From positions 64,001 through 128,000 of the forward strand of contig JAUVNS010000002.1 in the NCBI GenBank assembly GCA_030599585.1: a DNA stretch of 64,000 nucleotides. The letters are read 5' to 3'. The notes below the pieces were generated by a model, which did no database searches, was not told the DNA's origin, and saw nothing but the letters and a program-made list of their open reading frames with translations. Shown one piece after another: positions 1 through 64,000 of this stretch. Positions within the stretch are counted from its first letter, which is position 1. Each line of letters opens with the position of its first letter. Made by a program: the position numbers and the translations under genes. The DNA is from Promethearchaeota archaeon. Its GTDB lineage: Archaea; Asgardarchaeota; Lokiarchaeia; Sigyniarchaeales; SOKP01.

Positions 1-1
1 T

Positions 2-127
2 AAAGAAGGAATGAAGTATGCTAAAGTAAAGGGATTCAGCGGTTTCACGGAATGCTCGAGCAAGACGGGAGAAAATGTGGAAAAATCGTTTGAACAATTA
101 ACAAGAATGATGTTAAGTAGATCTTGA
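2..127 (+). CDS. Rab/Ras-like small GTPase, 3' end (partial at window edge)
   Basis: Not in the ORF track. Frame from nt 2 reads KEGMKYAKVKGFSGFTECSSKTGENVEKSFEQLTRMMLSRS*, matching the G5 motif (ExSAK-like) plus terminal helix (TGENVExxF). Confidence 0.85.
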   Translation, partial: KEGMKYAKVKGFSGFTECSSKTGENVEKSFEQLTRMMLSRS

Positions 128-156
128 TTCATATAAATAAAAATAGGATTTTTATA

Positions 157-1503
157 TTATTTAATTTTATATTGGCTTTTTAGGAAATTGGTGATGTAGT
201 CTTTAACTTTATTTCGGTCGGGTAAACTTGCTACCATGCCGTAAATAGCAGCGTCTCCGTCTGAAGATGCCTCTGGATGCTCTTTAATCTCTTTAACAGC
301 TTCCTTAAGATCCTTCAAGAAGGTCTCTACAATACTAGCGTGGTGAGGATTAACCATCATGTGTAAAGCGTTTGGAAATTGAATTCGGTCTAAATGCCAC
401 CCTTTCTTATCCATAATATCTCCTAAATTATAGATGTCCACTGTGTCGGATGTAAAGCAAAAAACGCTCATAACCGGGTCTCCTATAATATATAGTCCAG
501 AGATTTGATTAATTCCATCAATTAATTCTTTAGTAGCCTTCATGACGACTTTAGCCAATTGTAGATAACCATCGTTTCCTAATACCTTCATTGAAGCCCA
601 CGCAGCAGCAATTGGCCCACCAGGCCGAGTACCTCTCATAGAAGGGGATATGTAAATGCCACCTGACCAGTCAGTATAGACTGAAAATTGATGCTTCCAC
701 ACTCTTTCTCTGCGATACATTATTGTAGAAGCACCTTTTGCACCATACCCATATTTATGGACGTCTGCCGAAATAGAGGTTACTCCTGGTACTGAAAAAT
801 CAAAATCCGGAACATTATTACCAAGCATCTTCACAAAGGGAAGCATAAAACCTCCAAGACATGCATCAACATGCATCCCTATCCCTCTATCTTTTGCGAT
901 ACTCGCGAGTTCTGAGATGGGATCTACTACACCTCTAGGAAAATCACACGCAGAACCGACCATCATTATAGTGTTCTCGGTCAATGCGTTTTCCATAGCT
1001 TTTACATCTGCCCGGTGAGTTACTTTATCCACGGGTACTTTAACTATTTTTACTCCAAAATAATCAGCTGCTTTGTCAAAGGATGGATGTGCTGAACTCG
1101 GGACAACCATTTCAGGTTCTTTGATATGGGGAAATTTATCCCGTGCCCAATCTCTATAGGTTTTTACTGCCATTAGGAGACTTTCCGTTCCACCCGATGT
1201 CATACTTCCACAACACCTATTATCTCCTCCAAACAAGTCAACTGCCATGGAAATCACTTCCGTTTCAAACTTCTTTAGACTGGGAAAAGCCATGGGACTA
1301 AGGGCGTTCTTTGAAAAAAACATAGCAGAAGCTTTTTTAAGCATTTCTGTATGTTTATCTGAAGCGTGATATACAAGGCTCCAAACCTTTCCATCCTTCC
1401 AATTTATGTCGTCTTCCCGTATTACTTCCATATTTTTGAGAATATCTTCTTCAGAAATTCCATTTTCTGGTAATACTACTTTAGGTCTAGCCATTTTTTC
1501 CAC
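157..1503 (-). CDS. PLP-dependent group II decarboxylase family, sphingosine-1-phosphate lyase-like
   Basis: Motifs TSGGTES, AHPSFDKAA, HVDACLGGF, SISADVHKYGY (PLP lysine), plus C-terminal AAIYGM typical of S1P lyases. Confidence 0.8.
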   Translation of the reverse strand: MEKMARPKVVLPENGISEEDILKNMEVIREDDINWKDGKVWSLVYHASDKHTEMLKKASAMFFSKNALSPMAFPSLKKFETEVISMAVDLFGGDNRCCGSMTSGGTESLLMAVKTYRDWARDKFPHIKEPEMVVPSSAHPSFDKAADYFGVKIVKVPVDKVTHRADVKAMENALTENTIMMVGSACDFPRGVVDPISELASIAKDRGIGMHVDACLGGFMLPFVKMLGNNVPDFDFSVPGVTSISADVHKYGYGAKGASTIMYRRERVWKHQFSVYTDWSGGIYISPSMRGTRPGGPIAAAWASMKVLGNDGYLQLAKVVMKATKELIDGINQISGLYIIGDPVMSVFCFTSDTVDIYNLGDIMDKKGWHLDRIQFPNALHMMVNPHHASIVETFLKDLKEAVKEIKEHPEASSDGDAAIYGMVASLPDRNKVKDYITNFLKSQYKIK

Positions 1504-1608
1504 TAAATTAAATTTGATATTTGAATATCTAAATTAATTGTTACATATTAAATAAACTTGAAATCCTTAAAATGAGATAAAACGTTCAAAAATAAGACTC
1601 TTATAGTA

Positions 1609-1779
1609 TTAATGCAATACCTTAGAGGTAGATTTAAGTTTATTTAATCCAGATTGATATTCCGAACACATTTTGTAATTAGGAAAGTCGCAAACTTCTT
1701 TTGCTTTGGGTAGGTGGCACGAACGAATAAATGGGCACGATAGTAACGAGTCTTCCAATGGCTTGATTTCTGTATTCAT
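1609..1779 (-). CDS. Small Cys4 protein of unknown function (~56 aa)
   Basis: GAGGAGG Shine-Dalgarno precedes the ATG at 1779; four Cys (CPFIRSC...C...C). Confidence 0.55.
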   Translation of the reverse strand: MNTEIKPLEDSLLSCPFIRSCHLPKAKEVCDFPNYKMCSEYQSGLNKLKSTSKVLH

Positions 1780-1957
1780 TTTGTGCCTCCTCATTTGGAA
1801 AAAATAACCTTTCTTTTCCGATAATAATTATCAATTGGAGATTATTAAATGTAACTATTATAACCTCTAAATTCCTCAAACGAATTATCATTTGTATAGT
1901 CGTTTGTTTATACAAAGAGAAAAAGCTGTGAAATCCTTAATGTGTTGGTGTTTTTCT

Positions 1958-3160
1958 TTATTTCCTCATATCAAGGAAACCGCCGGATCTCATCAATTTG
2001 CACGGTTTTAAATATTTTCTTCCCGTTAATTCTGCGAGCTCGTCCAATTTCACAACCAGTTGTTTGTAATTCTTTTTACCCATAGCAAAGGGACCTGGTA
2101 AATGAAAACCAGTTGATACCGCTTTATCAATCGTTTTATAATTAGTAACACAGCCTTCTTCTAAGATTCTACAACCTTCATTTAATTGGATTGCTATTAG
2201 AAGTTCAATATCCACCAGATTCGCTCTTTTTGAGCGATCTATACTAGGTTCCGTATTTTGAGACCAATCATAGAAGCCCCGGCCGGTCTTTTTTCCCAGG
2301 TTGTTTTCATTAATAAGTTTCGTAAACAGCTCGTGGGGGGCAAAGTCTGGCGAGAGAGTTTCTTCAAAGTATTTCATCGCGTTAAAAACAGTGTCAATGC
2401 CTATAGTGTCACATAAATAAAAAATACCATCAGGCATAAAATCAATTACGTCCGCATCGAGTTGCTCAAAGGGGATATTTCTAGCAATAGCTTGTTCAAT
2501 AAGCAAATTTATATATATTTCAGTAGAGCTTATAATTCTATTTACGATGAATCCAGGAGATTCTCTTTGGAGTTCTATAAGCAATCTTTTTCCTTCTAAG
2601 CTTGGTAACTTATGGCCAACTTCTGTCGCAATTTTTAGAGTATCTTCTGAAGTTTTTTTTCCTTTCGTAATTTCGATTAATTTATTTTCGAGAGGGGCTA
2701 CAAAAAAATGCATTCCGATGACCTTTTCAGGACGCCCCGACGCATTTCCAATTTCTGTAATACTCATAGTTGAGGAATTAGTAGCGAAAATTGTATGTTC
2801 GGGACAATATTGCCCTAATTTTTTAAATACTTCTTTTTTAATACTCATGACTTCAGGAACAGCTTCTATAACAAAGTCTGTATTTTCAACAGCGTTCTGT
2901 AGGTTTTCTTCTTTTACCAACCTTTTTACGAGGATTTCAGTTGTAATATTATCGTCTAATTGCCCTTCTTTTTCAAGAACTTTTAAGCCAGTTTTGGGAT
3001 CGTTTATAATACTGTCTACTCCCTTATCGATCAATTCCATACTAAGATCGTTAAGGATCACTTTGCTAAAACCAGCCATCAGCGCGACTTGGGCGATAGC
3101 GTGGCCTTGTATTCCTGTTCCTATTATTGTAATGCTTTTTATTTCAGAAATATCTTGCAC
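1958..3160 (-). CDS. 3-hydroxyacyl-CoA dehydrogenase
   Basis: GTGIQG Rossmann motif, IEAVPE, ATNSST, GMHFF, PGFIVNR, LGKKTGRGFY. Confidence 0.92.
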   Translation of the reverse strand: MQDISEIKSITIIGTGIQGHAIAQVALMAGFSKVILNDLSMELIDKGVDSIINDPKTGLKVLEKEGQLDDNITTEILVKRLVKEENLQNAVENTDFVIEAVPEVMSIKKEVFKKLGQYCPEHTIFATNSSTMSITEIGNASGRPEKVIGMHFFVAPLENKLIEITKGKKTSEDTLKIATEVGHKLPSLEGKRLLIELQRESPGFIVNRIISSTEIYINLLIEQAIARNIPFEQLDADVIDFMPDGIFYLCDTIGIDTVFNAMKYFEETLSPDFAPHELFTKLINENNLGKKTGRGFYDWSQNTEPSIDRSKRANLVDIELLIAIQLNEGCRILEEGCVTNYKTIDKAVSTGFHLPGPFAMGKKNYKQLVVKLDELAELTGRKYLKPCKLMRSGGFLDMRK

Positions 3161-3420
3161 TTGAAATCAACTATTAAATTATCTTTATAGTTTAAGAGAA
3201 TTCACTGAATATTAAATTATTCGCTCTCTATCTTAATCTCAAATCCATAAACTGAAAAGCTAATGAGTCTCGAAATTTTACCTTATTAATAACATAAGAC
3301 TCAAATAAATAAATCACGAGTTCCTATTAAGATATTAAAAAGTATTTTAAATCACTTAAGAAAGAGATTTAATGCATATTTTCTCTTAGATTGAGCTTAA
3401 CCATATAGAAAGGATGATAT

Positions 3421-4518
3421 GTGTCACAAGAAAAAAAAAATAGCGACAATAGCATGAGAAAGTTAGAATTTAAAAATCAGACGGTTTTTTTCAAATCGTC
3501 TGAACACATGGCTGAATTGGAGGACGAATCGATTGATGTCGTTATTACATCTCCACCATATAACCGAGGAAAAACATATTCTTCAGATAATGGTGAAATT
3601 CATGATGACAAGATGGAAGATGCTGAATACTACTCTTTCTTAACTACCATCTGGTCTGAGTGCTATAGAGTAGCAAAAAAAAGTGCAGTTTTCTTTCTCA
3701 ATATTGGTGATTCCGCAGGAGATCAAGGGAAATCTGAAAAAGTCGCTAAGTCTGCTGAATACGCATCCTGGAAGCGAATTCAAGATATTATCTGGGTTAA
3801 ATCGTTCCTTGGAAAAGGGCACTACACCCCATCAGGAGGGAATCGAAGGTTAAATAATCTCTGGGAGCATATTTTCCTCTTTGCAAAAAATACTAAAGAA
3901 TATAAAATTGACCCAAAAGCAATAGGTATTCCTTACACAGATAAATCCAATATCGGAAGATATTCTGATACAGATTTAAGAGATCCCGGCAATGTGTGGT
4001 TGATTCCATACACGAAGACTACGGGAGCAACGATTAAGAAAGGACACGAGGCGCCATTTCCAATAGGTCTTCCATATAAATGTATTAAGATGGTTCCAAA
4101 TGTAAAAACAGTATTAGACCCCTTTGGGGGGACTTGCTCAACTTTAGCAGCTTGTCTAAAATTAGGAGTAAAGGGGTATGCTTACGACAAATATCCCCGC
4201 GTTGAGGTTATAAAATTGAGAATTCTCGAAGGAAAAAACTTTCACGAAATTGAAGAAAATCTGATACCTCATTTAGAGTTGTCCCTAAGATTATTAAATG
4301 ATTTGTTACCAGACGCTTCAATAGTAATACCTGTTATAAAGTCTAAAGCGGAATTTAATAATTTTTACATACTTAACGAAGTCTTAAATAATCTAAATAT
4401 TGACAATTCGTTTAAGAGTAGCCTAGAAAAAAGGATAGATCATTTTAAAGAGTCTTTACATGAAAAAAAGGAGCAAGAAATTAAGTTTCGTCAAACAAAA
4501 TTAGATTTTGAGTCGTAA
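3421..4518 (+). CDS. N4-cytosine/N6-adenine DNA methyltransferase, beta-class order, with C-terminal extension
   Basis: ITSPPY (motif IV) precedes HEAPFP and LDPFGG (motif I). Confidence 0.88.
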   Translation: MSQEKKNSDNSMRKLEFKNQTVFFKSSEHMAELEDESIDVVITSPPYNRGKTYSSDNGEIHDDKMEDAEYYSFLTTIWSECYRVAKKSAVFFLNIGDSAGDQGKSEKVAKSAEYASWKRIQDIIWVKSFLGKGHYTPSGGNRRLNNLWEHIFLFAKNTKEYKIDPKAIGIPYTDKSNIGRYSDTDLRDPGNVWLIPYTKTTGATIKKGHEAPFPIGLPYKCIKMVPNVKTVLDPFGGTCSTLAACLKLGVKGYAYDKYPRVEVIKLRILEGKNFHEIEENLIPHLELSLRLLNDLLPDASIVIPVIKSKAEFNNFYILNEVLNNLNIDNSFKSSLEKRIDHFKESLHEKKEQEIKFRQTKLDFES

Positions 4519-4640
4519 GTGTTGGTTGGTTTAATTCTTACTTATCATATTTATCTTTTAAAATTATTATTTTTTAATACGGTTAATTTTTAATAACCTT
4601 ATGAGGCTTTCTTTTAATGAAAAATAATCATTAAGTATAA

Positions 4641-5114
4641 TTGGGTCAAATTTACGAAATAACCATGGCACAAAAAATTATTCCACCTCAAGAAAAACCT
4701 ATAGACGAGAAGGGATACTTTGAAATTTTAAGTAAAGCTGTTTTTAACGCGGGATTCTCATATCAAGTGGTGAGAACAAAATGGGAAGGTATCAAAGAAG
4801 TTTTTAACGAATTCCACCCAGAAATTATCTCGAAGTGGACAATAGATGAGGTTTCAGATGCGTTGGAATCTCCTAAAATAATACGAAATTCAAGGAAAGT
4901 AAAAGCTATAGTATCTAACGCACAAATCTTTCTTGAGTTAGTTAGAAAACACCGTTCCTTTGAGAATTACTTGGATTCCTTTCGAAACAAATGTTACGAA
5001 GAAAAGCAGCAAATTATAGCAAAACAATTTAAGTGGCTGGGACCAACTGGAGCTCACTTTTTCCTCTGGTCAATCGGAGAGGATGCTCCTCCTTGCGAAG
5101 CAATGATTAAGTAA
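4641..5114 (+). CDS. DNA-3-methyladenine glycosylase I (Tag)-like protein
   Basis: AVFNAGFSY, IIRNSRKVKAIVSNA, FKWLGPTGAHFFL. Confidence 0.8.
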   Translation: MGQIYEITMAQKIIPPQEKPIDEKGYFEILSKAVFNAGFSYQVVRTKWEGIKEVFNEFHPEIISKWTIDEVSDALESPKIIRNSRKVKAIVSNAQIFLELVRKHRSFENYLDSFRNKCYEEKQQIIAKQFKWLGPTGAHFFLWSIGEDAPPCEAMIK

Positions 5115-5125
5115 ACAATTATTAA

Positions 5126-6667
5126 TTATTTTTCAGTTGATTCTTTAAATTCTGGAATTAAAACGATAAAATTACTACCTTCTAAGTATTCTCCTTCAAT
5201 TCGATCTTCAACCCAAATTTTTCCGTTATATAATTTAATAATCTTAGTAATCAACGATAAGCCAATCCCCATCCCTTTTTCTCCTTTTAATTCCTTAAAA
5301 CCTTCCAAAAAGATTTTTTCTTTTTTAGAATCATGAACACCAATTCCATTGTCTTTGAATTCTAACTTTACATAACTTAACCCATTTAATTTTGCTTTAG
5401 AAACAATAATATTTATCTCTGGAACCTCATTATTGTTGTACTTAATGGCGTTGAAAAGAATATTTTCGAAAACATCTGCTAATAGCTCGTTAGCAATAAC
5501 AAATATTTGATCTTTGCTTCTTTCAACATTAATTTTAATTAATTTGCGGAGGTTACTTTCTTTTGCATATTTTACCGCTTTTAATAAATAGTCTAAGAGA
5601 TCCGTACGATCTAAATCGATTTTTTCTTTATCCAGCTCAGAAAGCTTTTGTATGCAAGAGATCAAGCTTTTTCCTCTATTTAATTGGTCATCGATGGTTT
5701 GAAATAGAGATTCTAGCATCTCAGAATCAAGTTTAGCTTGAGTTTTTTTTTTAATGTTAAATAATTGAAACGACATTGAAATAACATGAATAATATTACT
5801 AATGTCGTGGGTGAACAAATCCTTGTAAAATGTGGCTCTGTTATATGCATTCTCGTATTGCTTTTCAGTCTTTCTTAAGTTTTCTTCTGTCATTTGTAGC
5901 TTTTCTATAAGTTGCTTTCTTTTAGGAAGAATAACAAGTCTTGTCGAGAAGGGTTTCTTTATGAATTGTGTTAGGCTTCTTTTATGGAGCACCATAAAAG
6001 CGAGGAGAAAAGGGCTAAAACCTAAGCCCAGAATCAATTTCCCTGCAATGTTTCCTACAATAAATTGTCCAAATACAGGTTCAAAGAATGACACGATGAA
6101 AGGAAATAGAAATCCATCTAAACAAAGGATTCCTATATAAGATACGATATATAGCGCAATAACTAAAGAGAGCCGCTTAAATTTTTCTTTTATTTTCTCT
6201 AATATATAAAACAGAGCAAGAATTTCAATTACAAATACGACAGAGCTTACTATATTAATCGTAATTGTAGTATTGAAAATCCCTGGTGAAACTGAGAAGA
6301 GATTTACCGTAGTAGGAGAGCTTAAAACTGCTACTAAGAGTTGATAAAAGAAAAATAGAAAAAAGTTAAAAAATACTTGAATACTAATCAAATTCCTAAC
6401 TACAGTCGGTTCCTGGGAGGCTATTCCTAAAAAGAATGTGATTAAAATAATCGAAGAGTAAGCAATGTTTCCTCCGGTGATTAGCAAGTCCTCAGACAAT
6501 TTAATTGAATAAAGAACTGCAAATAACTGAGTGAACACGTATAAGAATCCGAAATAAAAATAAAAGAAAGCAGTTGATTTAAATGCTCGAAAAATCGAAA
6601 CGATTAATATAGGTGAAAGACCGTACAATAATAAGTGCAAAATTAAGAATACAAGAGATTCCACCAC
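5126..6667 (-). CDS. Membrane sensor histidine kinase with multi-TM N-terminal domain
   Basis: About 7 hydrophobic segments; H-box FTHDISN; N-box ENILFNAIKY; G1 DNGIG; G2 GMGIGL. Confidence 0.9.
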   Translation of the reverse strand: MVESLVFLILHLLLYGLSPILIVSIFRAFKSTAFFYFYFGFLYVFTQLFAVLYSIKLSEDLLITGGNIAYSSIILITFFLGIASQEPTVVRNLISIQVFFNFFLFFFYQLLVAVLSSPTTVNLFSVSPGIFNTTITINIVSSVVFVIEILALFYILEKIKEKFKRLSLVIALYIVSYIGILCLDGFLFPFIVSFFEPVFGQFIVGNIAGKLILGLGFSPFLLAFMVLHKRSLTQFIKKPFSTRLVILPKRKQLIEKLQMTEENLRKTEKQYENAYNRATFYKDLFTHDISNIIHVISMSFQLFNIKKKTQAKLDSEMLESLFQTIDDQLNRGKSLISCIQKLSELDKEKIDLDRTDLLDYLLKAVKYAKESNLRKLIKINVERSKDQIFVIANELLADVFENILFNAIKYNNNEVPEINIIVSKAKLNGLSYVKLEFKDNGIGVHDSKKEKIFLEGFKELKGEKGMGIGLSLITKIIKLYNGKIWVEDRIEGEYLEGSNFIVLIPEFKESTEK

Positions 6668-6882
6668 TTAGCACCTTTATTTTAAAAATTTAAATTTATA
6701 TCACATACAAACAATATGGTTTGAAAATAGAATAAATTAATCTTTTAAAAATATCTTTTTTATAGATAATAATCTGATATTTTTTTGATTAAGAAAGAGA
6801 GAAGCTTTTATAGACTCACGTTAATCTATAAAAACTATAAAATATACCAAGAATTAAATTAAAAAAAAGTGATTTTAAACTT

Positions 6883-7476
6883 ATGGCAGGGCTTACATAT
6901 ACTACGGCTGAATTTAACACAATAGTTACGATGTTAGGGTGCCTATGTGCTACAGTGCAAGCAGCAACGGGATATTATGCTGGCTACAAGAAGAAAAAAG
7001 TATCGTTACTAAAAACAAACGACATATTATTTAGGTCTCATAGAGCCTTTGGTGGATTTGCGACAACATTATACTTTTTGGGTTTGTTTGCTGGCATCAC
7101 AGGGTTTATTGGCGCTATTTTTTTCGGAGAACCGCCTTTTGAAATACTTGATTTTAGTTTTAACTTTCACGTATGGCCCAGCTTTGCGATTGCAGTCATT
7201 GTTATATGGAAGACTTATGTATCATACTTCAGAAAACCACTAATTTACAAGCAGTGTAAATGGTTAGGGGTTGCTACTTTTATCGCGTGGTCTTATAATT
7301 GGATTAGTTCAGCTTTTTCATATTATTTGCGAACTTTACCATCAAATCCACAGCATCCTCCTCCTACGTATTTACTACCTTTTGAATTATCTTGGCTTCA
7401 AATTATTCTCCCATTTATTATAGGAGCAGTAATAGGGTTCTTTATATTAAAAGCAGCTGATAAAAAAGAAAGGTAA
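6883..7476 (+). CDS. Integral membrane protein, possibly heme-b binding (cytochrome b561-like)
   Basis: About 5 TM helices with His at helix starts (SHRAFG, FHVWPS). The heme role is speculative. Confidence 0.6.
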   Translation: MAGLTYTTAEFNTIVTMLGCLCATVQAATGYYAGYKKKKVSLLKTNDILFRSHRAFGGFATTLYFLGLFAGITGFIGAIFFGEPPFEILDFSFNFHVWPSFAIAVIVIWKTYVSYFRKPLIYKQCKWLGVATFIAWSYNWISSAFSYYLRTLPSNPQHPPPTYLLPFELSWLQIILPFIIGAVIGFFILKAADKKER

Positions 7477-7585
7477 CTGTAGAATACATTAAAAAAGCTC
7501 TTAAGATGTATAGTAAGGGAATTTTTACATTATAAGAAAAATGTTTTTATAATTAACTTTAGAGTTATAATGTAAAACATGAGAT

Positions 7586-7963
7586 GTGTATTTAATGCCG
7601 AGATTAGTGCATTTTGAAATGAATGTAAAGGATGTCCATAAGGCAATATCTTTCTATGAAGATGTATTTAGTTGGAAGTTTCAAAAATGGGATGGTCCTA
7701 TGGATTATTGGCTCATTATGACTGGTGACGAAAACGAACCAGGAATCGATGGAGGGTTAGGTTACGCAGAAGAAGGCTTCCCAAAAATGGTGAACACTAT
7801 TGATGTAGATGATATTGACGCCATAATCAAAAAAATTGAAGCTAAAGGTGGTGAAATCGTGAGACCAAAGCACGCTGTTCCCGGTGTGGGCTGGTTAGCT
7901 TACTTTAAAGATTCTGAGGGTGTTATGTCCGGAATTATGCAGAACGATCCTAGAGCTAAATAA
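7586..7963 (+). CDS. VOC/glyoxalase family protein
   Basis: VHFEM...FYEDVFSW, PGIDGG, VPGVGWLAYFKDSEG. The likely start is MPRL. Confidence 0.9.
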   Translation: MYLMPRLVHFEMNVKDVHKAISFYEDVFSWKFQKWDGPMDYWLIMTGDENEPGIDGGLGYAEEGFPKMVNTIDVDDIDAIIKKIEAKGGEIVRPKHAVPGVGWLAYFKDSEGVMSGIMQNDPRAK

Positions 7964-7970
7964 ATTTTTT

Positions 7971-9620
7971 TTATTTTATACCAAGCCTTTTTTTTTCTAG
8001 TTCGACCAGTTCTCTTCTTAAAATTTTTCCAGAGCCAGATTTTGGAATTTCGTTGACGAACTCAACCTCTCGAATCTTTTTATAAGCAGAAATCCTTTCA
8101 GCAACCCATTCTATAATTTCTTGCTCAGACACTTTTCCTATAGACTCTGGTTTTAAAATGATAAAAGCTTTCGGAATTTCACCAATATCTAGCTCTATTG
8201 AAGGCTTACCTATAACTGCAGCGTCAGAAACATGAGGATTGTTAAAGAGCATATCTTCAAGTTCTGCTGGAGCGATACTCCAGCCTTTATATTTAATCAT
8301 TTCTTTTATCCGATCAAGAAGGTGTTCGAATTCTTCTTCGTCTATGTATGCCATATCGCCTGTTCTTAACCATTTTTCTCCGGTTTTAGGATCTGTCCAA
8401 AATGCACTTTCGGTAGCCTCTGATCGGTTCCAATAGCCTTTCATAACTTGAGGTCCCTTTATGACTAGCTCACCAACATCTCCGCGTTTAGGTAGTTCTT
8501 CGCCTGTTTCTAAGTCAATAATCTTATGAAAAGTATCTGGGAGTAAAGTTCCTTGGGATTCCATCTTAGGATGGGACATAGGATTAACGGCAACTACAGG
8601 AGACGCTTCGGTTAATCCCCATCCGTGTTGGATGGTTACATTTTTAGCGTTACAATTCTTTTTTGCTAATGCATAAAACCTATCAAGGAGTTCGAGTGGG
8701 ATAGGGGCTCCACCATTATTAACAATTTTAAGATCCTCCCAATCGTATCCTTTAACTCCTGGCTCTTCGAGGTGTCTAACTACTGCGAGAAATATTGGGG
8801 GCACACATAAGCTGAATGTAACTCTATATTTTTCTACCAACTTACAAAACTCCTTCACATCGAATCGAGGTGTCACAACCTGTGATGCACCTAACCAAAT
8901 CGCTTGGTTCATACAAACATTAAGGCCATAGATATGGTAAAGCGGGAGCACAGTCATGGCGATGTCAAAATCGCTTAACTCGAACATTTGAGATGCTTGG
9001 ACTACATTTGACACCATATTATAGTGAGTAAGCATTGTGCCTTTAGGTAAACCGGTTGTTCCACTTGTGTATACCAGCGCAGCAAGATCTTCTTTAGGAT
9101 TGAATACATATTCTGGAGGATCTGATTTTGTACTTTTCATTAGGACCGACCATCCAATGGTCCCCTCCGGCATTTTAAGATTCCCTTTAATCTCTTCTGA
9201 TTCGATTATTATTATTGTTTTAAGGCTTGTTTTATCTTTGATTGCAGCTACAATTGGGTATAATGGCTGGAAAACAACTATAGTTTCCGCTCCAGAGTCA
9301 ATAGCTTCGTATTTGACCTCAGTTTCTTTAAATAAGGGATTCATAGGGACCATTATTGCCCCTGCTTTCTCTAACCCATAAAACGCTATTTCCCACTGGA
9401 TTGAATTGGGGATATAAAGGGCTACTCTATCGCCCTTTTTCACGCCTAAGTTTTTCAATGCTGTAGCGAAGATATCTACTTGCTCTTTAAACTGTTTGAA
9501 AGTCATTTCCATAGGGTAAAGAAAAGCTAATTTGTCAGGAAATCTTTCAGCAGTATCCTCTAAAACATTATGGATAGGAATTATGGGATAGTAAAGGTGT
9601 CCTCTTTTGAATTTAACCAA
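7971..9620 (-). CDS. Long-chain fatty-acid--CoA ligase (ANL superfamily)
   Basis: YTSGTTGLPKG, GWGLTEASP, WLRTGD, PKSGSGKILR. Confidence 0.9.
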   Translation of the reverse strand: MVKFKRGHLYYPIIPIHNVLEDTAERFPDKLAFLYPMEMTFKQFKEQVDIFATALKNLGVKKGDRVALYIPNSIQWEIAFYGLEKAGAIMVPMNPLFKETEVKYEAIDSGAETIVVFQPLYPIVAAIKDKTSLKTIIIIESEEIKGNLKMPEGTIGWSVLMKSTKSDPPEYVFNPKEDLAALVYTSGTTGLPKGTMLTHYNMVSNVVQASQMFELSDFDIAMTVLPLYHIYGLNVCMNQAIWLGASQVVTPRFDVKEFCKLVEKYRVTFSLCVPPIFLAVVRHLEEPGVKGYDWEDLKIVNNGGAPIPLELLDRFYALAKKNCNAKNVTIQHGWGLTEASPVVAVNPMSHPKMESQGTLLPDTFHKIIDLETGEELPKRGDVGELVIKGPQVMKGYWNRSEATESAFWTDPKTGEKWLRTGDMAYIDEEEFEHLLDRIKEMIKYKGWSIAPAELEDMLFNNPHVSDAAVIGKPSIELDIGEIPKAFIILKPESIGKVSEQEIIEWVAERISAYKKIREVEFVNEIPKSGSGKILRRELVELEKKRLGIK

Positions 9621-9868
9621 TACTAATACCTCTTTAACTTATGTAGATTAATGTTCTTAAAACTTATTCATTAAATTAGTCGTAATTTAGATTATAATGT
9701 ATTTGTTTTATTTATATTAAAATTTACTGCAATAGTGTATAGCCTTATTATATTTGAATTTAAATTCTTCCTTTTTTGAAGAAAGAAAACAGTCTGGAGC
9801 TTAATAAAGATATGTGCAAGTTTAGCATAATTGTTATTTTATTAACGCTCATCCATAGCAAACAACTT

Positions 9869-10315
9869 TTACCATTTTCTGATGTCAATAAGAGTTATTC
9901 CGTTTTTAACTTTTTCCCTTTCTTCTGCAAAATGTTTTTCTAATCCAATCTCTTTGACTCTGTTATAATTTTCAATTACAAATGGGTATCTATCTCTATG
10001 GTAGGCTGTAGATGGGCAATCTAAAAATTCTTCACATAATAAACAACTTTGTAGTTTACTAGCTTTTTCGCATTTTAATACGTCGCACCAAGGTTCTTTT
10101 ATTTGACGACATGTAGGGCATGAATCTTTGGTTAACCATTCCAATCCCTCTTGTACATCTTTAAAACTGAAGTTAACTTCATCTTCTGCCCATGTATATG
10201 AATTTTTTATTAATCTGAGGAGTTCTGAGGCTAATTGCGAGATTTTTCCATTACCATTTGGACACATCTCGCAAAATACTCCGCATACTCCATAGGAATA
10301 ATTTTCCTTAAACAT
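9869..10315 (-). CDS. Cys-rich DUF3795-like protein
   Basis: CGVFCEMCP...CPTC...C...C...CLLCEEFLDC pattern. Confidence 0.7.
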   Translation of the reverse strand: MFKENYSYGVCGVFCEMCPNGNGKISQLASELLRLIKNSYTWAEDEVNFSFKDVQEGLEWLTKDSCPTCRQIKEPWCDVLKCEKASKLQSCLLCEEFLDCPSTAYHRDRYPFVIENYNRVKEIGLEKHFAEEREKVKNGITLIDIRKW

Positions 10316-10450
10316 TTTACATCAGTTCTGTTGTGTGGATAAATCTATATGTTTTTTTCGAGATTTAAAGATTTTCACCGAGATAACGATAAGATTTAAT
10401 TTTAATATTAGACATTCGATAATGAAATTAAAAAATAATATCACAAGAAA

Positions 10451-12406
10451 ATGGATTATCTTAAAATCTTAAAAGGTCAACCTGAGGAAGAACTTTTTCT
10501 TTTAGGGAACATGGCCATTGCTCGTGGAGCTTTAGAAAGGGGTATAAATGTGTACACCTATTATCCAGGTACACCCAGTTCTGAAGTTGGAGAGATTTTC
10601 ACAAAAATTTATAAGAACGCAGGGATGAATTGGGTTGAAAGCAGTATAAACGAAAAGGTTGCATTGGAAGTAGCGGGCGCTGCTTATGCTCGAGGAGCAA
10701 AAGCTATGGTAGGTATGAAAAATGTGGGGTTGAATGTTGCTTCAGACCCCTTTTTTGCGCTTGCTACTACTCGTCCAAAGAATGAAAATTCAGCTATGGT
10801 TGTTTTAATTGCAGATGACCCTCAACAATATTCAAGTGCTGTTGAAATGGATTCAAGATATTACTTGAAACTATTAAAAATACCCGCTCTGGAACCTAGT
10901 AATCCTCAAGAATGCTTGGAATATACTAGATGTGCGTTTGAAATTTCAAGGGAATTAAAGATCCCTGTTATTATAAGACTGGTAACAATGATAGCTCACG
11001 CTAGGAGCAATGTTAAAATAGGAAAACTAATACCACCAAAACTTAATAAAACCTTTGATTTATCATCTGAGGTTAATGTTTCATCAAGACTCTATTTTTT
11101 AGACTTGAAACAAGATCAAATATACAATCGGATGAATCGAGCATTAGTTAAATCAGAAAAGAGTTCTTTAAATTGGATTGAAAATGAGAATACAGCAAAT
11201 ATTTTCAGTTTAGCAATTATAACTAGTGGCGTATCTTATAGCTATGTGATTGAAGCCTTGGAATTCCTGGACTTAAAGGCACCTATCCTTAAACTTGGCT
11301 TTATTAATCCTCTTCCTGAAAGAAAAATCGTTGCATTTCTAAAACGGTTTAAACAAGTGTTTGTCGTAGAAGAAAATGATGCGTACATCGAAACGGAAGT
11401 TTTAGCAATTGCTCAAAAGAATGGCATTCAAACAAAGATACACGGGAAAGATCCATTTTCTTATTCAAAAGAAAGTTCTTTATTGAATTTTGTTGGGGAA
11501 TTAAATCCAACTAAAGTAGCTCTTGCGCTGATAGAAATAACTAATCTAACACCAAAAATAAACCTAAAGCAAATTAAAGAGAAAAAGTACGAAACAGTTA
11601 GAAGGAGACCTGTATTATGTGCTGGCTGTCCTTACGCTACAATTGGATATGCTTTAAAGAAGGCGGTCGAAAAATTGGAATCCGACTCGAAAAAGGAAGT
11701 TTACTTTTACCAAGACATTGGGTGTTATACGCTTCTATCTTTTCCACCCTATTCTTTTGCTAATGTGAAATACTGTATGGGATCTAGTATCGCTCTAGCT
11801 CAGGGCGTTGCTCACACCGACGACAGCCTAAATATAGCCATTATAGGGGACGGTACTTTTTTTCATTCTGGAATACCCGCACTACTAAATGGGATTCACA
11901 ATAAAACACCAATTTTAGTATTAATTCTAGATAATGGTTGGATTGGAATGACCGGGCAACAACCCCATCTAGGAAGTGACACTCGTTATTATCAGGAGGG
12001 AAATCTTAAGAAAAAAATAAATTTAGAGAAGTTTTTACTAGGTACAGGAGCTAATATAAGCGTAATAAAACGCCAAAAACACATTGAAGGGAATTATCCT
12101 GACAGATTGAAAGATTTAATTTATGAAAAAGGTCAAATCGTTTTAGAAAAAAGAGAAATGCAGGTAATTGTTATTGAAGATGAATGTATCCAAAAATTTA
12201 ATCAAAGAAACACACTGGAAGTAAGGTATGTAGATGAAGGATTATGTACCAATTGTGGTATATGCTATAATCAATTTAACTGTACTGCGTTAAATGAAAA
12301 AAACGACAAAGCTTATATCAATTTAAGCGAATGTTTAGGGTGTGGTATCTGTGAAGAATTATGTCCAAACAATGCAATATTAGGAGGAGATAACAACGAG
12401 TTCTAA
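10451..12406 (+). CDS. iorA: Indolepyruvate:ferredoxin oxidoreductase subunit alpha
   Basis: LLGNMAIARGALE, YPGTPSSE, NEKVALE, KNVGLNVASD, LCAGCP, DIGCY, GDGTFFHSG and a C-terminal 2x[4Fe-4S] domain. Confidence 0.93.
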   Translation: MDYLKILKGQPEEELFLLGNMAIARGALERGINVYTYYPGTPSSEVGEIFTKIYKNAGMNWVESSINEKVALEVAGAAYARGAKAMVGMKNVGLNVASDPFFALATTRPKNENSAMVVLIADDPQQYSSAVEMDSRYYLKLLKIPALEPSNPQECLEYTRCAFEISRELKIPVIIRLVTMIAHARSNVKIGKLIPPKLNKTFDLSSEVNVSSRLYFLDLKQDQIYNRMNRALVKSEKSSLNWIENENTANIFSLAIITSGVSYSYVIEALEFLDLKAPILKLGFINPLPERKIVAFLKRFKQVFVVEENDAYIETEVLAIAQKNGIQTKIHGKDPFSYSKESSLLNFVGELNPTKVALALIEITNLTPKINLKQIKEKKYETVRRRPVLCAGCPYATIGYALKKAVEKLESDSKKEVYFYQDIGCYTLLSFPPYSFANVKYCMGSSIALAQGVAHTDDSLNIAIIGDGTFFHSGIPALLNGIHNKTPILVLILDNGWIGMTGQQPHLGSDTRYYQEGNLKKKINLEKFLLGTGANISVIKRQKHIEGNYPDRLKDLIYEKGQIVLEKREMQVIVIEDECIQKFNQRNTLEVRYVDEGLCTNCGICYNQFNCTALNEKNDKAYINLSECLGCGICEELCPNNAILGGDNNEF

Positions 12407-12974
12407 TAGCTATACAATAATAATTACAGGCTTGGGTGGACAAGGATTAATTAGGTTTTTACAAATTTTAGGATATAGTTTGATACAAAAAGGATATAAA
12501 GTAATAAGTTCTGAAAAACACGGTCTTAGTCAGAGGGGAGGTAAGGTAACATGCTTCCTACGTTTTGGAGAAAAGATAGCTGCCCCAATACCTATTATAG
12601 GTTCAGTAGATATGATAATCTCCTCTGAAAAAGCTTGTATTTTTGATGTATTAGAATTTACAAAACTTGATCGAAGTTCTAAGTTAATAATAGCAGATTA
12701 TGAGAAGGAATCTCAAAATAATGATTATCCTTCAGAAGAATATTTTATAAAAGTTCTAAATGAGAACTCGGATCATATTAATGTAATTCCAGTTATGCCA
12801 ATCGTCGCACAATTTAAGAATCTAAAAATTATAAATACGATTATTTTAGGGTACATTTTAAGATTCTTACCTATTAGTGAAGAGGATATTAAAAAATCAA
12901 TAAATGTATATTTTAAAAAAGATCTAGTGGTCCTAAATCAGAAAGCACTTGAAGAGGGAATAAAATTAAAATAA
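12396..12974 (+). CDS. iorB: Indolepyruvate:ferredoxin oxidoreductase subunit beta, probable non-canonical start
   Basis: IIITGLGGQG and SEKHGLSQRGG. The frame is open upstream of the annotated TTG (12432) back to TAG 12381-12383; GGAGG at 12383-12387 precedes ACG at 12396. Confidence 0.85.
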   Translation, partial: TSSNSYTIIITGLGGQGLIRFLQILGYSLIQKGYKVISSEKHGLSQRGGKVTCFLRFGEKIAAPIPIIGSVDMIISSEKACIFDVLEFTKLDRSSKLIIADYEKESQNNDYPSEEYFIKVLNENSDHINVIPVMPIVAQFKNLKIINTIILGYILRFLPISEEDIKKSINVYFKKDLVVLNQKALEEGIKLK

Positions 12975-13021
12975 TTGGTAATAATATAATTGTCATAAAT
13001 TATACCCTCATAGGTTTCTTA

Positions 13022-13031
13022 GAACATGTTC
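13022..13031. promoter_or_regulatory. Palindrome GAACATGTTC, candidate transcription-factor site
   Basis: Perfect 10-bp palindrome. Its AACATGTT core ends 10 nt before a TATA-like ATTATATG (13041-13048) upstream of the hemerythrin gene. Confidence 0.4.
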
Positions 13032-13103
13032 ACGATAAAAATTATATGATCTTCCATTTTTAATTGAAATAGAAGTTAAAATGTTTTATCGTAGTGGAGT
13101 AAA

Positions 13104-13886
13104 ATGAGTGTAGAAGCGTATCTTAACAAAGGAATAAAAGAAATTATCACGGAATTTCCTGAAGTTGAAAAAATTTTAGACGAATTTGAGATTGCATGTA
13201 GCACTTGCGGTGAAGGTCTATGTTTATTGAAGGATATAGTAGAAATTCATTATATGGAAGAGGAAGTAGAATCAGAGCTAATGGCAAAAATTTCAAACGC
13301 TATTTTCCCTAACAAAGCTATCGAATTCCCTAAAAGAAAAAGAAAAACGAGTGGTCCTAAGGAAATTAAGTATTCCCCTCCTATGAAAAAGATGGTAGAA
13401 GAACACGTTCTAATAAAGAGATGGTTAGCGCTCTTACCAGAAGTAATTGATAACTTAGACTTAGATACGGAAGAAGGGTTACAACTTATTAACAACGGAA
13501 TAGATTTTATTCGGAATTTCGCAGATAAATATCATCATGCGAAAGAAGAAGATGAGACATTCAAGTATTTTGACGAAAATTTTGACATGATCAAGGTTAT
13601 ACGTAACGATCACATTAGAGTTCGTGGACATGTGAAAGCAATGCTCCAAGCGATTGAAAATAAAGATAAGAAAATGTTAGCAGAGCATCTAGTTTCTTAC
13701 AGTCAGATATTACCTGAGCATATTAAAAAGGAAGACGAAATTCTATTTCCTTGGATGGATAGAAACCTAACTACAAATCAAATTGGGCAATTATATTCGA
13801 GATTTAACGAAATTGACGCAGAATACGGGGAAGCTCCCATAAAACATAGAACTTTTATAGAAGAGTTAGAAAAAAAATTCTCTTAA
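13104..13886 (+). CDS. Hemerythrin-domain protein with small N-terminal CxxC domain
   Basis: EEH...HHAKEE...DH...EHIKKEDEILFP; N-terminal IACSTC...IVEIH. Confidence 0.85.
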   Translation: MSVEAYLNKGIKEIITEFPEVEKILDEFEIACSTCGEGLCLLKDIVEIHYMEEEVESELMAKISNAIFPNKAIEFPKRKRKTSGPKEIKYSPPMKKMVEEHVLIKRWLALLPEVIDNLDLDTEEGLQLINNGIDFIRNFADKYHHAKEEDETFKYFDENFDMIKVIRNDHIRVRGHVKAMLQAIENKDKKMLAEHLVSYSQILPEHIKKEDEILFPWMDRNLTTNQIGQLYSRFNEIDAEYGEAPIKHRTFIEELEKKFS

Positions 13887-14010
13887 ATCTATACAAAAAT
13901 GAAGATATTATATTCTTGGATACAGATTCACATCCTTTTTATTTTATCTTCCTTTTCACTATTAATATTACATAATTATTCGCAATAAAAAGCACAAGAT
14001 TTGATTTAAA

Positions 14011-14220
14011 TTGGAACGAAAAAAACTTATTGGTTTAATTCTATTAATAGCAGGATTAGTATTTATTTCTATAAATCTGTTTGTGATTTATCCTTTTATT
14101 AGTTGTTTTTTTGCACCCCTTACATTTTGGCTTCTCGCCATTATAGCTGCTGTCACTGGATTAGTATTATTTTTTGATATAAACTTATCCTTTTCTGAAG
14201 AGGAAGAGGAAAAGGATTAA
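14011..14220 (+). CDS. Small 2-TM membrane protein with acidic tail
   Basis: Two hydrophobic segments and a C-terminal EEEEEKD. Confidence 0.6.
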   Translation: MERKKLIGLILLIAGLVFISINLFVIYPFISCFFAPLTFWLLAIIAAVTGLVLFFDINLSFSEEEEEKD

Positions 14221-14318
14221 TACAGAGACGTACTTATAAGGGATGGAAATCTTATCGAAGAAATAGAACAAAAATTCTGTTAAAAAATTTATTTTATTCT
14301 TTTTGTTTTTTAAATTTG

Positions 14319-14936
14319 CTATTTACTATATCTCATCATCAACCAGACATCGGTATCAAATTCAGGTAAATCTATTTGTTCGATAACTTCAAATCCAAAA
14401 TGTTCGTATAATGAAATATTTCTTTCGCCCGTTTCTAAATAACAAGGTAAATTGTTTTCATCGAGTTTGGCAAGCATAGGTTTCAATAATTTGCTAGCAT
14501 AGCCCTTTCCTTGATGTTTTGGGTCTATCGCAAGGTTATACAAATACATATGAGGAAAACTGGCATGCTGTTTATGTTTTTCATTAGCTAATTTGCTATA
14601 TCGCATAAGTTGTTTTCGACCTTTTTTTCCTGCTGCAATAATCATAGAAAGAGCTCCATGTCGTATGTAATGCCAATTTGTTAGATTTATTTTATCGTGA
14701 GGCAACCAACCGGCAACACCTTCGATATTTTTACTTGGGGCGTAAACATTACCAAATTTTAAAGATATCCGATAAGTTAAATTCATTAATTTTATTAAAA
14801 ATTTCATTTGTTTAGAGGAATCTATAGAGGAATAAGAAAAATCATCAGCTTCAAAATAAGCTCTGGCAGCAACTTTCCCAGCTAAATAAATATTTGTTTT
14901 ATCGAATCTAAATAGATTCTCAAGGTCGTTAAACAC
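14319..14936 (-). CDS. GNAT family N-acetyltransferase
   Basis: LAIDPKHQGKGYAS, CYLET, NISLYEHFGF. Confidence 0.9.
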   Translation of the reverse strand: MFNDLENLFRFDKTNIYLAGKVAARAYFEADDFSYSSIDSSKQMKFLIKLMNLTYRISLKFGNVYAPSKNIEGVAGWLPHDKINLTNWHYIRHGALSMIIAAGKKGRKQLMRYSKLANEKHKQHASFPHMYLYNLAIDPKHQGKGYASKLLKPMLAKLDENNLPCYLETGERNISLYEHFGFEVIEQIDLPEFDTDVWLMMRYSK

Positions 14937-15195
14937 AGATAAAGTAATTTTCTATTGCTATTAATCTCTTCTAAAAAAAAATAGAAGTTAGCAAATTAGA
15001 TGATATCCTAAGTTTTTTTATAGCAGGAAGGGCTTAGTTCTTAATTTTAAGTCAATTTATTATTTTTCTTAAATTTTTTGTCCAATTTGTTTTAATTTTA
15101 TAATTAAATTGTAAGAGACCTAAATAAATCTACATCCATCTTCTTAAAAGGGTTAATCTTCATTGCTACAACAATGATTATAATAACAATTTGAG

Positions 15196-15738
15196 ATGAA
15201 AAATGTGAGTGATAAAAACAAAAGAAAGAATACTTCAACTATTTCAGTTATCGCTCTTCTTTTTGGTCTAGCGGGTTTAAGCGTGGGCGTTATTTCGTTA
15301 ATCTTGCCTAGCACACCCTCTCAACAAGAAGGGGTCCGGGTAACTGGGATTTGGTTTAGTGAATCTGGTGATCCATTTTATCTAACTAGCGGATCGGCCA
15401 CCGAAATTCCGAATTTATTAATAGACTTTTCAGCAAATTCAGGGGAAACAATACATTTCTTATACACCGGAACGGCTCTGTTAGATACGAGTCCTTATTT
15501 TGGGCAACCCGCGCAATTACAATTTCAGTTTGTTTTAGATGGTAATGTTTTTTCGAGCTTTACTAATTTAATAACCCCAGATATGAGCGGTGAGAACTTC
15601 ACTGTTCCTATAACACTTGCTTACACATCAGATACTATTTCGGGATTGCAGCATAATATAACAGTACGAGTGTATAGTGGTGCAAATGATGCAGCTGTCT
15701 ACAAGAATAAATTATTGGTTCAGACTTTTTCTACTTAG
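15196..15738 (+). CDS. N-terminally anchored surface protein with beta-rich domain
   Basis: Basic N-terminus, one TM helix, then beta-strand-rich Ser/Thr-rich sequence with NxT sequons. Confidence 0.7.
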   Translation: MKNVSDKNKRKNTSTISVIALLFGLAGLSVGVISLILPSTPSQQEGVRVTGIWFSESGDPFYLTSGSATEIPNLLIDFSANSGETIHFLYTGTALLDTSPYFGQPAQLQFQFVLDGNVFSSFTNLITPDMSGENFTVPITLAYTSDTISGLQHNITVRVYSGANDAAVYKNKLLVQTFST

Positions 15739-15871
15739 AATTTGAACTTAAAATTAACAACATTTTTTCTTTCTTATTTTTTAAATAATTATTTTTAAGT
15801 CTTTAAATTATAGTAGACTTAATAGAATAGAAAGAATATCTAAGAACTTCCTTCAATTAAGTAAGAAAAAA

Positions 15872-16147
15872 ATGTTCCATGATAAAGTCGAATTTCAAGC
15901 TCTCAATAAGCTTTCTTTAAAAGTTGTTCTTATATTCGTGATTTTTGCTTTTGGGTTGGTATGTGTGTATTCAACAGTAACTCTCTACCTAACTTTTGGA
16001 ATTACGGGCCTTATAATAAAAGTAGTATTAAAAAAGTTCAAGAAGTCAAAAAAGCTTAGACGAACCTTGTTTGAATTCCACACGAGTTTAATAATATTTA
16101 TAATAATTATTTCACTCCACATCGCCCACGTCGCCTATGGGGATTAA
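15872..16147 (+). CDS. Small membrane protein
   Basis: About 3 hydrophobic segments with a basic loop. Confidence 0.5.
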   Translation: MFHDKVEFQALNKLSLKVVLIFVIFAFGLVCVYSTVTLYLTFGITGLIIKVVLKKFKKSKKLRRTLFEFHTSLIIFIIIISLHIAHVAYGD

Positions 16148-16161
16148 TCCATCATGGAATA

Positions 16162-17436
16162 TCAGCGAGTTTTCATTTTTAAATTTCGGGATAGGTAAAG
16201 TAAGGGTATTAGGACCGATACTACAAGGATTATAAGGAATACAAAAACACCATAGATGTTAATTTCTGCGATAAAACCCGCCGCAATTGGGGTTAAACCA
16301 AAACCAATACCCTTTAATATTTCGTTTATAGTAGAATATTTTTTTGTATTTTTCGCAGCACCGTAATCAATCATGATTTTTAACGAAGTACCTTGAATTA
16401 ACCCTATAAAAAGCCCGATAGATGCACTTATTATGGATACATATAGTATGTCTTGAACTAATACGATCGCTATGGAGCTAACTAGTATCATAATAAGACT
16501 AACATATACGGATATTTTTTTAGAATAGAGTTTCATAGAGTTACTCCAGGTTAATCCACCTAATTGTCCGACTTGCATTGAAAGTTGAATGAGATATGAA
16601 AAATATGAGGGACTACCGGAACTTTTTAGAAATACGGGAATACTAAACCGGAACACAGATTTTGATGCAGCATATATTAATAAAATGATCCAGGAAAACA
16701 AAATAGGATAAACAATCAGCTTATTGTTTGATTTATGTTGGTCTTGAGCTACCATAACACTGTTAAGTTTCGAGTCTCCATTTTTGTTTATGAAATTCCT
16801 ATCCACATGGTTTAATTCTGATTCCTTTTTAAGGAATAGACTAAAGATTGGTAGCGAAAAAGAAATTACAAACGCGAAAATCATAGCGATATATTCGTCC
16901 AAAGCGAAAGCCCAAAAGTAACCAACTAAAAGTCCTGAAATAAAGCCTAGATTCCAAGAAAAATTAAAATGTCTGAAATTTTTATTAGATTTAGCATCAC
17001 TACTAACACTTTGCCATCTGCTTAGCAAGTTATAACAATTAGGCCAAAATATGCCTATTAATAATCCACTTAAAACTCGAATAAAAATGAGATAAAACGG
17101 CTCAAAGTAAATCATTTGAGCAGCCACTAGGATAGGAGTGCCAATCGCAGATATTATGATTGAATTTCGAATTCCTAGTTTTTTTGTAATTAGGTGGCCA
17201 AGAATAGGACCGAAGATATACGCAATTGCAGGTGCTGAACTAATTATTCCTAGCATACTCTCGCTTACATCTTGATAGAAATAAATATAATTTTGAAAAG
17301 CTCTTTCAAAAATAGATAAGAAAAATAATCGGCAAAAGGAAAGCATAAAAATGGGCCAAACACGATAAGAGAATACATTCTCACATTTGTTTACCTCTCC
17401 AGAGCGGAAAGAGGGTGTATCTTCTGCAATCCCCAA
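16162..17436 (-). CDS. MFS transporter
   Basis: About 12 TM helices in 6+6 arrangement; paralog of 25324..26589. Confidence 0.85.
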
Positions 17437-17568
17437 GTTTGTTACCTAATTCTTCTAATAAGAAATAGAACAGCGTATATCTCAAATACTTTTTCGATTA
17501 GTAAAAATTTATTAACAAAATGTTACATAAATTATCTGAAAGTTATTCATAATTTCATAGGATTAAAA

Positions 17569-19122
17569 ATGAATGTAAAAGAAATTAAGGGTCGTGTTGA
17601 TTTTAGTTCTGGAAAATTTTTAGGATATGTATTATGGAGGCAGTCTGACGGTTTTCACTTGAGATGGACAACTAAAGGAAAAAAAGAAAATAATTTTCAA
17701 GGAAAGATAGTCTTTCAAAGCAAAGTGTTACTAACTAAAAAGCTCAGACCAGAATCTAAAGATAATATAAAACAATCAGAGAGTAAAACGATTGAATGGG
17801 ACACTACACTGAAAAACGACATTGATGGGGTAGACTTCCTCACTCCAGGAAACTTCGAATTAGAACTACGAATAGATAAGAAAAAAATAAAACCAAAAAG
17901 CATTTTTCTGGGACCTCAGATGATACAACCTGAGAGTAATCCATTTACGGTAATTCAAAAAACGCTTGATAAAGAAGATATAATTGATGAACCCGTCCTA
18001 AAAAAAAGGACTGAACCTATTTACGAGCCTACTCTTGAGCCAGAATCAGAGCCTGAACCTGAGCCAGAACCTGAGCCAGAACCTGAGCCAGAACCTGAGC
18101 CAGAACCAGAACCAGAACCAGAACCAGAATCTAAGCCTGAACCAGTATATGAGCCTACGCCTGAGCCAGAACCAGAACCGGAACCTGAGCCAGAGCCTAA
18201 ATCAGAACCAGTGTATGAACCTATACCAGAGCCTGAACCAGATCCAGTATATGAACCTACGCCAGAGCCTGAACTAGAACCAGTATACGAACCTACGCCA
18301 GAGCCTAAACCAGAACCAGTGTATGAAACTATACCAGAGCCTGAACCAGAACCAGTATACGATCCTACGCCAGAGCCTGAACCAGAACCAGTATACGATC
18401 CTACACCAGAACCAGAACTTGTATACGAACCTACGCCAGAGCCGGAACCAGAATCAGAATTTGAACCTAATTTTATGCCAGAAATAGCATTTGAACCTAT
18501 TCTTGAGCCAGAGCCATATGAACCTAAGCCAGAGCCAGAGCCTGAACCAGAATCAGTGTATGAACCTGTACCAGAGCCTGAACCAGAACCAGTGTATGAA
18601 CCTACGCCAGAGCCTAAACCAGAACCAGTGTATGAACCTATACCAGAGCCTGAACCAGATCCAGTATATGAACCTACGCCAGAGCCTAAACCAGAACCAG
18701 TGTATGAAACTATACCAGAGCCTGAACCAGAACCAGTATTCGATCCTACGCCAGAGCCTGAACCAGAACCAGTATTCGATCCTACACCAGAGCCTGAACC
18801 AGAACCAGTGTATGAACCTACGCCAGAGCCTAAACCAGAACCAGTGTATGAACCTATACCAGAGCCTGAACCAGATCCAGTATATGAACCTACGCCAGAG
18901 CCTGAACTAGAACCAGTATACGAACCTACGCCAGAGCCTGAACCAGAACCAGTATACGATCCTACACCAGAACCAGTATACGAATCTACGCCCGAACCAG
19001 TATTCGAACCTATTCCCAGTCCAGAACATGAACCGCTCTCAGAACCTTTTTATAAGCCAAAGTCCGAAGAGGATGAAGAAACCGAGGATGAAGATGAAAT
19101 GAAATCCTCAGATGAATACTAA
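17569..19122 (+). CDS. Protein with globular N-terminal domain and long Pro/Glu-rich repeat tail
   Basis: About 130-aa N-terminal domain ([17 protein letters not shown]), then ~340 aa of [10 protein letters not shown] repeats and an acidic C-terminus. Confidence 0.85.
18012..19020 (+). repeat. Coding tandem repeats: (GAGCCA/GAACCT/GAACCA)n and ~36-bp units encoding [12 protein letters not shown]
   Basis: Directly visible repeated units such as ccagagcctgaaccagaaccagtgtatgaacctacg, with duplicated higher-order blocks. Confidence 0.95.
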
Positions 19123-19706
19123 ATCAGATATTTTTAAATTTTAATTCTTCTTTATATTACATACGATCTACTTTATTTAATCAAATAAAAGTAACTTAGT
19201 TTTAACATTTGATGAAAAATGTTAGAAAAGAATCATTATTTTAACAAATTGAACTTAAATCTGGTGATTAATTACTGCCAGATTCTATTGGCTTTTTTTT
19301 TCAAAAAAACAGACTGTTTTCAATGCTCGTTTCAATAACGCACTTGTAGTCCTTAAAGGCTACTTCGGAAAACACATATGCATGATTTTTAACTTCCATC
19401 AACTAATCTAGTTTTCGAAATTACATTAGAAAGGAGTTAAAAATGGATGAAGATATATTAATTAATGGCTCAAAAAAGTGAACATTTCCTATTTGACAAC
19501 CAATTATTTGAATTATATATTCTACTTAGTGATATTTAGGAATTAGAGAATAAAATAGATGAAGAAAAGGTTTATAAAGGAGAAATGATTTTTTATTAAT
19601 AATCAATGAATCTTAATACTCAATTATTATCATATAATATTTGATTGAACAAGAAATGATTTAAAACCTAATTGATGAGGTGGCTAATTCGATATGACGG
19701 ATTAGC

Positions 19707-19895
19707 ATGTCAGTAATATATCAAAGACAAAGAAGAAAAAAGAAGAAATATCCTCGAAACAGAATCAGTAGAAAAGTCCTTAATAGACAAAAATTAAGGA
19801 AAAAAGTATTAAAATCTCGAGGGTGGAAACTTAATTATCCAGAGTTATTCGAATACTCTGATAAGTTTCCTTATATCATCAGGAAGAATCAGTAA
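19707..19895 (+). CDS. Small, highly basic protein
   Basis: 62 aa, Lys/Arg-rich (QRRKKKKYPRNR...KLRKKVLKSR); GAGGTG upstream and a T-tract downstream. Confidence 0.6.
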   Translation: MSVIYQRQRRKKKKYPRNRISRKVLNRQKLRKKVLKSRGWKLNYPELFEYSDKFPYIIRKNQ

Positions 19896-19935
19896 ATAAT
19901 ACTAATATTATTTTTTTTTATTCCTTTTAAGTTGT

Positions 19936-20775
19936 TTATTCATGCGGTAGTAGGGTTACTAGAGATATTATTAAGATTATCCCACATAAAAAAATTAATG
20001 CTTGTATTATCGATTTTTTTAAATCCTTTTCCTTTATCAATTCAGGCATGAGTTCAGTACTAGCGATATATAAAAAACCACCGCCCGAGAATGCTAAGAA
20101 AAAGAGATTAAAGATTTCTACGTTGTCTGACAAGATAAATGCTGTTAATCCACCTAATAAGGCAATCATACCACTAAGAAAATTAAAGAATAGCGCTTTT
20201 TTCTTTGAAAATCCACCGTATAAAAGTATTCCGAAATCGCCGATTTCTTGTGGGAACTCGTGAAACACCACAGCGAGAGTTATAATTATACCGCTTTTAG
20301 TTCCACTTAAAAATGCAACCATTATGATTATCCCATCCAAAAAGTTATGAAGTCCATCCCCGATTAAATTAAGAAGAGCAAAACTTTTAACCCCACTACT
20401 TTGTGACAATGAGTAGTCTTCGCCCTCTCCTAAACCAGTATAACACACTAATTTGTTTTCTTTTTCATGCGCGTGCCCGTGAAACCAGTAAATAAAACGT
20501 TCGATAACGAAAAATATCACAAAACCAAAAATAATAAAGATAAAAACTAAATTTTCAGCAATTCCTGCTCCACTTGAATTCAATTCCTCTAAATGGTGAA
20601 TTGATTCTGGAATTAAATCGAATAACGCAGATGCCAGAATTGTACCAGTTGCAAACGCCACTAAAATGAAGAGAATGTTGTCTAATGTCTTTTCCCTTAT
20701 TGAAATCATAAATAATCCAAGTAAACTGAAGCTACCGATAATAAATATCATTAAAAAGCCTATTATTACTTCCAT
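19936..20775 (-). CDS. ZIP family metal transporter
   Basis: GDGLHNFLDG, HEFPQEIGDFGILL and a His-rich loop HGHAH. Confidence 0.93.
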   Translation of the reverse strand: MEVIIGFLMIFIIGSFSLLGLFMISIREKTLDNILFILVAFATGTILASALFDLIPESIHHLEELNSSGAGIAENLVFIFIIFGFVIFFVIERFIYWFHGHAHEKENKLVCYTGLGEGEDYSLSQSSGVKSFALLNLIGDGLHNFLDGIIIMVAFLSGTKSGIIITLAVVFHEFPQEIGDFGILLYGGFSKKKALFFNFLSGMIALLGGLTAFILSDNVEIFNLFFLAFSGGGFLYIASTELMPELIKEKDLKKSIIQALIFLCGIILIISLVTLLPHE

Positions 20776-21017
20776 CTTCTATCTTTGATTCTGTTATTGT
20801 GTAATCTAGCTTTAAATGTCTTGCTATAGACAAAATGAACTAGTAATAAAATAACTATAGTTTCTAATTATTAAAAAGTTGATTAATGGAAATACAATCA
20901 TTTCGATTTAGAAAATCTACCAGATACATATTACAAAAAAGAACATATCTCTTAATTTCTGGGTAGGAATAAAGTATTAATCCATAATAAAATAAAATTT
21001 CTGATTACTGCTTTATC

Positions 21018-21515
21018 TTATATTCTTTCTAATTTTTTACGAATTTTTAATAACAGAGTAATGACAGAAACAACTAGAATTAGATATAGTCCTATATATC
21101 CCGGAATAGCTCCATCGGTAGGTCCGTTTGAGGGCCCTATTGTCTTTGTTATGGAGCCCCCTTGGTTGCATGTTGCCGTTACCTGAATAGTAGATTCATC
21201 CTTGGTTATTACAGTATACTCATACGTAAAAAATAACAAATCGGGCTGACTTGTGTAGGTTTGAGTCTGGTCTATAGTTCCATTAACTCTAATGGTAACT
21301 GAAAATACATAATGAGAAGTGTTATCGGAAACTCCGTGGGTGATTGAAACTTTAAGCGTGTTTGTACCTGAATTGTAATCCAATGACATATCCTGTGGTG
21401 AGTGTGCTCTTACATTACTGCTTGCTATGGTTAAGAAGACGATAAAGAAGACAGATAAAAAATAATATTTATTTTTTTTAGGCATTGTTAACAAGTTTTT
21501 GGTTATGAACTTCAC
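21018..21515 (-). CDS. Secreted His-containing beta-sandwich protein with IPGY-TM-basic C-terminal anchor (Loki-CTERM-like)
   Basis: Signal peptide ending VRA|HSP; His at HSP, THG and SHY; C-terminal IPGY, TM helix, KIRKK. Confidence 0.7.
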   Translation of the reverse strand: MKFITKNLLTMPKKNKYYFLSVFFIVFLTIASSNVRAHSPQDMSLDYNSGTNTLKVSITHGVSDNTSHYVFSVTIRVNGTIDQTQTYTSQPDLLFFTYEYTVITKDESTIQVTATCNQGGSITKTIGPSNGPTDGAIPGYIGLYLILVVSVITLLLKIRKKLERI

Positions 21516-21610
21516 GTAAATGAATTATGGTTAAAAATTTAATAATTTAGTATTTAATTGTTTCCTTTATAAATTTAAAACCAATGAAAATGTTCTTTCT
21601 AACGAATTTT

Positions 21611-22417
21611 CTATAACCATTCGCAATTAAGATATTTGCGAAGGTTTTTTTTACGGTTTTTCTTTCCTAACGCTCTATTAATCTCTCCAGGGATGAATAT
21701 TACAGATTTAGATTTAACAGCGTCAAGTGAAAGTGAAACAACTTCTTCTGCTTCCATCCAACGTTCTGGTTGATACGAACTTCTTTGAAAACCGCTCATA
21801 GCATTAGTGTCGTGAAATTCAGAGTAAGTAAAACCTGGACACAACGCTTGGATATAAATTCCTGTTCCCTTGACTTTTACTTTAAGTAACTCCGAAAAAA
21901 TAGTCACCGCTGATTTAGTAGTAGTGTACATTATTAGCGCAGAATCTTTACTTATTGCCGACATTGATGAAGTATTTATAATAACACCTCGTTTTCTTTT
22001 TGCCATTCCTGGAATCGTAGCGTGACAAAGTATTACTGGACTTGCGAAATGGACATTTATCATATCGACATGTTTCATTCTCTCTATCTTTAGAAAATTT
22101 TGCATAATTCCAAATCCAGCGTTGTTTATTAACATATCAAGATTTTCTATTTCGTTGATTCTTTTGATAACTTGTTCGTTATCAGAAATTTTGGATAAAT
22201 CAGCAACAATCACTTCAACATTGATAGAATATTTTTCCTGTAATGTTTTACTGAGAGCATCTAGTTTTTCTTTTCTTCTTGCTACTAAAATTAAATCAAA
22301 ACCTTGTTGTGCTAATTGCCTGGCAAATTCCGCTCCAATTCCAGATGAGGACCCTGTTATTAAAGCTGATCCCGGATTCTCCCAACCCATAAAATTATTT
22401 TCAGAATTCATAATCAT
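21611..22417 (-). CDS. Short-chain dehydrogenase/reductase
   Basis: TGSSSGIG, NNAG, YTTTK. Confidence 0.92.
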   Translation of the reverse strand: MIMNSENNFMGWENPGSALITGSSSGIGAEFARQLAQQGFDLILVARRKEKLDALSKTLQEKYSINVEVIVADLSKISDNEQVIKRINEIENLDMLINNAGFGIMQNFLKIERMKHVDMINVHFASPVILCHATIPGMAKRKRGVIINTSSMSAISKDSALIMYTTTKSAVTIFSELLKVKVKGTGIYIQALCPGFTYSEFHDTNAMSGFQRSSYQPERWMEAEEVVSLSLDAVKSKSVIFIPGEINRALGKKNRKKNLRKYLNCEWL

Positions 22418-22615
22418 CGCGTGTTTTTTAATTAAATTTCTAACTCAAATATCAAATTGAGTTTATTCTTTTATAAATTCTTCCTTTACTAAACTCGCTC
22501 AAACATCCAAGGAAATTGTTCTATAATACATAAAACCTTTATAAAATAAGAATAAAAATTAAAAAGTGGAAATTCTAATTAAAACTAAGTTTTAGTAAAA
22601 CAAATAAAAAAGCCA

Positions 22616-23182
22616 ATGCTGAAAATAAAATTAAAGAAAAATGAGCGGAGTAGAAACACTTTATATTTAATTGTGATTTCACTGATTTTTATCCAATTTT
22701 GTAATTTTGCTTCGTTGGGGATCGCAGCTGATCCAGTAAGAACTGATATTTCCGTTAGTGTAGCGAACGATATGATCAATAATAACACGGGATATCCTAA
22801 TCTGCTTGTTTTAGATGTAAGGACAATTGAAGAATATAATGACGCCCATCTGTATAATGTTACTTTAATCCCCGTTGATGAGCTTGGAGGTAGGTTAAGC
22901 GAGATAGAATCTTATAATGATACGGAAATTATAGTATATTGTAGAAGTGGAAGTAGAAGCTTACAAGCGAGCAATCTCTTAGTTGCTAACAACTTTACGA
23001 AAATTTATAATATGGAAGGAGGAATTAATGCGTGGATAGCTGCGGGTTTTGACTATTGGTTAAACGAAGATGTAAGTATCATCGATTTCGCATTACCGGT
23101 ATTTCTAGTTTCTATTGTAGGAATAATATTTGTGTTAGTTCTCTTTTCTAAGAGGAGATGGAAGTTAGGAAAAACCTATTAA
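22616..23182 (+). CDS. Rhodanese-domain protein with N-terminal signal/TM and C-terminal TM anchor
   Basis: LDVRT..EY...H, YCRSGSRS, NMEGGINAW; hydrophobic segments at both ends. Confidence 0.88.
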   Translation: MLKIKLKKNERSRNTLYLIVISLIFIQFCNFASLGIAADPVRTDISVSVANDMINNNTGYPNLLVLDVRTIEEYNDAHLYNVTLIPVDELGGRLSEIESYNDTEIIVYCRSGSRSLQASNLLVANNFTKIYNMEGGINAWIAAGFDYWLNEDVSIIDFALPVFLVSIVGIIFVLVLFSKRRWKLGKTY

Positions 23183-23243
23183 TACTAACAATATCAAACT
23201 CACGATTAATAAAACTTATAAAACTAAAAAATCTTGATGATGT

Positions 23244-24035
23244 ATGAAAACAACAATATACTACTTTACTGGAACAGGAAATTCGTTGAAAGTTGCCAAG
23301 GATCTTTCAGAAAAGTTAGAAGAATGTGAGCTTGTACCTATTGCAAAAGTTTGGGAGGATGATCATCTTGCTTCGTCCAGCGAAAAAGTTGGTTTTATTT
23401 TTCCTCTCTATTACGCTGGATTACCTAAAATTGTCTATGATTTCTTAAACAAAATAGAACTCGCTAAATCCAATTATTTCTTTGCTGTTATAACAAATGC
23501 TGGAGATATTAATAATACACCCTTACTGCAAATAGAGACAATTTTAAAATCGAAATCTAAAACTTTGAGCGCTGGCTTTTTTATATTAATGCCAAACAAC
23601 TATATAATTGGTATTGATATTCACTCAGAAGCACGCCAAAAAGAATTTTTTGAAGAAGCAAATAAAAAAATTGAAACTATTCATAAAACCGTAGAGAAAA
23701 ATGAAAGTAATTTAGGGAAGGATTTCTTTGAAAAACGAAGAATTAAGAGCGAGAAATTTAATAAGAGTTTTCGAGATAGTGTTTATGAATCTGACAAATC
23801 TTTCTACGCTGAAGACACATGTACTACTTGCGGAATATGTGTAAATGTATGTCCAGTAAATAACATCGTTCTTGTAGAGGATGTACCTCAATGGCAACAT
23901 AAATGTCAGCAATGTCTAGCTTGTATTAACTTTTGTCCTGAAAAATGTATTCAATTTGGTGATAAAACGTTAAAAACACAAAGGTATCACCATCCCGATA
24001 TAACAGTTAAAGATTTAATCAACCAGAAAAATTAA
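23244..24035 (+). CDS. Flavodoxin-fold plus 2x[4Fe-4S] protein (EFR1-type)
   Basis: YFTGTGNS, MPNNY, CTTCGICVNVCP, CQQCLACINFCP, RYHHP. Confidence 0.9.
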   Translation: MKTTIYYFTGTGNSLKVAKDLSEKLEECELVPIAKVWEDDHLASSSEKVGFIFPLYYAGLPKIVYDFLNKIELAKSNYFFAVITNAGDINNTPLLQIETILKSKSKTLSAGFFILMPNNYIIGIDIHSEARQKEFFEEANKKIETIHKTVEKNESNLGKDFFEKRRIKSEKFNKSFRDSVYESDKSFYAEDTCTTCGICVNVCPVNNIVLVEDVPQWQHKCQQCLACINFCPEKCIQFGDKTLKTQRYHHPDITVKDLINQKN

Positions 24036-24671
24036 TTATTTCTTAATATTTTCCTTTTGTTTCTTTAATTTTGGAAAAAACATTGGGACTTTTTCTTTAT
24101 AATCCTTATAGTCATTTCCAAATTCTTTAATTAATTCTTTTTCTTCCTTCCAAGCAACAAGGAAATTTAGTAGAATTACCAAAGGTGTAAAAATTAAAGA
24201 GAATAACGACGATAACAAAAAAGAAATTCCAATGTGAGCCAATAATCCTCCAAAGTATTGGGGATGCCTAATTATTGAATAGATTTTAGAGGAAACGATC
24301 TGGTCTGTTCTATGAGTTTCGGCTACTTTAAGGGAAGTTTCTTTTACGCTCAAAATTCCGAGCCATGCTCCTATTAGTATAAAAGGAACGGACATTAATA
24401 AATAAAAAATTGGTATTGAAAAGTTAATAATTGGAATAATAAAACTAGGATTTTGCAAGAATGGAATACTTAGCCGAGGTTGAGGCGAAATCCATATTCC
24501 AAACCAAAATATAAAAAACCCCCATCCAGAGGTGAGCCCGAGTATCCCAGTGATTTTATTACCTTTATCCGCTCCATATTTTTTTTGAAACTTCAAATGT
24601 TCAACAGATAAAAAATGAAGTGGAACCATAAAGCACATCCCTAAAATAGATAAAATAAACCATGGATACAT
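24036..24671 (-). CDS. Isoprenylcysteine carboxylmethyltransferase/PEMT family membrane protein
   Basis: YSIIRHPQYFG and EEKELIKEFGNDYKDYKEKVPMFFP. Confidence 0.88.
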   Translation of the reverse strand: MYPWFILSILGMCFMVPLHFLSVEHLKFQKKYGADKGNKITGILGLTSGWGFFIFWFGIWISPQPRLSIPFLQNPSFIIPIINFSIPIFYLLMSVPFILIGAWLGILSVKETSLKVAETHRTDQIVSSKIYSIIRHPQYFGGLLAHIGISFLLSSLFSLIFTPLVILLNFLVAWKEEKELIKEFGNDYKDYKEKVPMFFPKLKKQKENIKK

Positions 24672-24692
24672 TTTTATAATCCTCTTGTAGTT

Positions 24693-25205
24693 TTAAAAAT
24701 TAAATATCATATCTCCAACACATTTTTCTTGAGAATGTAATAAACACTCATTAATTTCAGGTTCAAGCTTAAATTTGACACCTACTACGTCTAGCCAGCA
24801 ACCAAGGCGATATAAAAGACCACACTCATATTTTTCCTTTATTCCAATCCTTTTCATCCCTTCATAAGCGAAGCATTTTCCCATTTCCCAATGTAGGATG
24901 TTGTGCCTAGGAAACATGTAGTTAAAATCCATGAAATCGCCTTTTAAAATCGAAAATCCATTGTTAATAAATGCTTTTAGTTGTTCAAAGGTATTTACTT
25001 TGGCCTTTTCCATACCTAAAGCTTTCTGAACTCTTTGGACTTCAAATGGAGAAAGTGTTTTAATTGCAGCTTTATTTAATTTGTTTGCGGTCTCAATACC
25101 AAATTCCTTGACACAGTTATAAAACCACGAACCGTCATGAGTCATCCAACACTTAACAAGAAGTTCTTTTAACTGATGTTTATTGAGTTGATCAAATAAA
25201 GTCAT
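24693..25205 (-). CDS. DUF6125-like hypothetical protein
   Basis: WMTHDGSWF motif and four spaced Cys in the C-terminal half. Confidence 0.65.
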   Translation of the reverse strand: MTLFDQLNKHQLKELLVKCWMTHDGSWFYNCVKEFGIETANKLNKAAIKTLSPFEVQRVQKALGMEKAKVNTFEQLKAFINNGFSILKGDFMDFNYMFPRHNILHWEMGKCFAYEGMKRIGIKEKYECGLLYRLGCWLDVVGVKFKLEPEINECLLHSQEKCVGDMIFNF

Positions 25206-25323
25206 ATCAATATTTTCCTTTAATAAATTCCTATTTAATTATCATTTAAGACCACTTGCATATAAGATTATTCAATTTCGAAGTCTAAAATAAAATAACA
25301 AGACGCTTTTTAGCTATTAATCC

Positions 25324-26589
25324 CTATTTTTTAATTTTACGAAACAGATATACTAAAATAACTAAAAAAGTTAAACCACATATTATAATAAAAACAAAAA
25401 CAGGGTAAATACTGACTTCGACAACATAACCCGCTATAATTGGGGTAACACCAAAGCCAATTCCTATCAAGATTTCATTTATAGTTGAATATTTCGCTGT
25501 ATCTTCAGCTGTTCCGTAATCTAGCATGATTTTCATTGATGTTCCATGGATAAATCCAAAGAAAAGACCTGCAAATGCGAATATTAATGCAATATACCAA
25601 ATATATCCAACGATAAAAATACTATATGAAATTAAGATAATCCCAGTTAACCCTAATACCACGGCAATTTTTCGCTTTTGAACGTTCATCACATTAATCC
25701 AAGTTAAACCAATAAGCTGGGCCATTTGTATTCCCCCTTGGACAAGGTAAGTTGATTGAGAGGGTAACGAATTAATTGTTAAAAAAATAGGATATGTGAA
25801 TAGGTAAATCGATTTTGAGATCGTTAAGAATATTATTCCAATCCATGAGAATAGAATTGGATACACTATCATTGGTGAATTTGAATTTAATTTAGAGTAC
25901 TTAATGAAATCCTCTTCATAAACAGGATTCTCTAAGTGAATTTCAAGTTTCTCTGGGGGACTATGAGTCTTGGGAGTTTTCTTCATAGCAAAATTGATTG
26001 GTATTAGTAAAAACGATAATAACCAAGAAATAATCATGATGATATAATCGCTCATAAAAAACGCCCAGAAGTAGCCAATTATCAGCCCAAATATAAAACC
26101 AAAATTCCAAGAAAAATTAAAATTTCTAAAATTCCTCTTAGCCTTTTCAGGACTACTTGTTTTCTGCCATTTACTTAACTGATTCATGCAATTTGGCCAA
26201 AAAAGTCCTAAGGATAACCCTAATGATATCCGACATGTGATTAAAAACCATGGTTCTAAGTAAATTATTTGAGCTCCAGTTAAGATAGGCGTAATAAATG
26301 AGGTTAATAAGATGGCATTACGAATTCCTATTTTTGACGTAATGAATTGCCCTAAAATTGGAGCAAAAATGTACGCTAGAGCCCCAGCAGAAGTGATAAT
26401 CCCAAGAGTACTTTTAGAGATTTTAACATCAAATAAGAGATAATTTGATAACGCTCTTTCAAAAAGGGAGAAATAGAATAGTCGAATGAAAGCGATCCAG
26501 AATAGAGGCCAAGCTCGATAATCTTGTAATGAATCTTTTACTCCTGTTTTCTCTTTTAGAAAAAAAGGAAAATTATTCGAGATTGGCAC
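25324..26589 (-). CDS. MFS transporter
   Basis: About 12 TM; shares FNFSWN and [15 protein letters not shown] with 16162..17436. Confidence 0.85.
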   Translation of the reverse strand: MPISNNFPFFLKEKTGVKDSLQDYRAWPLFWIAFIRLFYFSLFERALSNYLLFDVKISKSTLGIITSAGALAYIFAPILGQFITSKIGIRNAILLTSFITPILTGAQIIYLEPWFLITCRISLGLSLGLFWPNCMNQLSKWQKTSSPEKAKRNFRNFNFSWNFGFIFGLIIGYFWAFFMSDYIIMIISWLLSFLLIPINFAMKKTPKTHSPPEKLEIHLENPVYEEDFIKYSKLNSNSPMIVYPILFSWIGIIFLTISKSIYLFTYPIFLTINSLPSQSTYLVQGGIQMAQLIGLTWINVMNVQKRKIAVVLGLTGIILISYSIFIVGYIWYIALIFAFAGLFFGFIHGTSMKIMLDYGTAEDTAKYSTINEILIGIGFGVTPIIAGYVVEVSIYPVFVFIIICGLTFLVILVYLFRKIKK

Positions 26590-26715
26590 AATAAGGATAC
26601 TTTTTTTTTAGTTTTTTAAGAAAGTAGCCCTTTGCTCAAATATTTTCTTAAATGATGATTAATGGGTTTCAAAATAGAAAAAAAAGAAGTTTAAATTTTT
26701 ATGTACGATTTAATT

Positions 26716-27021
26716 TTACTCCCATTTCATCCCTAATAACTTAAAACCATCAGAAGTCCCTATTAAGACTTCACTCTGAATGCGAAAACCTTCAATTTGA
26801 TGAAACGGCATGAAATATTTACCGATTTCCATAAAAGCATCTTCTGCATTTTCCTTATCAGTATAAATTAAATGGTATTGCTTCATACCGTCATTTCCAG
26901 CGTAAGTATTGAAAACACGCCATTTTTTCACATATGGTATTTCTCTCGGCTGTTTTAGAATCAATTTCGCCATTTCAACTGATTTATGATTGGGATAATT
27001 TACTGTTATCATTAAGATCAT
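26716..27021 (-). CDS. Small hypothetical protein, possibly ferredoxin-like fold
   Basis: GAGGTG Shine-Dalgarno; size and pattern resemble 31092..31418. Confidence 0.7.
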   Translation of the reverse strand: MILMITVNYPNHKSVEMAKLILKQPREIPYVKKWRVFNTYAGNDGMKQYHLIYTDKENAEDAFMEIGKYFMPFHQIEGFRIQSEVLIGTSDGFKLLGMKWE

Positions 27022-27051
27022 TCTTTTTTCACCTCATTAATAAATTTCAAA

Positions 27052-27070
27052 TGTTTTGAATTTCAAAACA
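27052..27070. promoter_or_regulatory. Perfect inverted repeat TGTTTTGAA-T-TTCAAAACA, candidate operator
   Basis: 9-bp arms with a 1-nt spacer, 31-49 nt upstream of the start at 27021. Confidence 0.55.
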
Positions 27071-27245
27071 ATGCTTATGTGTTCTTAATTATTATTTAAC
27101 ATTTTCCATTTTTGTCAAAAAAAAAAGGATTATTTACTAAATATCAGTTATTAGTTTCAGGGATCAAACTCTTTAGTTAGAATATCTGCTGATATATTTA
27201 AAACAAATAATGTAATAATTAAAATTGAGTAATACTCTGAAGATT

Positions 27246-28091
27246 TTATTTTTGTAAGTCTTGTAGAATTGATTCCATTCGATTTTTCACGCCTCTTCTT
27301 AAATATCGATGATGATCAGTTGGGATATAGAATTTTTCGTCCTTTAGAGCGTGAAATAAAATCTCGGCTACTTCATCTGGAGATATCCCGTTTTCGATTG
27401 ATTGTTGATAAGCTTTCATAATTTGTTCTATTTCAGGATTAGTAGTTGTACCATGATACAGCTCTTTTGGTCGATTTCTATCGCTTTCTGTAAGTTTTGT
27501 GGAAGCAAATCCAGGACAAAGGGCTAAAACTTTTATTTTCGCACCAACGCGAGTTAGTTCAAGCTTTAAAGCTTCAGAAAGCGCGATTAGGGCGTGTTTA
27601 GTTATACTATAAATTCCAGTACCTATCGTTGGAGTTAATAACCCAGCCATAGAAGCTGTATTTATTACAAAGCACTCGCAATTTTGTTCTAGCATGATTG
27701 GAATAAAAACGTGAATTCCATGAATCACGCCCCAGAGATTAACTCCAAAAATCCACTTCCATTCAGATAAAGAGTTCTCCCACACGGTTGTTGAGGATTT
27801 AGTGGCAAAACCTACTCCCGCATTATTACATAATATGTGTACGGCGCCAAAATGATCGATGGTTTTTTGGGCTAAGGCTTTAACATCTTCAATTTTCGAA
27901 ACATCTGTCAGAACACTTAAAACATTTGGACTTATTTCTTTTAGCTCTTTTTCCGCTTGAGATAACGCATCTAACTCAATGTCGGCTAAAACAATTTTCA
28001 TGCCTTCTTGTAAAAATTTTTCTGCTATGCTACCCCCGATCCCGCTTGCGGCACCAGTAATTACAGCTACTTTATTAGAAAATTCTTTCAT
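27246..28091 (-). CDS. Short-chain dehydrogenase/reductase
   Basis: TGAASGIG, CNNAGV, YSITK. The start is probably MKEFSNK at 28091. Confidence 0.92.
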   Translation of the reverse strand: MKEFSNKVAVITGAASGIGGSIAEKFLQEGMKIVLADIELDALSQAEKELKEISPNVLSVLTDVSKIEDVKALAQKTIDHFGAVHILCNNAGVGFATKSSTTVWENSLSEWKWIFGVNLWGVIHGIHVFIPIMLEQNCECFVINTASMAGLLTPTIGTGIYSITKHALIALSEALKLELTRVGAKIKVLALCPGFASTKLTESDRNRPKELYHGTTTNPEIEQIMKAYQQSIENGISPDEVAEILFHALKDEKFYIPTDHHRYLRRGVKNRMESILQDLQK

Positions 28092-28208
28092 AATTATAAT
28101 TATGCTGATTATATTTATAAAAATTGGACTAAAAATCATTTTTTAACTGTTACTGTTTTTTTATTATTAAATAGTTTAAATTCGAATTATAATTCGCGTG
28201 AAAAATCT

Positions 28209-28526
28209 ATGACTGGCACCAATTTTAATTATTGTCCCAATTGTGGTAAGAAAATACACAAATCTAATAGCAAAAGAGTTAATTTTTGTTGTTATTGTGG
28301 GCACAAATTAAAAGCCAAAGATAGATCATCGCAGGAACACATTCGATGCACTATTTGTCATGAATTTATCTGGTCTAGAAGCACTCGAATTATAAAATGC
28401 TCATTCTGCGGTAGTAGTTATCATTATTCATGCGTGCATGATTGGTTATTAAGATACAATGCCTGCCCAATGTGCCAAAATGTATTTTTAAATCCGAATC
28501 TTGTTCTTTCAAGAAAGCGAAAGTGA
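28209..28526 (+). CDS. Double zinc-ribbon plus RING-type finger protein, putative E3 ligase
   Basis: CPNCG...CCYCG, then CTIC...CSFC...HYSCVHDWL...CPMC. Confidence 0.8.
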   Translation: MTGTNFNYCPNCGKKIHKSNSKRVNFCCYCGHKLKAKDRSSQEHIRCTICHEFIWSRSTRIIKCSFCGSSYHYSCVHDWLLRYNACPMCQNVFLNPNLVLSRKRK

Positions 28527-28536
28527 GAATTCAATT

Positions 28537-29652
28537 CTAAAAAAAGATTTCTTTAGTAATATTTTCAATGGGGAGAAAGATTTCCATAGCTCCATCCCAA
28601 TCCCGTATTATATTAGAATATAAGAATTCGACTTTCTCAATAAAACGTTCAAGCAAAAAATTAAGGGATCTTAAATTTTGATCAGCTACAATTACCCCCG
28701 TAATATATTTACCTTGGTGTGTTATTAACACTTTTCCTTCCTTTTCTATGACCATCTCCCCGTCATCCTGAGATATTTCTTTTAACATCATTCTAATAGT
28801 GTTTATAGCACCTGACATGATTTGGTCTTGGCGTGTATTGGTTGGATCCTTGAAAAATTTATAATAGACGCAAATTCCAGAAGCCCTCATGAGAAAAAGT
28901 TTATCGATTTTATCTTTCCAATTCTGCTCAGATAACGATGGTAAATTAATAAAATAGATCGAAAGAACAAAAATGCCAATTATTTGAATAATATCTCCAA
29001 ATAAACGAATAATTAATCCAAACAAACTTACAAATGGATCTGAAGTAGCTCCAAAGCCAAAGCCTAGAAATATTACCCCAATTATAGAGAAATATATTTT
29101 TACCTTATAATTATGTATTTCCTGATTCTCGCTAGTTTTCTTTAAAAGTTTTTTCATATATATTAAAAAAATTAAAATTAAAGGTATCCAAAATAATACC
29201 AGGGAAGCATTTTGAGTAAATTCAATAGCTGTGAAAAATAAAACAACAGAAATAAGAGTAAATATTAAGAAAATCTTAGAAAACAGGTACTTTCCAATAA
29301 TTATCTGATATTTTTCGATTTTGTATATAAAAACTAACCCTAAAATCATTCTCAAGAGATATCCAATATTAAAAACGACTAAACGTGAATGTTGAGTCTC
29401 CATGTAATAGTCTCCGAAAATATAAAAAACTCCCATTGATGAATAAGCGAGAAGGAATAGAATTGACGCTTTCTCAATGAAATTGCTTAATTTCCTCTCC
29501 CTGTTCTTTACCCTCATATAAAGTAAAAAAGCTAATTCTGAAAACAGAAATATCATGACCCATTCTATTATTAATAACGGTTCTCTTAATGTTCCATTTA
29601 TTGGGTATAAATTTTGTCCAAGCAATATTATTATACTCTTTCTATTTTTCAC
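28537..29652 (-). CDS. 7TM protein with C-terminal longin-like domain
   Basis: Seven hydrophobic segments, then LFLMRASGICVY...QIMSGAINTI...FIEKVEFLY...WDG..EIF. Confidence 0.72.
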   Translation of the reverse strand: MKNRKSIIILLGQNLYPINGTLREPLLIIEWVMIFLFSELAFLLYMRVKNRERKLSNFIEKASILFLLAYSSMGVFYIFGDYYMETQHSRLVVFNIGYLLRMILGLVFIYKIEKYQIIIGKYLFSKIFLIFTLISVVLFFTAIEFTQNASLVLFWIPLILIFLIYMKKLLKKTSENQEIHNYKVKIYFSIIGVIFLGFGFGATSDPFVSLFGLIIRLFGDIIQIIGIFVLSIYFINLPSLSEQNWKDKIDKLFLMRASGICVYYKFFKDPTNTRQDQIMSGAINTIRMMLKEISQDDGEMVIEKEGKVLITHQGKYITGVIVADQNLRSLNFLLERFIEKVEFLYSNIIRDWDGAMEIFLPIENITKEIFF

Positions 29653-29666
29653 TTGATCTAATAATT

Positions 29667-30812
29667 TTAATCTAAGATATTTTGTAAAATCACATCAAAA
29701 CCGGAGAAGATCGTTTCTCTAAACTTATCTACAATATCAAAATTAACTAGCAATCCACTATAAGAATTTAGAAATTGAGCTTTCACCTTTTTTAGAAATA
29801 ACTGTAAACTTTTCATATTTTTATCGACAAATAATACAAACAGAAATTGAGATTTGGGGTCTTTTTCATACTCGAGGAGAATGCTAAAATTACCATATTT
29901 AATTATCTTAACTCTATTTTGGTAGGTTTTTGTAATTTCATCAAATACATCACTAATTCCTACAACGCCTATTGAATGTATTGGATTATTATTTTTATTT
30001 TTATTATTGTAATGAGACTCCGGTTCATTAGTGAGATTTCTTATTTTGTTAAAATCATATGAATATAGCTCATATAAATTCCTTGCATCGATAACGTACA
30101 ACTTTAAAAGATTATTTTTCCAATTAAATTCAAGGACACCTGGGAATTTGAAAGTTCCATAGATTATTGCCATTAAACCTATATTTATCACATAGCTTCC
30201 AACAAAATAGAAGAAGTCTCTTACATCAAATAACACAGGTATATTAGGCAAGCCTGAACCAAGGAACATGCCTATTAAAAATATCACCTCTCCTATTAAG
30301 GTCATTAATAAACGTGAATGTACTGTGCCTGAAGTAAGTTTAACTAGTTTTATCTGAAAATATAGAAAATACAAGCCTCCTATAAGCCCTATTAGCATAC
30401 TCGGAAATAAGCCTATTGGTTTAACGTACAAAAATAACAGATAGATAATGCTAATCCCAGAAAGCACACTAACTATTTTGACTAATTTCGAATTTATAAG
30501 AGTGAGAAATGGTTTTGACAATAAAATCAGGAGGACTACTAATATCCCTCCTTGTAATAAAGAGATTCCAATTCTTATAAATAATTCAGCTAAATAACTA
30601 TCGTGGATATAAAATGAGCCGATAACTAAAAAAAGATATGACGTAGCTCCAATTCCGAAAATATTGGAAAAGGCCAATAAGAATTTGTTTAACCCGATTT
30701 TGTCTTTTCGGTGTTTCCGATATAAATATAAGAAGTATATTGCTAATTGATAATCTAATATAATCGAAAAAATCATAGCCGGTAGATAGACTTCTCTTAA
30801 ACTAACTAACAT
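29667..30812 (-). CDS. 7TM protein with C-terminal longin-like domain
   Basis: Seven hydrophobic segments; linker PGVLEFNWK (compare PSLSEQNWK in the neighbour); beta-beta-alpha-beta-beta-beta-alpha-alpha-like soluble domain. Confidence 0.68.
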   Translation of the reverse strand: MLVSLREVYLPAMIFSIILDYQLAIYFLYLYRKHRKDKIGLNKFLLAFSNIFGIGATSYLFLVIGSFYIHDSYLAELFIRIGISLLQGGILVVLLILLSKPFLTLINSKLVKIVSVLSGISIIYLLFLYVKPIGLFPSMLIGLIGGLYFLYFQIKLVKLTSGTVHSRLLMTLIGEVIFLIGMFLGSGLPNIPVLFDVRDFFYFVGSYVINIGLMAIIYGTFKFPGVLEFNWKNNLLKLYVIDARNLYELYSYDFNKIRNLTNEPESHYNNKNKNNNPIHSIGVVGISDVFDEITKTYQNRVKIIKYGNFSILLEYEKDPKSQFLFVLFVDKNMKSLQLFLKKVKAQFLNSYSGLLVNFDIVDKFRETIFSGFDVILQNILD

Positions 30813-31091
30813 ATCTGCTCATAGATGCTTTTTTACTTATCAATCTGTTATTAAATTTACCTATTTTATAATAATCTGAGATATTCCTCTTTTATTTTAT
30901 GCTAAATAGTCAGATCACGTCATAAGTAAGATAAAGTGTATGTATTTAAAATTAATTTTTACCACCGTTTCAAAAAGTTTGACAATAATGGAAAAATTAA
31001 AATGTAAAAAAATTCTAAGTATGATAATCCAATTTAACTAAAACCTTGTATAACCTTATTAAAAATTACATATAATAAAGAGGCGAAAAGT

Positions 31092-31418
31092 ATGCCATAT
31101 TTATTTACTTATAATATATTCCCCAATGATCAAGCAGGAAATATTTCGAAAGCTTATTTAAAAGTAATCAAAGAAGAACGAGCTGAATGGAGACCTTTAG
31201 CTAAAGAAATAATATCTAACGCTGTTAAAGGAACTTTAGATGGTATGAGTGCGATTAGTGTTTATGACGTAAAGGAAGGAAAACTAGAAGAACTTCTTGC
31301 AATACAACAAAAACATCTACTTGTTTATCAGGATATCCCGGGGTATCGATATAAGATGGAAGTCCGATTTAAAATAACTGAAGCCTTAGGGATGTTAGGA
31401 TTGAAGTTCCCCGAATAA
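31092..31418 (+). CDS. Small hypothetical protein
   Basis: GAGG Shine-Dalgarno and downstream T-tract; pattern similar to 26716..27021. Confidence 0.7.
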   Translation: MPYLFTYNIFPNDQAGNISKAYLKVIKEERAEWRPLAKEIISNAVKGTLDGMSAISVYDVKEGKLEELLAIQQKHLLVYQDIPGYRYKMEVRFKITEALGMLGLKFPE

Positions 31419-31437
31419 ATCAAAATTAACAATTAAC

Positions 31438-31455
31438 TCTTTTTTTTTATTTTTT
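31438..31455 (+). terminator. Oligo-T tract, archaeal-type terminator candidate
   Basis: Long T runs just after the stop at 31418, between convergent genes. Confidence 0.45.
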
Positions 31456-31484
31456 AAGTAAATCAAATTTAATTACGACAGAGT

Positions 31485-32123
31485 TTAAAAACATAAGCAT
31501 TTATCAGAAATAGGACATATTTCGCATTTAGGCTTATTTTTAGAACATGTTAGGGCTCCAAAGTCAAGCATTGCCCAATATATGTATTTAACATCCATTT
31601 TTGGCAATAAATTGTCCAAATGAGAATACATGGAATCACGAGTAAATTTAGAGCCTTGAGATTCAAACACCCTTGTTATAACTCTTTTTATGTTAACATC
31701 AAAAAACAATGTTCTTTTGTTTAATCCGAAGCACCCAAAAGCTTTACTCACGTAATCAGCTATGCCTTTTACTTCTTTAAGTTTATCCGTATCTCGCGGG
31801 ATTTCTCCATTATGTTTAGTTACGATCAATTGACTCAAGTCTTTCAAAATTTGAGCTCGTTTATTTGATAACCCCAATAATTTTATCGCAGGTTGTAAAT
31901 CGGAAATTTTAGCATTGTTAATTGAGGAGAAATCCTTGTATTTCTTAAAAAAAGGGTGATACATATTGGAGACATTCAAGGCAATTGTTTTTTGCAGTAA
32001 GATTTCCGTAACTAATATTTTGTAAAGGTCGTTTGATTTCCTCCATGGATACTGGCGCTTGTTAGCATCGTACCATTTTAACAGAATATTCCTAATCAAA
32101 GTATATTTACTTTCCTTAACCAT
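31485..32123 (-). CDS. HhH-GPD [4Fe-4S] DNA glycosylase, MutY/Mig (T:G mismatch)-like
   Basis: RQYPWR, EILLQKT, HhH KGIADY, DVNIKRV, CSKNKPKCEICPISDKC. It lacks the MutY C-terminal domain. Confidence 0.85.
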   Translation of the reverse strand: MVKESKYTLIRNILLKWYDANKRQYPWRKSNDLYKILVTEILLQKTIALNVSNMYHPFFKKYKDFSSINNAKISDLQPAIKLLGLSNKRAQILKDLSQLIVTKHNGEIPRDTDKLKEVKGIADYVSKAFGCFGLNKRTLFFDVNIKRVITRVFESQGSKFTRDSMYSHLDNLLPKMDVKYIYWAMLDFGALTCSKNKPKCEICPISDKCLCF

Positions 32124-32212
32124 TTTCTTCTGATTGGGGTTAGCTACGCATTATTCAATTTTCAATATAGTTTTATAGTTATTAATTAAAGATTAGTTTC
32201 ATTTTATTCTTA

Positions 32213-33388
32213 TTGTTAAGATTATCACTTTATATTGTATTCCTTATTATTGCTATGACTGAAAAAGGTAATCATATACTAGATTTGTTTTGTGGGGCGG
32301 GGGGTTTATCGCTAGGTTTCGAAATGGCTAATTTTAAGATTGAGTTAGCGATAGAATTAGAAGAAAATTATTATAGAGCTTATAGAAGAAATCATTCTGA
32401 AACGCTAACTCTAAATAAAGATATTACCTTATTAAGCTGCAAGGAAATTTCGGATAAGTATCTTAAAAGTAAAGAAATAGACGGAATAATTGGAGGTCCT
32501 CCATGTATAGGGTTTTCTACGGTTGGAAATAGGAGACCCGACGATCCTCGTAACACGCTAATATTTTATTTTATTCAGTGGGTTAAATACTTTAAACCGA
32601 TATTTTTCGTTATGGAAAATGTTCCTGGAATTCTTTCAATGGGAAAAGGAAAAGTAGTAGAAAATGTTGTTAATTTATACAAAGAAATGGGATATAATTG
32701 TAGAATGGAAATATTGCTCGCAGCTGATTACGGAGTACCGCAATTGAGAGAGAGAGTATTTTTTATAGGAACTCAAGACGAATCGGTTAATTCATTAACA
32801 ATCCAAAAAACTAACAAAAATAATATTGCAATGAAATCAGATTTAGGAAAAAATACACTCCCGTCTTATTTGACTGTTCAAGATGCTCTTTCTGATATTC
32901 TCAAGATAAAGCCCCTTACAAAACAGCGAGTCGAGAACTCAACAATAAAATATAACGGACCGCCCTTAACTCAATATCAAGAATATTTAAGGGAAAATTC
33001 TGACGAATTGTATGACCATTTTGCCCCAAATCATAGTGAAATCGTGGAAAGAAGAATCTCCCATATCGCCCAAGGGATGAATCATAGTTCTTTACCGAAC
33101 GAATATCAACTCAAAGGGGGTTATCCAAACATTTATGGGAGACTTCACTTAGATTCTCCAGCAGATACAATAACAGGAAATTGTGGATGTGTTAGTGCAC
33201 CGGGGAGATTTATTCATCCAACTCAAAATAGAGCGATCTCTATTAGAGAGGCGGCGAGATTGCAATCGTTTCCAGACAGATATAAGTTTTGCGGGACCAT
33301 GAGAGACAAATACAAACAAGTTGGTAATGCAGTACCGCCTTTAATGGCTTACGCGGTGGCCAAATCAATAAAAAATATGTTAAATTAA
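32213..33388 (+). CDS. DNA (cytosine-5)-methyltransferase
   Basis: DLFCGAGG, GGPPC, ENV, QLRERVF, REAARLQSFPD, QVGNAVP. The start is probably MTEKG. Confidence 0.95.
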   Translation: MLRLSLYIVFLIIAMTEKGNHILDLFCGAGGLSLGFEMANFKIELAIELEENYYRAYRRNHSETLTLNKDITLLSCKEISDKYLKSKEIDGIIGGPPCIGFSTVGNRRPDDPRNTLIFYFIQWVKYFKPIFFVMENVPGILSMGKGKVVENVVNLYKEMGYNCRMEILLAADYGVPQLRERVFFIGTQDESVNSLTIQKTNKNNIAMKSDLGKNTLPSYLTVQDALSDILKIKPLTKQRVENSTIKYNGPPLTQYQEYLRENSDELYDHFAPNHSEIVERRISHIAQGMNHSSLPNEYQLKGGYPNIYGRLHLDSPADTITGNCGCVSAPGRFIHPTQNRAISIREAARLQSFPDRYKFCGTMRDKYKQVGNAVPPLMAYAVAKSIKNMLN

Positions 33389-33424
33389 AAAATTATTAAA
33401 GAAAAGTTTCAATTTTAGTAAATT

Positions 33425-35707
33425 TCATTCTCTAGGCTTCTGAATAGGTCGAAAGATTCCCTTTTTTATTAGACGAGATATTGTATCAAAATCATTTGGA
33501 GTGCACATGTTTTCAGGAAGGAGGTAGAGCGAATAAAAATAGTTAGAATTATTTTCTTTCAAAAAATCTAACGCTCTCTTGACCATATTTTTTTCATCTT
33601 GACCCAATTTCGTTTTAGATTTTAACGAAAGCTCAACTGATAAGGGGTAAAGAAAAGATACATTCAAATGGTGCTCTACTAATTTATTTATCGGGTGAAA
33701 AGGTTTAAGGATTCCCGTAAATTTGTCTATTTGCTTACCAAAGTATTTATAAATATCGTAGGCTAAAGATTCAATATCGTAACTAAAGTTTTCAGAGGGT
33801 TTTTGCTTCATGATAACAATTAATCTTAAATTAACAAATTCAGTCATTATTATTATTGAATTTTTATATTCTATCTTTACAGTTTTCGTACCTTTTGCTT
33901 CTTCGATTACCTCATCTCCAAAATTGTGTATAGCTTGTAGGAAACCTGAAATTAGTGTCGTGTCTAATTCTTTAGTGTTATTAAAAGAATTCGAATAAAG
34001 ATCTATCCCAGATTTTTTATCGAGAACTATGACATAATGTAGATTCATGAGATCGGAATATTTTTCTAAGATTAATTTTAATTTTTCTCTATGCCTTGAT
34101 TCTACTTTTTTAACTGTTGCATAACTAGAAAATCCTACTACAGAACCAATTAATACGACAGCGCTAATCGTTAAAAATAGAGAAAAATCTTGGGGTGTGT
34201 CAGAACTCGAAGAGTAAGATATTGAGAAGACTTGTGATTGAACCCCCGCATCAGTTTGGTTATGCCAAAAAAGATAAGCAATGTAATTTCCTTCAATTTT
34301 ATTGGTTGGTATTACATAAGAGAATATATTATCATTAGGTGGGATACTTGAAGTAGTTCTATATTCTTCTATACCTAACGGATCAATTAATACAAAAGTA
34401 TAATTACCATGTTTAATAGGCGAGCCAAGTGAAAATTTTAGCTCTTGTCCAGTGAAGTATTCCGTTTTTTGAACATCTAAATTAACTTCGATATGAGGAG
34501 AATAAGCATAGATTTCCCAATTTGCTCCGTTGTGTATTGTATCGTTTGGAAAAATTAGAATATTGTTTGACAAGTCAATAATGACATCTGAATTAATTAA
34601 TTCCCCATTTTTAAATATATTAAGATTATTCCAGCTTTCAGGGAATTCAAACTTGATTGTATCGTTATTTGAGTACCTCTGGATTTCGGGTGTAATTAAC
34701 CATTCATTACTGGCATTTAAATTGACATTCAACACACTGGGGGCCAAAAAATTATTACTAATCCGAAGGCTATAATTGAAATGAAATCTTAATGAATTCG
34801 TTTTATTGTTTTTTATTTTAATATTTAACTCGTTTTTATTAGGTCGATAATCTAGATTATTCTTTTTCAGGTATCCTTTACCACGGTGAGGACCATCTTC
34901 TATTTCGTAAAGATTTCCATCAATTTGAGCAGTCATGTTTATCTCTTCAGGGAAAAAGGAAGCATTCACTTTTTGAATTATTTTATGAAGAAAAGGGGCT
35001 CCTTGAGAACCATCCAACCAAGAGCCAGAATCATACTTTGATACATAAAGATCTGGATTTAGAGGATTGATGTTGTTAAAATACCAGTAATAATCTGATT
35101 TGGGACTATTCCCTATAGAAGATCCATCAAATATTAAATAATAATCACCTTTGGGAAGATGAATAGGATTTGAGAAATTTTGTAGATGCCAAGAGGGACT
35201 ATCAGAATAAGGCATATTTAAGGTAATAGAACCATATATTGTATTATTAGGGGAATTTGTAGAATTATCATAACCACTTATTTGGATAACTATTGGTGTA
35301 TTTTCGGTCGATTCATTATAACCATATATTTCTATTCCATAAATAATAGTAGGATTAATCACTTCAATTTGTACTGCGTAACCATCGTTAAATTTGTCAA
35401 TAACAACACTATCCGTAGCAACATCTTCTATGGTTTTTTCTTCAGTTCCAAACTCCATCTCATCAAAGTTCAATTCAATATCATCAATATTCCATGTATT
35501 TGAGGGTAATAAGATATCTATGGAACTCACATTTTCACTATACCCATGTTTTAAAGAGTTTTCGATCAGTTCGAAATTTATATTGATCTCCAACGAGATT
35601 TCGCTGACATCTGATAGATTTCCTTCATTATTGGGGATTAAGGCTAAGAAAAAAATGGTAGCGAGTAAAATACAAAACGATCTTTTTAAAGTTTTATCTG
35701 ATTTCAT
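33425..35707 (-). CDS. Single-pass surface protein: signal, ~490-aa ectodomain, TM, longin-like cytoplasmic domain (paralog 1)
   Basis: N-terminal hydrophobic signal; TM FLTISAVVLIGSVVGF; IVLDKKSGIDLY...LISGFLQAIHNFG. Confidence 0.8.
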   Translation of the reverse strand: MKSDKTLKRSFCILLATIFFLALIPNNEGNLSDVSEISLEININFELIENSLKHGYSENVSSIDILLPSNTWNIDDIELNFDEMEFGTEEKTIEDVATDSVVIDKFNDGYAVQIEVINPTIIYGIEIYGYNESTENTPIVIQISGYDNSTNSPNNTIYGSITLNMPYSDSPSWHLQNFSNPIHLPKGDYYLIFDGSSIGNSPKSDYYWYFNNINPLNPDLYVSKYDSGSWLDGSQGAPFLHKIIQKVNASFFPEEINMTAQIDGNLYEIEDGPHRGKGYLKKNNLDYRPNKNELNIKIKNNKTNSLRFHFNYSLRISNNFLAPSVLNVNLNASNEWLITPEIQRYSNNDTIKFEFPESWNNLNIFKNGELINSDVIIDLSNNILIFPNDTIHNGANWEIYAYSPHIEVNLDVQKTEYFTGQELKFSLGSPIKHGNYTFVLIDPLGIEEYRTTSSIPPNDNIFSYVIPTNKIEGNYIAYLFWHNQTDAGVQSQVFSISYSSSSDTPQDFSLFLTISAVVLIGSVVGFSSYATVKKVESRHREKLKLILEKYSDLMNLHYVIVLDKKSGIDLYSNSFNNTKELDTTLISGFLQAIHNFGDEVIEEAKGTKTVKIEYKNSIIIMTEFVNLRLIVIMKQKPSENFSYDIESLAYDIYKYFGKQIDKFTGILKPFHPINKLVEHHLNVSFLYPLSVELSLKSKTKLGQDEKNMVKRALDFLKENNSNYFYSLYLLPENMCTPNDFDTISRLIKKGIFRPIQKPRE

Positions 35708-35874
35708 GTTTTCATTTAATTGATTTCTAATGTTAATTTTACATGTTTGACTAAAAAACTTTTACATTTTTATCAATAAAAATGAACAATGTGAGCGAAA
35801 TTGTTTTAAATGTTATAACCAGTTTAAATGAATCACTAAAGCCCAATTTTATAATAATTTAAAGAAAAAAGGGT

Positions 35875-36423
35875 TTATTCTATGCTTTCAATATTAGATT
35901 TACATATTTCCAAAGTTAATTTGGAAAAGACATCTTCTACCTTGGTGCCAATTTTTGCGCTTGTTTCTATGTACTCGCTTGCGGAAACTTGCTGCTTGAT
36001 GTGATTTACATCATCTAAATTAATTATTCTGTTTTCTGAAGTCAATAAATCTAGTTTGTTTCCAACGAGTAGATTTGGAACGATTCCAATTTTACTTTCC
36101 ACTTCTTCTTTCCAAGTTAATAAATTATCCAGAGTGTTTTTCCTAGTTAAATCAAAAGCGTAAACGATACCTTTTGCACCTTTATAAAACGCATATCTAA
36201 CCCATCTAAATCGAGGCTGCCCTGCCAAATCCCAGAATTGCAAAGTAATTAAGCGTTCAATTTCGGGGATTTTAACATATTTTACGAAAAAATTAGATCC
36301 AATTGTTCTTTGAGCGTCGGGTACGAATCTCCTTTTCAAGTATTGGTTAAGAATCGTGGTTTTTCCTACTTCGGAATCGCCGACAATACAAATTTTAAAA
36401 AAATATTTGTTTGAGCCTACCAT
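35875..36423 (-). CDS. Rab-like small GTPase
   Basis: G1 GDSEVGKT, G2 RTIG, G3 WDLAGQ, G4 NKLD, G5 ETSAK; no C-terminal prenylation motif. Confidence 0.95.
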   Translation of the reverse strand: MVGSNKYFFKICIVGDSEVGKTTILNQYLKRRFVPDAQRTIGSNFFVKYVKIPEIERLITLQFWDLAGQPRFRWVRYAFYKGAKGIVYAFDLTRKNTLDNLLTWKEEVESKIGIVPNLLVGNKLDLLTSENRIINLDDVNHIKQQVSASEYIETSAKIGTKVEDVFSKLTLEICKSNIESIE

Positions 36424-36611
36424 TTTTGATATTCTTAACCGGTGTTTCTATATTAAATAGTGACTTGAGACTTATATGTTTATATTATATACAAGTATTA
36501 GTATTAGATAATAATCAATGAAATTTGTAGAGTTCAATTTAATACTTCGAAATATTAATAATATGAAAGCTATTATATTTTAAGTGTAATCAGTTAATGA
36601 AAAAAAAATGA

Positions 36612-37862
36612 GTGTTATTTGATATGGGTAAAAACTTAAAGGATCTAATAGACAACGCTGAAGAAGAAGAAAAAACGCATGCTCAATTAGAAAAAACAAT
36701 TGAAAGTTTAGAGCGGAAGGTAACAAAATTAGAAACGAAGTTAAAAGAAAAAAAGAAATCTTCCAGACCAGAACATATAAAACCTGAAGAGGAAGAGCTT
36801 GAATCCGAAGAGATAAAAATTTTGAAGGAATTAATCAGTTCACAAAAACAAGAATTAGCTCAAAAGCAACAGGAGAAAGAGATTTTTCAGCAAAAAATTG
36901 GATATTATAGGCAACAATTACAAAACCTTGAAGATAGTCTAAACGATTCTGTAAAAGATGAAATAATAGTGAAAACTCAAAATTCTCTCAATAATTTGAT
37001 CGAAGATTATGGGAGATTGGAAAACACAAACAAATCCCTCAATGAAGAAATTTCCAAGATAAAAAACGAAAACAAGCTACTTTTAGAAAATACTAAGAAG
37101 ATTCAAACTGAAAGTTCCAATGTAGAACATATTGAGATAGATTTAAAGAATTTACAGAAGCAGTTAACTGATTTGGAGAGAGAGAAAAAATTACTTGAAG
37201 AAATTAATTCTACATTTCGAAATAAAGAAATCTCAGTCGAAGAATTACAAAAAACAGCAGATGTTTTAAAAAGCAATAATCTCGAATTAAAAAAAGAAAA
37301 TCAAAAAATATCTAAAATAATTGATACCATTAAAGCTGAGAACTCTCGGTTAGCAAAGTTTGAGGAAAAAGTTTTTTATTTAGAGAATAAAATCATTGAT
37401 TTAAGGATTGAAAATGAAAAGCTAAAGCAAAAAGATGCTATACTTCTTGCAAAAACGATTAACGTTATCGAAAAAGAGAAGAGAGAACAGATAGAATTAG
37501 CGAATGATTTAGAAACTATTGAAAAGGATTTAAAAAAGAAAGATGATGAGATCGTTGAGAAATCAGTAGAAGGTGTGCAAAGTGAAGAGCTTCAATCAAA
37601 AACCAGTAGAGATTTTATTACAACTGAAAATGTTGATCATATGCCAAATTTAGCGGAATCCAAAGATTCAGGGTCGGAAGAAGGCTTTTTAACCAAAACC
37701 TATGAACAAACTGGTTATCGTAAAAAAATCTGTCCGAAATGTGGAAATACAAATAAAACACAAATACGGGAGATTGATGATAAAACGCGAGTAATTTTTC
37801 CAGGCTTTTATGCGAAAAAATATAAGTGTGGACAATGTGCTACAGAGTGGAATAAAGACTAA
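36612..37862 (+). CDS. Long coiled-coil protein with C-terminal zinc ribbon
   Basis: About 310 aa of E/K/L heptad-like sequence; C-terminal CPKCG...CGQC. Confidence 0.85.
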   Translation: MLFDMGKNLKDLIDNAEEEEKTHAQLEKTIESLERKVTKLETKLKEKKKSSRPEHIKPEEEELESEEIKILKELISSQKQELAQKQQEKEIFQQKIGYYRQQLQNLEDSLNDSVKDEIIVKTQNSLNNLIEDYGRLENTNKSLNEEISKIKNENKLLLENTKKIQTESSNVEHIEIDLKNLQKQLTDLEREKKLLEEINSTFRNKEISVEELQKTADVLKSNNLELKKENQKISKIIDTIKAENSRLAKFEEKVFYLENKIIDLRIENEKLKQKDAILLAKTINVIEKEKREQIELANDLETIEKDLKKKDDEIVEKSVEGVQSEELQSKTSRDFITTENVDHMPNLAESKDSGSEEGFLTKTYEQTGYRKKICPKCGNTNKTQIREIDDKTRVIFPGFYAKKYKCGQCATEWNKD

Positions 37863-37877
37863 CTTTATCGTGACTCT

Positions 37878-38996
37878 TTAATCGCTTCTCCTATTTTCTT
37901 TGTAAATTTTTTCTAATAATTGGACCGTATCAGGATAAATATAAGATTGTTCTTTTCGATGAAGTTTGATTGCATCTACAGGGCAACATGCCGCACAAAT
38001 TCCACAGCCATAACACTTTTTAAGATTTACAATAGATTTCTCTTTTATTATTGTAATAGCATTAAATGGACATCTTTTTGCGCAAAGAGCACATCCTGTG
38101 CATAAATGACGATTAACTTTAGCGATATAGTTCGATTTAGCCGTACAATTTTCGTTTTTATCTTCAAATCGCGTCATTCCTCTTAAAAGAGCGCAGCAAC
38201 AGGCACAACAGGAACATATTACTTGGTGGATTGGGCTTTTACTGTTTGCAACTGTAAAAACTAAACCTTTTTTTGACAATTTCTTTACTAGGTTATGGGC
38301 TTCTGCGAGAGAGATTTCTCGTCCTTCTCCTCTTCGTAAAAAATATTCCCCGAACAATCCAACTTGAAAACATGTTTCTGAAATAGGAAATTTATCTTTA
38401 CATTCTCTTATACCTAAGGTCTCAGTTCTATTACGACAAGGACAATCGGTTACTACAATTGGACCTTTACAAGTGTCTAATATTCCATGTATCTCTTCAG
38501 CATTTGAAATTTTAGACTTATGATCAATTGATGTATCTATGGGAACAATTCTAGTAATAGGAGTACCAGCGTCGGAAGATTCGTATCGCTTGTAATATTT
38601 TTCTTCAATGAAGAATTGATGATACAGTTCAGCTCCTTTCTTTCCAAGCCTTTGGAATGTTTTAGAGTTTTTAAATCCCATATTCAAAAGATGTGCCATC
38701 GCTAAGAAGTAGGAATAACCACCGATATCTTGAATAATACCCGAATTGGTCATTTTTTCCAAAAGTTCTTTAACCTCTTCCTTGCTTTTTCCAATTTTCT
38801 TAGCAATTCGATTACTGGATTGGGGCTTAACTGTTAAGTATTGAGCAACTTCTGCCTCTTCAGGGGTAAATAATAATTTAATAAACGCCCTAAATGCTTC
38901 TGATACATTTCCATCAACAATAGGGATATCGTTAGGGTATTCACGCATATTTTGCAAAATCTTTTCGTAAGAGGCTGTAATTTCTTCTGCTGTCAT
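37878..38996 (-). CDS. Multi-[4Fe-4S] binding protein with N-terminal HTH-like region
   Basis: LFTPEEAE, CPCR, ICSCCACCC and two ferredoxin CxxCxxCxxxCP motifs. Confidence 0.88.
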   Translation of the reverse strand: MTAEEITASYEKILQNMREYPNDIPIVDGNVSEAFRAFIKLLFTPEEAEVAQYLTVKPQSSNRIAKKIGKSKEEVKELLEKMTNSGIIQDIGGYSYFLAMAHLLNMGFKNSKTFQRLGKKGAELYHQFFIEEKYYKRYESSDAGTPITRIVPIDTSIDHKSKISNAEEIHGILDTCKGPIVVTDCPCRNRTETLGIRECKDKFPISETCFQVGLFGEYFLRRGEGREISLAEAHNLVKKLSKKGLVFTVANSKSPIHQVICSCCACCCALLRGMTRFEDKNENCTAKSNYIAKVNRHLCTGCALCAKRCPFNAITIIKEKSIVNLKKCYGCGICAACCPVDAIKLHRKEQSYIYPDTVQLLEKIYKENRRSD

Positions 38997-39163
38997 AATA
39001 AATTAGGCTCCAGAGCTGTAAATATAATTTTAAAGTAGCAATTACCTTGATTTTTATAACAATTTCTGATTTTAATATTTTTGTATGACGAAATATAAGC
39101 TATAGTGCTTAAACCATCAAAATTGATTTGATATATATCATAATTAGAAAATAGTTTTTTCTA

Positions 39164-39616
39164 TTGTCGTTTATTTTTATACATCTTAACTTTAGCAAGA
39201 GTTTTTTGTTTTATAATTATATTATTATGTACAATATAATGCCCGATTTTGAGAAAATTAAACAGAACCAGCAATTATCCGAAGTTACAGCTAAATTTTT
39301 TGCTTTGTATAAAGACGAAAGTACCTATTTGTCTGGGTGGATTGGTCTAGACAGAACTCTAAGCCAATTCACTTCTATGTTATTAGAAGAAATAAATTAT
39401 ACATGGGATTTAGGCAATCAAAATATGGAAGATTACATAATTTTTCATATCGATACTGAAGATAAAAATAAGCTTAGGGAAATAAAAAAGGAACAAACTT
39501 ATCAAGCTGTAAGAAATTCCAAAACTATTTACTTAGTTATTTTACATAAAGACATTCCGTTCCATATTATTGAGAATCTTCCACTTGTATACGATTGGTT
39601 AAGCGAAATCTTATAA
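39164..39616 (+). CDS. Hypothetical protein
   Basis: Open frame with globular composition. The true start is probably a downstream ATG (MYNIMPDF). Confidence 0.6.
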   Translation: MSFIFIHLNFSKSFLFYNYIIMYNIMPDFEKIKQNQQLSEVTAKFFALYKDESTYLSGWIGLDRTLSQFTSMLLEEINYTWDLGNQNMEDYIIFHIDTEDKNKLREIKKEQTYQAVRNSKTIYLVILHKDIPFHIIENLPLVYDWLSEIL

Positions 39617-39625
39617 TTCTAAGCT

Positions 39626-40189
39626 CTAATCCTTTTGATGTTCCAGCTTTATTATAGAGATCAATTTTAATAGGTTTGTGAAATCAATTGTTTCTGGATC
39701 ATCAGTTTTAGGATTCCAACCGAAGAGCATTTTCGCTGCTTTTCCATGGTTCACTACGTACCATTTCATAATTTCAAGCTTTTGTTCTTCATTTGTTACA
39801 AATTCTAACTGCGGTTGGAAACGATGGAACCCATGTCTTACCAGTAGAGAATCAGGATGAGCCCGAATATTCTTCATCCAGCCAGCATCTTCGCCTCTAC
39901 TTGAAAATATTGTAATTGTCCCTTCTATTCGGCGGTATTCTAAGGGCGTTCTTCTTTTCTTCCCTGTTTTTCTTCCTTGTGTCGTTAAAATGAGAAATAA
40001 TCTTCCAAAACCTAAAAGAGGTAAAATTTTTAATCGATATAAGGGAAGAACAATATATTTGTTATAAATTTTAAACTTTTTAAGCATCTTATTCTTAATA
40101 ATTTCATCCTTATGATTGAGATTATAAAGGGAAGACCCTGGTCGAGGTAGAAGGTCTTCATTAACATCTATGTTATTCGGGCTCGTCAA
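39626..40189 (-). CDS. Deazaflavin (F420)-dependent nitroreductase family protein
   Basis: LILTTQGRKTGKKRRTPL and WMKNIRAHP. Confidence 0.88.
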   Translation of the reverse strand: MTSPNNIDVNEDLLPRPGSSLYNLNHKDEIIKNKMLKKFKIYNKYIVLPLYRLKILPLLGFGRLFLILTTQGRKTGKKRRTPLEYRRIEGTITIFSSRGEDAGWMKNIRAHPDSLLVRHGFHRFQPQLEFVTNEEQKLEIMKWYVVNHGKAAKMLFGWNPKTDDPETIDFTNLLKLISIIKLEHQKD

Positions 40190-40418
40190 TTTGATTCCTC
40201 TTTACAAAGCAAAGGATTTGTATTTCAAACTATTCCTTATTAAATTTTTATAGTAATAATCAATGAAATAAATATTGAAGTCATTTATTTATATTATCAT
40301 ATAATAAGATGTTAGAAAAATAAGATGTCGGGATTATTACTTCTTCCAGGATTAATTGGTTATATATTGACGGGCTTAACCATAGTTCACGCACTCATGG
40401 ACGCGAAAAAGAATCGAT

Positions 40419-40904
40419 TTATCGAGGAATCCATTTAGGTACTTTTTCCTTGTATTCTAAATATTTTTGACCAAATAATTCTTCTAGTTGCTTTTGTTCA
40501 AAAGTAGCCAGTTTATCGTAAATAACAATAATTGCAATCCAAATGACAATACTAATCAAGGAAATCGATAGTAATATAAACGCTAGATAAATTAAGAGAA
40601 CGCCAAAATACATCGGATTTCTTACATGCCCAAGTATTCCGTCCGTTATGAGATCGTTTTTATTTTCGGGGTGACGAAATAAAATGTTGTGCGAAGCACG
40701 AATAAATACTAAAGCTACAGCGATAATAATAATAAACAAAATAAGTCTAGCTATCCAAGGAATAAAACTATTCAGTACTGTTGAAAACGAGAAAACTAGT
40801 GAATCTAAAATCCAGATTGTGGTAAAAATCGCTGGAGAGAGTGCTTGTATTAGATGAGAATGTGGTGCCTCGATTCCCAACCTATGTTCATGATTATGGC
40901 TCAT
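40419..40904 (-). CDS. Isoprenylcysteine carboxylmethyltransferase/PEMT family membrane protein
   Basis: LITDG...VRNPMYFG and FGQKYLEYKEKVPKWIP. Confidence 0.88.
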   Translation of the reverse strand: MSHNHEHRLGIEAPHSHLIQALSPAIFTTIWILDSLVFSFSTVLNSFIPWIARLILFIIIIAVALVFIRASHNILFRHPENKNDLITDGILGHVRNPMYFGVLLIYLAFILLSISLISIVIWIAIIVIYDKLATFEQKQLEELFGQKYLEYKEKVPKWIPR

Positions 40905-41087
40905 TTTTTATCAACTTAAGTTCTATAGTAAGTAAAATTTTATGATTAACAATTAATTTATTGACCATTAAATGATATCAACAATTAAATGTTACTTTAT
41001 ATTACAAAAATTAGTCGCGCCTAATAAAAATTTTCTATAGACCAGTTATTGCTAAAAATATCTAAAATCATAAAGAAGTGAGTCCTT

Positions 41088-41723
41088 ATCGGATATCTTA
41101 AATATATCGTTAACCAAGTAAAAAAACCAAGGGGATTATTCGGCAAAAAAATTGCAAAGAGGATGAACGTTTCACACGCTTCGTTAGCAGAGTGGGGATC
41201 ATCTCACATAAAATTAAGGAAAGATATGATAATTTTAGACGTTGGATGTGGAGGGGGAGCTAATGTTAACCGTTTTGCGCAATTTGCAAGTGATGGGAGG
41301 GTATTTGGAATTGATTATTCACCCACTTCAGTGAAAGTCAGTAAAGAAGTTAATAAAAAATATATTGAAGAGGGAATTGTTGAGATTCGCGAGAGCTCAG
41401 TCTCATATATTCCCTTTGAGGATAACACCTTCGATGTAGTTTCAGGTTTTGAAGCTTATTATTTTTGGCCAGATTTAGTTAACGATTTAAAAGAGATACA
41501 TCGCGTTTTGAAAATCAACGGAGTATTATTATTAGTCAACGAGGGTTATAAGTGCGAAAACAAAGAAATAAGAAAAATAGTAGAGAATTGGGCGAAACTC
41601 GGAAACTTTAAACTTCATTCACCTGAGGAGTATAGGGATTTTTTAAGTAAAGCAGGATTTTCTGAAATTGAGGTATACGAACAAAAAGAGAAGGGTTGGA
41701 TTACGGCTATCGCTACAAAATAA
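41088..41723 (+). CDS. Class I SAM-dependent methyltransferase, start uncertain
   Basis: LDVGCGGG, GIDYS, YYFWPD. The frame upstream of the ATG at 41163 continues as NQVKKPRGLFGKKIAKR back to TGA 41079-41081. Confidence 0.85.
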   Translation: MGYLKYIVNQVKKPRGLFGKKIAKRMNVSHASLAEWGSSHIKLRKDMIILDVGCGGGANVNRFAQFASDGRVFGIDYSPTSVKVSKEVNKKYIEEGIVEIRESSVSYIPFEDNTFDVVSGFEAYYFWPDLVNDLKEIHRVLKINGVLLLVNEGYKCENKEIRKIVENWAKLGNFKLHSPEEYRDFLSKAGFSEIEVYEQKEKGWITAIATK

Positions 41724-41789
41724 AAATGATAGTAATATTAAAAATAACAGAAATAAATATTAAACCCTTTCTTACTCAAATTTCATCGT

Positions 41790-42737
41790 TCATCCTTTTT
41801 CAGTCATTCGGAGGTTTTTCGCTATAATTTTATCCTTTTCTTCTTGAGTGAGTTTTTCAATTCTTTCTTTTCTAAAAACCATGATAAATTGGTGTACAAT
41901 ACTCGGTATCCATGAATAATTGATCCCGTAAAGATGTAATTTTTTATTAACATCGTACCAGATTATCTCTGATTTTAGGACGTAACCGATTTGGCTTAAG
42001 ATGCGGGCAATGTCAGAGTTTAAAAGATGGTATTGCCCATCATGATACATGTTTCCTATAAAAACAGCGCAATATCGTCCCGGTTTTAAAAGTTTAAAGC
42101 ATTCGCTGAAAGTTTGCTTTATTAAAAGTTCCCAATCACGTTTATTTTGCTGTGAATCTTGAGAATTAGTGTTAAATTGGGATAATTTTGATTTATCGGA
42201 ATAGACTCCCTTAGATTCTTCTCCAACCTTTTTGTAAGTGCCCTTCGATTTCTTAACTGTGTCCATCTTCCAAAATGGAACATCTGTCAATATGAAATCC
42301 ACTTTAAAGTTTGGGTCTTCACTAAATTTACGAATAATTTCACGGGAATCACCCTTGATAACCCTTTGAGGGGTGATGGATTCAATTTTGCAGACTTCAT
42401 GATAAATATCAATCCATTCTTGGTTTATTTCAATCCCAATGCCGTTTCGATTGCTCAAATTGCATGCAATCAAAGTTCCTCCGACACCGCAGAAAGGATC
42501 AAGAATTAGGTCTTTCTCTTTAGTAAAAGTTTTAATCAACTTTTCACATAATTCTGGTGGTTTTTGACCTCCATGTTTATTCCTTAGATTTAATTGAAAA
42601 CTCGGAGGATATCCTTTTGGAATTACTGATTTTGTTGAAAATACCCACTCCTTACCAGTTAAATCGTTAACTTGGTTAGCGAGATCGTAAAAACCGCGAG
42701 ATTCACCATTTTTAGAGAGAAGTTCTATTTTTTTAAT
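41790..42737 (-). CDS. Amino-type DNA methyltransferase-like protein (motif I before IV), probable ATT start
   Basis: The frame extends 66 codons upstream of the annotated TTG (NDLTGKEW, HGGQKPPELC); LDPFCGVG; motif IV position reads DVPFW; AGGTGA precedes ATT at 42737. Confidence 0.8.
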   Translation of the reverse strand: MKKIELLSKNGESRGFYDLANQVNDLTGKEWVFSTKSVIPKGYPPSFQLNLRNKHGGQKPPELCEKLIKTFTKEKDLILDPFCGVGGTLIACNLSNRNGIGIEINQEWIDIYHEVCKIESITPQRVIKGDSREIIRKFSEDPNFKVDFILTDVPFWKMDTVKKSKGTYKKVGEESKGVYSDKSKLSQFNTNSQDSQQNKRDWELLIKQTFSECFKLLKPGRYCAVFIGNMYHDGQYHLLNSDIARILSQIGYVLKSEIIWYDVNKKLHLYGINYSWIPSIVHQFIMVFRKERIEKLTQEEKDKIIAKNLRMTEKG

Positions 42738-42937
42738 TTTAAATTCACCTGTACGAATTTTGTAGTAGATATTCCATAATTTTAATTCAACGAGAATGGA
42801 AGAAATTTCTATTTATTAAGATTTTAATAAGTATTAATTGATTAATATTTCAAGTAAATCCATCATATAAATAAAAATTTTTATACCTTAATTGAATCTA
42901 TTTTTATAAGCTTAATCAACTTTAGTGTGGTATATTT

Positions 42938-43699
42938 TTGAATTTTTATAGTCTTGATGATAAAGGAAATTTAATCGATCGAAGTAAATTAGAGTTTTAC
43001 GAGAATCATGTGTATTTGATTGATGATATTGAGAAAAAAACGCTTTACATCTGGGTGGGACTTAAAGTTCCCCAGTATAAAAAAGACCTAACAGCAGCTT
43101 GGGCTAGGAGATTTGACAAAGATCGTGGGGGTGCTTGTAAGATATTAATAATGATACAAAAGCGGGAATATGGATCATTTTTATCAATGATGGACCAGTT
43201 AAAAAAGGGACTAATACCTGGTGAATCAACTGGACGCAGACCTGAGCTGATATTAGAGCCACCTAAAGAAGTAGCACCATCAATTTCAGAGATTAAACCC
43301 CCAGAGATTGAAGAGGAAGACATTGAAGCAGGTGTGTTTGCATGGTTAACGCAACTAAAAAAACACAGAGCACCTGTTATCGAAATTGAGGAAGTTGAAA
43401 CTACAGAAGCTACAGAAAAAGATGATGAACTGATAGATGATGATGAAATTGGTTTAGAATCTCAAATCAGAGAAGGTGCTTATTATCTCTCATTAAAAAA
43501 ATACTCGTATAACGATTTATGCTGGTTATTAGCCGAAATTATTCTAAATATCAATTTAAACATGCCTTCGCTTGAAGATATTCGTAAAAAGGCAGAGGAA
43601 GTGTTTAATTCATCTAGCACTTATGATGAGTTGTGTTGGTTGAACGCTCAGATGGATGTTTTGATTGAACAGCAATTTCTGGAGAAAAAGAAAAAATAA
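42938..43699 (+). CDS. Gelsolin-domain protein with C-terminal helical repeat domain (1DGelX-like)
   Basis: VYLID...LYIWVG...QKREYGSFL gelsolin pattern; acidic/Pro linker; repeated IRxxA...YxxLCWLxA. Confidence 0.75.
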   Translation: MNFYSLDDKGNLIDRSKLEFYENHVYLIDDIEKKTLYIWVGLKVPQYKKDLTAAWARRFDKDRGGACKILIMIQKREYGSFLSMMDQLKKGLIPGESTGRRPELILEPPKEVAPSISEIKPPEIEEEDIEAGVFAWLTQLKKHRAPVIEIEEVETTEATEKDDELIDDDEIGLESQIREGAYYLSLKKYSYNDLCWLLAEIILNINLNMPSLEDIRKKAEEVFNSSSTYDELCWLNAQMDVLIEQQFLEKKKK

Positions 43700-43749
43700 A
43701 AGGGGTTTTTTTCAAAAAATTAAATAATAAGAAAAAAATCACTTATTTT

Positions 43750-44088
43750 CTAAGCTTTTACCATGATTAGCATCATTTTAAAGCGTTCTAAAGCTTTTAG
43801 TGCGTGTGGATCGTTCGCTGGCATCGTTATCATTTGCCCTTTTTCTAAAATGTAAGGCTTTTTAGAAATTATAATTTCTGCTTTACCATCGATTATGTAA
43901 GCTATTGCATCAAATGGAGCTGTATGTTCGCTTAAGCCCTCGCCTTTATCAAAAGAAAACAAAGTTACCGTGCCCATTTTTTTGTTCATCAACATTCTAC
44001 TGACAACAGAGCCTTCTTGATAAGCTAGTAAAGTTTCTAAATCTAAAATTTCAGGATTTTCTTTATTATGTTCGCTCAAATATTTCAC
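43750..44088 (-). CDS. Cupin-domain protein
   Basis: GSVVSR, FSFDKGEGLSEHTAPFDA, PANDPHAL. Confidence 0.9.
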   Translation of the reverse strand: MKYLSEHNKENPEILDLETLLAYQEGSVVSRMLMNKKMGTVTLFSFDKGEGLSEHTAPFDAIAYIIDGKAEIIISKKPYILEKGQMITMPANDPHALKALERFKMMLIMVKA

Positions 44089-44154
44089 ATCTACTTTTCA
44101 ATTTTAATGATTTTTTAATAAGTATAGTTGTAAAGTGTTTATAAACCTAAATTC

Positions 44155-44164
44155 GAACATGTTT
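44155..44164. promoter_or_regulatory. AACATGTT palindrome, second copy, upstream of the cupin gene TATA box
   Basis: Core at 44156-44163 lies 10 nt from TTTATAAA (44138-44145) on the minus strand. Confidence 0.4.
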
Positions 44165-44303
44165 CATTTTGAGTTAGAAAGATAAAGAGATGGTTTGCAA
44201 TTTTGATAAAGGCTTAACAAATAATTTAATTTAAAAAATCTGACTAAAGTCAATAGGAGTTGTAATTCTTATCCTTCACTTATTAAGATTTAAGAATGAA
44301 TTA

Positions 44304-45278
44304 ATGATGACAACGCAAAAAAAGATGACTTCTAATTCGAAAGCTTACAAAATTTATACGGAATTTGCTGAAGAAAGGAAGATTATTTTGCATCATGGAG
44401 ATTCACTAAATTTCTTGAAGACTATACCTGACAACAGCCTAAATTTAATTGTGACCTCACCTCCTTATAATATTGGCAAAGATTACGAAGAAAAAGCAAC
44501 ATTAGAAGCGTATTTGAAAAATCAAGAAATAATCATTAAACAGCTTCATACTAAACTTAAAAGTGAAGGAAACATTTGTTGGGAAGTCGGAAATTACGTT
44601 AATAATGGTGAAATTTTCCCTTTAGATATCTATTTTTACGATATTTTCAAAAAATTAGGTATGAAATTGAGAAATAGAATCGTATGGCATTTTGGACATG
44701 GATTACATTGTAAGAATCGATTTTCGGGAAGATATGAGACAATTCTATGGTTTACAAAAACAGATGAGTATGTTTTCAATTTAGATTCGATACGAGTGCC
44801 AGCTAAATATCCCGGAAAACGTGCATATAAGGGACCAAATAAGGGTAAACTTTCTGGAAACCCATTAGGAAAAAATCCCTCGGATGTGTGGAAAATGTTA
44901 GAAGACGATTGGATGGCCGCTTTCTGGGAGTTTCCTAACGTTAAATCTAACCATCCAGAAAAAACAGTTCACCCGTGCCAGTTTCCAATAGAATTAGTAG
45001 AAAGATGTATTCTTGCTCTCACGAATAAGGGGGATTACGTTTTAGATCCCTTTTGCGGTGTAGGAACGACCCTAGTTGCCGGATTAAAGCATTCTCGAAA
45101 GGTTATCGGTGTAGATAAAGAATTAGAATATATAAAAATAGCTAGGAAAAGAATTACGCAATTTTTTGATGGAGATTTAAAATTTAGACCTTTAGGAAAA
45201 AAAGTACATCAACCTACAGGTCGAGAGAAAGTATCTAAAGTCCCTCCTGAATGGAAAGATTACACTAAAGAAAAATAG
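44304..45278 (+). CDS. N4-cytosine/N6-adenine DNA methyltransferase, beta-class order
   Basis: VTSPPYN, HPCQFP, VLDPFCGVGTT. Confidence 0.93.
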   Translation: MMTTQKKMTSNSKAYKIYTEFAEERKIILHHGDSLNFLKTIPDNSLNLIVTSPPYNIGKDYEEKATLEAYLKNQEIIIKQLHTKLKSEGNICWEVGNYVNNGEIFPLDIYFYDIFKKLGMKLRNRIVWHFGHGLHCKNRFSGRYETILWFTKTDEYVFNLDSIRVPAKYPGKRAYKGPNKGKLSGNPLGKNPSDVWKMLEDDWMAAFWEFPNVKSNHPEKTVHPCQFPIELVERCILALTNKGDYVLDPFCGVGTTLVAGLKHSRKVIGVDKELEYIKIARKRITQFFDGDLKFRPLGKKVHQPTGREKVSKVPPEWKDYTKEK

Positions 45279-45335
45279 TGGAATAATACCTCAGCCTTAA
45301 AAAAAATAATTATCAACTTTTTTAATTAAGAACTA

Positions 45336-46475
45336 TTGCTATACTGTATGAACCAAGAAAATATCGATTATTATCGAGAATTACAGAAGCATCTTGATAA
45401 AATGCCAGTTGGTTATCCAGCTACAGAATCGGGAATTGAAATTAAAATTTTGAAACATCTTTTTACTCAAGAACAAGCTCAAATCGCATTGAAATTGAAA
45501 TTTATAGCAGATCCGCTAAAAAAAATATATAGGAAATTGAAAAAAAGCGGTTTTTCTTCAGAAGAATTGGAGAAGAAACTAGATGAGATGTATTTCAAGG
45601 GTTTAATCAATCGTGGGGTTGTAAGAGAAGGAGAAACAGAGAATAAATACTACGGTAGTGCTCCTTTTGTAGTTGGAATGTTTGAGTATCAATTAAATCT
45701 ATTAACACCAGAATTCTTTAAAGACGCCCATCAATATATACAAGAAACATTTTTTAGTGAAGAATATAATAAATCGGGTGTTCCTCAATTACGCGTGATT
45801 CCATTAGATCAAACTGTTAATTTTGAACAAGCAATTGCAAATTACGACGATCTTAAACAAATTATCGAGAATATAGGAAAGCCGATTGCAGTAATGGACT
45901 GCATCTGCCGAAAAGGAAATGATCTTATAGGAGAACCTTGTACAAAGACGAAATTACTCGAGTCATGCTTTTCATTCAGAACCGCTGCTAAGATGAGTAT
46001 AGAAAAAGGTCTTGCGAGAGAAATTACTAAAGAAGAAGCATTTAAAATCTTAGAAAAAGCAGAAGAAGATGGTTTAGTGCTTCAACCGGGAAATTCTCAA
46101 AGACCAATGAATATATGTACCTGTTGTGGGTGTTGTTGTGGAGTCCTTACGAGCCAAAAACAACTACCTGAATTATCACATTTTTTCGCCACCAACTTTT
46201 ATGCTGAAGTTGATCCTGATTTATGTATAGGGTGCGCAATTTGTGAGGATAGATGCAATTTGGATGCTATTACTATTGAAGACGATATTGCTCAAGTAGA
46301 TAAAGGAAGGTGTATTGGATGTGGGGTATGCGTTCCTACTTGTACTTCAGAAGCAATGAAACTTTTTAAGAAAGAAGAAGAAACACTTCCTCCAACAAAT
46401 ACTTACTCAACTTATGTAACAATCATGGATAAAAAAGCAGAATTGGCAAGAGCTGAAAAAACTCAAATTCATTAA
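45336..46475 (+). CDS. Multi-[4Fe-4S] binding protein, paralog of 37878..38996
   Basis: LFTQEQAQ, CICR, ICTCCGCCC and two ferredoxin motifs. Confidence 0.88.
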   Translation: MLYCMNQENIDYYRELQKHLDKMPVGYPATESGIEIKILKHLFTQEQAQIALKLKFIADPLKKIYRKLKKSGFSSEELEKKLDEMYFKGLINRGVVREGETENKYYGSAPFVVGMFEYQLNLLTPEFFKDAHQYIQETFFSEEYNKSGVPQLRVIPLDQTVNFEQAIANYDDLKQIIENIGKPIAVMDCICRKGNDLIGEPCTKTKLLESCFSFRTAAKMSIEKGLAREITKEEAFKILEKAEEDGLVLQPGNSQRPMNICTCCGCCCGVLTSQKQLPELSHFFATNFYAEVDPDLCIGCAICEDRCNLDAITIEDDIAQVDKGRCIGCGVCVPTCTSEAMKLFKKEEETLPPTNTYSTYVTIMDKKAELARAEKTQIH

Positions 46476-46509
46476 ATTTTTTTAATCTTTTAAGTTAAGA
46501 GGGAGATAT

Positions 46510-47295
46510 ATGGGCTTACCAGGCATTACGAAAGAGCAGATGGCTGAAGTAGACCGTATAATGGTAGAAGATTTTAAAATCCCAGTTGAGCTTATGATGG
46601 AGCTCGCTGGATATAATTTGGCTAATCTAGCTTTAAATTTATCAAAAAATAAATATTCTAACTACATAATAATTGCTGGCACGGGAAACAACGCTGGAGG
46701 TGGCATTGTGGCAGCAAAGCGCTTAGTTTCTTGGGGATTAAGTGCTCAAATTATTTTTCCAAAGGGTGTGAATGAACTTAAAGATGTTCCCAAAGACCAG
46801 TTGAAAAGAGCAAAACTATTGGGAGTCGAAATTTTCAGTGAATTACCAGATAATTCTTTAGAGCTTAAGGACGATAGTTTTTTTATAGATGCCTATCTCG
46901 GATATGGGTTCACTCCCCGCCAGGATGATATTTCTGAAAATGTGTTTAATTTTGTTTCTAATATAAATAAAATACTTTCTTTAGATATTCCTTCTGGACT
47001 AGATGCAACAACGGGAAACAGGTATTCGAGCATCAACCCATTAGCAACTTTAACGCTAGGATTCGTTAAAAAGGGACTGCTCCTTACAGAGCATAAAAAC
47101 ATTGGGGAATTATATGTTGCTGATATAGGAATTCCTATAAGTATTTATTATAAAATCTTAAGAAATCAATGGAATCTCATTTATAAGAGGTCTAGTTTAG
47201 AAAAGCTGTATTTGGCATTTAAAAACAATTCTATGCAGAAAGTGGAAATAAATAAAAGCAAAGTCATAGATAGGAGTTATTGGACAATTTCTTAA
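46510..47295 (+). CDS. nnrE: NAD(P)H-hydrate epimerase (YjeF N-terminal domain)
   Basis: MAEVD, LMMELAG, GTGNNAGGG, LDIPSGLD, ADIGIP. Confidence 0.85.
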   Translation: MGLPGITKEQMAEVDRIMVEDFKIPVELMMELAGYNLANLALNLSKNKYSNYIIIAGTGNNAGGGIVAAKRLVSWGLSAQIIFPKGVNELKDVPKDQLKRAKLLGVEIFSELPDNSLELKDDSFFIDAYLGYGFTPRQDDISENVFNFVSNINKILSLDIPSGLDATTGNRYSSINPLATLTLGFVKKGLLLTEHKNIGELYVADIGIPISIYYKILRNQWNLIYKRSSLEKLYLAFKNNSMQKVEINKSKVIDRSYWTIS

Positions 47296-47451
47296 ATGAG
47301 TTTTCTACTTTGTTTGTCTCCAAACGTGAGGTTTTTACTTATAATTCACAACCAGACATGCGAATAGTTATTCATAAGCAATTTTTACACTAATCTTTTT
47401 ATACTAGCGTTACCTAAGCTACATGGAAATCTTAAATAAATTTCCAAAGTT

Positions 47452-48048
47452 TTGAGGTCAAATCTTATGAGTGAAGAATTAAGTGATGAACAATATTGGA
47501 AGAAGAAAATTAAGGAACATATGGCCTTATTCATTGTAGCAATTATAGCTGCAGTATTCGCTTTTATAGGGGCACTAGTAGTAATAATTTGGTTTATTGA
47601 ATCATCTCCGATTGGAAACTATGGTAATGCATTAATTGGGGATTGGAGCTTAAATTGGATTGTTGGATTTTATATACTAATCATTCTATGGGAGTTATTA
47701 TTTGTGGGGCTACCAGCAGGGTTATTTTTTGGCGTGGGCGGTTATATATGGTGGAGTAGATTATCAGATGAAGAAAAAGCCGAGTTTAAAGCCAGAGATA
47801 AGAAGAATAAGCATAGAAAGAGAAATGCTGGCGGTGGTGGTGGAGGCAGTTTTTTAATGTTTATAGCATATTGCATTTATATGGGAGTTCAAGGTAGTTA
47901 CTATGCACCATTTAGCAGCCAACCATATAGTTACTGGGTTTATGGTATGTTCTATACATTAATGTGGATGTTTATTATATTTGGAATCCCTATCTGTATA
48001 ATTCTATTAATTGTCTATTTGACGGTATGGCGGAATAAATCAGAATAA
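47452..48048 (+). CDS. 4-TM membrane protein of unknown function
   Basis: Four hydrophobic segments and a basic/Gly loop (KHRKRNAGGGGGG). Confidence 0.75.
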   Translation: MRSNLMSEELSDEQYWKKKIKEHMALFIVAIIAAVFAFIGALVVIIWFIESSPIGNYGNALIGDWSLNWIVGFYILIILWELLFVGLPAGLFFGVGGYIWWSRLSDEEKAEFKARDKKNKHRKRNAGGGGGGSFLMFIAYCIYMGVQGSYYAPFSSQPYSYWVYGMFYTLMWMFIIFGIPICIILLIVYLTVWRNKSE

Positions 48049-48113
48049 TTCAATTTATTTTTTTTTTTTAATTTCTTAAAGAGACTAAAAACCAGAGGTA
48101 ACTCTAAAAATCA

Positions 48114-50402
48114 TTATTTTATTGGTTGAAATATTCCCTTTTCAATTAAATTAAAAATTGTTTGATAATCTTTAGGGGAAGAGGTGTTTTCTGGCATTAA
48201 ATATAGCGAATAGAAATAGTTGAAATTATTTTCTTTCATAAAAGTTCGAGCTTTAGCAACCATCTCTTTCTCAGACGTACTTAGCTTGATCTTAGGGTTT
48301 TCTGCGATTTTTAGCTGGTAAAGAAACGAGACATTCAAATGTTTTTCTATTAAGACACTCATATCCTTGAAGGGTTTCAAAATTCCTGTGAATTTGTCTA
48401 TATCTTCTCCATATTGGTTATATATATCGTAGGCTAAGTCTTCCATTATAAATTTAAAATTAGCAGATGGATTTTCTTTTAAGGTTATAATTAATTTTAA
48501 ATTAACAAATTCAGTTTGCATTACTATTGAATCCTTGTATTCTATATTCAATGTACGAGATTCCTTTGCAGATTCTGAAATCGTCGATCCAAAGTTACTA
48601 ATAGCTTGGAGGAATCCTGAAATTAAGCTAGTATCTATTTTTCTTCCGCCAAACGATTGAGAGAATACATCGATTCCGGATTTTGTATCAATGATGATGA
48701 TTTCGTTGATATTTGAAAGATCTGTAAATCTGTTCAAGAATTTTTCTAGTTTAGTTCTTTGACTCGAGTGGATCCTCTTGTATGCTATGAATGACATCAA
48801 TCCTAATACTGCCGCCCCAAGGATCACTATAAAGACAACTAAAGTAAATGGAAATTCAGGCGGTGGTGTTGGCGGCGGTTCTTCAACGGAAATCTCAAAT
48901 ATTTGCATTTGAACGCCAGCTTCTGTCTCAGTATCACTAAACCAGAACACATAGGCAGTATAAATTCCTTCTAGATCATCTAAGCTAAGGTTGTACGAAA
49001 AGGGAGTTGCTGAGGGGTATGTTATTGTCTGATCCGGTTGAGGTATACCAGCAGGATCAAGCAAAATAAAAGTATATGTTCCAGATAAGGAAGACACAGG
49101 GAGTAAGAATTCTATCTCTTGACCTAATACATAATCTGTTTTTTGAACATCTAAATCAAATTCAACATTCGTGGAATCAGCAACGATCTCCCAATCTGCT
49201 CCAATGGATATGGAATCGTTTAAAATAAGAATTTTGTGATCTGCTGTATCTACTATAACTTCAGATGTAATATCAACTTCATCTCTCAATACGCTTATAT
49301 TCTCCCAGCTACTTGGATAATTAAACAAAACACTATAATTGGTGGATTGTCTCGAGATTGTTGGATTTACACTCCACTTATTTGTTGTTCCATGTTGAAC
49401 TACAACGGAACTTGGAAAATTAAGATTATTAGAAAGAGTTATTGAATAACTAAGGTTAAAAAGTAAACTTTCTGAGGCTTTGTTGTTCACGATAATTTGG
49501 TAACTTTCACTATTCGGTGAGAAATTGACGGTAGTCTTTCCTAAATATCCCTCTTCTTCGCTTGTAATATTAGAAATCGAATAAAACTGATTATCAATGT
49601 TGACAGTCATATTAATTTCTTCTGGATAAACCGGAGTCTCTACTTTCTGAATCAATTTATGTAAATAGGTATGATTTTGTACTCCTGCGCTCCACTGCTC
49701 AGTTTGGTTGTAATAGGACGCATATAAACTCGGATCACTAGGATTATTGTCGTTATAATACCACCATATTCTATTGTCATTAGCGGCAACAATAGTAGAA
49801 CCATTTATTACTAAAAAATAATTACCTTCTGTTAATAAAATTGGGCTGGGAAGCATTTGTCTATACCATCCTTCTGTAGTGGACATATTAAGTTCCATCG
49901 ATGAATAAACTGAGCTATTAGGTTTATTATTTAGCGCGTCATAGCCCCTAATTTGAAGATTTATAATCTTAGGATTAGTCATTAATTTTTTTACCCCATA
50001 AATATCAACCCCAAAAATAGTAGTAGGTTCAGTTAGTTTGATTTGAATACCCAAACCTTTATTCCAGTCACCGCCATTTTGAAGATAAAGACGCTGATAG
50101 ACACCAGTGTAATTTTGGTCCTCAATAACTATTAATTCTTTTCCGAATTTTATGTCAGTAAAATTAAGTTCAATATCTTGAATAGACCATGAAGATGACG
50201 GTAATGTAATATCAATAGAATTTACATTTTGATCAGTTTCATTAAATTTGGAATATTCGATCATTTCGATATTTGTATTGAACGTAACGGGGGGTCCAGT
50301 GCCATTTGCGGTAATAAAATCTACTTTTATGAACAGAATTAAGAACATAAATAGAACGATCGACATGGCACCAATTCTATTAAAAATTCTTGTCTTCTTC
50401 AT
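48114..50402 (-). CDS. Single-pass surface protein with longin-like cytoplasmic domain (paralog 2)
   Basis: Signal peptide; Pro-rich juxtamembrane PPPTPPP; TM; IIIDTKSGIDVF...LISGFLQAISNFG. Confidence 0.8.
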   Translation of the reverse strand: MKKTRIFNRIGAMSIVLFMFLILFIKVDFITANGTGPPVTFNTNIEMIEYSKFNETDQNVNSIDITLPSSSWSIQDIELNFTDIKFGKELIVIEDQNYTGVYQRLYLQNGGDWNKGLGIQIKLTEPTTIFGVDIYGVKKLMTNPKIINLQIRGYDALNNKPNSSVYSSMELNMSTTEGWYRQMLPSPILLTEGNYFLVINGSTIVAANDNRIWWYYNDNNPSDPSLYASYYNQTEQWSAGVQNHTYLHKLIQKVETPVYPEEINMTVNIDNQFYSISNITSEEEGYLGKTTVNFSPNSESYQIIVNNKASESLLFNLSYSITLSNNLNFPSSVVVQHGTTNKWSVNPTISRQSTNYSVLFNYPSSWENISVLRDEVDITSEVIVDTADHKILILNDSISIGADWEIVADSTNVEFDLDVQKTDYVLGQEIEFLLPVSSLSGTYTFILLDPAGIPQPDQTITYPSATPFSYNLSLDDLEGIYTAYVFWFSDTETEAGVQMQIFEISVEEPPPTPPPEFPFTLVVFIVILGAAVLGLMSFIAYKRIHSSQRTKLEKFLNRFTDLSNINEIIIIDTKSGIDVFSQSFGGRKIDTSLISGFLQAISNFGSTISESAKESRTLNIEYKDSIVMQTEFVNLKLIITLKENPSANFKFIMEDLAYDIYNQYGEDIDKFTGILKPFKDMSVLIEKHLNVSFLYQLKIAENPKIKLSTSEKEMVAKARTFMKENNFNYFYSLYLMPENTSSPKDYQTIFNLIEKGIFQPIK

Positions 50403-50486
50403 AAGATTATTTAAGTATATAACAATCTTGATAAAAAAGCTTTGTTTATTTTCTATAAAAAATTTGAAATGATAGGGGATTAATTT

Positions 50487-51773
50487 ATGGTACCAAAAAT
50501 AACTGAAGATATGAATGATTGGTTTGGATGGTTTCCAGCATCCACTTTTGAAAATAACTCATGTATTTTTATCCCAAGTATGGCAAATACTTGTGTTTTT
50601 GATACAAAAGAAGGTTTAGTAATCTTTGATGTTCCAATAAGGCAATTCGCACAAAAAACTTTCGACGCAATAAGGCACATTACTAAGAAACAAGTCAAAT
50701 ACATTATCTATTCACATGGGCATTTTGATCACGCTTTTGGCTATGGTCCTTTTATAGAAGAAGTAAGAAAAAAAGGTTGGGACATGCCCGAAGTAATTGC
50801 TCATGAGAATTGCATCAGACGATTTGAGAAATACGAAATTTTGGGAAAATATCACGATTGGATAAATAAGCAACAATTTGCCACTGTAAGTGGTAGGGGC
50901 CGAGATGCAGTCGTTTCTGCTCGCGAAACATTAGACCCTACCATTATTCTTAAAGGAAATGATTCTTCATACTCGTTTAAATTAGGTGGCATAAATTTCG
51001 AAATTTACCACGATATTGGTGAAACTGACGATTCAATTTGGTTATGGGTCCCTGAAAAGAAGACTATTTGTACAGGCGACTTAATTGTTTCGTCCTTCCC
51101 TAATATTGGTAACCCTTTTAAAGTCCAGAGATATCCTAAAGATTGGGCTATAGCAATGGAAAAAATGAGAGAAAAAAACGCAGAATACTTAGTTCCCGGT
51201 CATGGGAGACTTATCGAAGGTGCGGAAAAAGTTAGAGATGTTTTATCAATTACAGGGGAAGTGATGCATTTTGTCCACGATGAAGTGGTAAAAAGACTAA
51301 ACGAAGGGAAATGGTTCGAAGAAATCTACCACGAGATGCTAGAAATTTACCCCGAAAAATTCAAGAAACATAAGATTTTAAGAGGTATTTACGGATGTTA
51401 TCGTTTCGCTATACACGCGACTTACAGGCTTTACCACGGGTGGTATGATAGTGGAAATCCTACGGATCTTTTTCCAGCCAAAACTGATGATGTCGCTCGA
51501 GAATTCTTAAAAATAAGCAGCGAAGAAAGATATCTGGAACACGCCAAAAAGCTTTATTCTGAAAGTAAAAAACAACTTGCTTTACATGTTCTTGATATAA
51601 TTATAAAAGGAACTAATGAGAAAAATGGAGAACCTCTAGTTGAAGCCTTGAAGTTAAAAGTGAAGATCTTAAAGGAACAAGTAAAAATTGAAACCTCTTT
51701 CATTGCAGGGAACATTATCAATAACGCCGCTCATCAAATAAAAGGAAAATTGAAAGAATTGAAAACAAATTAA
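50487..51773 (+). CDS. Metallo-beta-lactamase fold alkyl/aryl-sulfatase-like protein
   Basis: SHGHFDH, GETDD, TGD, PNIGNPFKVQR, PGHG, GWYDSGNPTDL dimerisation region. Confidence 0.85.
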   Translation: MVPKITEDMNDWFGWFPASTFENNSCIFIPSMANTCVFDTKEGLVIFDVPIRQFAQKTFDAIRHITKKQVKYIIYSHGHFDHAFGYGPFIEEVRKKGWDMPEVIAHENCIRRFEKYEILGKYHDWINKQQFATVSGRGRDAVVSARETLDPTIILKGNDSSYSFKLGGINFEIYHDIGETDDSIWLWVPEKKTICTGDLIVSSFPNIGNPFKVQRYPKDWAIAMEKMREKNAEYLVPGHGRLIEGAEKVRDVLSITGEVMHFVHDEVVKRLNEGKWFEEIYHEMLEIYPEKFKKHKILRGIYGCYRFAIHATYRLYHGWYDSGNPTDLFPAKTDDVAREFLKISSEERYLEHAKKLYSESKKQLALHVLDIIIKGTNEKNGEPLVEALKLKVKILKEQVKIETSFIAGNIINNAAHQIKGKLKELKTN

Positions 51774-51812
51774 ATTGAAAAGATAAGGATAATAACTACA
51801 AATTACGTTATT

Positions 51813-53342
51813 TTAGGTACCAGCTATTCTTTTTGGTAATCGAGTTTGTGCGCTGAGATTTTCGTGGAATAGCTTGTTAACCAAGTTAAATTTAACATCG
51901 TTGTATTGATCATCGTACCACAAGTTATTCAACTCATCTACGTCCTTTTTTCTGTCAAAAAGATCACCATAATCTCTATGACCTTCATATATCGTTAATT
52001 TAAATTCCTTTGTTATCAAATGTCTTAATCTCTCGTACAGAGGTCCAACTTCCTCATCATTTTCAATATAACAACAATCTCGTGGTTGGTCAACAGAATT
52101 CTCAGGGTCTTTTAAGACTGTTGACATATCAAAGCCTTGCATATCAGGTGGTTGTTTTCTTTTTGATATCCCTAAAAGGTTTAGGAGCGTCTTTGGGTAG
52201 TCTATAGAGCTCATTAAAGCATCTGTTACCCCCGGTTTTGTTATTCCCGGAACTCTCCAAATCATAGGAATACGAAACACACCCATATAAGCTGATGGAC
52301 CTTTAAAGAGCATTCCATGCTCACCCATTAAATCGCCGTGGTCACTGTTATATACGACGATTGTGTTGTCAGCATACCCTAATTTTTCTAAAGACGCTAA
52401 AATTTGCCCAATACTGGCGTCAAGTAACGCCACAGTACCGTATGTATAAGCTATGAATTTTCTAAGCTCTTCTTCATTTGTCTCTCTTAACATCGCCCCC
52501 GGCATAACATTAATATACGGCGCTAGATAGGGGTGGTTTCTCAAATTCTCGAGATCCTTGAAACTTTTTGGCAATTCAACATCTTCAGGTTTATACATAT
52601 TCCTATATTTTCCCGGGGGATAAACGGACTGATGAGGGTCGGGAAATGAACAATGTACATAGAATGGTTTATTCCCATAATCTCCATTGGCGTGCCTTTC
52701 CAAAAAAGCGATAGTACGTTCAGTTACATAAGCACTCGAATATAAATCGACTGGTAATTCGTGTTCAGTAAACACAGAAAAGAAATTGTCAATATTTTTC
52801 CATCTTTTCCGCATGTTCTCCGCTAATCTTGGAGATCTTTCCTCCAGCCAATCTAAATAATGGCCCGCCAAGCAAGCTCCATGCCCTATCACAGTTTCCA
52901 CTTCTTGGTACCCATAGTAAGGAATAGGAAAATTTTCTCGTACGGGATACCACCCTTCTTTTTGGAAAACCCAATCGTAAAAAGACTCTGCAGATTTATC
53001 GCCGATTCTATACGGAGCAGTGTTAAATTGATGATGCAACTTTCCAAAAACTGCTGTGTGCCACCCTCTATCAACTAGCGTTTGAGTAATTGTTGGGACA
53101 TCTTGAGAAAGAATCATACCGTTGCTTCTAACACCATGTACATTAGGGTAATATCCCGTTAACAGTGTTGCTCTGTTTGGCATACACATCGGGTTTGTAC
53201 AAAATGCGTTCGTAAATCGAACCCCTTCGCTTGCTAATCTATCTAAGTTCGGAGTTTTTAACATGTTATTTCCAGAACAACTCATGTGGTCATATCTATG
53301 CTGGTCGCTAATGATAAATAAAACATTCATTTTTTCTTTCAT
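51813..53342 (-). CDS. Formylglycine-type sulfatase
   Basis: SDQHR, CMPNRATLLTG (CxPxR), GKLH, SFPDPH, SDHGD. Confidence 0.93.
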   Translation of the reverse strand: MKEKMNVLFIISDQHRYDHMSCSGNNMLKTPNLDRLASEGVRFTNAFCTNPMCMPNRATLLTGYYPNVHGVRSNGMILSQDVPTITQTLVDRGWHTAVFGKLHHQFNTAPYRIGDKSAESFYDWVFQKEGWYPVRENFPIPYYGYQEVETVIGHGACLAGHYLDWLEERSPRLAENMRKRWKNIDNFFSVFTEHELPVDLYSSAYVTERTIAFLERHANGDYGNKPFYVHCSFPDPHQSVYPPGKYRNMYKPEDVELPKSFKDLENLRNHPYLAPYINVMPGAMLRETNEEELRKFIAYTYGTVALLDASIGQILASLEKLGYADNTIVVYNSDHGDLMGEHGMLFKGPSAYMGVFRIPMIWRVPGITKPGVTDALMSSIDYPKTLLNLLGISKRKQPPDMQGFDMSTVLKDPENSVDQPRDCCYIENDEEVGPLYERLRHLITKEFKLTIYEGHRDYGDLFDRKKDVDELNNLWYDDQYNDVKFNLVNKLFHENLSAQTRLPKRIAGT

Positions 53343-53423
53343 TTTACACCTAAATAAGATTTAAACTAAAGACAATATAAATCTATATCTACTTCTTTCA
53401 AAGTGTTTAGACGTTTGACAAAT

Positions 53424-54347
53424 TTAAGTGATAAAGTAAAAAACCAGCGCCAAGGCTCCTAATACGAAAATTACAATTCCAACAGCCTGTCCCATAGTTT
53501 TAGCAGATAATTTTTGGATATATGTAGAGGCTATTATGCCAGATATAATTGAACCGATTGCTAGATAAAATGAAAGTTCGAAATTAAAAAAAAACCGTCC
53601 TTTAATTGTAATACCAAAAATTTGATAAAATGAGAAAGTACATAAACCAATTATCATGCTAAGAATTAGAGCTGTACCAACTCCTTTTTTAAGAGGGTAT
53701 CCATAAATTATAACGAGTGCTAACACAAAAACTAATCCAGAACTTGCTCCAAATAATCCTGAATTGATGCCAACAAAAATACCAAACCCAATCGCTAAAA
53801 TATAGTACATTCGTGAGCCACGGGATATAAATCCTTTAATAGCATCTGTTTCAGATGTTAACTGCTTGTCAATCTTTTTATTTAATTCGGTTAGTTCTTC
53901 TTCGCTTTTTCCTCTTTTTGTGGTTTTATGTGCCCAATTCTGAGCCATTTTTTTAACTGATTCGTAAGTAGGAAAACCCCTCTTTAGAAAGAGAACCCCT
54001 AAGAACATAATGAAAATTGGGATAAACCACCCGTAAATGGAACCTAGAGGGGTTGTCATTAGAATAAAAACTCCGAAAAAGGTGGTAACTATGCCAATAA
54101 TGATTATTAAAAAGATATCTAATCTTATTTTAAATTGTTTTTTCCTAAGATATCCTATTGATACAGTGGCAGATGTAATCAAGTCATTTAACAGATTTAT
54201 TGCAATAGCTAAAAAAACATCTCCAGTGAATAATAGAACAATAGGAAGTACAATACCTAAACCAGTTTGACCAATAAAGCTTACGCTTATTCCTACGAGT
54301 GCACCTATAGAGATTAAAATTGCGATTTGATAAATTTCCAGAGCCAT
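53424..54347 (-). CDS. TauE/SafE (TSUP) family transporter
   Basis: About 8 TM with an internal repeat: GINSGLFGASSG...KGVGTAL. Confidence 0.8.
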   Translation of the reverse strand: MALEIYQIAILISIGALVGISVSFIGQTGLGIVLPIVLLFTGDVFLAIAINLLNDLITSATVSIGYLRKKQFKIRLDIFLIIIIGIVTTFFGVFILMTTPLGSIYGWFIPIFIMFLGVLFLKRGFPTYESVKKMAQNWAHKTTKRGKSEEELTELNKKIDKQLTSETDAIKGFISRGSRMYYILAIGFGIFVGINSGLFGASSGLVFVLALVIIYGYPLKKGVGTALILSMIIGLCTFSFYQIFGITIKGRFFFNFELSFYLAIGSIISGIIASTYIQKLSAKTMGQAVGIVIFVLGALALVFYFIT

Positions 54348-54392
54348 TATTTATTCACACTTGAGTTCCTTTTTATATATAATCTATTTTTT

Positions 54393-55916
54393 TTAAGTCG
54401 CAGCAACTCTCTTAGGAAATTTAGATTGCGCCTTAAGATTTTCCTGTAATAATTTATTTACCAACTTAAATCTTTTATCTCGAAAATCTTTTTTATCCCA
54501 TAAATTATTTAATTCGTGAGGGTCGGTTTTACGATCGTAAATATCGCCAAAATTATCTAGTCCTTCGTAAACAGTTAATTTGTAATCTTCAGTAACTAAA
54601 TGTCTTATCCGGGCCTCAAGAGGACCGACTTCTTCGTCGTTCTCAATTAAAACACAATCGCGTATTTTCTTTGTTGGATTTTCTAAGACTTGAGACATAT
54701 CAAAACCTTGCATATAAGGTGGGTGGTGTCGCTCTTTTACATTTAAAAGGTTAAGAATCGTTTTAGGAAGATCGATAGTACTAACTAAAGATTGAGACAC
54801 TCCGGACTTTGTTAGTCCTGGTACTTTCCAAATTAAAGGGATGTGACACGGTCCGACGAAAGGACATGGTCCTTTGAATAATAGCCCATGATCGCCCATT
54901 AAATCGCCGTGATCACTGGTAAAAATCACCATTGTATTATCTGAATACCCTAAATTTTCTAATGAGGCTAGTATTTTACCTACGCTATAATCTACGTACG
55001 ATATTGCAGCGTAAGTTAAAGCGGTAATTTTGCGAACCTCTTCTTCTGTTGATTCTCGTAAAAACGCTTTTTTAAAGGGCGGATTTTTTAAATGATATCC
55101 TAAATATTTATGGTGATATAAATTCTTTGCATCTTGAAAACTTGCGGGGAGTTCTATATCTTCGGGTTTATACGCGTCTTGAAATCTCTTTGGGGGATAT
55201 AGAGGATAATGTGGATCTGGAAAAGAACAATGCAAATAAAAAGGTTTTTCTCCATATTCACCCTTGGCATGTCTTTCGAGGAAAGCAATTGTTCGTTCTT
55301 GAACATAGGTAGTATTGTATAATTCTTCTGGTATTCCATCGCAATATAAACTGAAAAGGTTGTCGTAATTCTGAACTCTTTTTTTCATTTCATCTGCAAT
55401 TTTAGGGGCTCTTTCTTCCAACCACTCTGTATAATGACCAGCGCACACAGTACCATTTCCTGAAATCATTTCCACTTCGTCGTAACCATAATAGGGGAGG
55501 GGGAAATTCTTTCCTACAGGATCGTTTTTACCTTTATCTACCGCCCAACTAAATAAACTCTCAGCAGACTTAGTTTTCTGCTTAAACGGACCTAGCCAAA
55601 ATTGATGGTGTATTTTTCCAATAGCCGCAGTATGCCAACCTCTTTTTTGAAGCGTTTTTGTAATGGTAGGAGTATCTTCTGATAAATTAATTCCGTTGCT
55701 TCTAACGCCATGCACATTGGGATATAATCCAGTGAGTAGTGTTGCTCTGTTAGGCATGCAAATTGGATTAGTACAATAATAATTAGTGAATCTCACGCCT
55801 TCACTTGCCAACCTATCGAGGTTTGGAGTTTTTAGAATAGGGTTTCCTGCACAGCCTAAATGATCGGCCCGTTGAGCGTCAGTAATAATAAATATTACAT
55901 TCATTTTTTCTTTCAT
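54393..55916 (-). CDS. Formylglycine-type sulfatase, paralog of 51813..53342
   Basis: TDAQR, CMPNRATLLTG, GKIH, SFPDPH, SDHGD. Confidence 0.93.
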   Translation of the reverse strand: MKEKMNVIFIITDAQRADHLGCAGNPILKTPNLDRLASEGVRFTNYYCTNPICMPNRATLLTGLYPNVHGVRSNGINLSEDTPTITKTLQKRGWHTAAIGKIHHQFWLGPFKQKTKSAESLFSWAVDKGKNDPVGKNFPLPYYGYDEVEMISGNGTVCAGHYTEWLEERAPKIADEMKKRVQNYDNLFSLYCDGIPEELYNTTYVQERTIAFLERHAKGEYGEKPFYLHCSFPDPHYPLYPPKRFQDAYKPEDIELPASFQDAKNLYHHKYLGYHLKNPPFKKAFLRESTEEEVRKITALTYAAISYVDYSVGKILASLENLGYSDNTMVIFTSDHGDLMGDHGLLFKGPCPFVGPCHIPLIWKVPGLTKSGVSQSLVSTIDLPKTILNLLNVKERHHPPYMQGFDMSQVLENPTKKIRDCVLIENDEEVGPLEARIRHLVTEDYKLTVYEGLDNFGDIYDRKTDPHELNNLWDKKDFRDKRFKLVNKLLQENLKAQSKFPKRVAAT

Positions 55917-56042
55917 AATTATAAAAAATCTATTCTTGCTTGTTGGTTAAAATTAAAGTCTATTCTATTATTTCATTTTTGATGTTAGAAAATATAAAGT
56001 TTCACGTAGATATTAATACTCCCACCTATTACTTTTGGCAAG

Positions 56043-56050
56043 TTTTATAA
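56043..56050 (+). promoter_or_regulatory. Candidate TATA box for the leu leader/operon
   Basis: TTTTATAA preceded by purine-rich GGCAAG, about 50 nt upstream of the leader ATG. The context is AT-rich, so the placement is tentative. Confidence 0.35.
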
Positions 56051-56100
56051 GTGTCCTATAATTCACCTTTTAATAATAATTTTATAGGGATTAAAAAGTA

Positions 56101-56202
56101 ATGCTGATTCAAAAAACGACTAGAATTGAATCTAGGAATTCATTTGCGCAATTTTATCCCTTTTTATTGTTACTGTTAAATCTTCTCTTATTATTACTAT
56201 AA
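56101..56202 (+). CDS. Putative leu operon leader peptide (33 aa): MLIQKTTRIESRNSFAQFYPFLLLLLNLLLLLL
   Basis: Not in the ORF track. Ends TTA TTG TTA CTG TTA AAT CTT CTC TTA TTA TTA CTA TAA, directly upstream of leuA. Confidence 0.85.
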   Translation: MLIQKTTRIESRNSFAQFYPFLLLLLNLLLLLL

Positions 56203-56265
56203 TTACCCCTCTCTTCCATTAAAAGGAAGGAGATTTATATCTCTTTGGGGGGTTTTGTATAAAAC
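56178..56265 (+). promoter_or_regulatory. Alternative RNA stems, attenuator-like element
   Basis: ACCCCTC 56205-11 with GGGGGGT 56247-53; CTTCC with GGAAG; GAGAT with ATCTC; competing AAATCTTCT 56178-86 with AGGAGATTT 56228-36; GTTTT with AAAAC in 56252-65. Confidence 0.65.
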
Positions 56266-56281
56266 TTAATAAATTAAATAG

Positions 56282-57913
56282 GTGCAAAGAAAAATGGAAA
56301 AAAACAACAATGTAAGTGTTTCGCAAATAATGGAGGAAATTCGAGACTCACTTAGTCTTCCAGATAAAGCATATTTTTTCGACACAACACTCCGTGATGG
56401 TGAACAAACCCCCGGAATAAGTTTTACTCTCAAAGAAAAAATATCTATAGCGCAAACATTAAATGACATGAAAATTGATGTAATTGAAGCGGGATTTCCA
56501 GTTACTTCTAAAGGTGATTTTGATGCGTGTAGGTCAATATCTAAATTAGGTTTAGACTCTGAAGTAATGGGATTAGCGAGGATGGCAAAACTTGATATAG
56601 ATAAAGTTATTGAAGCAGATATGGATAGCATTCACCTTTTTATTGCTACTTCAGACCTACATCTTAAATCCAAACTTCAAATGAGCCGCGATGAAGTAAT
56701 AGAGCAAATTAATAAATATATTTCTTATGCCAAAGAGCATTACTCGACAATATTATTCTCAGCTGAAGATGCAACTCGTTCCGATTTGGATTTCTTAATT
56801 AAAGCAAATTTAATTGCAATTGAGAGTGGAGCAACGAGAATTAACATTCCTGATACTGTAGGTACCATCTCACCAAAAGCGTTCGGATATATGGTAAATA
56901 ATGTATACAAGGCAATTCCAAGTGACATTAGAATAGCAGTACACTGTCATAACGATTTTGGACTCGCCGTTGCGAACACTATAGCAGGATTCGAAAATGG
57001 AGCCTCGGAAGCACAAACTACAATTATGGGCTTAGGGGAACGAGCTGGCAATGCTTCTTTTGAAGAAACAGCAATGTCACTTTATGCTCTGTATCAATTA
57101 CCAATGAATATCATTACGCAAAAGATCTTTCCCACTGCGAAACTTATCGAAAGTTATTGTGGGGGTAAGGTAAAGATAGGACGCCTCCAGCCTTTGATAG
57201 GACAAAACGCTTTTTCTCACGAAGCGGGTATTCACGCTCACGCTATGATTAAAAACGCTCGAACTTATGAACCTATCACGCCTCAGTTAATTGGAATAAG
57301 TAGATCTGACAGTGTAGTGGATATTCTTAAACATTCAATTAAATTTGGAAAACATAGTGGTGGACATGCGTTAAAAGCAAAATTAGGAGATCTTGGAATT
57401 AAGACGAATGATAAAGAATTCATTAAGATAATGAATCACATTAAAGATTTTGGAGACAAAGGACATGAAGTTTCTGAAGAAGATTTTTTAGCAATTGTTA
57501 AGGATGTTATGGGAGAAATACCCGAAGAAGAACAATATGTAATTCTTGAAGAATTAACAGTTTTGACGGGTTCTATAACCCCTACCTCAACTGTGCGTTT
57601 AAAAATTAGAAATGGAGACTTCATAGAAAAAATCGCTTCTTCAGTAGGAGTTGGTGCAGTAGATGCGTCAGTCAATGCTATTGTTAAATGTTTTAAACCA
57701 ATGAGTAATATTAAGTTATTGAACTTCCAAATTGATGCGATTACTGGAGGAACTGAAGCCTTAGCTCATGTGACCATCGAAATTTTAGACATTGAAAGTA
57801 AAATTATAGTTAAAACAAGTGCTACTCATGAAGATATTGTGATGTGCTCGGTTTTAGCTCTTGTAAAAGGTTTGAATCTTATAGTTAAGAAAAAAAGTGC
57901 TGAAATGGAATAA
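56282..57913 (+). CDS. leuA: 2-isopropylmalate synthase (LeuA/CimA family)
   Basis: DTTLRDGEQTPG, IEAGFP, PDTVG, HCHNDFGLA, GERAGN, HEAGIH and a C-terminal allosteric domain. The likely start is ATG 56294, after AGGTG. Confidence 0.88.
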   Translation: MQRKMEKNNNVSVSQIMEEIRDSLSLPDKAYFFDTTLRDGEQTPGISFTLKEKISIAQTLNDMKIDVIEAGFPVTSKGDFDACRSISKLGLDSEVMGLARMAKLDIDKVIEADMDSIHLFIATSDLHLKSKLQMSRDEVIEQINKYISYAKEHYSTILFSAEDATRSDLDFLIKANLIAIESGATRINIPDTVGTISPKAFGYMVNNVYKAIPSDIRIAVHCHNDFGLAVANTIAGFENGASEAQTTIMGLGERAGNASFEETAMSLYALYQLPMNIITQKIFPTAKLIESYCGGKVKIGRLQPLIGQNAFSHEAGIHAHAMIKNARTYEPITPQLIGISRSDSVVDILKHSIKFGKHSGGHALKAKLGDLGIKTNDKEFIKIMNHIKDFGDKGHEVSEEDFLAIVKDVMGEIPEEEQYVILEELTVLTGSITPTSTVRLKIRNGDFIEKIASSVGVGAVDASVNAIVKCFKPMSNIKLLNFQIDAITGGTEALAHVTIEILDIESKIIVKTSATHEDIVMCSVLALVKGLNLIVKKKSAEME

Positions 57914-57945
57914 ATACTTATATATAAAAGTGAATGAAGTAAATT

Positions 57946-59220
57946 ATGGGTTTAACAATTACCGAGAAAATTCTTAGAGATCATTGTCAGAATAAAAAAG
58001 CTGTTGCTGGTGATTTTATTATGGCCGAAATCGATAAATGTTTGGCCAACGATATTACTGCTACCATGGCCATAGAAGCATTTGAAAAAGTGGTAGAAGC
58101 TTCTAAAGCTGAAGTTTTTGACTCTTCTAAAATCATTTTGGTCCCTGACCATTTTACTCCAAATAAAGACGTGGCTTCTGCTACTCAGTGTAAAATCCTT
58201 AGAGATTTTGCTACCAACCATAATATTACTAACTATTTTGAGGTCGGAAGAGGAGGCATTGAGCATTGTCTTGTGCCAGAGCAAGGATTGGTGAAACCAG
58301 GAGAAGTTTTTATAGGGGCTGATTCACATACATGCACTTACGGCGCACTCGGGGCGTTTGCTACAGGTGTTGGATCTACAGATTTAGGGGTTGCAATGGC
58401 ATTAGGAAAATGTTGGCTTAAAATCCCCGAATCTATTAAGTTCATTTATTCTGGTAGATTAAATGAATGGGTTTCAGGAAAAGATTTGATACTGTATACA
58501 CTCGGAAAAATTGGCGTAGATGGAGCTACATACAAAGCTATGGAATTTATAGGTGATACGATAAAAAGTTTACCTATGGCAGATCGGTTTACTATGTGTA
58601 ATATGGCTATAGAAGCTGGCGGAAAAAATGGAATTATTGAACCCGATAAGATCACCACATCGTATTTAGATGCTCTTAAAATATCGAAGGATGGTTTCTA
58701 TAATAGTGATAAAGATGCTGAATATTGTGATGTTATAGATATTGAATGTGCTAATATAGAACCACAGGTTGCACTTCCTCATTTACCTGACAATGTGAAA
58801 TCCATTTCAGAAGTTCATAGTATGAAAATAGAATTAGATCAAGTAGTTATAGGATCGTGTACAAATGGTCGGCTTGCCGATCTAAGAAATGTAGCGAAAA
58901 TTCTTAAAAATCGAAAAATCGATAAAAAGCTAAGATGTATAATAATACCAGGAACGCAAAAGATATATCTAAAAGCGATGGAAAGAGGATATATTGAAAG
59001 TTTTATTAATGCCGGCGCAATTGTCTCAACCCCTACTTGCGGACCTTGTTTAGGTGGTCACATGGGCGTCTTAGCGGAAGGAGAGAAAGCTTTGTCAACA
59101 ACAAATAGAAACTTCCAAGGGAGAATGGGACACGTTAATAGTGAGGTTTTTTTATCCAACCCCGTAGTTGCAGCTGCTTCAGCGATAAAAGGGTATATAA
59201 CCTCCCCAGAATATTTATGA
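57946..59220 (+). CDS. leuC: 3-isopropylmalate dehydratase large subunit
   Basis: PDH, GIEH, GADSHTCTYGA, IGSCTNGR, CGPCLG, STTNRNFQGRMG. Confidence 0.92.
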   Translation: MGLTITEKILRDHCQNKKAVAGDFIMAEIDKCLANDITATMAIEAFEKVVEASKAEVFDSSKIILVPDHFTPNKDVASATQCKILRDFATNHNITNYFEVGRGGIEHCLVPEQGLVKPGEVFIGADSHTCTYGALGAFATGVGSTDLGVAMALGKCWLKIPESIKFIYSGRLNEWVSGKDLILYTLGKIGVDGATYKAMEFIGDTIKSLPMADRFTMCNMAIEAGGKNGIIEPDKITTSYLDALKISKDGFYNSDKDAEYCDVIDIECANIEPQVALPHLPDNVKSISEVHSMKIELDQVVIGSCTNGRLADLRNVAKILKNRKIDKKLRCIIIPGTQKIYLKAMERGYIESFINAGAIVSTPTCGPCLGGHMGVLAEGEKALSTTNRNFQGRMGHVNSEVFLSNPVVAAASAIKGYITSPEYL

Positions 59221-59240
59221 AAAGAAAGATGAGACTCTAA

Positions 59241-59732
59241 ATGATTGGAAAAGCAATTAAATATAACCTAAAAAATATTAACACTGATCTAATAATTCCC
59301 GCTAGATATTTACTTAATTCAGATGAAAATTATTTAGCTCAGCACTGTATGGAGGATTTAGATCGCGATTTCGTTAAAAAAGTTAAAAAAGAAAATTATC
59401 AAATCTTGGTCGCTGATTCTAATTTTGGATGTGGTTCAAGTAGAGAACAGGCACCGACTGCGATTAAAGCTTCAGGAATTACATGTATCATCGCACCTTC
59501 TTTTGCAAGGATTTTTTTCAGAAATGCTATCAATATTGGCTTACCAATATTAGAATTTCCCGATATTGGCAACATAAAAACAGGTGATATTTTAAATATC
59601 CAATTTGAAAAGGGATTAATTAAGAATACATCTACTGCTGAAGAATTTCAAATCAAAAAGCAACCCAGCTTTTTACAACAAATAATTTCCGCTGGGGGTC
59701 TGATTAATTTTGCTCGAAAGCAAATAGAGTAA
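59241..59732 (+). CDS. leuD: 3-isopropylmalate dehydratase small subunit
   Basis: NINTDLIIPARYL, NFGCGSSREQA, SFARIFFRNAINIGLP. Confidence 0.92.
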   Translation: MIGKAIKYNLKNINTDLIIPARYLLNSDENYLAQHCMEDLDRDFVKKVKKENYQILVADSNFGCGSSREQAPTAIKASGITCIIAPSFARIFFRNAINIGLPILEFPDIGNIKTGDILNIQFEKGLIKNTSTAEEFQIKKQPSFLQQIISAGGLINFARKQIE

Positions 59733-59739
59733 TATATAT

Positions 59740-61992
59740 CTAAACAAAAGGTTGAAGTATTTTTTTATCTATTAACGAGAATATTGTTTCTATTTCCTTT
59801 GATTTGTAACCTTTATCTTGCATTAATTGTGTAGTAAAGCAGTATTCAGTCTTATTTTTTTTCATTAAATTTAAAGCTTTGTCGATCATTGCTCTCTCAT
59901 TTGTGTTGATTTTTGCTTTACCTACCTCTACAACTTTCAAAGGATAAAGAAAAGTTGTTCCTAAATGCTTTTTAAGTACTTCTTCAATTGTATTAAATGG
60001 GTTAAGATCCCCTTTGAATGTTTCAAGATAAGATCCGTATTTCTCTTCAATTTCAAAAGATAAAGCGCTAATTAAATCATAAAAAGATTCAGAAGGAAGC
60101 TCTTTCATTATTAAGATTAATCTGAAATTCTTGAACTCTGCCATAAGGATCTTTGAATTGTGGTAATCTAATTTAATGATTTGCGAATGTTCTTTAGAGC
60201 CCGTGAGCTCGATTCCAAAGGTACGTATTGCTTCTAGGAATCCAGAAAGTAACACCGTGTTCATTTTTTTCTCGGTGAAGACTTGATCGTATATATTTAA
60301 TGTAGATTTTTTTTCTATTATAAGCACATAATTCAGATTTAAAATGTCTATACATTTATCATAAATCGCCTCTTTTCGAGCGATTTTCTTTTTCTTATTC
60401 TTCTTTATTAATACATATGAAGTTGTAGAAACAGATAATGTAAGCCCGATAATTACTATTACTGAAGTAATAAGAAACCAATCAATAATGAGAGGTAAAG
60501 TTATCATAAAAACCTGAGTCGTTAACCCAGCATCAGTACCATTGAACCAATAAATATACGCTTTATATTCACCATCTACTGCTGTTTGTGGTAAAGCATA
60601 AGTAAAGGAAGAGGTGTCATAGGGGATCGTTTTGTTATCTGTATAAATTATGTCATCAAAGGTATCCGTTAAAACGAAGGTATAATCTCCGTTCATAATA
60701 GGCTCGGAGATAAAGAATTTCAATTCTTGACCTGCTAAAAATTCAGTTCGATCAACATCTAAAGCGAATGAAGTCGTGCTTGAATTAGCGGATATTAGCC
60801 AATCAGCCCCAGTTTGAATTGTATTGTTCGGAATTAAAATAAAATGATCAAGTTGATTGAATAGAATTTGAGATGTTACATCTATATCATCCCTACTCAC
60901 CCTAATGTCAGTCCAACTCTCGTGAAAATTGAATTTAATGGAATAATTACTAAAACTCTTTGCAACTATAGGGTTTACTGTCCAAAGATTATCTCTATTT
61001 TCTTGTATTTTAACACTCCCATTGGAGTTCAAGTTTTTTATTAATTTAATATGATATGACACATTAAACAAAATTTCAACGGAAATATTATTTTCAATAT
61101 GAATTTTGATGAAATCTTCGGATGAAGCGTAATTAATCCCGGAAATATTCAAATATCCCAATCCAGGCAAAATTGAGTTTGAAATTTGATAAGCTCCACC
61201 ATTAAGTCTCGCAGTCATATTAATTTCTTCTGGAGAATAGCTCCTATTTACTTTTTGTATTAATTTATATAAATAAGGTTCATTTTGAACTCCGTTAAGC
61301 CATTGATTCTCATATTCAGAAGAATGTAAATTAGGATTCGTTGGATCAAAATCGTTGTAAGCCCAATAAAAATCAGTAGACGGACTAATAATGTTAGAGC
61401 CATTTAGTACTAAATAATAATTACCAGGAGAGAGAGATATGGGATTTGAAAAATTCTGTAAATACCATCCTCGATCCATAGATACATTAAAATTAACTGA
61501 ACTATAGATAGTAGAATTGGGGTTATTATTTAAATTATCGTATCCCCTCAATTGAACATCAATCATTTCAGTAGTTTCAGGAGATTTGGATCCATATATG
61601 TATACTCCTTTAATTATAGTTGCTTCTGTGAGATTAATTTGCACTCCGAGAGCATACATTTTTTGTGCAGGATTTCTGTCAAAGATACGACCAGCATTAC
61701 TATATTCTCGATCTTCAATTGTTTTTATTTCTCGCTCTAACTTAATATCAGTGAAATTCAATTGAATATCAGTAAGATTCCAAGAAGAGGAAGGTATTTC
61801 TATATCAATGGAACCTACATTTTCACTAGTACCATTTTTTTCCCCAAGCTCGAGCATTGAAAAATTAGTTGGAATGGTTAAAGAATCTCCATTACTTTGA
61901 GCGTTAACATTATTTAGGCGGAAATTTAACCCAAGTAAAAAAATCAGCAATAAAATGTTAATAATGATTAATCCTTTTGTTTTCCTCAACAA
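59740..61992 (-). CDS. Single-pass surface protein with longin-like cytoplasmic domain (paralog 3)
   Basis: Signal peptide; TM followed by KKNKKKK; LIIEKKSTLNIY...LLSGFLEAIRTFG. Confidence 0.8.
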   Translation of the reverse strand: MLRKTKGLIIINILLLIFLLGLNFRLNNVNAQSNGDSLTIPTNFSMLELGEKNGTSENVGSIDIEIPSSSWNLTDIQLNFTDIKLEREIKTIEDREYSNAGRIFDRNPAQKMYALGVQINLTEATIIKGVYIYGSKSPETTEMIDVQLRGYDNLNNNPNSTIYSSVNFNVSMDRGWYLQNFSNPISLSPGNYYLVLNGSNIISPSTDFYWAYNDFDPTNPNLHSSEYENQWLNGVQNEPYLYKLIQKVNRSYSPEEINMTARLNGGAYQISNSILPGLGYLNISGINYASSEDFIKIHIENNISVEILFNVSYHIKLIKNLNSNGSVKIQENRDNLWTVNPIVAKSFSNYSIKFNFHESWTDIRVSRDDIDVTSQILFNQLDHFILIPNNTIQTGADWLISANSSTTSFALDVDRTEFLAGQELKFFISEPIMNGDYTFVLTDTFDDIIYTDNKTIPYDTSSFTYALPQTAVDGEYKAYIYWFNGTDAGLTTQVFMITLPLIIDWFLITSVIVIIGLTLSVSTTSYVLIKKNKKKKIARKEAIYDKCIDILNLNYVLIIEKKSTLNIYDQVFTEKKMNTVLLSGFLEAIRTFGIELTGSKEHSQIIKLDYHNSKILMAEFKNFRLILIMKELPSESFYDLISALSFEIEEKYGSYLETFKGDLNPFNTIEEVLKKHLGTTFLYPLKVVEVGKAKINTNERAMIDKALNLMKKNKTEYCFTTQLMQDKGYKSKEIETIFSLIDKKILQPFV

Positions 61993-62375
61993 TAAACCCC
62001 TAGCTTCCGATAATAAAAAATAATATTTTTTTGATTATTTTAATAGAGATAATAGAATCTCCTAAAAAATTTAATCTAAAACTTCTAATTTCGTTATAAA
62101 CGAACAAAAAGTTCTTTATGTCTTTTTTATAGGTAATATGAAATTAGCCATTTATATATTTAAAGTATAAATTTCTCCGCTTATTCAAAGAACAAAAAAG
62201 AAGTTCCGTCTTTTTAAACATAAATCCACTTTCGGGTAATTTACTTCAATTTTTAGATTTAATATTTGCTACTATATTGAAGAACATTTGAAAAAACAAT
62301 TTAAGTAAAAAAGAGATATTATTTTAATACGAAGACTGTTATTTTTCAATTGAGCAAAAGAAACCTTCAATTATC

Positions 62376-63626
62376 ATGATAAAAAAGTCGTTAAAAAAGC
62401 CAGAATTACTCGCTCCAGCACAAGATTGGACTTCCTTAAGAAATATTACTGGATTAGCTGATGCGATTTATTTTGGTGTCAAGAAATATAATATGAGGGC
62501 TAAAGCTAAAAATTTCGAAAGAAGTGAACTTAAAGAGATCGTAAAATTCTGTCATCATCAAAAACCACCATTGAAAGCATATTTAGCGACAAATGTTTTA
62601 ATTTACGATTCTGAATTGCAGGATTTAGAGAAATTGATACTAGAAGCGAAAAAAGCAGGTATAGACGCTATAATTGCTCACGATTTAGCGGTAATAAAGT
62701 TTGCTAAACGCCAAAAGCTAAGATTTCACATCTCAACCCAAGCAAATGTATCTAACGTTGAATCTGCTAAGTTTTTTGAAAATATAGGCGCTGAGAGAAT
62801 TATTTTAGCCAGAGAGCTATCTCTTAAACAAATAAAGCTTATCAAACATCATTTAACTAAGACACAAATTGAATGCTTTGTTCACGGTTCAATGTGCACT
62901 TCGATTTCAGGTAGATGCTATCTATCAGCTACAATTTGTGATTCTGAAGAATTTTCAGCAAATCGAGGTAATTGTGTTCAGCCATGTAGAAGAGAGTGGC
63001 GAGTAATTGACGATGAAAATAATGAACTTATATACGATGGGCAAATGTTCTTGAACGCAAAAGATCTCTGTATGATTGAGTATATTCCAGAATTAATTGA
63101 AGCGAATATTAATGTTTTCAAAATTGAAGGTAGAATGAAAAATCCGCTATATATAGAAACAGTAACTAGATGCTACCGAGAAGCAATAGACAGTTATTTT
63201 GAAAATACTTTCTCAAAAGAAAAGGTTCGCGACTGGTTAGAGAGGTTAGCTAAAGTTTATAATCGCGGTTTTCACACTGGATTTTATTTTCAACGTCCAA
63301 CTATTGAAGATGTTGAATTAGAAAGAAGAGGAAATGTATCGCCATACCGAAAACATTATCTTGGAAAAGTTTTATCTTTTAATACAAACAGTATGACCGC
63401 AAATATATTGATTGAAATCAAGGAATTTAACTTAAAAATTGGAGATGAGATAATTGTTATCGGGAATGAAACATATCATCATCAAAAAATTAAGCATATG
63501 GTCTTTAAAGGGGAAAAAATTCAAAATATATATAAAAAACGGAACGATAATCCTTTTAAAGTGAATCTGCGTTTAAGTAATGAAGTTCAGAGAGATGATA
63601 AAATTTATATCATATATCAAACATAA
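62376..63626 (+). CDS. Peptidase U32 family protein (TrhP/RlhA-like Fe-S RNA hydroxylation)
   Basis: PELLAPA, HISTQAN, RIILARELS, FVHGSMCTSISGRC, NRGNCVQPCR, KIEGRMK. Confidence 0.9.
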   Translation: MIKKSLKKPELLAPAQDWTSLRNITGLADAIYFGVKKYNMRAKAKNFERSELKEIVKFCHHQKPPLKAYLATNVLIYDSELQDLEKLILEAKKAGIDAIIAHDLAVIKFAKRQKLRFHISTQANVSNVESAKFFENIGAERIILARELSLKQIKLIKHHLTKTQIECFVHGSMCTSISGRCYLSATICDSEEFSANRGNCVQPCRREWRVIDDENNELIYDGQMFLNAKDLCMIEYIPELIEANINVFKIEGRMKNPLYIETVTRCYREAIDSYFENTFSKEKVRDWLERLAKVYNRGFHTGFYFQRPTIEDVELERRGNVSPYRKHYLGKVLSFNTNSMTANILIEIKEFNLKIGDEIIVIGNETYHHQKIKHMVFKGEKIQNIYKKRNDNPFKVNLRLSNEVQRDDKIYIIYQT

Positions 63627-63684
63627 CTCAAATGGTCTAAATGAAGATTCTGATACATTTAAATAGTGAAGGTTGAAATAACAG

Positions 63685-64000
63685 ATGGATTACGAAGATA
63701 AGAGGAGTAAATTAGTTGAAAGTCTTAAAAAGAGAGCTTTTTTAACTAAACCCAGTGTAATCAAGGCTATGTTAAAGGTTCCAAGACATAAATTTTTACC
63801 GAAAGGTGCCATAGAATCGGCATACATAGACTCTCCACTTTCAATAGGAATAGGGCAAACAATTAGCGCTCCACACATGAACGCGATGATGTGTGAGCTT
63901 TTAGAACTTACAGAGGGAGAAAAAGTCCTTGAAATTGGAACCGGTTCTGGTTATCACGCTGCCTTATGTGCTGAGCTTGTAGCACCAGATTATTCTAAAA
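63685..64000 (+). CDS. pcm: Protein-L-isoaspartate O-methyltransferase (partial at window edge)
   Basis: Not in the ORF track. [14 protein letters not shown]...[10 protein letters not shown]...[20 protein letters not shown]...[13 protein letters not shown]. Confidence 0.95.

Follow-up and report, generated by a model that had tools for sequence, protein, structure and literature searches.

Leader-peptide attenuation is a textbook bacterial mechanism, in which ribosomes act on nascent or freshly made mRNA. In the enterobacterial leaders leuL, trpL, hisL, ilvL, thrL and pheL, a run of codons for the end product of the pathway is placed in a short ORF before the first biosynthetic gene; in leaders of the leuL type this ORF is embedded in conserved RNA helices, its stop codon falls immediately before a stem arm that the terminating ribosome must cover, and matched leaders for several pathways are present in one genome. 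The leader that we describe here, located upstream of the leuACD genes of an Asgard archaeon, resembles them in all these features. It differs from them, however, in that its host is an archaeon with a TBP/TATA promoter, in that its Leu run, which lies within segment 1 in the leuL type, is found at the extreme C-terminus of the peptide, and in that one of its helices (H1) closes the leader's own start. Our results show neither a conserved terminator hairpin with its U-tract nor a demonstrable antiterminator pairing, and no similarity to the Rfam leader families; the lack of a conserved U-tract terminator, of a demonstrable alternative pairing and of an Rfam match is what sets this leader apart from the members of the leuL type.

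Other leaders respond to different signals. In the ermC/cat-type and tnaC systems, it is a drug or free tryptophan, acting on the nascent peptide, that arrests the ribosome, and not a run of hungry codons, and the outputs are release of a ribosome binding site (RBS) and masking of a Rho site. Similarly, in the arrangement that we propose, a ribosome arrested near the leader end would alter the adjoining downstream RNA element, although here the trigger would be a run of hungry Leu codons. The closest terminator-free precedent is provided by the poly-Cys short ORFs of mycobacteria (the ‘Cys ribulon’, Canestrari et al., 10.1101/834739), where, according to the authors, stalled ribosomes block an RNA structure and no terminator is involved. 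As occurs with these, the archaeal leaders are single-residue-rich sensory short ORFs that precede cognate metabolism genes at several loci of one genome. In contrast, the mycobacterial structure sequesters the downstream RBS, whereas for leuA we could not demonstrate a sequestering helix, and the mycobacterial short ORFs are leaderless, whereas the leu leader carries a 5' UTR and a Shine-Dalgarno (SD) sequence.

According to the preliminary description of this locus, classical leader-peptide control of leucine biosynthesis was not known to be established in archaea. Our full-text literature search, which covered few subscription journals, agrees with this view: it returned no report of archaeal leader-peptide attenuation, and one tool paper that states in general terms, without an example, that uORFs regulate genes in archaea.

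The leader ORF and its genomic context

The DNA analysed, hereafter the window, is a stretch of 64,000 nucleotides from a 4.85-Mb genome with 32.6% GC (features in Table 1). The host had been taken to be an Asgard archaeon, and this label stands, because the genome encodes TBP genes and its LeuA has close relatives in records named Promethearchaeota or Promethearchaeia. The Leu-rich ORF that had been noticed upstream of leuA is real. Its last 12 codons (TTA TTG TTA CTG TTA AAT CTT CTC TTA TTA TTA CTA) encode Leu in 11 cases and include all six synonymous Leu codons, and 91 nt separate its stop from the leuA ATG, which is found at 56294 and not at 56295. An ORF in which one residue fills 10 or more of the final 12 positions is unique in this genome: no other was seen among the 66,865 ORFs of 15–80 aa on both strands, and the leader also ranks first among the 3,880 short intergenic ORFs lying upstream of a gene on the same strand and among the 9,437 upstream frames scored by their last twelve residues. 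Being a 1 in 66,865 outlier genome-wide, the leader ORF cannot be attributed to chance.

Table 1. Coordinates of the leu leader, its RNA elements and neighbouring genes in the window, and of the related leaders elsewhere in the genome (peptides are given up to the stop codon)
Feature	Position	Strand	Description
Sulfatase gene, upstream neighbour	54393-55916	-	Opposite strand to the leu genes
BRE/TATA-like box	56040..56055	+	AAGTTTTATAAGTGTC; some 55 nt before the leader ATG; presumed to be the promoter from which leader and leuACD are transcribed
H1, 5' strand	56068..56091	+	5' UTR including the leader SD-like AGGGAT (56086-56091); pairs with 56152-56180
Leader ORF	56101-56202	+	33 codons, translation MLIQKTTRIESRNSFAQFYPFLLLLLNLLLLLL; upstream of leuA
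H1, 3' strand	56152..56180	+	Codons F18-Y-P-F-L..., overlapping the first Leu block; pairing AGGGATTAAA / TTTTATCCCT
Leu run	56164..56199	+	Terminal 12 codons of the leader ORF
H2	56205..56253	+	Branched hairpin, outer stem ACCCCUC / GGGGGGU; begins 3 nt past the leader stop
A-rich linker	56254..56293	+	Contains the leuA SD AGGTG (56280-56284)
leuA	56294..57913	+	2-isopropylmalate synthase; Pfam HMGL-like, HCS_D2, LeuA_dimer; NCBIfam NF002085
leuC	57946..59220	+	Isopropylmalate isomerase, large subunit; Pfam Aconitase, E 2.7e-96
leuD	59241..59732	+	Isopropylmalate isomerase, small subunit; Pfam Aconitase_C
cimA leader	Contig C40:259374-259439 (= L096:2075-2140)	-	Citramalate synthase; Ile-rich, MRLRLIPLVGISILLIIIGII
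hisIE leader	Contig C26:136166-136276 (= L097:2167-2277)	-	His-rich, tail ...SEHHHLHYK
ileS leader	Contig C28:118565-118639 (= L132:1276-1350)	+	Ile-rich, tail ...FIEIISEIIIQ
leuS leader	Contig C21:128778-128870 (= L129:4540-4632)	-	Leu-rich, ...KKVLLQALLLSLL

The leuA product scores 554.8 bits against the NCBIfam model, whose cut-off is 517. The region between the sulfatase gene and leuA (55917-56293) is a divergent intergenic region. Directly upstream of the leader and in divergent orientation, a pair of sulfatase paralogues (509 and 507 aa; Sulfatase and SGSH_C domains) surrounds a gene for a TauE/SafE sulfite exporter (window 51813-55916, minus strand), and these genes may form a cluster for the utilisation of sulfated substrates. 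On the other side, a 750-aa ORF (window 59740-61992, minus strand) is convergent with leuD and shows a weak, sub-threshold match to DUF4082. Within the genus leuA is patchy: one draw of 24 sampled species gave about 8 with true orthologues, and another, of 12, gave none. The Asgard archaea of this genus, it seems, do not all synthesize the same amino acids.

Conservation of the leader and its RNA architecture

LeuA orthologues were gathered from relatives, from named genome records and from a phylum-wide sample, and they provided 56 distinct leuA leaders, belonging to two related Asgard families (f1 and f2, “Promethearchaeota” records). The test set beforehand, namely that relatives should carry a Leu-tailed short ORF with synonymous variation, gave a clear answer: all 56 leaders, which come from related genomes and are not independent samples, contain a short ORF that ends in Leu codons, and its stop lies at a similar distance from leuA (82–132 nt, mostly 87–99 nt). 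A TATA-like box, an SD-like site and an ATG accompany every one of these ORFs. Of the 56 leaders, 50 have Leu at codon -1, 53 at codon -2, 55 at codon -3 and 53 at codon -4; farther upstream the occupancy by Leu drops to about half, and the N-terminal part of the peptide is widely variable. By contrast, no Leu-rich leader ORF was found before leuA in seven other Asgard families (f3, f4, f5, f6, f10, f18 and f21), so the leader is a property of one lineage and not of leuA upstream regions in general.

TTA accounts for 71% of the leader Leu codons, compared with 45% in the genes of the genome. Within the genus, the differences in the Leu run consist of synonymous exchanges (TTA/TTG/CTT/CTC/CTA/CTG) and one 3-nt indel (leaders L002/L003), as expected if selection acts on the amino acid and the run is not a plain TTA repeat, which had been suggested from the window alone. 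All 56 leaders preserve the reading frame, the start codon and the SD-like site. Since the GC content of the genome is low and TTA abounds in the run, one could imagine a fortuitous ORF in AT-rich intergenic DNA, or a U-rich RNA or DNA element that is never translated. Both the position of the leader as a genome-wide outlier and the comparative data (maintenance of frame, start and SD-like site, an indel of 3 nt, synonymous Leu exchanges) contradict this idea, which we regard as scarcely credible. Hardly more attractive is the proposal that the ORF encodes a functional small hydrophobic peptide, destined for the membrane, whose adjacency to leuA is incidental. It is true that the C-terminal half is strongly hydrophobic in all orthologues; however, conservation is limited to the Leu codons and to the segments engaged in RNA pairing, the remaining peptide varies freely, the distance between ORF and leuA is fixed in 56/56 leaders, and the sister leaders described below carry runs of Ile or of His, which is not hydrophobic, matched to the gene that follows. 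We consider this proposal very improbable.

The sequence of the BRE/TATA-like box is nearly identical within the genus. Among the 56 leaders, a TATA-like heptamer starts between -59 and -50 from the leader ATG in 38, most other 10-nt bins containing 2–10, and a second peak is found between -39 and -30 (24 leaders). SD-like motifs (GGGA, AGGA or GGAA) are located at most 20 nt upstream of the leader start.

Two helices flank the end of the Leu run. H1, around the leader start, is predicted in 56/56 leaders (mean z -1.9); the 5' UTR and the start region form one of its sides, and the other is formed by codons whose end lies 24 nt (median) upstream of the stop. RNAalifold recovered it in a subclade of 13 sequences, with compensatory AU/GC changes, and in the sequence-based alignment of the subclade 89.7% of the cells pair, compared with 43–56% when the partners are slid. 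The YPF and SLEL motifs of the peptide would be conserved because they are the pairing partners of the 5' UTR within H1. The second helix, H2, has a minimum free energy (MFE) of -20.3 kcal/mol in the window copy, and an equivalent hairpin is found in 56/56 leaders, starting from -2 to +7 nt from the stop and ending about 50–60 nt on, with a median energy of -20.5 kcal/mol and a mean z of -3.4; among 300 ordinary 60-nt gene flanks of this genome, not one reaches a folding energy of -15 kcal/mol or below. The stems of H2 differ in sequence between clades and retain their pairing. The outer stem is 87% canonical versus 72% when shuffled (44 leaders), in a covariance-model alignment that is fitted and so favours structure, and its positions show AU, GC, CG and GU exchanges, with many G-U pairs. 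This covariation and the many G-U pairs indicate that H2 is a structure of the sense-strand RNA. RNAalifold gave no structure for the MAFFT alignment of all 52 leaders, and it was from per-sequence folds, subclade alignments and the covariance model that the leader structure emerged.

Between H1 and H2 there is a single-stranded stretch of about 30 nt, approximately one ribosome footprint, which contains the terminal Leu codons. The linker that follows H2 has a median length of 36 nt and is 55% A, and a search for a linker hairpin across the leaders showed that it is unstructured (z +0.25). In 36 of the 56 leaders an AGG, corresponding to the leuA SD, is found 11–13 nt upstream of the ATG. The window copy has four T residues (56253-56256) after the G-run of the H2 outer stem, T56253 being the final paired base of H2.

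Is H2, or a part of it, an intrinsic terminator with its U-tract, so that a ribosome stalled on the Leu codons would favour an antiterminator, as in bacteria? The window copy, where the outer stem ends in GGGGGG and runs into TTTT, does suggest it, as does the presence of UUUUG after a small hairpin just before hisIE in the His leader of this genome; the consensus scan gave one terminator-like site, but within H2, and alternative pairings exist in the window copy (I1, I10 and I11), though their register is not conserved. However, a tract of T5 or longer within 15 nt past H2 is present in only 4/56 leaders and one of T4 or longer in 14/56, the window copy having T4, and T5 or longer anywhere between the stop and leuA is found in 18/56, no more than in ordinary upstream regions. 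Hairpins are not known to be needed for termination by archaeal RNA polymerase. Of the real gene ends of this genome, 36–50% have T5 or longer within 30–50 nt and lack hairpins, so that its terminators resemble hairpin-less oligo-T tracts, and hairpins are absent from ordinary 3' flanks. Because T5 or longer is rare after H2, and gene ends with T5 or longer are free of hairpins, the TTTT after the G-run of the window is best seen as a feature of its genus only. Furthermore, we found no conserved helix of the mutually exclusive kind, H1 and H2 being the only conserved helices that recur, and no Rfam leader family was matched: the four matches given by a cmscan of 55800-56400 (E up to 10) were weak and unrelated, with neither the Rfam Leu_leader nor any other leader family among them. 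A bacterial-type transcription attenuator thus appears improbable to us.

Matched leaders of other amino-acid genes

A screen for runs of cognate codons had also been suggested for the leaders of ilv, trp, his, thr and leuB, and the same genome contains His codons before hisIE, Ile codons before cimA and ileS, and Leu codons before leuS (Table 1). Each of these four leaders has a hairpin at or just past its stop. The gene following the first Ile-rich leader is cimA (TIGR00977, 678 bits). The leader peptide ends in ...ISILLIIIGII, its stop lies 68 nt upstream of the first ATG, and a 12-bp hairpin 3 nt past the stop includes the cimA start codon inside its 3' arm. Ile-rich leaders are also present before cimA in three other genomes (G035, G036 and G040), and cimA was not found in the 24 other genomes of the genus that were searched. 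The hisIE leader, whose stop is 85 nt before hisIE, has a 13-bp hairpin starting at the stop codon and then the small hairpin and the UUUUG mentioned above, just before the SD; this leader is conserved at the same distance in four relatives (G015, G011, G007 and G023), with tails such as HLHHHQHHK.

The two synthetase leaders lie farther from their genes in this genome. The ileS leader ends 129 nt before the first ATG, with a hairpin after its stop, and the second ileS copy (contig C34) has no Ile-rich ORF by the criterion used. The leuS leader (tail ...LLQALLLSLL) ends 156 nt before the first ATG, and a hairpin of -18 kcal/mol starts from its stop codon. By the criterion used, no Arg-rich leader was found within 450 nt of argJ. 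The search for a Trp leader found no TrpE (PF00425) in this genome (100% complete, 8.9% contamination). Runs of W, C, R, V, T, M and F that scored highly were rejected as matched leaders, as the genes downstream are unrelated: they code for zinc-ribbon, MeaB, flavodoxin/metallo-beta-lactamase or TPR proteins, or have no Pfam match.

The match between the codon run and the product of the gene that follows is the strongest argument that the ribosome reads these runs as codons.

Proposed regulation of leuACD and its implications

Considered as a whole, these data are best explained if translation of the leader ORF reports the supply of charged tRNA-Leu to leuACD, which we think likely. The comparison of leaders strongly supports a ribosome-read leucine sensor in this Asgard lineage. 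The Asgard archaea that carry this leader probably gauge their leucine supply with the ribosome, because an ORF with a conserved Leu run, situated between two conserved helices, precedes the leu genes of the host and of more than 55 related species. The conserved ATG, the SD-like site and the synonymous variation are signs of translation, and suggest that the leader ORF is translated; ribosomes would stall on the Leu run, and, by analogy with bacterial attenuators, the output of leuACD would rise under leucine starvation.

We propose that transcription would proceed from the conserved TATA-like box, and that the RNA would fold into H1, joining the 5' UTR, the SD and the start with the codons that precede the run, and into H2, after the stop. 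When Leu-tRNA is plentiful, the ribosome would reach the stop, open the base of H2 briefly and depart, and H1 would reclose over the leader start. When Leu-tRNA is scarce, the ribosome would stay parked at the Leu codons that end the ORF, abutting the base of H2. The presence of a parked or of a released ribosome would set the folding state of H2 and H1, and hence the output of leuACD. Assuming that the ribosome footprint extends about 12 nt past the A site, the base of H2 would be opened by a ribosome that occupies the stop or either of the two final Leu codons, while one stalled farther upstream would leave H2 closed and keep H1 open; by this geometry, the position of the ribosome must govern the state of both helices. 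As contact with H2 is expected only for stalls at the two final codons, we infer the link between stalling and H2 from the geometry. The claim made at the outset, that stalling on the Leu run switches on leuACD, therefore divides in two: the sensor part gains support from the 56 conserved leaders and from the matched sister leaders, while the switch part does not, there being no conserved oligo-T terminator after the hairpin, and the leuA leaders being ones in which we could discern neither a terminator/antiterminator pair nor a helix that sequesters the RBS.

Which step would be controlled? Tentatively, it may be the continuation of transcription past H2, by a means other than a hairpin with a U-tract, as for instance factor-dependent termination on RNA exposed by an open H2. 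Initiation of leuA translation seems a rather unlikely point of control, and the stabilisation of the mRNA by the parked ribosome an improbable one. Coupling by frameshift or read-through across H2 was excluded, as neither the +1 nor the -1 frame is consistently kept open.

The case for control of translation deserves to be set out, since it would bring the leader close to the ermC and the mycobacterial poly-Cys types: the leuA RBS would be masked, for example by pairing of the U-rich Leu tail with the A-rich linker in a helix stacked on H2, and the parked ribosome would unmask it. The composition of both segments (54% U in the tail, 55% A in the linker) is suited to such pairing, the ensemble is predicted to contain about 16 base pairs between tail and linker, and the MFE structure of the window copy extends H2 through this pairing up to the SD and the AUG. 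The post-stop hairpin of the sister cimA leader, whose 3' arm takes in the cimA start codon, points in the same direction, and the mycobacterial system offers a precedent (10.1101/834739). However, the tail-linker pairing is not above that obtained with dinucleotide-shuffled linkers (32/56 exceed the control mean) and has no conserved register, and H2 ends about 36 nt before the leuA ATG. The modelled probability that the leuA SD and AUG are unpaired is 0.52 in the free RNA versus 0.58–0.62 with a ribosome on the run or at the stop, the RBS region looking open in all the modelled states, and among the 56 leaders we found no conserved helix that would hide the leuA RBS. Translational attenuation of this kind is, in our judgement, unlikely, even though it has several points in its favour.

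Returning to the leader as a sensor of charged tRNA-Leu, a possibility is that, through H2, the ribosome gates factor-dependent termination or the fate of the mRNA. A broader reading, to which we would give somewhat less than an even chance, is that Asgard archaea of the Lokiarchaeia type run genome-wide, ribosome-read amino-acid sensors, in a manner mechanistically distinct from bacterial attenuation. Taken jointly, this reading would comprise sensors in the Leu, Ile and His biosynthetic pathways and others at the leuS and ileS synthetase genes, with a shared architecture made of a helix over the leader start, cognate codons placed last in the ORF and a stop-codon hairpin, and with no hairpin-plus-U terminator. 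If it is true, archaeal attenuation would be distinct from the bacterial one because this architecture would work without such a terminator.

What would such sensors mean for these organisms? Since leuA is patchy within the genus, the leader would mark the Lokiarchaeia lineages that still regulate their own leucine synthesis, and unannotated regulatory genes would be added to Asgard genomes. The leaders would also be natural and easily mutated reporters for transcription-translation coupling, for termination or for the control of mRNA fate in Asgard archaea. If our interpretation is correct, amino-acid sensing by the ribosome would exist outside the bacteria, in the archaea that are closest to eukaryotes.

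Follow-up and report, generated by a model that had tools for sequence, protein, structure and literature searches.

Organization of the leuACD locus

The window analyzed here is a stretch of 64,000 nucleotides from contig JAUVNS010000002.1 of a Promethearchaeota archaeon. It carries the leuA, leuC, and leuD genes, and these are preceded by a short leucine-rich ORF and a stem-loop. The features of the locus are as follows:

56043-56051, + strand: TATA-box-like element (TTTTATAAG), putative promoter of the leader-leuACD transcript
56086-56091, + strand: SD-like motif of the leader ORF (AGGGAT), 10 nt 5' of the leader ATG
56101-56202, + strand: leader ORF of 33 codons, Leu accounting for 11 of the final 12 and all six Leu codons being used
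56164-56199, + strand: Leu-codon stretch, the putative sensor (five Leu, Asn, six Leu, in that order)
56200-56202, + strand: leader stop codon TAA, directly after the Leu-codon stretch
56205-56211, + strand: 5' arm of the outer stem, starting 2 nt past the leader stop and opening a 12-nt pyrimidine run
56213-56229, + strand: inner hairpin 1 (56213-17 with 56225-29), 5 pairs, two of them with compensatory changes in the genus
56230-56244, + strand: inner hairpin 2 (56230-34 with 56240-44), 4 consensus pairs at the genus level, one of them compensatory
56247-56253, + strand: outer stem, 3' arm (rich in purines and resembling an SD)
56252-56264, + strand: weak AU hairpin that shares bases with the 3' arm
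56254-56257, + strand: U4 run 3' of the stem, a feature of the genus level only
56254-56293, + strand: A-rich spacer including the leuA SD (AGGTG, 56280-56284)
56294-57913, + strand: leuA (2-isopropylmalate synthase), the first of the putatively regulated genes (NF002085, 554.8 bits, cut-off 517)
57946-59220, + strand: leuC (TIGR02083, 654.5 bits, cut-off 610.65)
59241-59732, + strand: leuD (TIGR02087, 175.6 bits, cut-off 108.95)

The leuD product also matches TIGR02084 at 207.9 bits, which is under the cut-off of that model. The N-terminus of LeuA is conserved starting at the first Met, and 91 nt separate the end of the leader ORF from this start. The hairpin ends about 27 nt 5' of the leuA SD, which therefore lies outside it. 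An SD-like motif was found at positions -17 to -5 of leuA in 54 of 58 relatives; the enrichment in G at positions -7 to -14 of start codons is genome-wide.

The leader ORF and its putative promoter

Judging from its sequence, the 33-codon ORF may be translated. Among eight members of the genus, the final 12 codons show 18 synonymous and only 2 non-synonymous differences. In the 58 relatives, Leu occupies each of the codons -1 to -4 in 90-98% of the sequences and its share decays upstream, with a further enrichment at codons -7 to -13; the Leu-rich zone of the family amounts to about 13 codons. Many versions of the leader show Leu alternating with Asp, Glu, Asn, or Ser; the Leu codons are kept rather than the hydrophobicity of the peptide. 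The N-terminus is partly conserved between genera, and 36 of the 58 relatives have an SD-like motif at positions -18 to -4 relative to the leader ATG. The sequence TTTTATAAG is identical in six members of the genus, where its flanks and in places the upstream gene vary; its location about 50 nt 5' of the leader ATG would fit an archaeal promoter.

Structure of the hairpin

The minimum-energy and centroid structures of positions 56200-56262 are identical and have the shape of a Y, in which the outer stem (56205-11 with 56247-53) encloses both inner hairpins. The free energy of this fold is -20.3 kcal/mol (z -2.0; 10 of 200 shuffled sequences were equally stable). The pairings named in the first-pass annotation were all found at the positions it gave, and its outer stem with two inner hairpins corresponds to the minimum-energy fold, which is shared by nine sequences of the genus. 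The local enrichment in GC that it had pointed out was also recovered (43% in the stem region, as compared with 23% in the rest of the intergenic region), as was its C/U-rich tract, which is a pure pyrimidine run of 12 nt at 56206-56217.

Two other elements of that description stood only in part. The TTTT does follow the stem in the window, but it is present in only 4 of 10 distinct sequences of the genus and is not conserved in the family; the longest T run within 56203-56293 is T4, which is shorter than the five or more T of an oligo-T terminator. The AU hairpin at 56252-64 likewise exists as a pairing, but it can be drawn by eye in only about half of the genus sequences and is predicted to form only once a ribosome footprint has been placed over the 5' arm.

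Conservation of the leader and the hairpin

The comparison set consisted of 58 distinct leuA loci with a leader, taken from Promethearchaeota MAGs of families f1 and f2. In these 58 sequences, which belong to at least ten genera, the leader ORF and the hairpin occur together 5' of leuA; the claim that a Leu-codon leader is separated from leuA by an RNA module under conservation held across the set. At 19 further leuA loci (one from f2, four from f3/f4, and 14 from f10/f18/f21), the leader and the hairpin are both absent. The post-stop hairpin, identified in 58 of 58 relatives, has its first base between -3 and +6 nt of the leader stop and is 44-67 nt in length. In most cases 32-45 nt separate it from the leuA ATG; in four lineages the spacer measures between 52 and about 300 nt. 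A-rich sequence follows the hairpin in the family, and no positionally conserved T run was detected inside or after the hairpin: runs of five or more T occur in 19 of the 58 relatives, at scattered places. In ordinary genes of the source genome, such T runs are enriched 10-30 nt past the stop codons, without hairpins.

In comparison with shuffled sequences, the hairpins of the 58 relatives have a mean z of -3.47, and 81% of them fall below -2, whereas the 68 nt past 220 ordinary stop codons of the source genome, taken as a control, have a mean z of -0.05. RNAalifold applied to the nine genus sequences gave the same Y shape with 17 pairs, four of which show compensatory changes. When the arms were swapped between relatives, the native combinations were more stable (-19.1 kcal/mol) than the chimeras (-11.6 kcal/mol), the native partner having a median rank of 1 out of 57: the 5' and 3' halves of the hairpin co-evolve between lineages. 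The composition of the arms is also biased in the family, the 5' arm consisting of 77% pyrimidines (about 50% expected) and the 3' arm of 72% purines.

Across genera, RNAalifold found zero consensus pairs when 58 or 29 sequences were aligned with MAFFT, because the sequences were misaligned. In a cross-genus alignment built with a covariance model from a structure given by hand, the outer helix is 79% paired. Covariation on this model-fitted alignment exceeds that of shuffled columns (0 of 500 reach it) but not that of slid partners, because the arms are runs of pyrimidines and purines. Since the column-wise signal across genera is weak, we relied on the shuffle z-scores, the gene-end control, the arm swap, and the genus consensus. 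The covariation analysis that the first-pass annotation had proposed is positive within the genus, with its four compensatory pairs, but weak column by column across genera.

Predicted effects of the ribosome position

Folding was repeated with a ribosome footprint imposed at various positions of the leader. With the A site at the stop or at the final Leu codon, the predicted energy changed from -22.2 to about -13 kcal/mol and the outer stem was lost, while both inner hairpins persisted; with the A site further upstream, or with no ribosome, the fold was unchanged. In these models, the pyrimidine-rich 5' arm would be covered, and the outer stem thereby prevented from closing, by a ribosome whose A site sits at the stop or at any of the two or three Leu codons nearest to it. 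A ribosome stalled at Leu codons -7 to -13 would leave the hairpin untouched. The earlier proposal that a ribosome on the Leu codons covers the 5' arm thus applies to the terminal codons and the stop, but not to earlier positions, which alter nothing.

Two further candidates were considered. A pairing between the initiation region of the leader itself and the hairpin region has a mean z of -0.34 and was dropped in the case of leuA. Inspection by eye for a second short ORF starting from the exposed 3' arm gave no start codon whose distance was consistent between sequences.

Similar leaders upstream of leuS and ileS

The same layout was identified at two aminoacyl-tRNA synthetase genes of the source genome, leuS and a second ileS. 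A Leu-rich leader precedes leuS in 21 genomes and an Ile-rich leader precedes the second ileS in 8 genomes, the cognate codons abutting the stop and being followed by a hairpin in both cases. These leaders are located 70-100 nt from the respective start codons, and the leuS-type hairpin of the source genome has a 5' arm that is not pyrimidine-rich. In a genome-wide scan for leaders with cognate codons and a post-stop hairpin, only leuA, leuS, and ileS were convincing; the other matches resembled low-complexity noise.

A putative leucine-sensing leader element

In the light of the sequence comparisons and the predicted folds, the reading we favor for the Y-shaped stem-loop at 56205-56253 is that it would form the RNA component of a leader-peptide element that senses leucine and controls leuACD in cis, an interpretation to which we attach about an even chance of being correct. 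Since Leu occupies the terminal codons and only a terminal ribosome opens the stem, the hairpin is read as the part occluded by the ribosome; and since a terminal ribosome blocks the outer stem while an upstream one does not, the element would report how long ribosomes dwell at the terminal Leu run. Control would be exerted by direct occlusion of a single hairpin rather than by switching between alternative stems. When charged tRNA-Leu is plentiful, the ribosome would terminate and depart, the hairpin would close, and leuA expression would be held down; when it is scarce, the ribosome would remain on the terminal codons, the hairpin would stay open, and leuA would be expressed. The polarity may also be the opposite, the hairpin then being the ON state. 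Candidate outputs are premature 3'-end formation or RNA polymerase pausing, possibly involving aCPSF1/FttA, or else an effect of the closed hairpin on the translation of leuA.

The arrangement in the window, in which a GC-rich outer stem runs straight into TTTT and both a 9-bp alternative pairing (56178-86 with 56228-36) and the overlapping AU hairpin at 56252-64 can be drawn, could suggest classical refolding, where the outer stem and the U4 run form an intrinsic terminator with which one of these pairings competes. We consider this quite improbable. Although the 9-bp duplex on its own reaches -8.9 kcal/mol, enforcing it raises the energy of the whole fold from -22.2 to -12.5 kcal/mol, a penalty of 9.7 kcal/mol, and it requires Leu codons free of ribosomes. 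It is weaker in the nearest relatives (-3.7 to -5.8 kcal/mol) and no better than codon-permuted controls in 57 sequences (mean z -0.17). The U run, for its part, is missing from most members of the genus and from the family, ordinary genes of this genome end in tracts of five or more T without hairpins, and no match was found to any Rfam family, the Leu leader family included. The mutually exclusive stems of the first-pass annotation and its terminator/antiterminator switch are therefore not supported: the alternative is about 10 kcal/mol worse and not conserved, no conserved U run follows, and one hairpin is conserved. The absence of a conserved intrinsic signal leaves room for a factor, and the genome encodes an orthologue of aCPSF1/FttA (885 bits, cut-off 580). 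In a factor-dependent attenuation, the post-stop C/U tract would be a putative binding site for this protein, masked by a terminal ribosome so that the polymerase escapes, and exposed after release so that the transcript is cut and terminated. The pyrimidine composition of the 5' arm is indeed conserved beyond what pairing accounts for, and the tract falls inside the footprint of a ribosome on the last codons or the stop. Yet the tract is held paired in a stable, conserved hairpin which itself hides it, a point that such a model leaves unexplained, and the leuS-type hairpin of the same genome lacks a pyrimidine-rich 5' arm; we therefore regard attenuation by masking of this tract as unlikely.

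Translational control, which we take to be a real but minor possibility, would resemble that of ermC or of the mycobacterial polycysteine short ORFs: the leader ribosome would alter the initiation of leuA, either by freeing the RBS from the U-rich Leu codons or by exposing the SD-like, purine-rich 3' arm, which lies about 36 nt 5' of the start and would serve as a standby site. In the minimum-energy fold of the whole leader, the Leu-codon stretch pairs with the spacer, the SD, and the AUG; however, this long-range pairing comprises 16.6 pairs as compared with 17.5 when the codons are permuted, and the Leu run pairs equally well or better with 78% of the initiation regions found elsewhere in the genome. 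The initiation region of leuA in the window lies at the 11th percentile of accessibility, but the predicted accessibility of the SD in the family (0.49 in the free RNA) equals the genome average (0.46), and footprints lift it only to 0.55-0.62. The 3' arms of the family pair with the 3' end of the 16S rRNA of the source genome at -6.6 kcal/mol, as compared with -4.4 kcal/mol for the real leuA SD region, although this likeness to an SD is mostly due to composition (z -0.67 versus shuffled arms). The hairpin is flanked by stretches of matching length, about 13 codons for the Leu-rich zone on one side and about 36 nt for the spacer on the other, and the hairpin-to-ATG distance is kept within its narrow range in most of the 58 relatives; the four lineages with longer spacers and the distance of the leuS and ileS leaders from their start codons argue against translational control. 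The logic has a published precedent, as outlined for the mycobacterial polycysteine short ORFs (10.1101/834739). It is also conceivable, though very unlikely in our view, that there is no switch at all: the ORF would encode a Leu-rich micropeptide as a gene in its own right, with the hairpin marking or stabilizing the 3' end of the micropeptide transcript, and leuA would be transcribed from a separate promoter in the A/T-rich spacer. A TATA-like A/T-rich sequence does occur 3' of the hairpin, at about -36 to -29 of the leuA ATG, TTTAAA is mildly enriched genome-wide at -28 to -35 of start codons, and the partial conservation of the leader N-terminus between genera would suit a micropeptide. 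A functional peptide is less easily reconciled with the preservation of Leu codons rather than hydrophobicity and with the alternation with Asp, Glu, Asn, or Ser in many versions, and an independent gene with the invariable linkage of the ORF to leuA at a fixed distance and the presence of a Leu-rich leader before leuS and an Ile-rich one before ileS. The conserved SD (54 of 58) would sit 5' of a transcript started in the spacer, and ordinary genes in this genome end without hairpins.

The occlusion of a single hairpin by a terminal ribosome may be of wider occurrence. We propose, tentatively and with somewhat less than even confidence, that Loki-type Asgard archaea gauge charged tRNA by means of the ribosome in a manner that differs from the bacterial design, using a run of cognate codons that abuts the stop and a single hairpin whose 5' arm is covered by the footprint, with an archaeal output (for example polymerase pausing or coupling, or 3'-end formation that depends on aCPSF1/FttA) instead of a hairpin-plus-U terminator, and that the same design serves leuA, leuS, and the second ileS.

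Comparison with known systems

Ribosome-mediated attenuation is a textbook bacterial mechanism, and the enterobacterial leuL (RF00512), trpL, hisL, pheL, thrL, and ilvL are leader-peptide transcription attenuators. As in the leuL type, a short ORF with a run of cognate codons lies here directly 5' of the first gene of the pathway and is followed by a structured RNA, and the place of the ribosome on the regulatory codons would select the RNA structure that exists. Unlike the leuL type, the present element belongs to an archaeon and shows no match to the Rfam Leu_leader family (RF00512), its Leu codons reach the stop, whereas the bacterial ones generally end several codons earlier, and it has one conserved hairpin without a conserved antiterminator/terminator alternative or U run. 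No Rfam family reached its gathering score in the window, where only chance-level matches (E up to 10) were obtained in 55900-56400. A scan for sigma-70 promoters and terminators gave nothing above shuffled sequences; its models are bacterial and irrelevant to an archaeon.

In E. coli tnaC, the nascent peptide and free tryptophan stall the ribosome, which induces a catabolic operon. The present element resembles the tnaC/Rho system in having a pyrimidine-rich tract that adjoins the leader stop, within the footprint of the terminal ribosome, and the aCPSF1/FttA orthologue could act as the factor. Unlike in tnaC, uncharged tRNA at Leu codons would provide the signal, and the tract is inside a hairpin. 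In E. coli pyrBI, UTP is sensed via polymerase pausing and the terminator is a canonical hairpin-plus-U structure. As in pyrBI, a translating ribosome would block a hairpin by covering its 5' arm, with no antiterminator; unlike in pyrBI, Leu-tRNA would be sensed and no canonical terminator is conserved.

In the mycobacterial Cys ribulon, as outlined by Canestrari et al. (10.1101/834739), a ribosome stalled in the polycysteine tract of a short ORF blocks an RNA structure, and no terminator is involved. The tract of codons for one amino acid and the terminator-free logic are common to both systems, at the level of that outline. However, the mycobacterial short ORFs are leaderless, whereas the leader described here has its own 5' UTR and an SD-like motif, and its hairpin excludes the leuA SD, the predicted accessibility of which barely shifts. 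Our literature search for ribosome-mediated attenuation retrieved no description in archaea, the reports obtained being bacterial.

Biological significance

Since the element departs from the bacterial plan in having neither an antiterminator nor a U run, and in codons that extend to the stop, its output step may be new. The element would offer a small, defined, and mutable template for studying archaeal termination, pausing, and coupling (FttA, Spt4/5, and ribosome-polymerase contact). In annotation, leaders of this kind would flag the starvation-responsive copies among duplicated aminoacyl-tRNA synthetase and biosynthetic genes. A leader and hairpin conserved lineage-wide would show that translation of the leader is coupled to the expression of the downstream gene in Asgard archaea and, if the proposed mechanism is true, it would be direct evidence that transcription and translation are coupled for regulatory purposes in those prokaryotes that are most closely related to eukaryotes.

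Organization of the leuA leader region

The assembly containing the window measures 4.85 Mb (33% GC), and the nearest leuA loci were all found in Promethearchaeota/Promethearchaeia (Asgard, Loki-type) MAGs. The region assessed here includes the 91 nt from the leader stop to leuA, together with the last Leu codons. The features of the locus are as follows:

56043-51, plus strand: TATA-like element, invariant, 5' of the leader ORF
56086-91, plus strand: SD-like motif, 5' of the leader ORF
56101-56202, plus strand: leader ORF of 33 codons, the last twelve of which read Leu5-Asn-Leu6
ATG at 56294, plus strand: leuA, downstream of the leader ORF and followed by leuC and leuD

Upstream of the leader, two arylsulfatase-like paralogues of about 508 aa each (51813-53342 and 54393-55916, minus strand) flank a gene encoding a 307-aa membrane protein; the second paralogue matches NF010322 with 247 bits, which is below the cut-off. 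At locus L007 in a relative, the upstream neighbor differs, yet the leader promoter motif is retained.

The leader ORF as a putative leucine sensor

The leader ORF looks translated, based on the sequence comparisons: the last 12 codons show 18 synonymous versus 2 non-synonymous differences among eight members of the genus, and the window shares an SD-like motif 5' of the leader start with 36 of 58 relatives. At the start codons of the window's own genome (G000), G is enriched at -7 to -14 (AGGT, GGTG, GGAG) and TTTAAA shows a mild excess at -28 to -35, which suggests a mixture of SD-led and short-leader mRNAs. The frequency of Leu amounts to 90-98% at leader codons -1 to -4, 74-79% at -5 and -6, and 45-64% at -7 to -13, and decays further upstream, so that the putative sensor is concentrated against the stop codon and the hairpin. 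Since Leu alternates with Asp, Glu, Asn or Ser in many versions of the leader, the conserved property, judging from these residues, is leucine and not hydrophobicity. A 5-bp palindromic hairpin lies within the sequence that encodes the leader N-terminus (56120-56135); it is present in some members of the genus and absent in others, and is therefore probably not functional.

A long hairpin follows the leader in all 58 relatives that carry one

All the pairings named in the first-pass annotation exist at the site. The outer stem (56205-11 with 56247-53) and the two inner hairpins constitute both the MFE and the centroid structure of 56200-56262 (-20.3 kcal/mol, z -2.0). The local GC enrichment (43% versus 23% in the remaining intergenic region) and the C/U tract, which is conserved and forms a pure pyrimidine run of 12 nt in the window, were likewise borne out. 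Since a z of -2 is modest by itself, the relatives were compared. Among leuA orthologues gathered at the levels of genus, family, order and phylum, 58 distinct sequences were obtained in which a Leu-rich leader ORF lies 5' of leuA. In all 58, the MFE structure of the 75 nt past the leader stop is a long hairpin. It measures 44-67 nt, begins at -3 to +6 nt relative to the stop and ends mostly 32-45 nt before the leuA ATG, four lineages having longer spacers (52 to ~300 nt). The mean z of these hairpins is -3.47 against dinucleotide shuffles, 81% being below -2; the 68 nt past 220 ordinary stop codons of G000 gave a mean MFE of -5.8 kcal/mol and a mean z of -0.05. When the 5' half of one hairpin was combined with the 3' half of another, 7.5 kcal/mol were lost on average and the median rank of the native partner was 1 of 57; since the chimeras are weaker and the native partner ranks first, the two halves co-evolve.

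Covariation, which had been proposed as a check, was found within the genus, where RNAalifold returned the Y-shaped fold, four of whose 17 pairs show compensatory changes, but the column-wise signal across genera was weak. Cross-genus sequence alignments put the arms in the wrong register, and the pyrimidine and purine runs pair even when slid. The polarity of the arms is conserved (5' arm 77% pyrimidine, 3' arm 72% purine). The latter pairs better with the 16S 3' end of G000 than the actual leuA SD does, mostly owing to its composition.

The leader and hairpin occur together in all the genera of family f1 examined and in four genera of family f2; both are absent 5' of leuA in one f2 genus, at four loci in families f3/f4 and at 14 loci in families f10, f18 and f21. 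At L009/L076 (G039:C95, in one lineage), they lie ~365 nt upstream of leuA, and the much longer spacer, in which a stretch of N and a second copy of the leuA start region are found, reflects either misassembly or a genuine insertion. The leuA orthologue itself is patchy in the genus: only about 9 of 24 genomes in one sample and 2 of 16 in another have a match above 70% identity, and the remaining sampled genomes carry only paralogues showing 35-38% identity, which suggests that leucine biosynthesis is frequently lost or gained in these archaea.

Competing stems and terminator signals

The 9-bp pairing between 56178-86 and 56228-36, previously proposed as a competitor, is present (-8.9 kcal/mol), but enforcing it gives -12.5 versus -22.2 kcal/mol. 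Its strength is -3.7 to -5.8 in the nearest relatives, and across 57 sequences codon permutation did not weaken it (mean z -0.17). Mutually exclusive stems are thus not the conserved feature. The TTTT 3' of the stem occurs in only 4 of 10 distinct sequences of the genus, and no conserved U-run was found 3' of the hairpin in the 58 relatives, the tail of which is A-rich; 19 of the 58 carry T5+, at places that vary. At the gene ends of G000, T5+ coverage is 0.108 at 10-30 nt past the stops versus 0.06 for A5+: T-tracts appear to be in use there and hairpins are not (mean z -0.05). Since the element lacks a conserved U-run and these gene ends lack hairpins, it is neither a bacterial-type nor an ordinary archaeal terminator. 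Of the "output switch" previously described, the reading as output module of the Leu leader is supported, but not that as a terminator/antiterminator switch.

Possible mechanisms

When the region covered by a ribosome was kept unpaired, as had been suggested, only an A site at the last Leu codon or at the stop abolished the outer stem, the energy changing from -22.2 to about -13 kcal/mol; footprints on the earlier Leu codons left the hairpin unchanged. Direct occlusion of the hairpin by the ribosome is the best-supported reading of these predicted folds. A ribosome lingering at the terminal Leu codons would hold the hairpin open, and fast termination and release would let it close; the closed hairpin would be the OFF state, given the placement of the Leu codons and the need for leuA induction when Leu-tRNA is short. 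A weak point of every version is that, in the model, stalling at Leu codons further upstream would not keep the hairpin from closing.

How the hairpin might act on leuA was considered along two routes. The state of the leader ribosome and hairpin might alter leuA initiation, as hinted by the fairly constant distance from the hairpin to the leuA start and by the whole-leader MFE structure, in which the Leu-codon stretch pairs with the initiation region. This pairing is no better, however, than with permuted codons, and 78% of the other initiation regions of G000 pair equally well or better with that stretch. The accessibility of the SD and AUG is 0.49 family-wide, equal to the G000 average (0.46), and imposed footprints lift it merely to 0.55-0.62; given the four lineages with longer spacers, the distance is not strict, and we consider this route unlikely. 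That aCPSF1/FttA acts at the pyrimidine tract unless hidden by a stalled ribosome seems more doubtful still: G000 encodes an orthologue of this factor and the tract lies where a stalled ribosome would mask it, but the model leaves the retention of the tract inside the hairpin unexplained.

Other cognate leaders in the genome

A scan of G000 for cognate-codon leaders with a hairpin past the stop yielded two more convincing cases besides leuA, preceding the leucyl-tRNA synthetase and second isoleucyl-tRNA synthetase genes, both outside the window:

G000:C21:128621-128870 (L086/L088), minus strand: Leu-rich leader of 30 codons, 159 nt 5' of the leucyl-tRNA synthetase gene, with hairpin
G000:C28:118565-118770 (L087/L113), plus strand: Ile-rich leader of 24 codons, 132 nt 5' of the second isoleucyl-tRNA synthetase gene, with hairpin

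The leucyl-tRNA synthetase gene (NF008957, 1070.8 bits) is preceded by a hairpin which begins at the leader stop and carries a conserved U-rich tract in its loop (T5-C-T4 in G000). In family f1, 21 genomes retain both this leader and its hairpin, which are absent at four more distant loci, where the synthetase is ~50% identical. The Ile leader, conserved in eight genomes, has 6 Ile among its last 12 codons and a hairpin 3' of its stop; the 951-aa enzyme is encoded downstream and the other isoleucyl-tRNA synthetase (1062 aa) on contig C34. The loop motif TCCACATCC is complementary to GGATGTGGA, located just 5' of the leader ATG, and the fact that both are kept in the eight genomes suggests a long-range pairing which may enclose the leader. 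The match between the amino acid of each leader and the gene downstream of it is a strong argument for sensors over chance ORFs.

Comparison with known systems

The leuA element, as characterized from its sequence and predicted folds, would share the working principle of bacterial leader-peptide attenuators, but shows neither the conserved alternative hairpins nor the conserved hairpin-plus-U terminator by which these are defined, and does not match the Rfam model. If FttA takes part, the analogue would be tnaC/Rho, a factor-dependent counterpart. Closest in logic are systems in which the ribosome itself blocks one RNA structure, as at pyrBI. The same applies to the mycobacterial poly-Cys short ORFs (10.1101/834739). 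No description of leader-peptide attenuation in archaea or Asgard archaea was found in the literature searched, within which the leuA element would be an attenuation-like system previously unreported for archaea, and its leader-hairpin is experimentally tractable.
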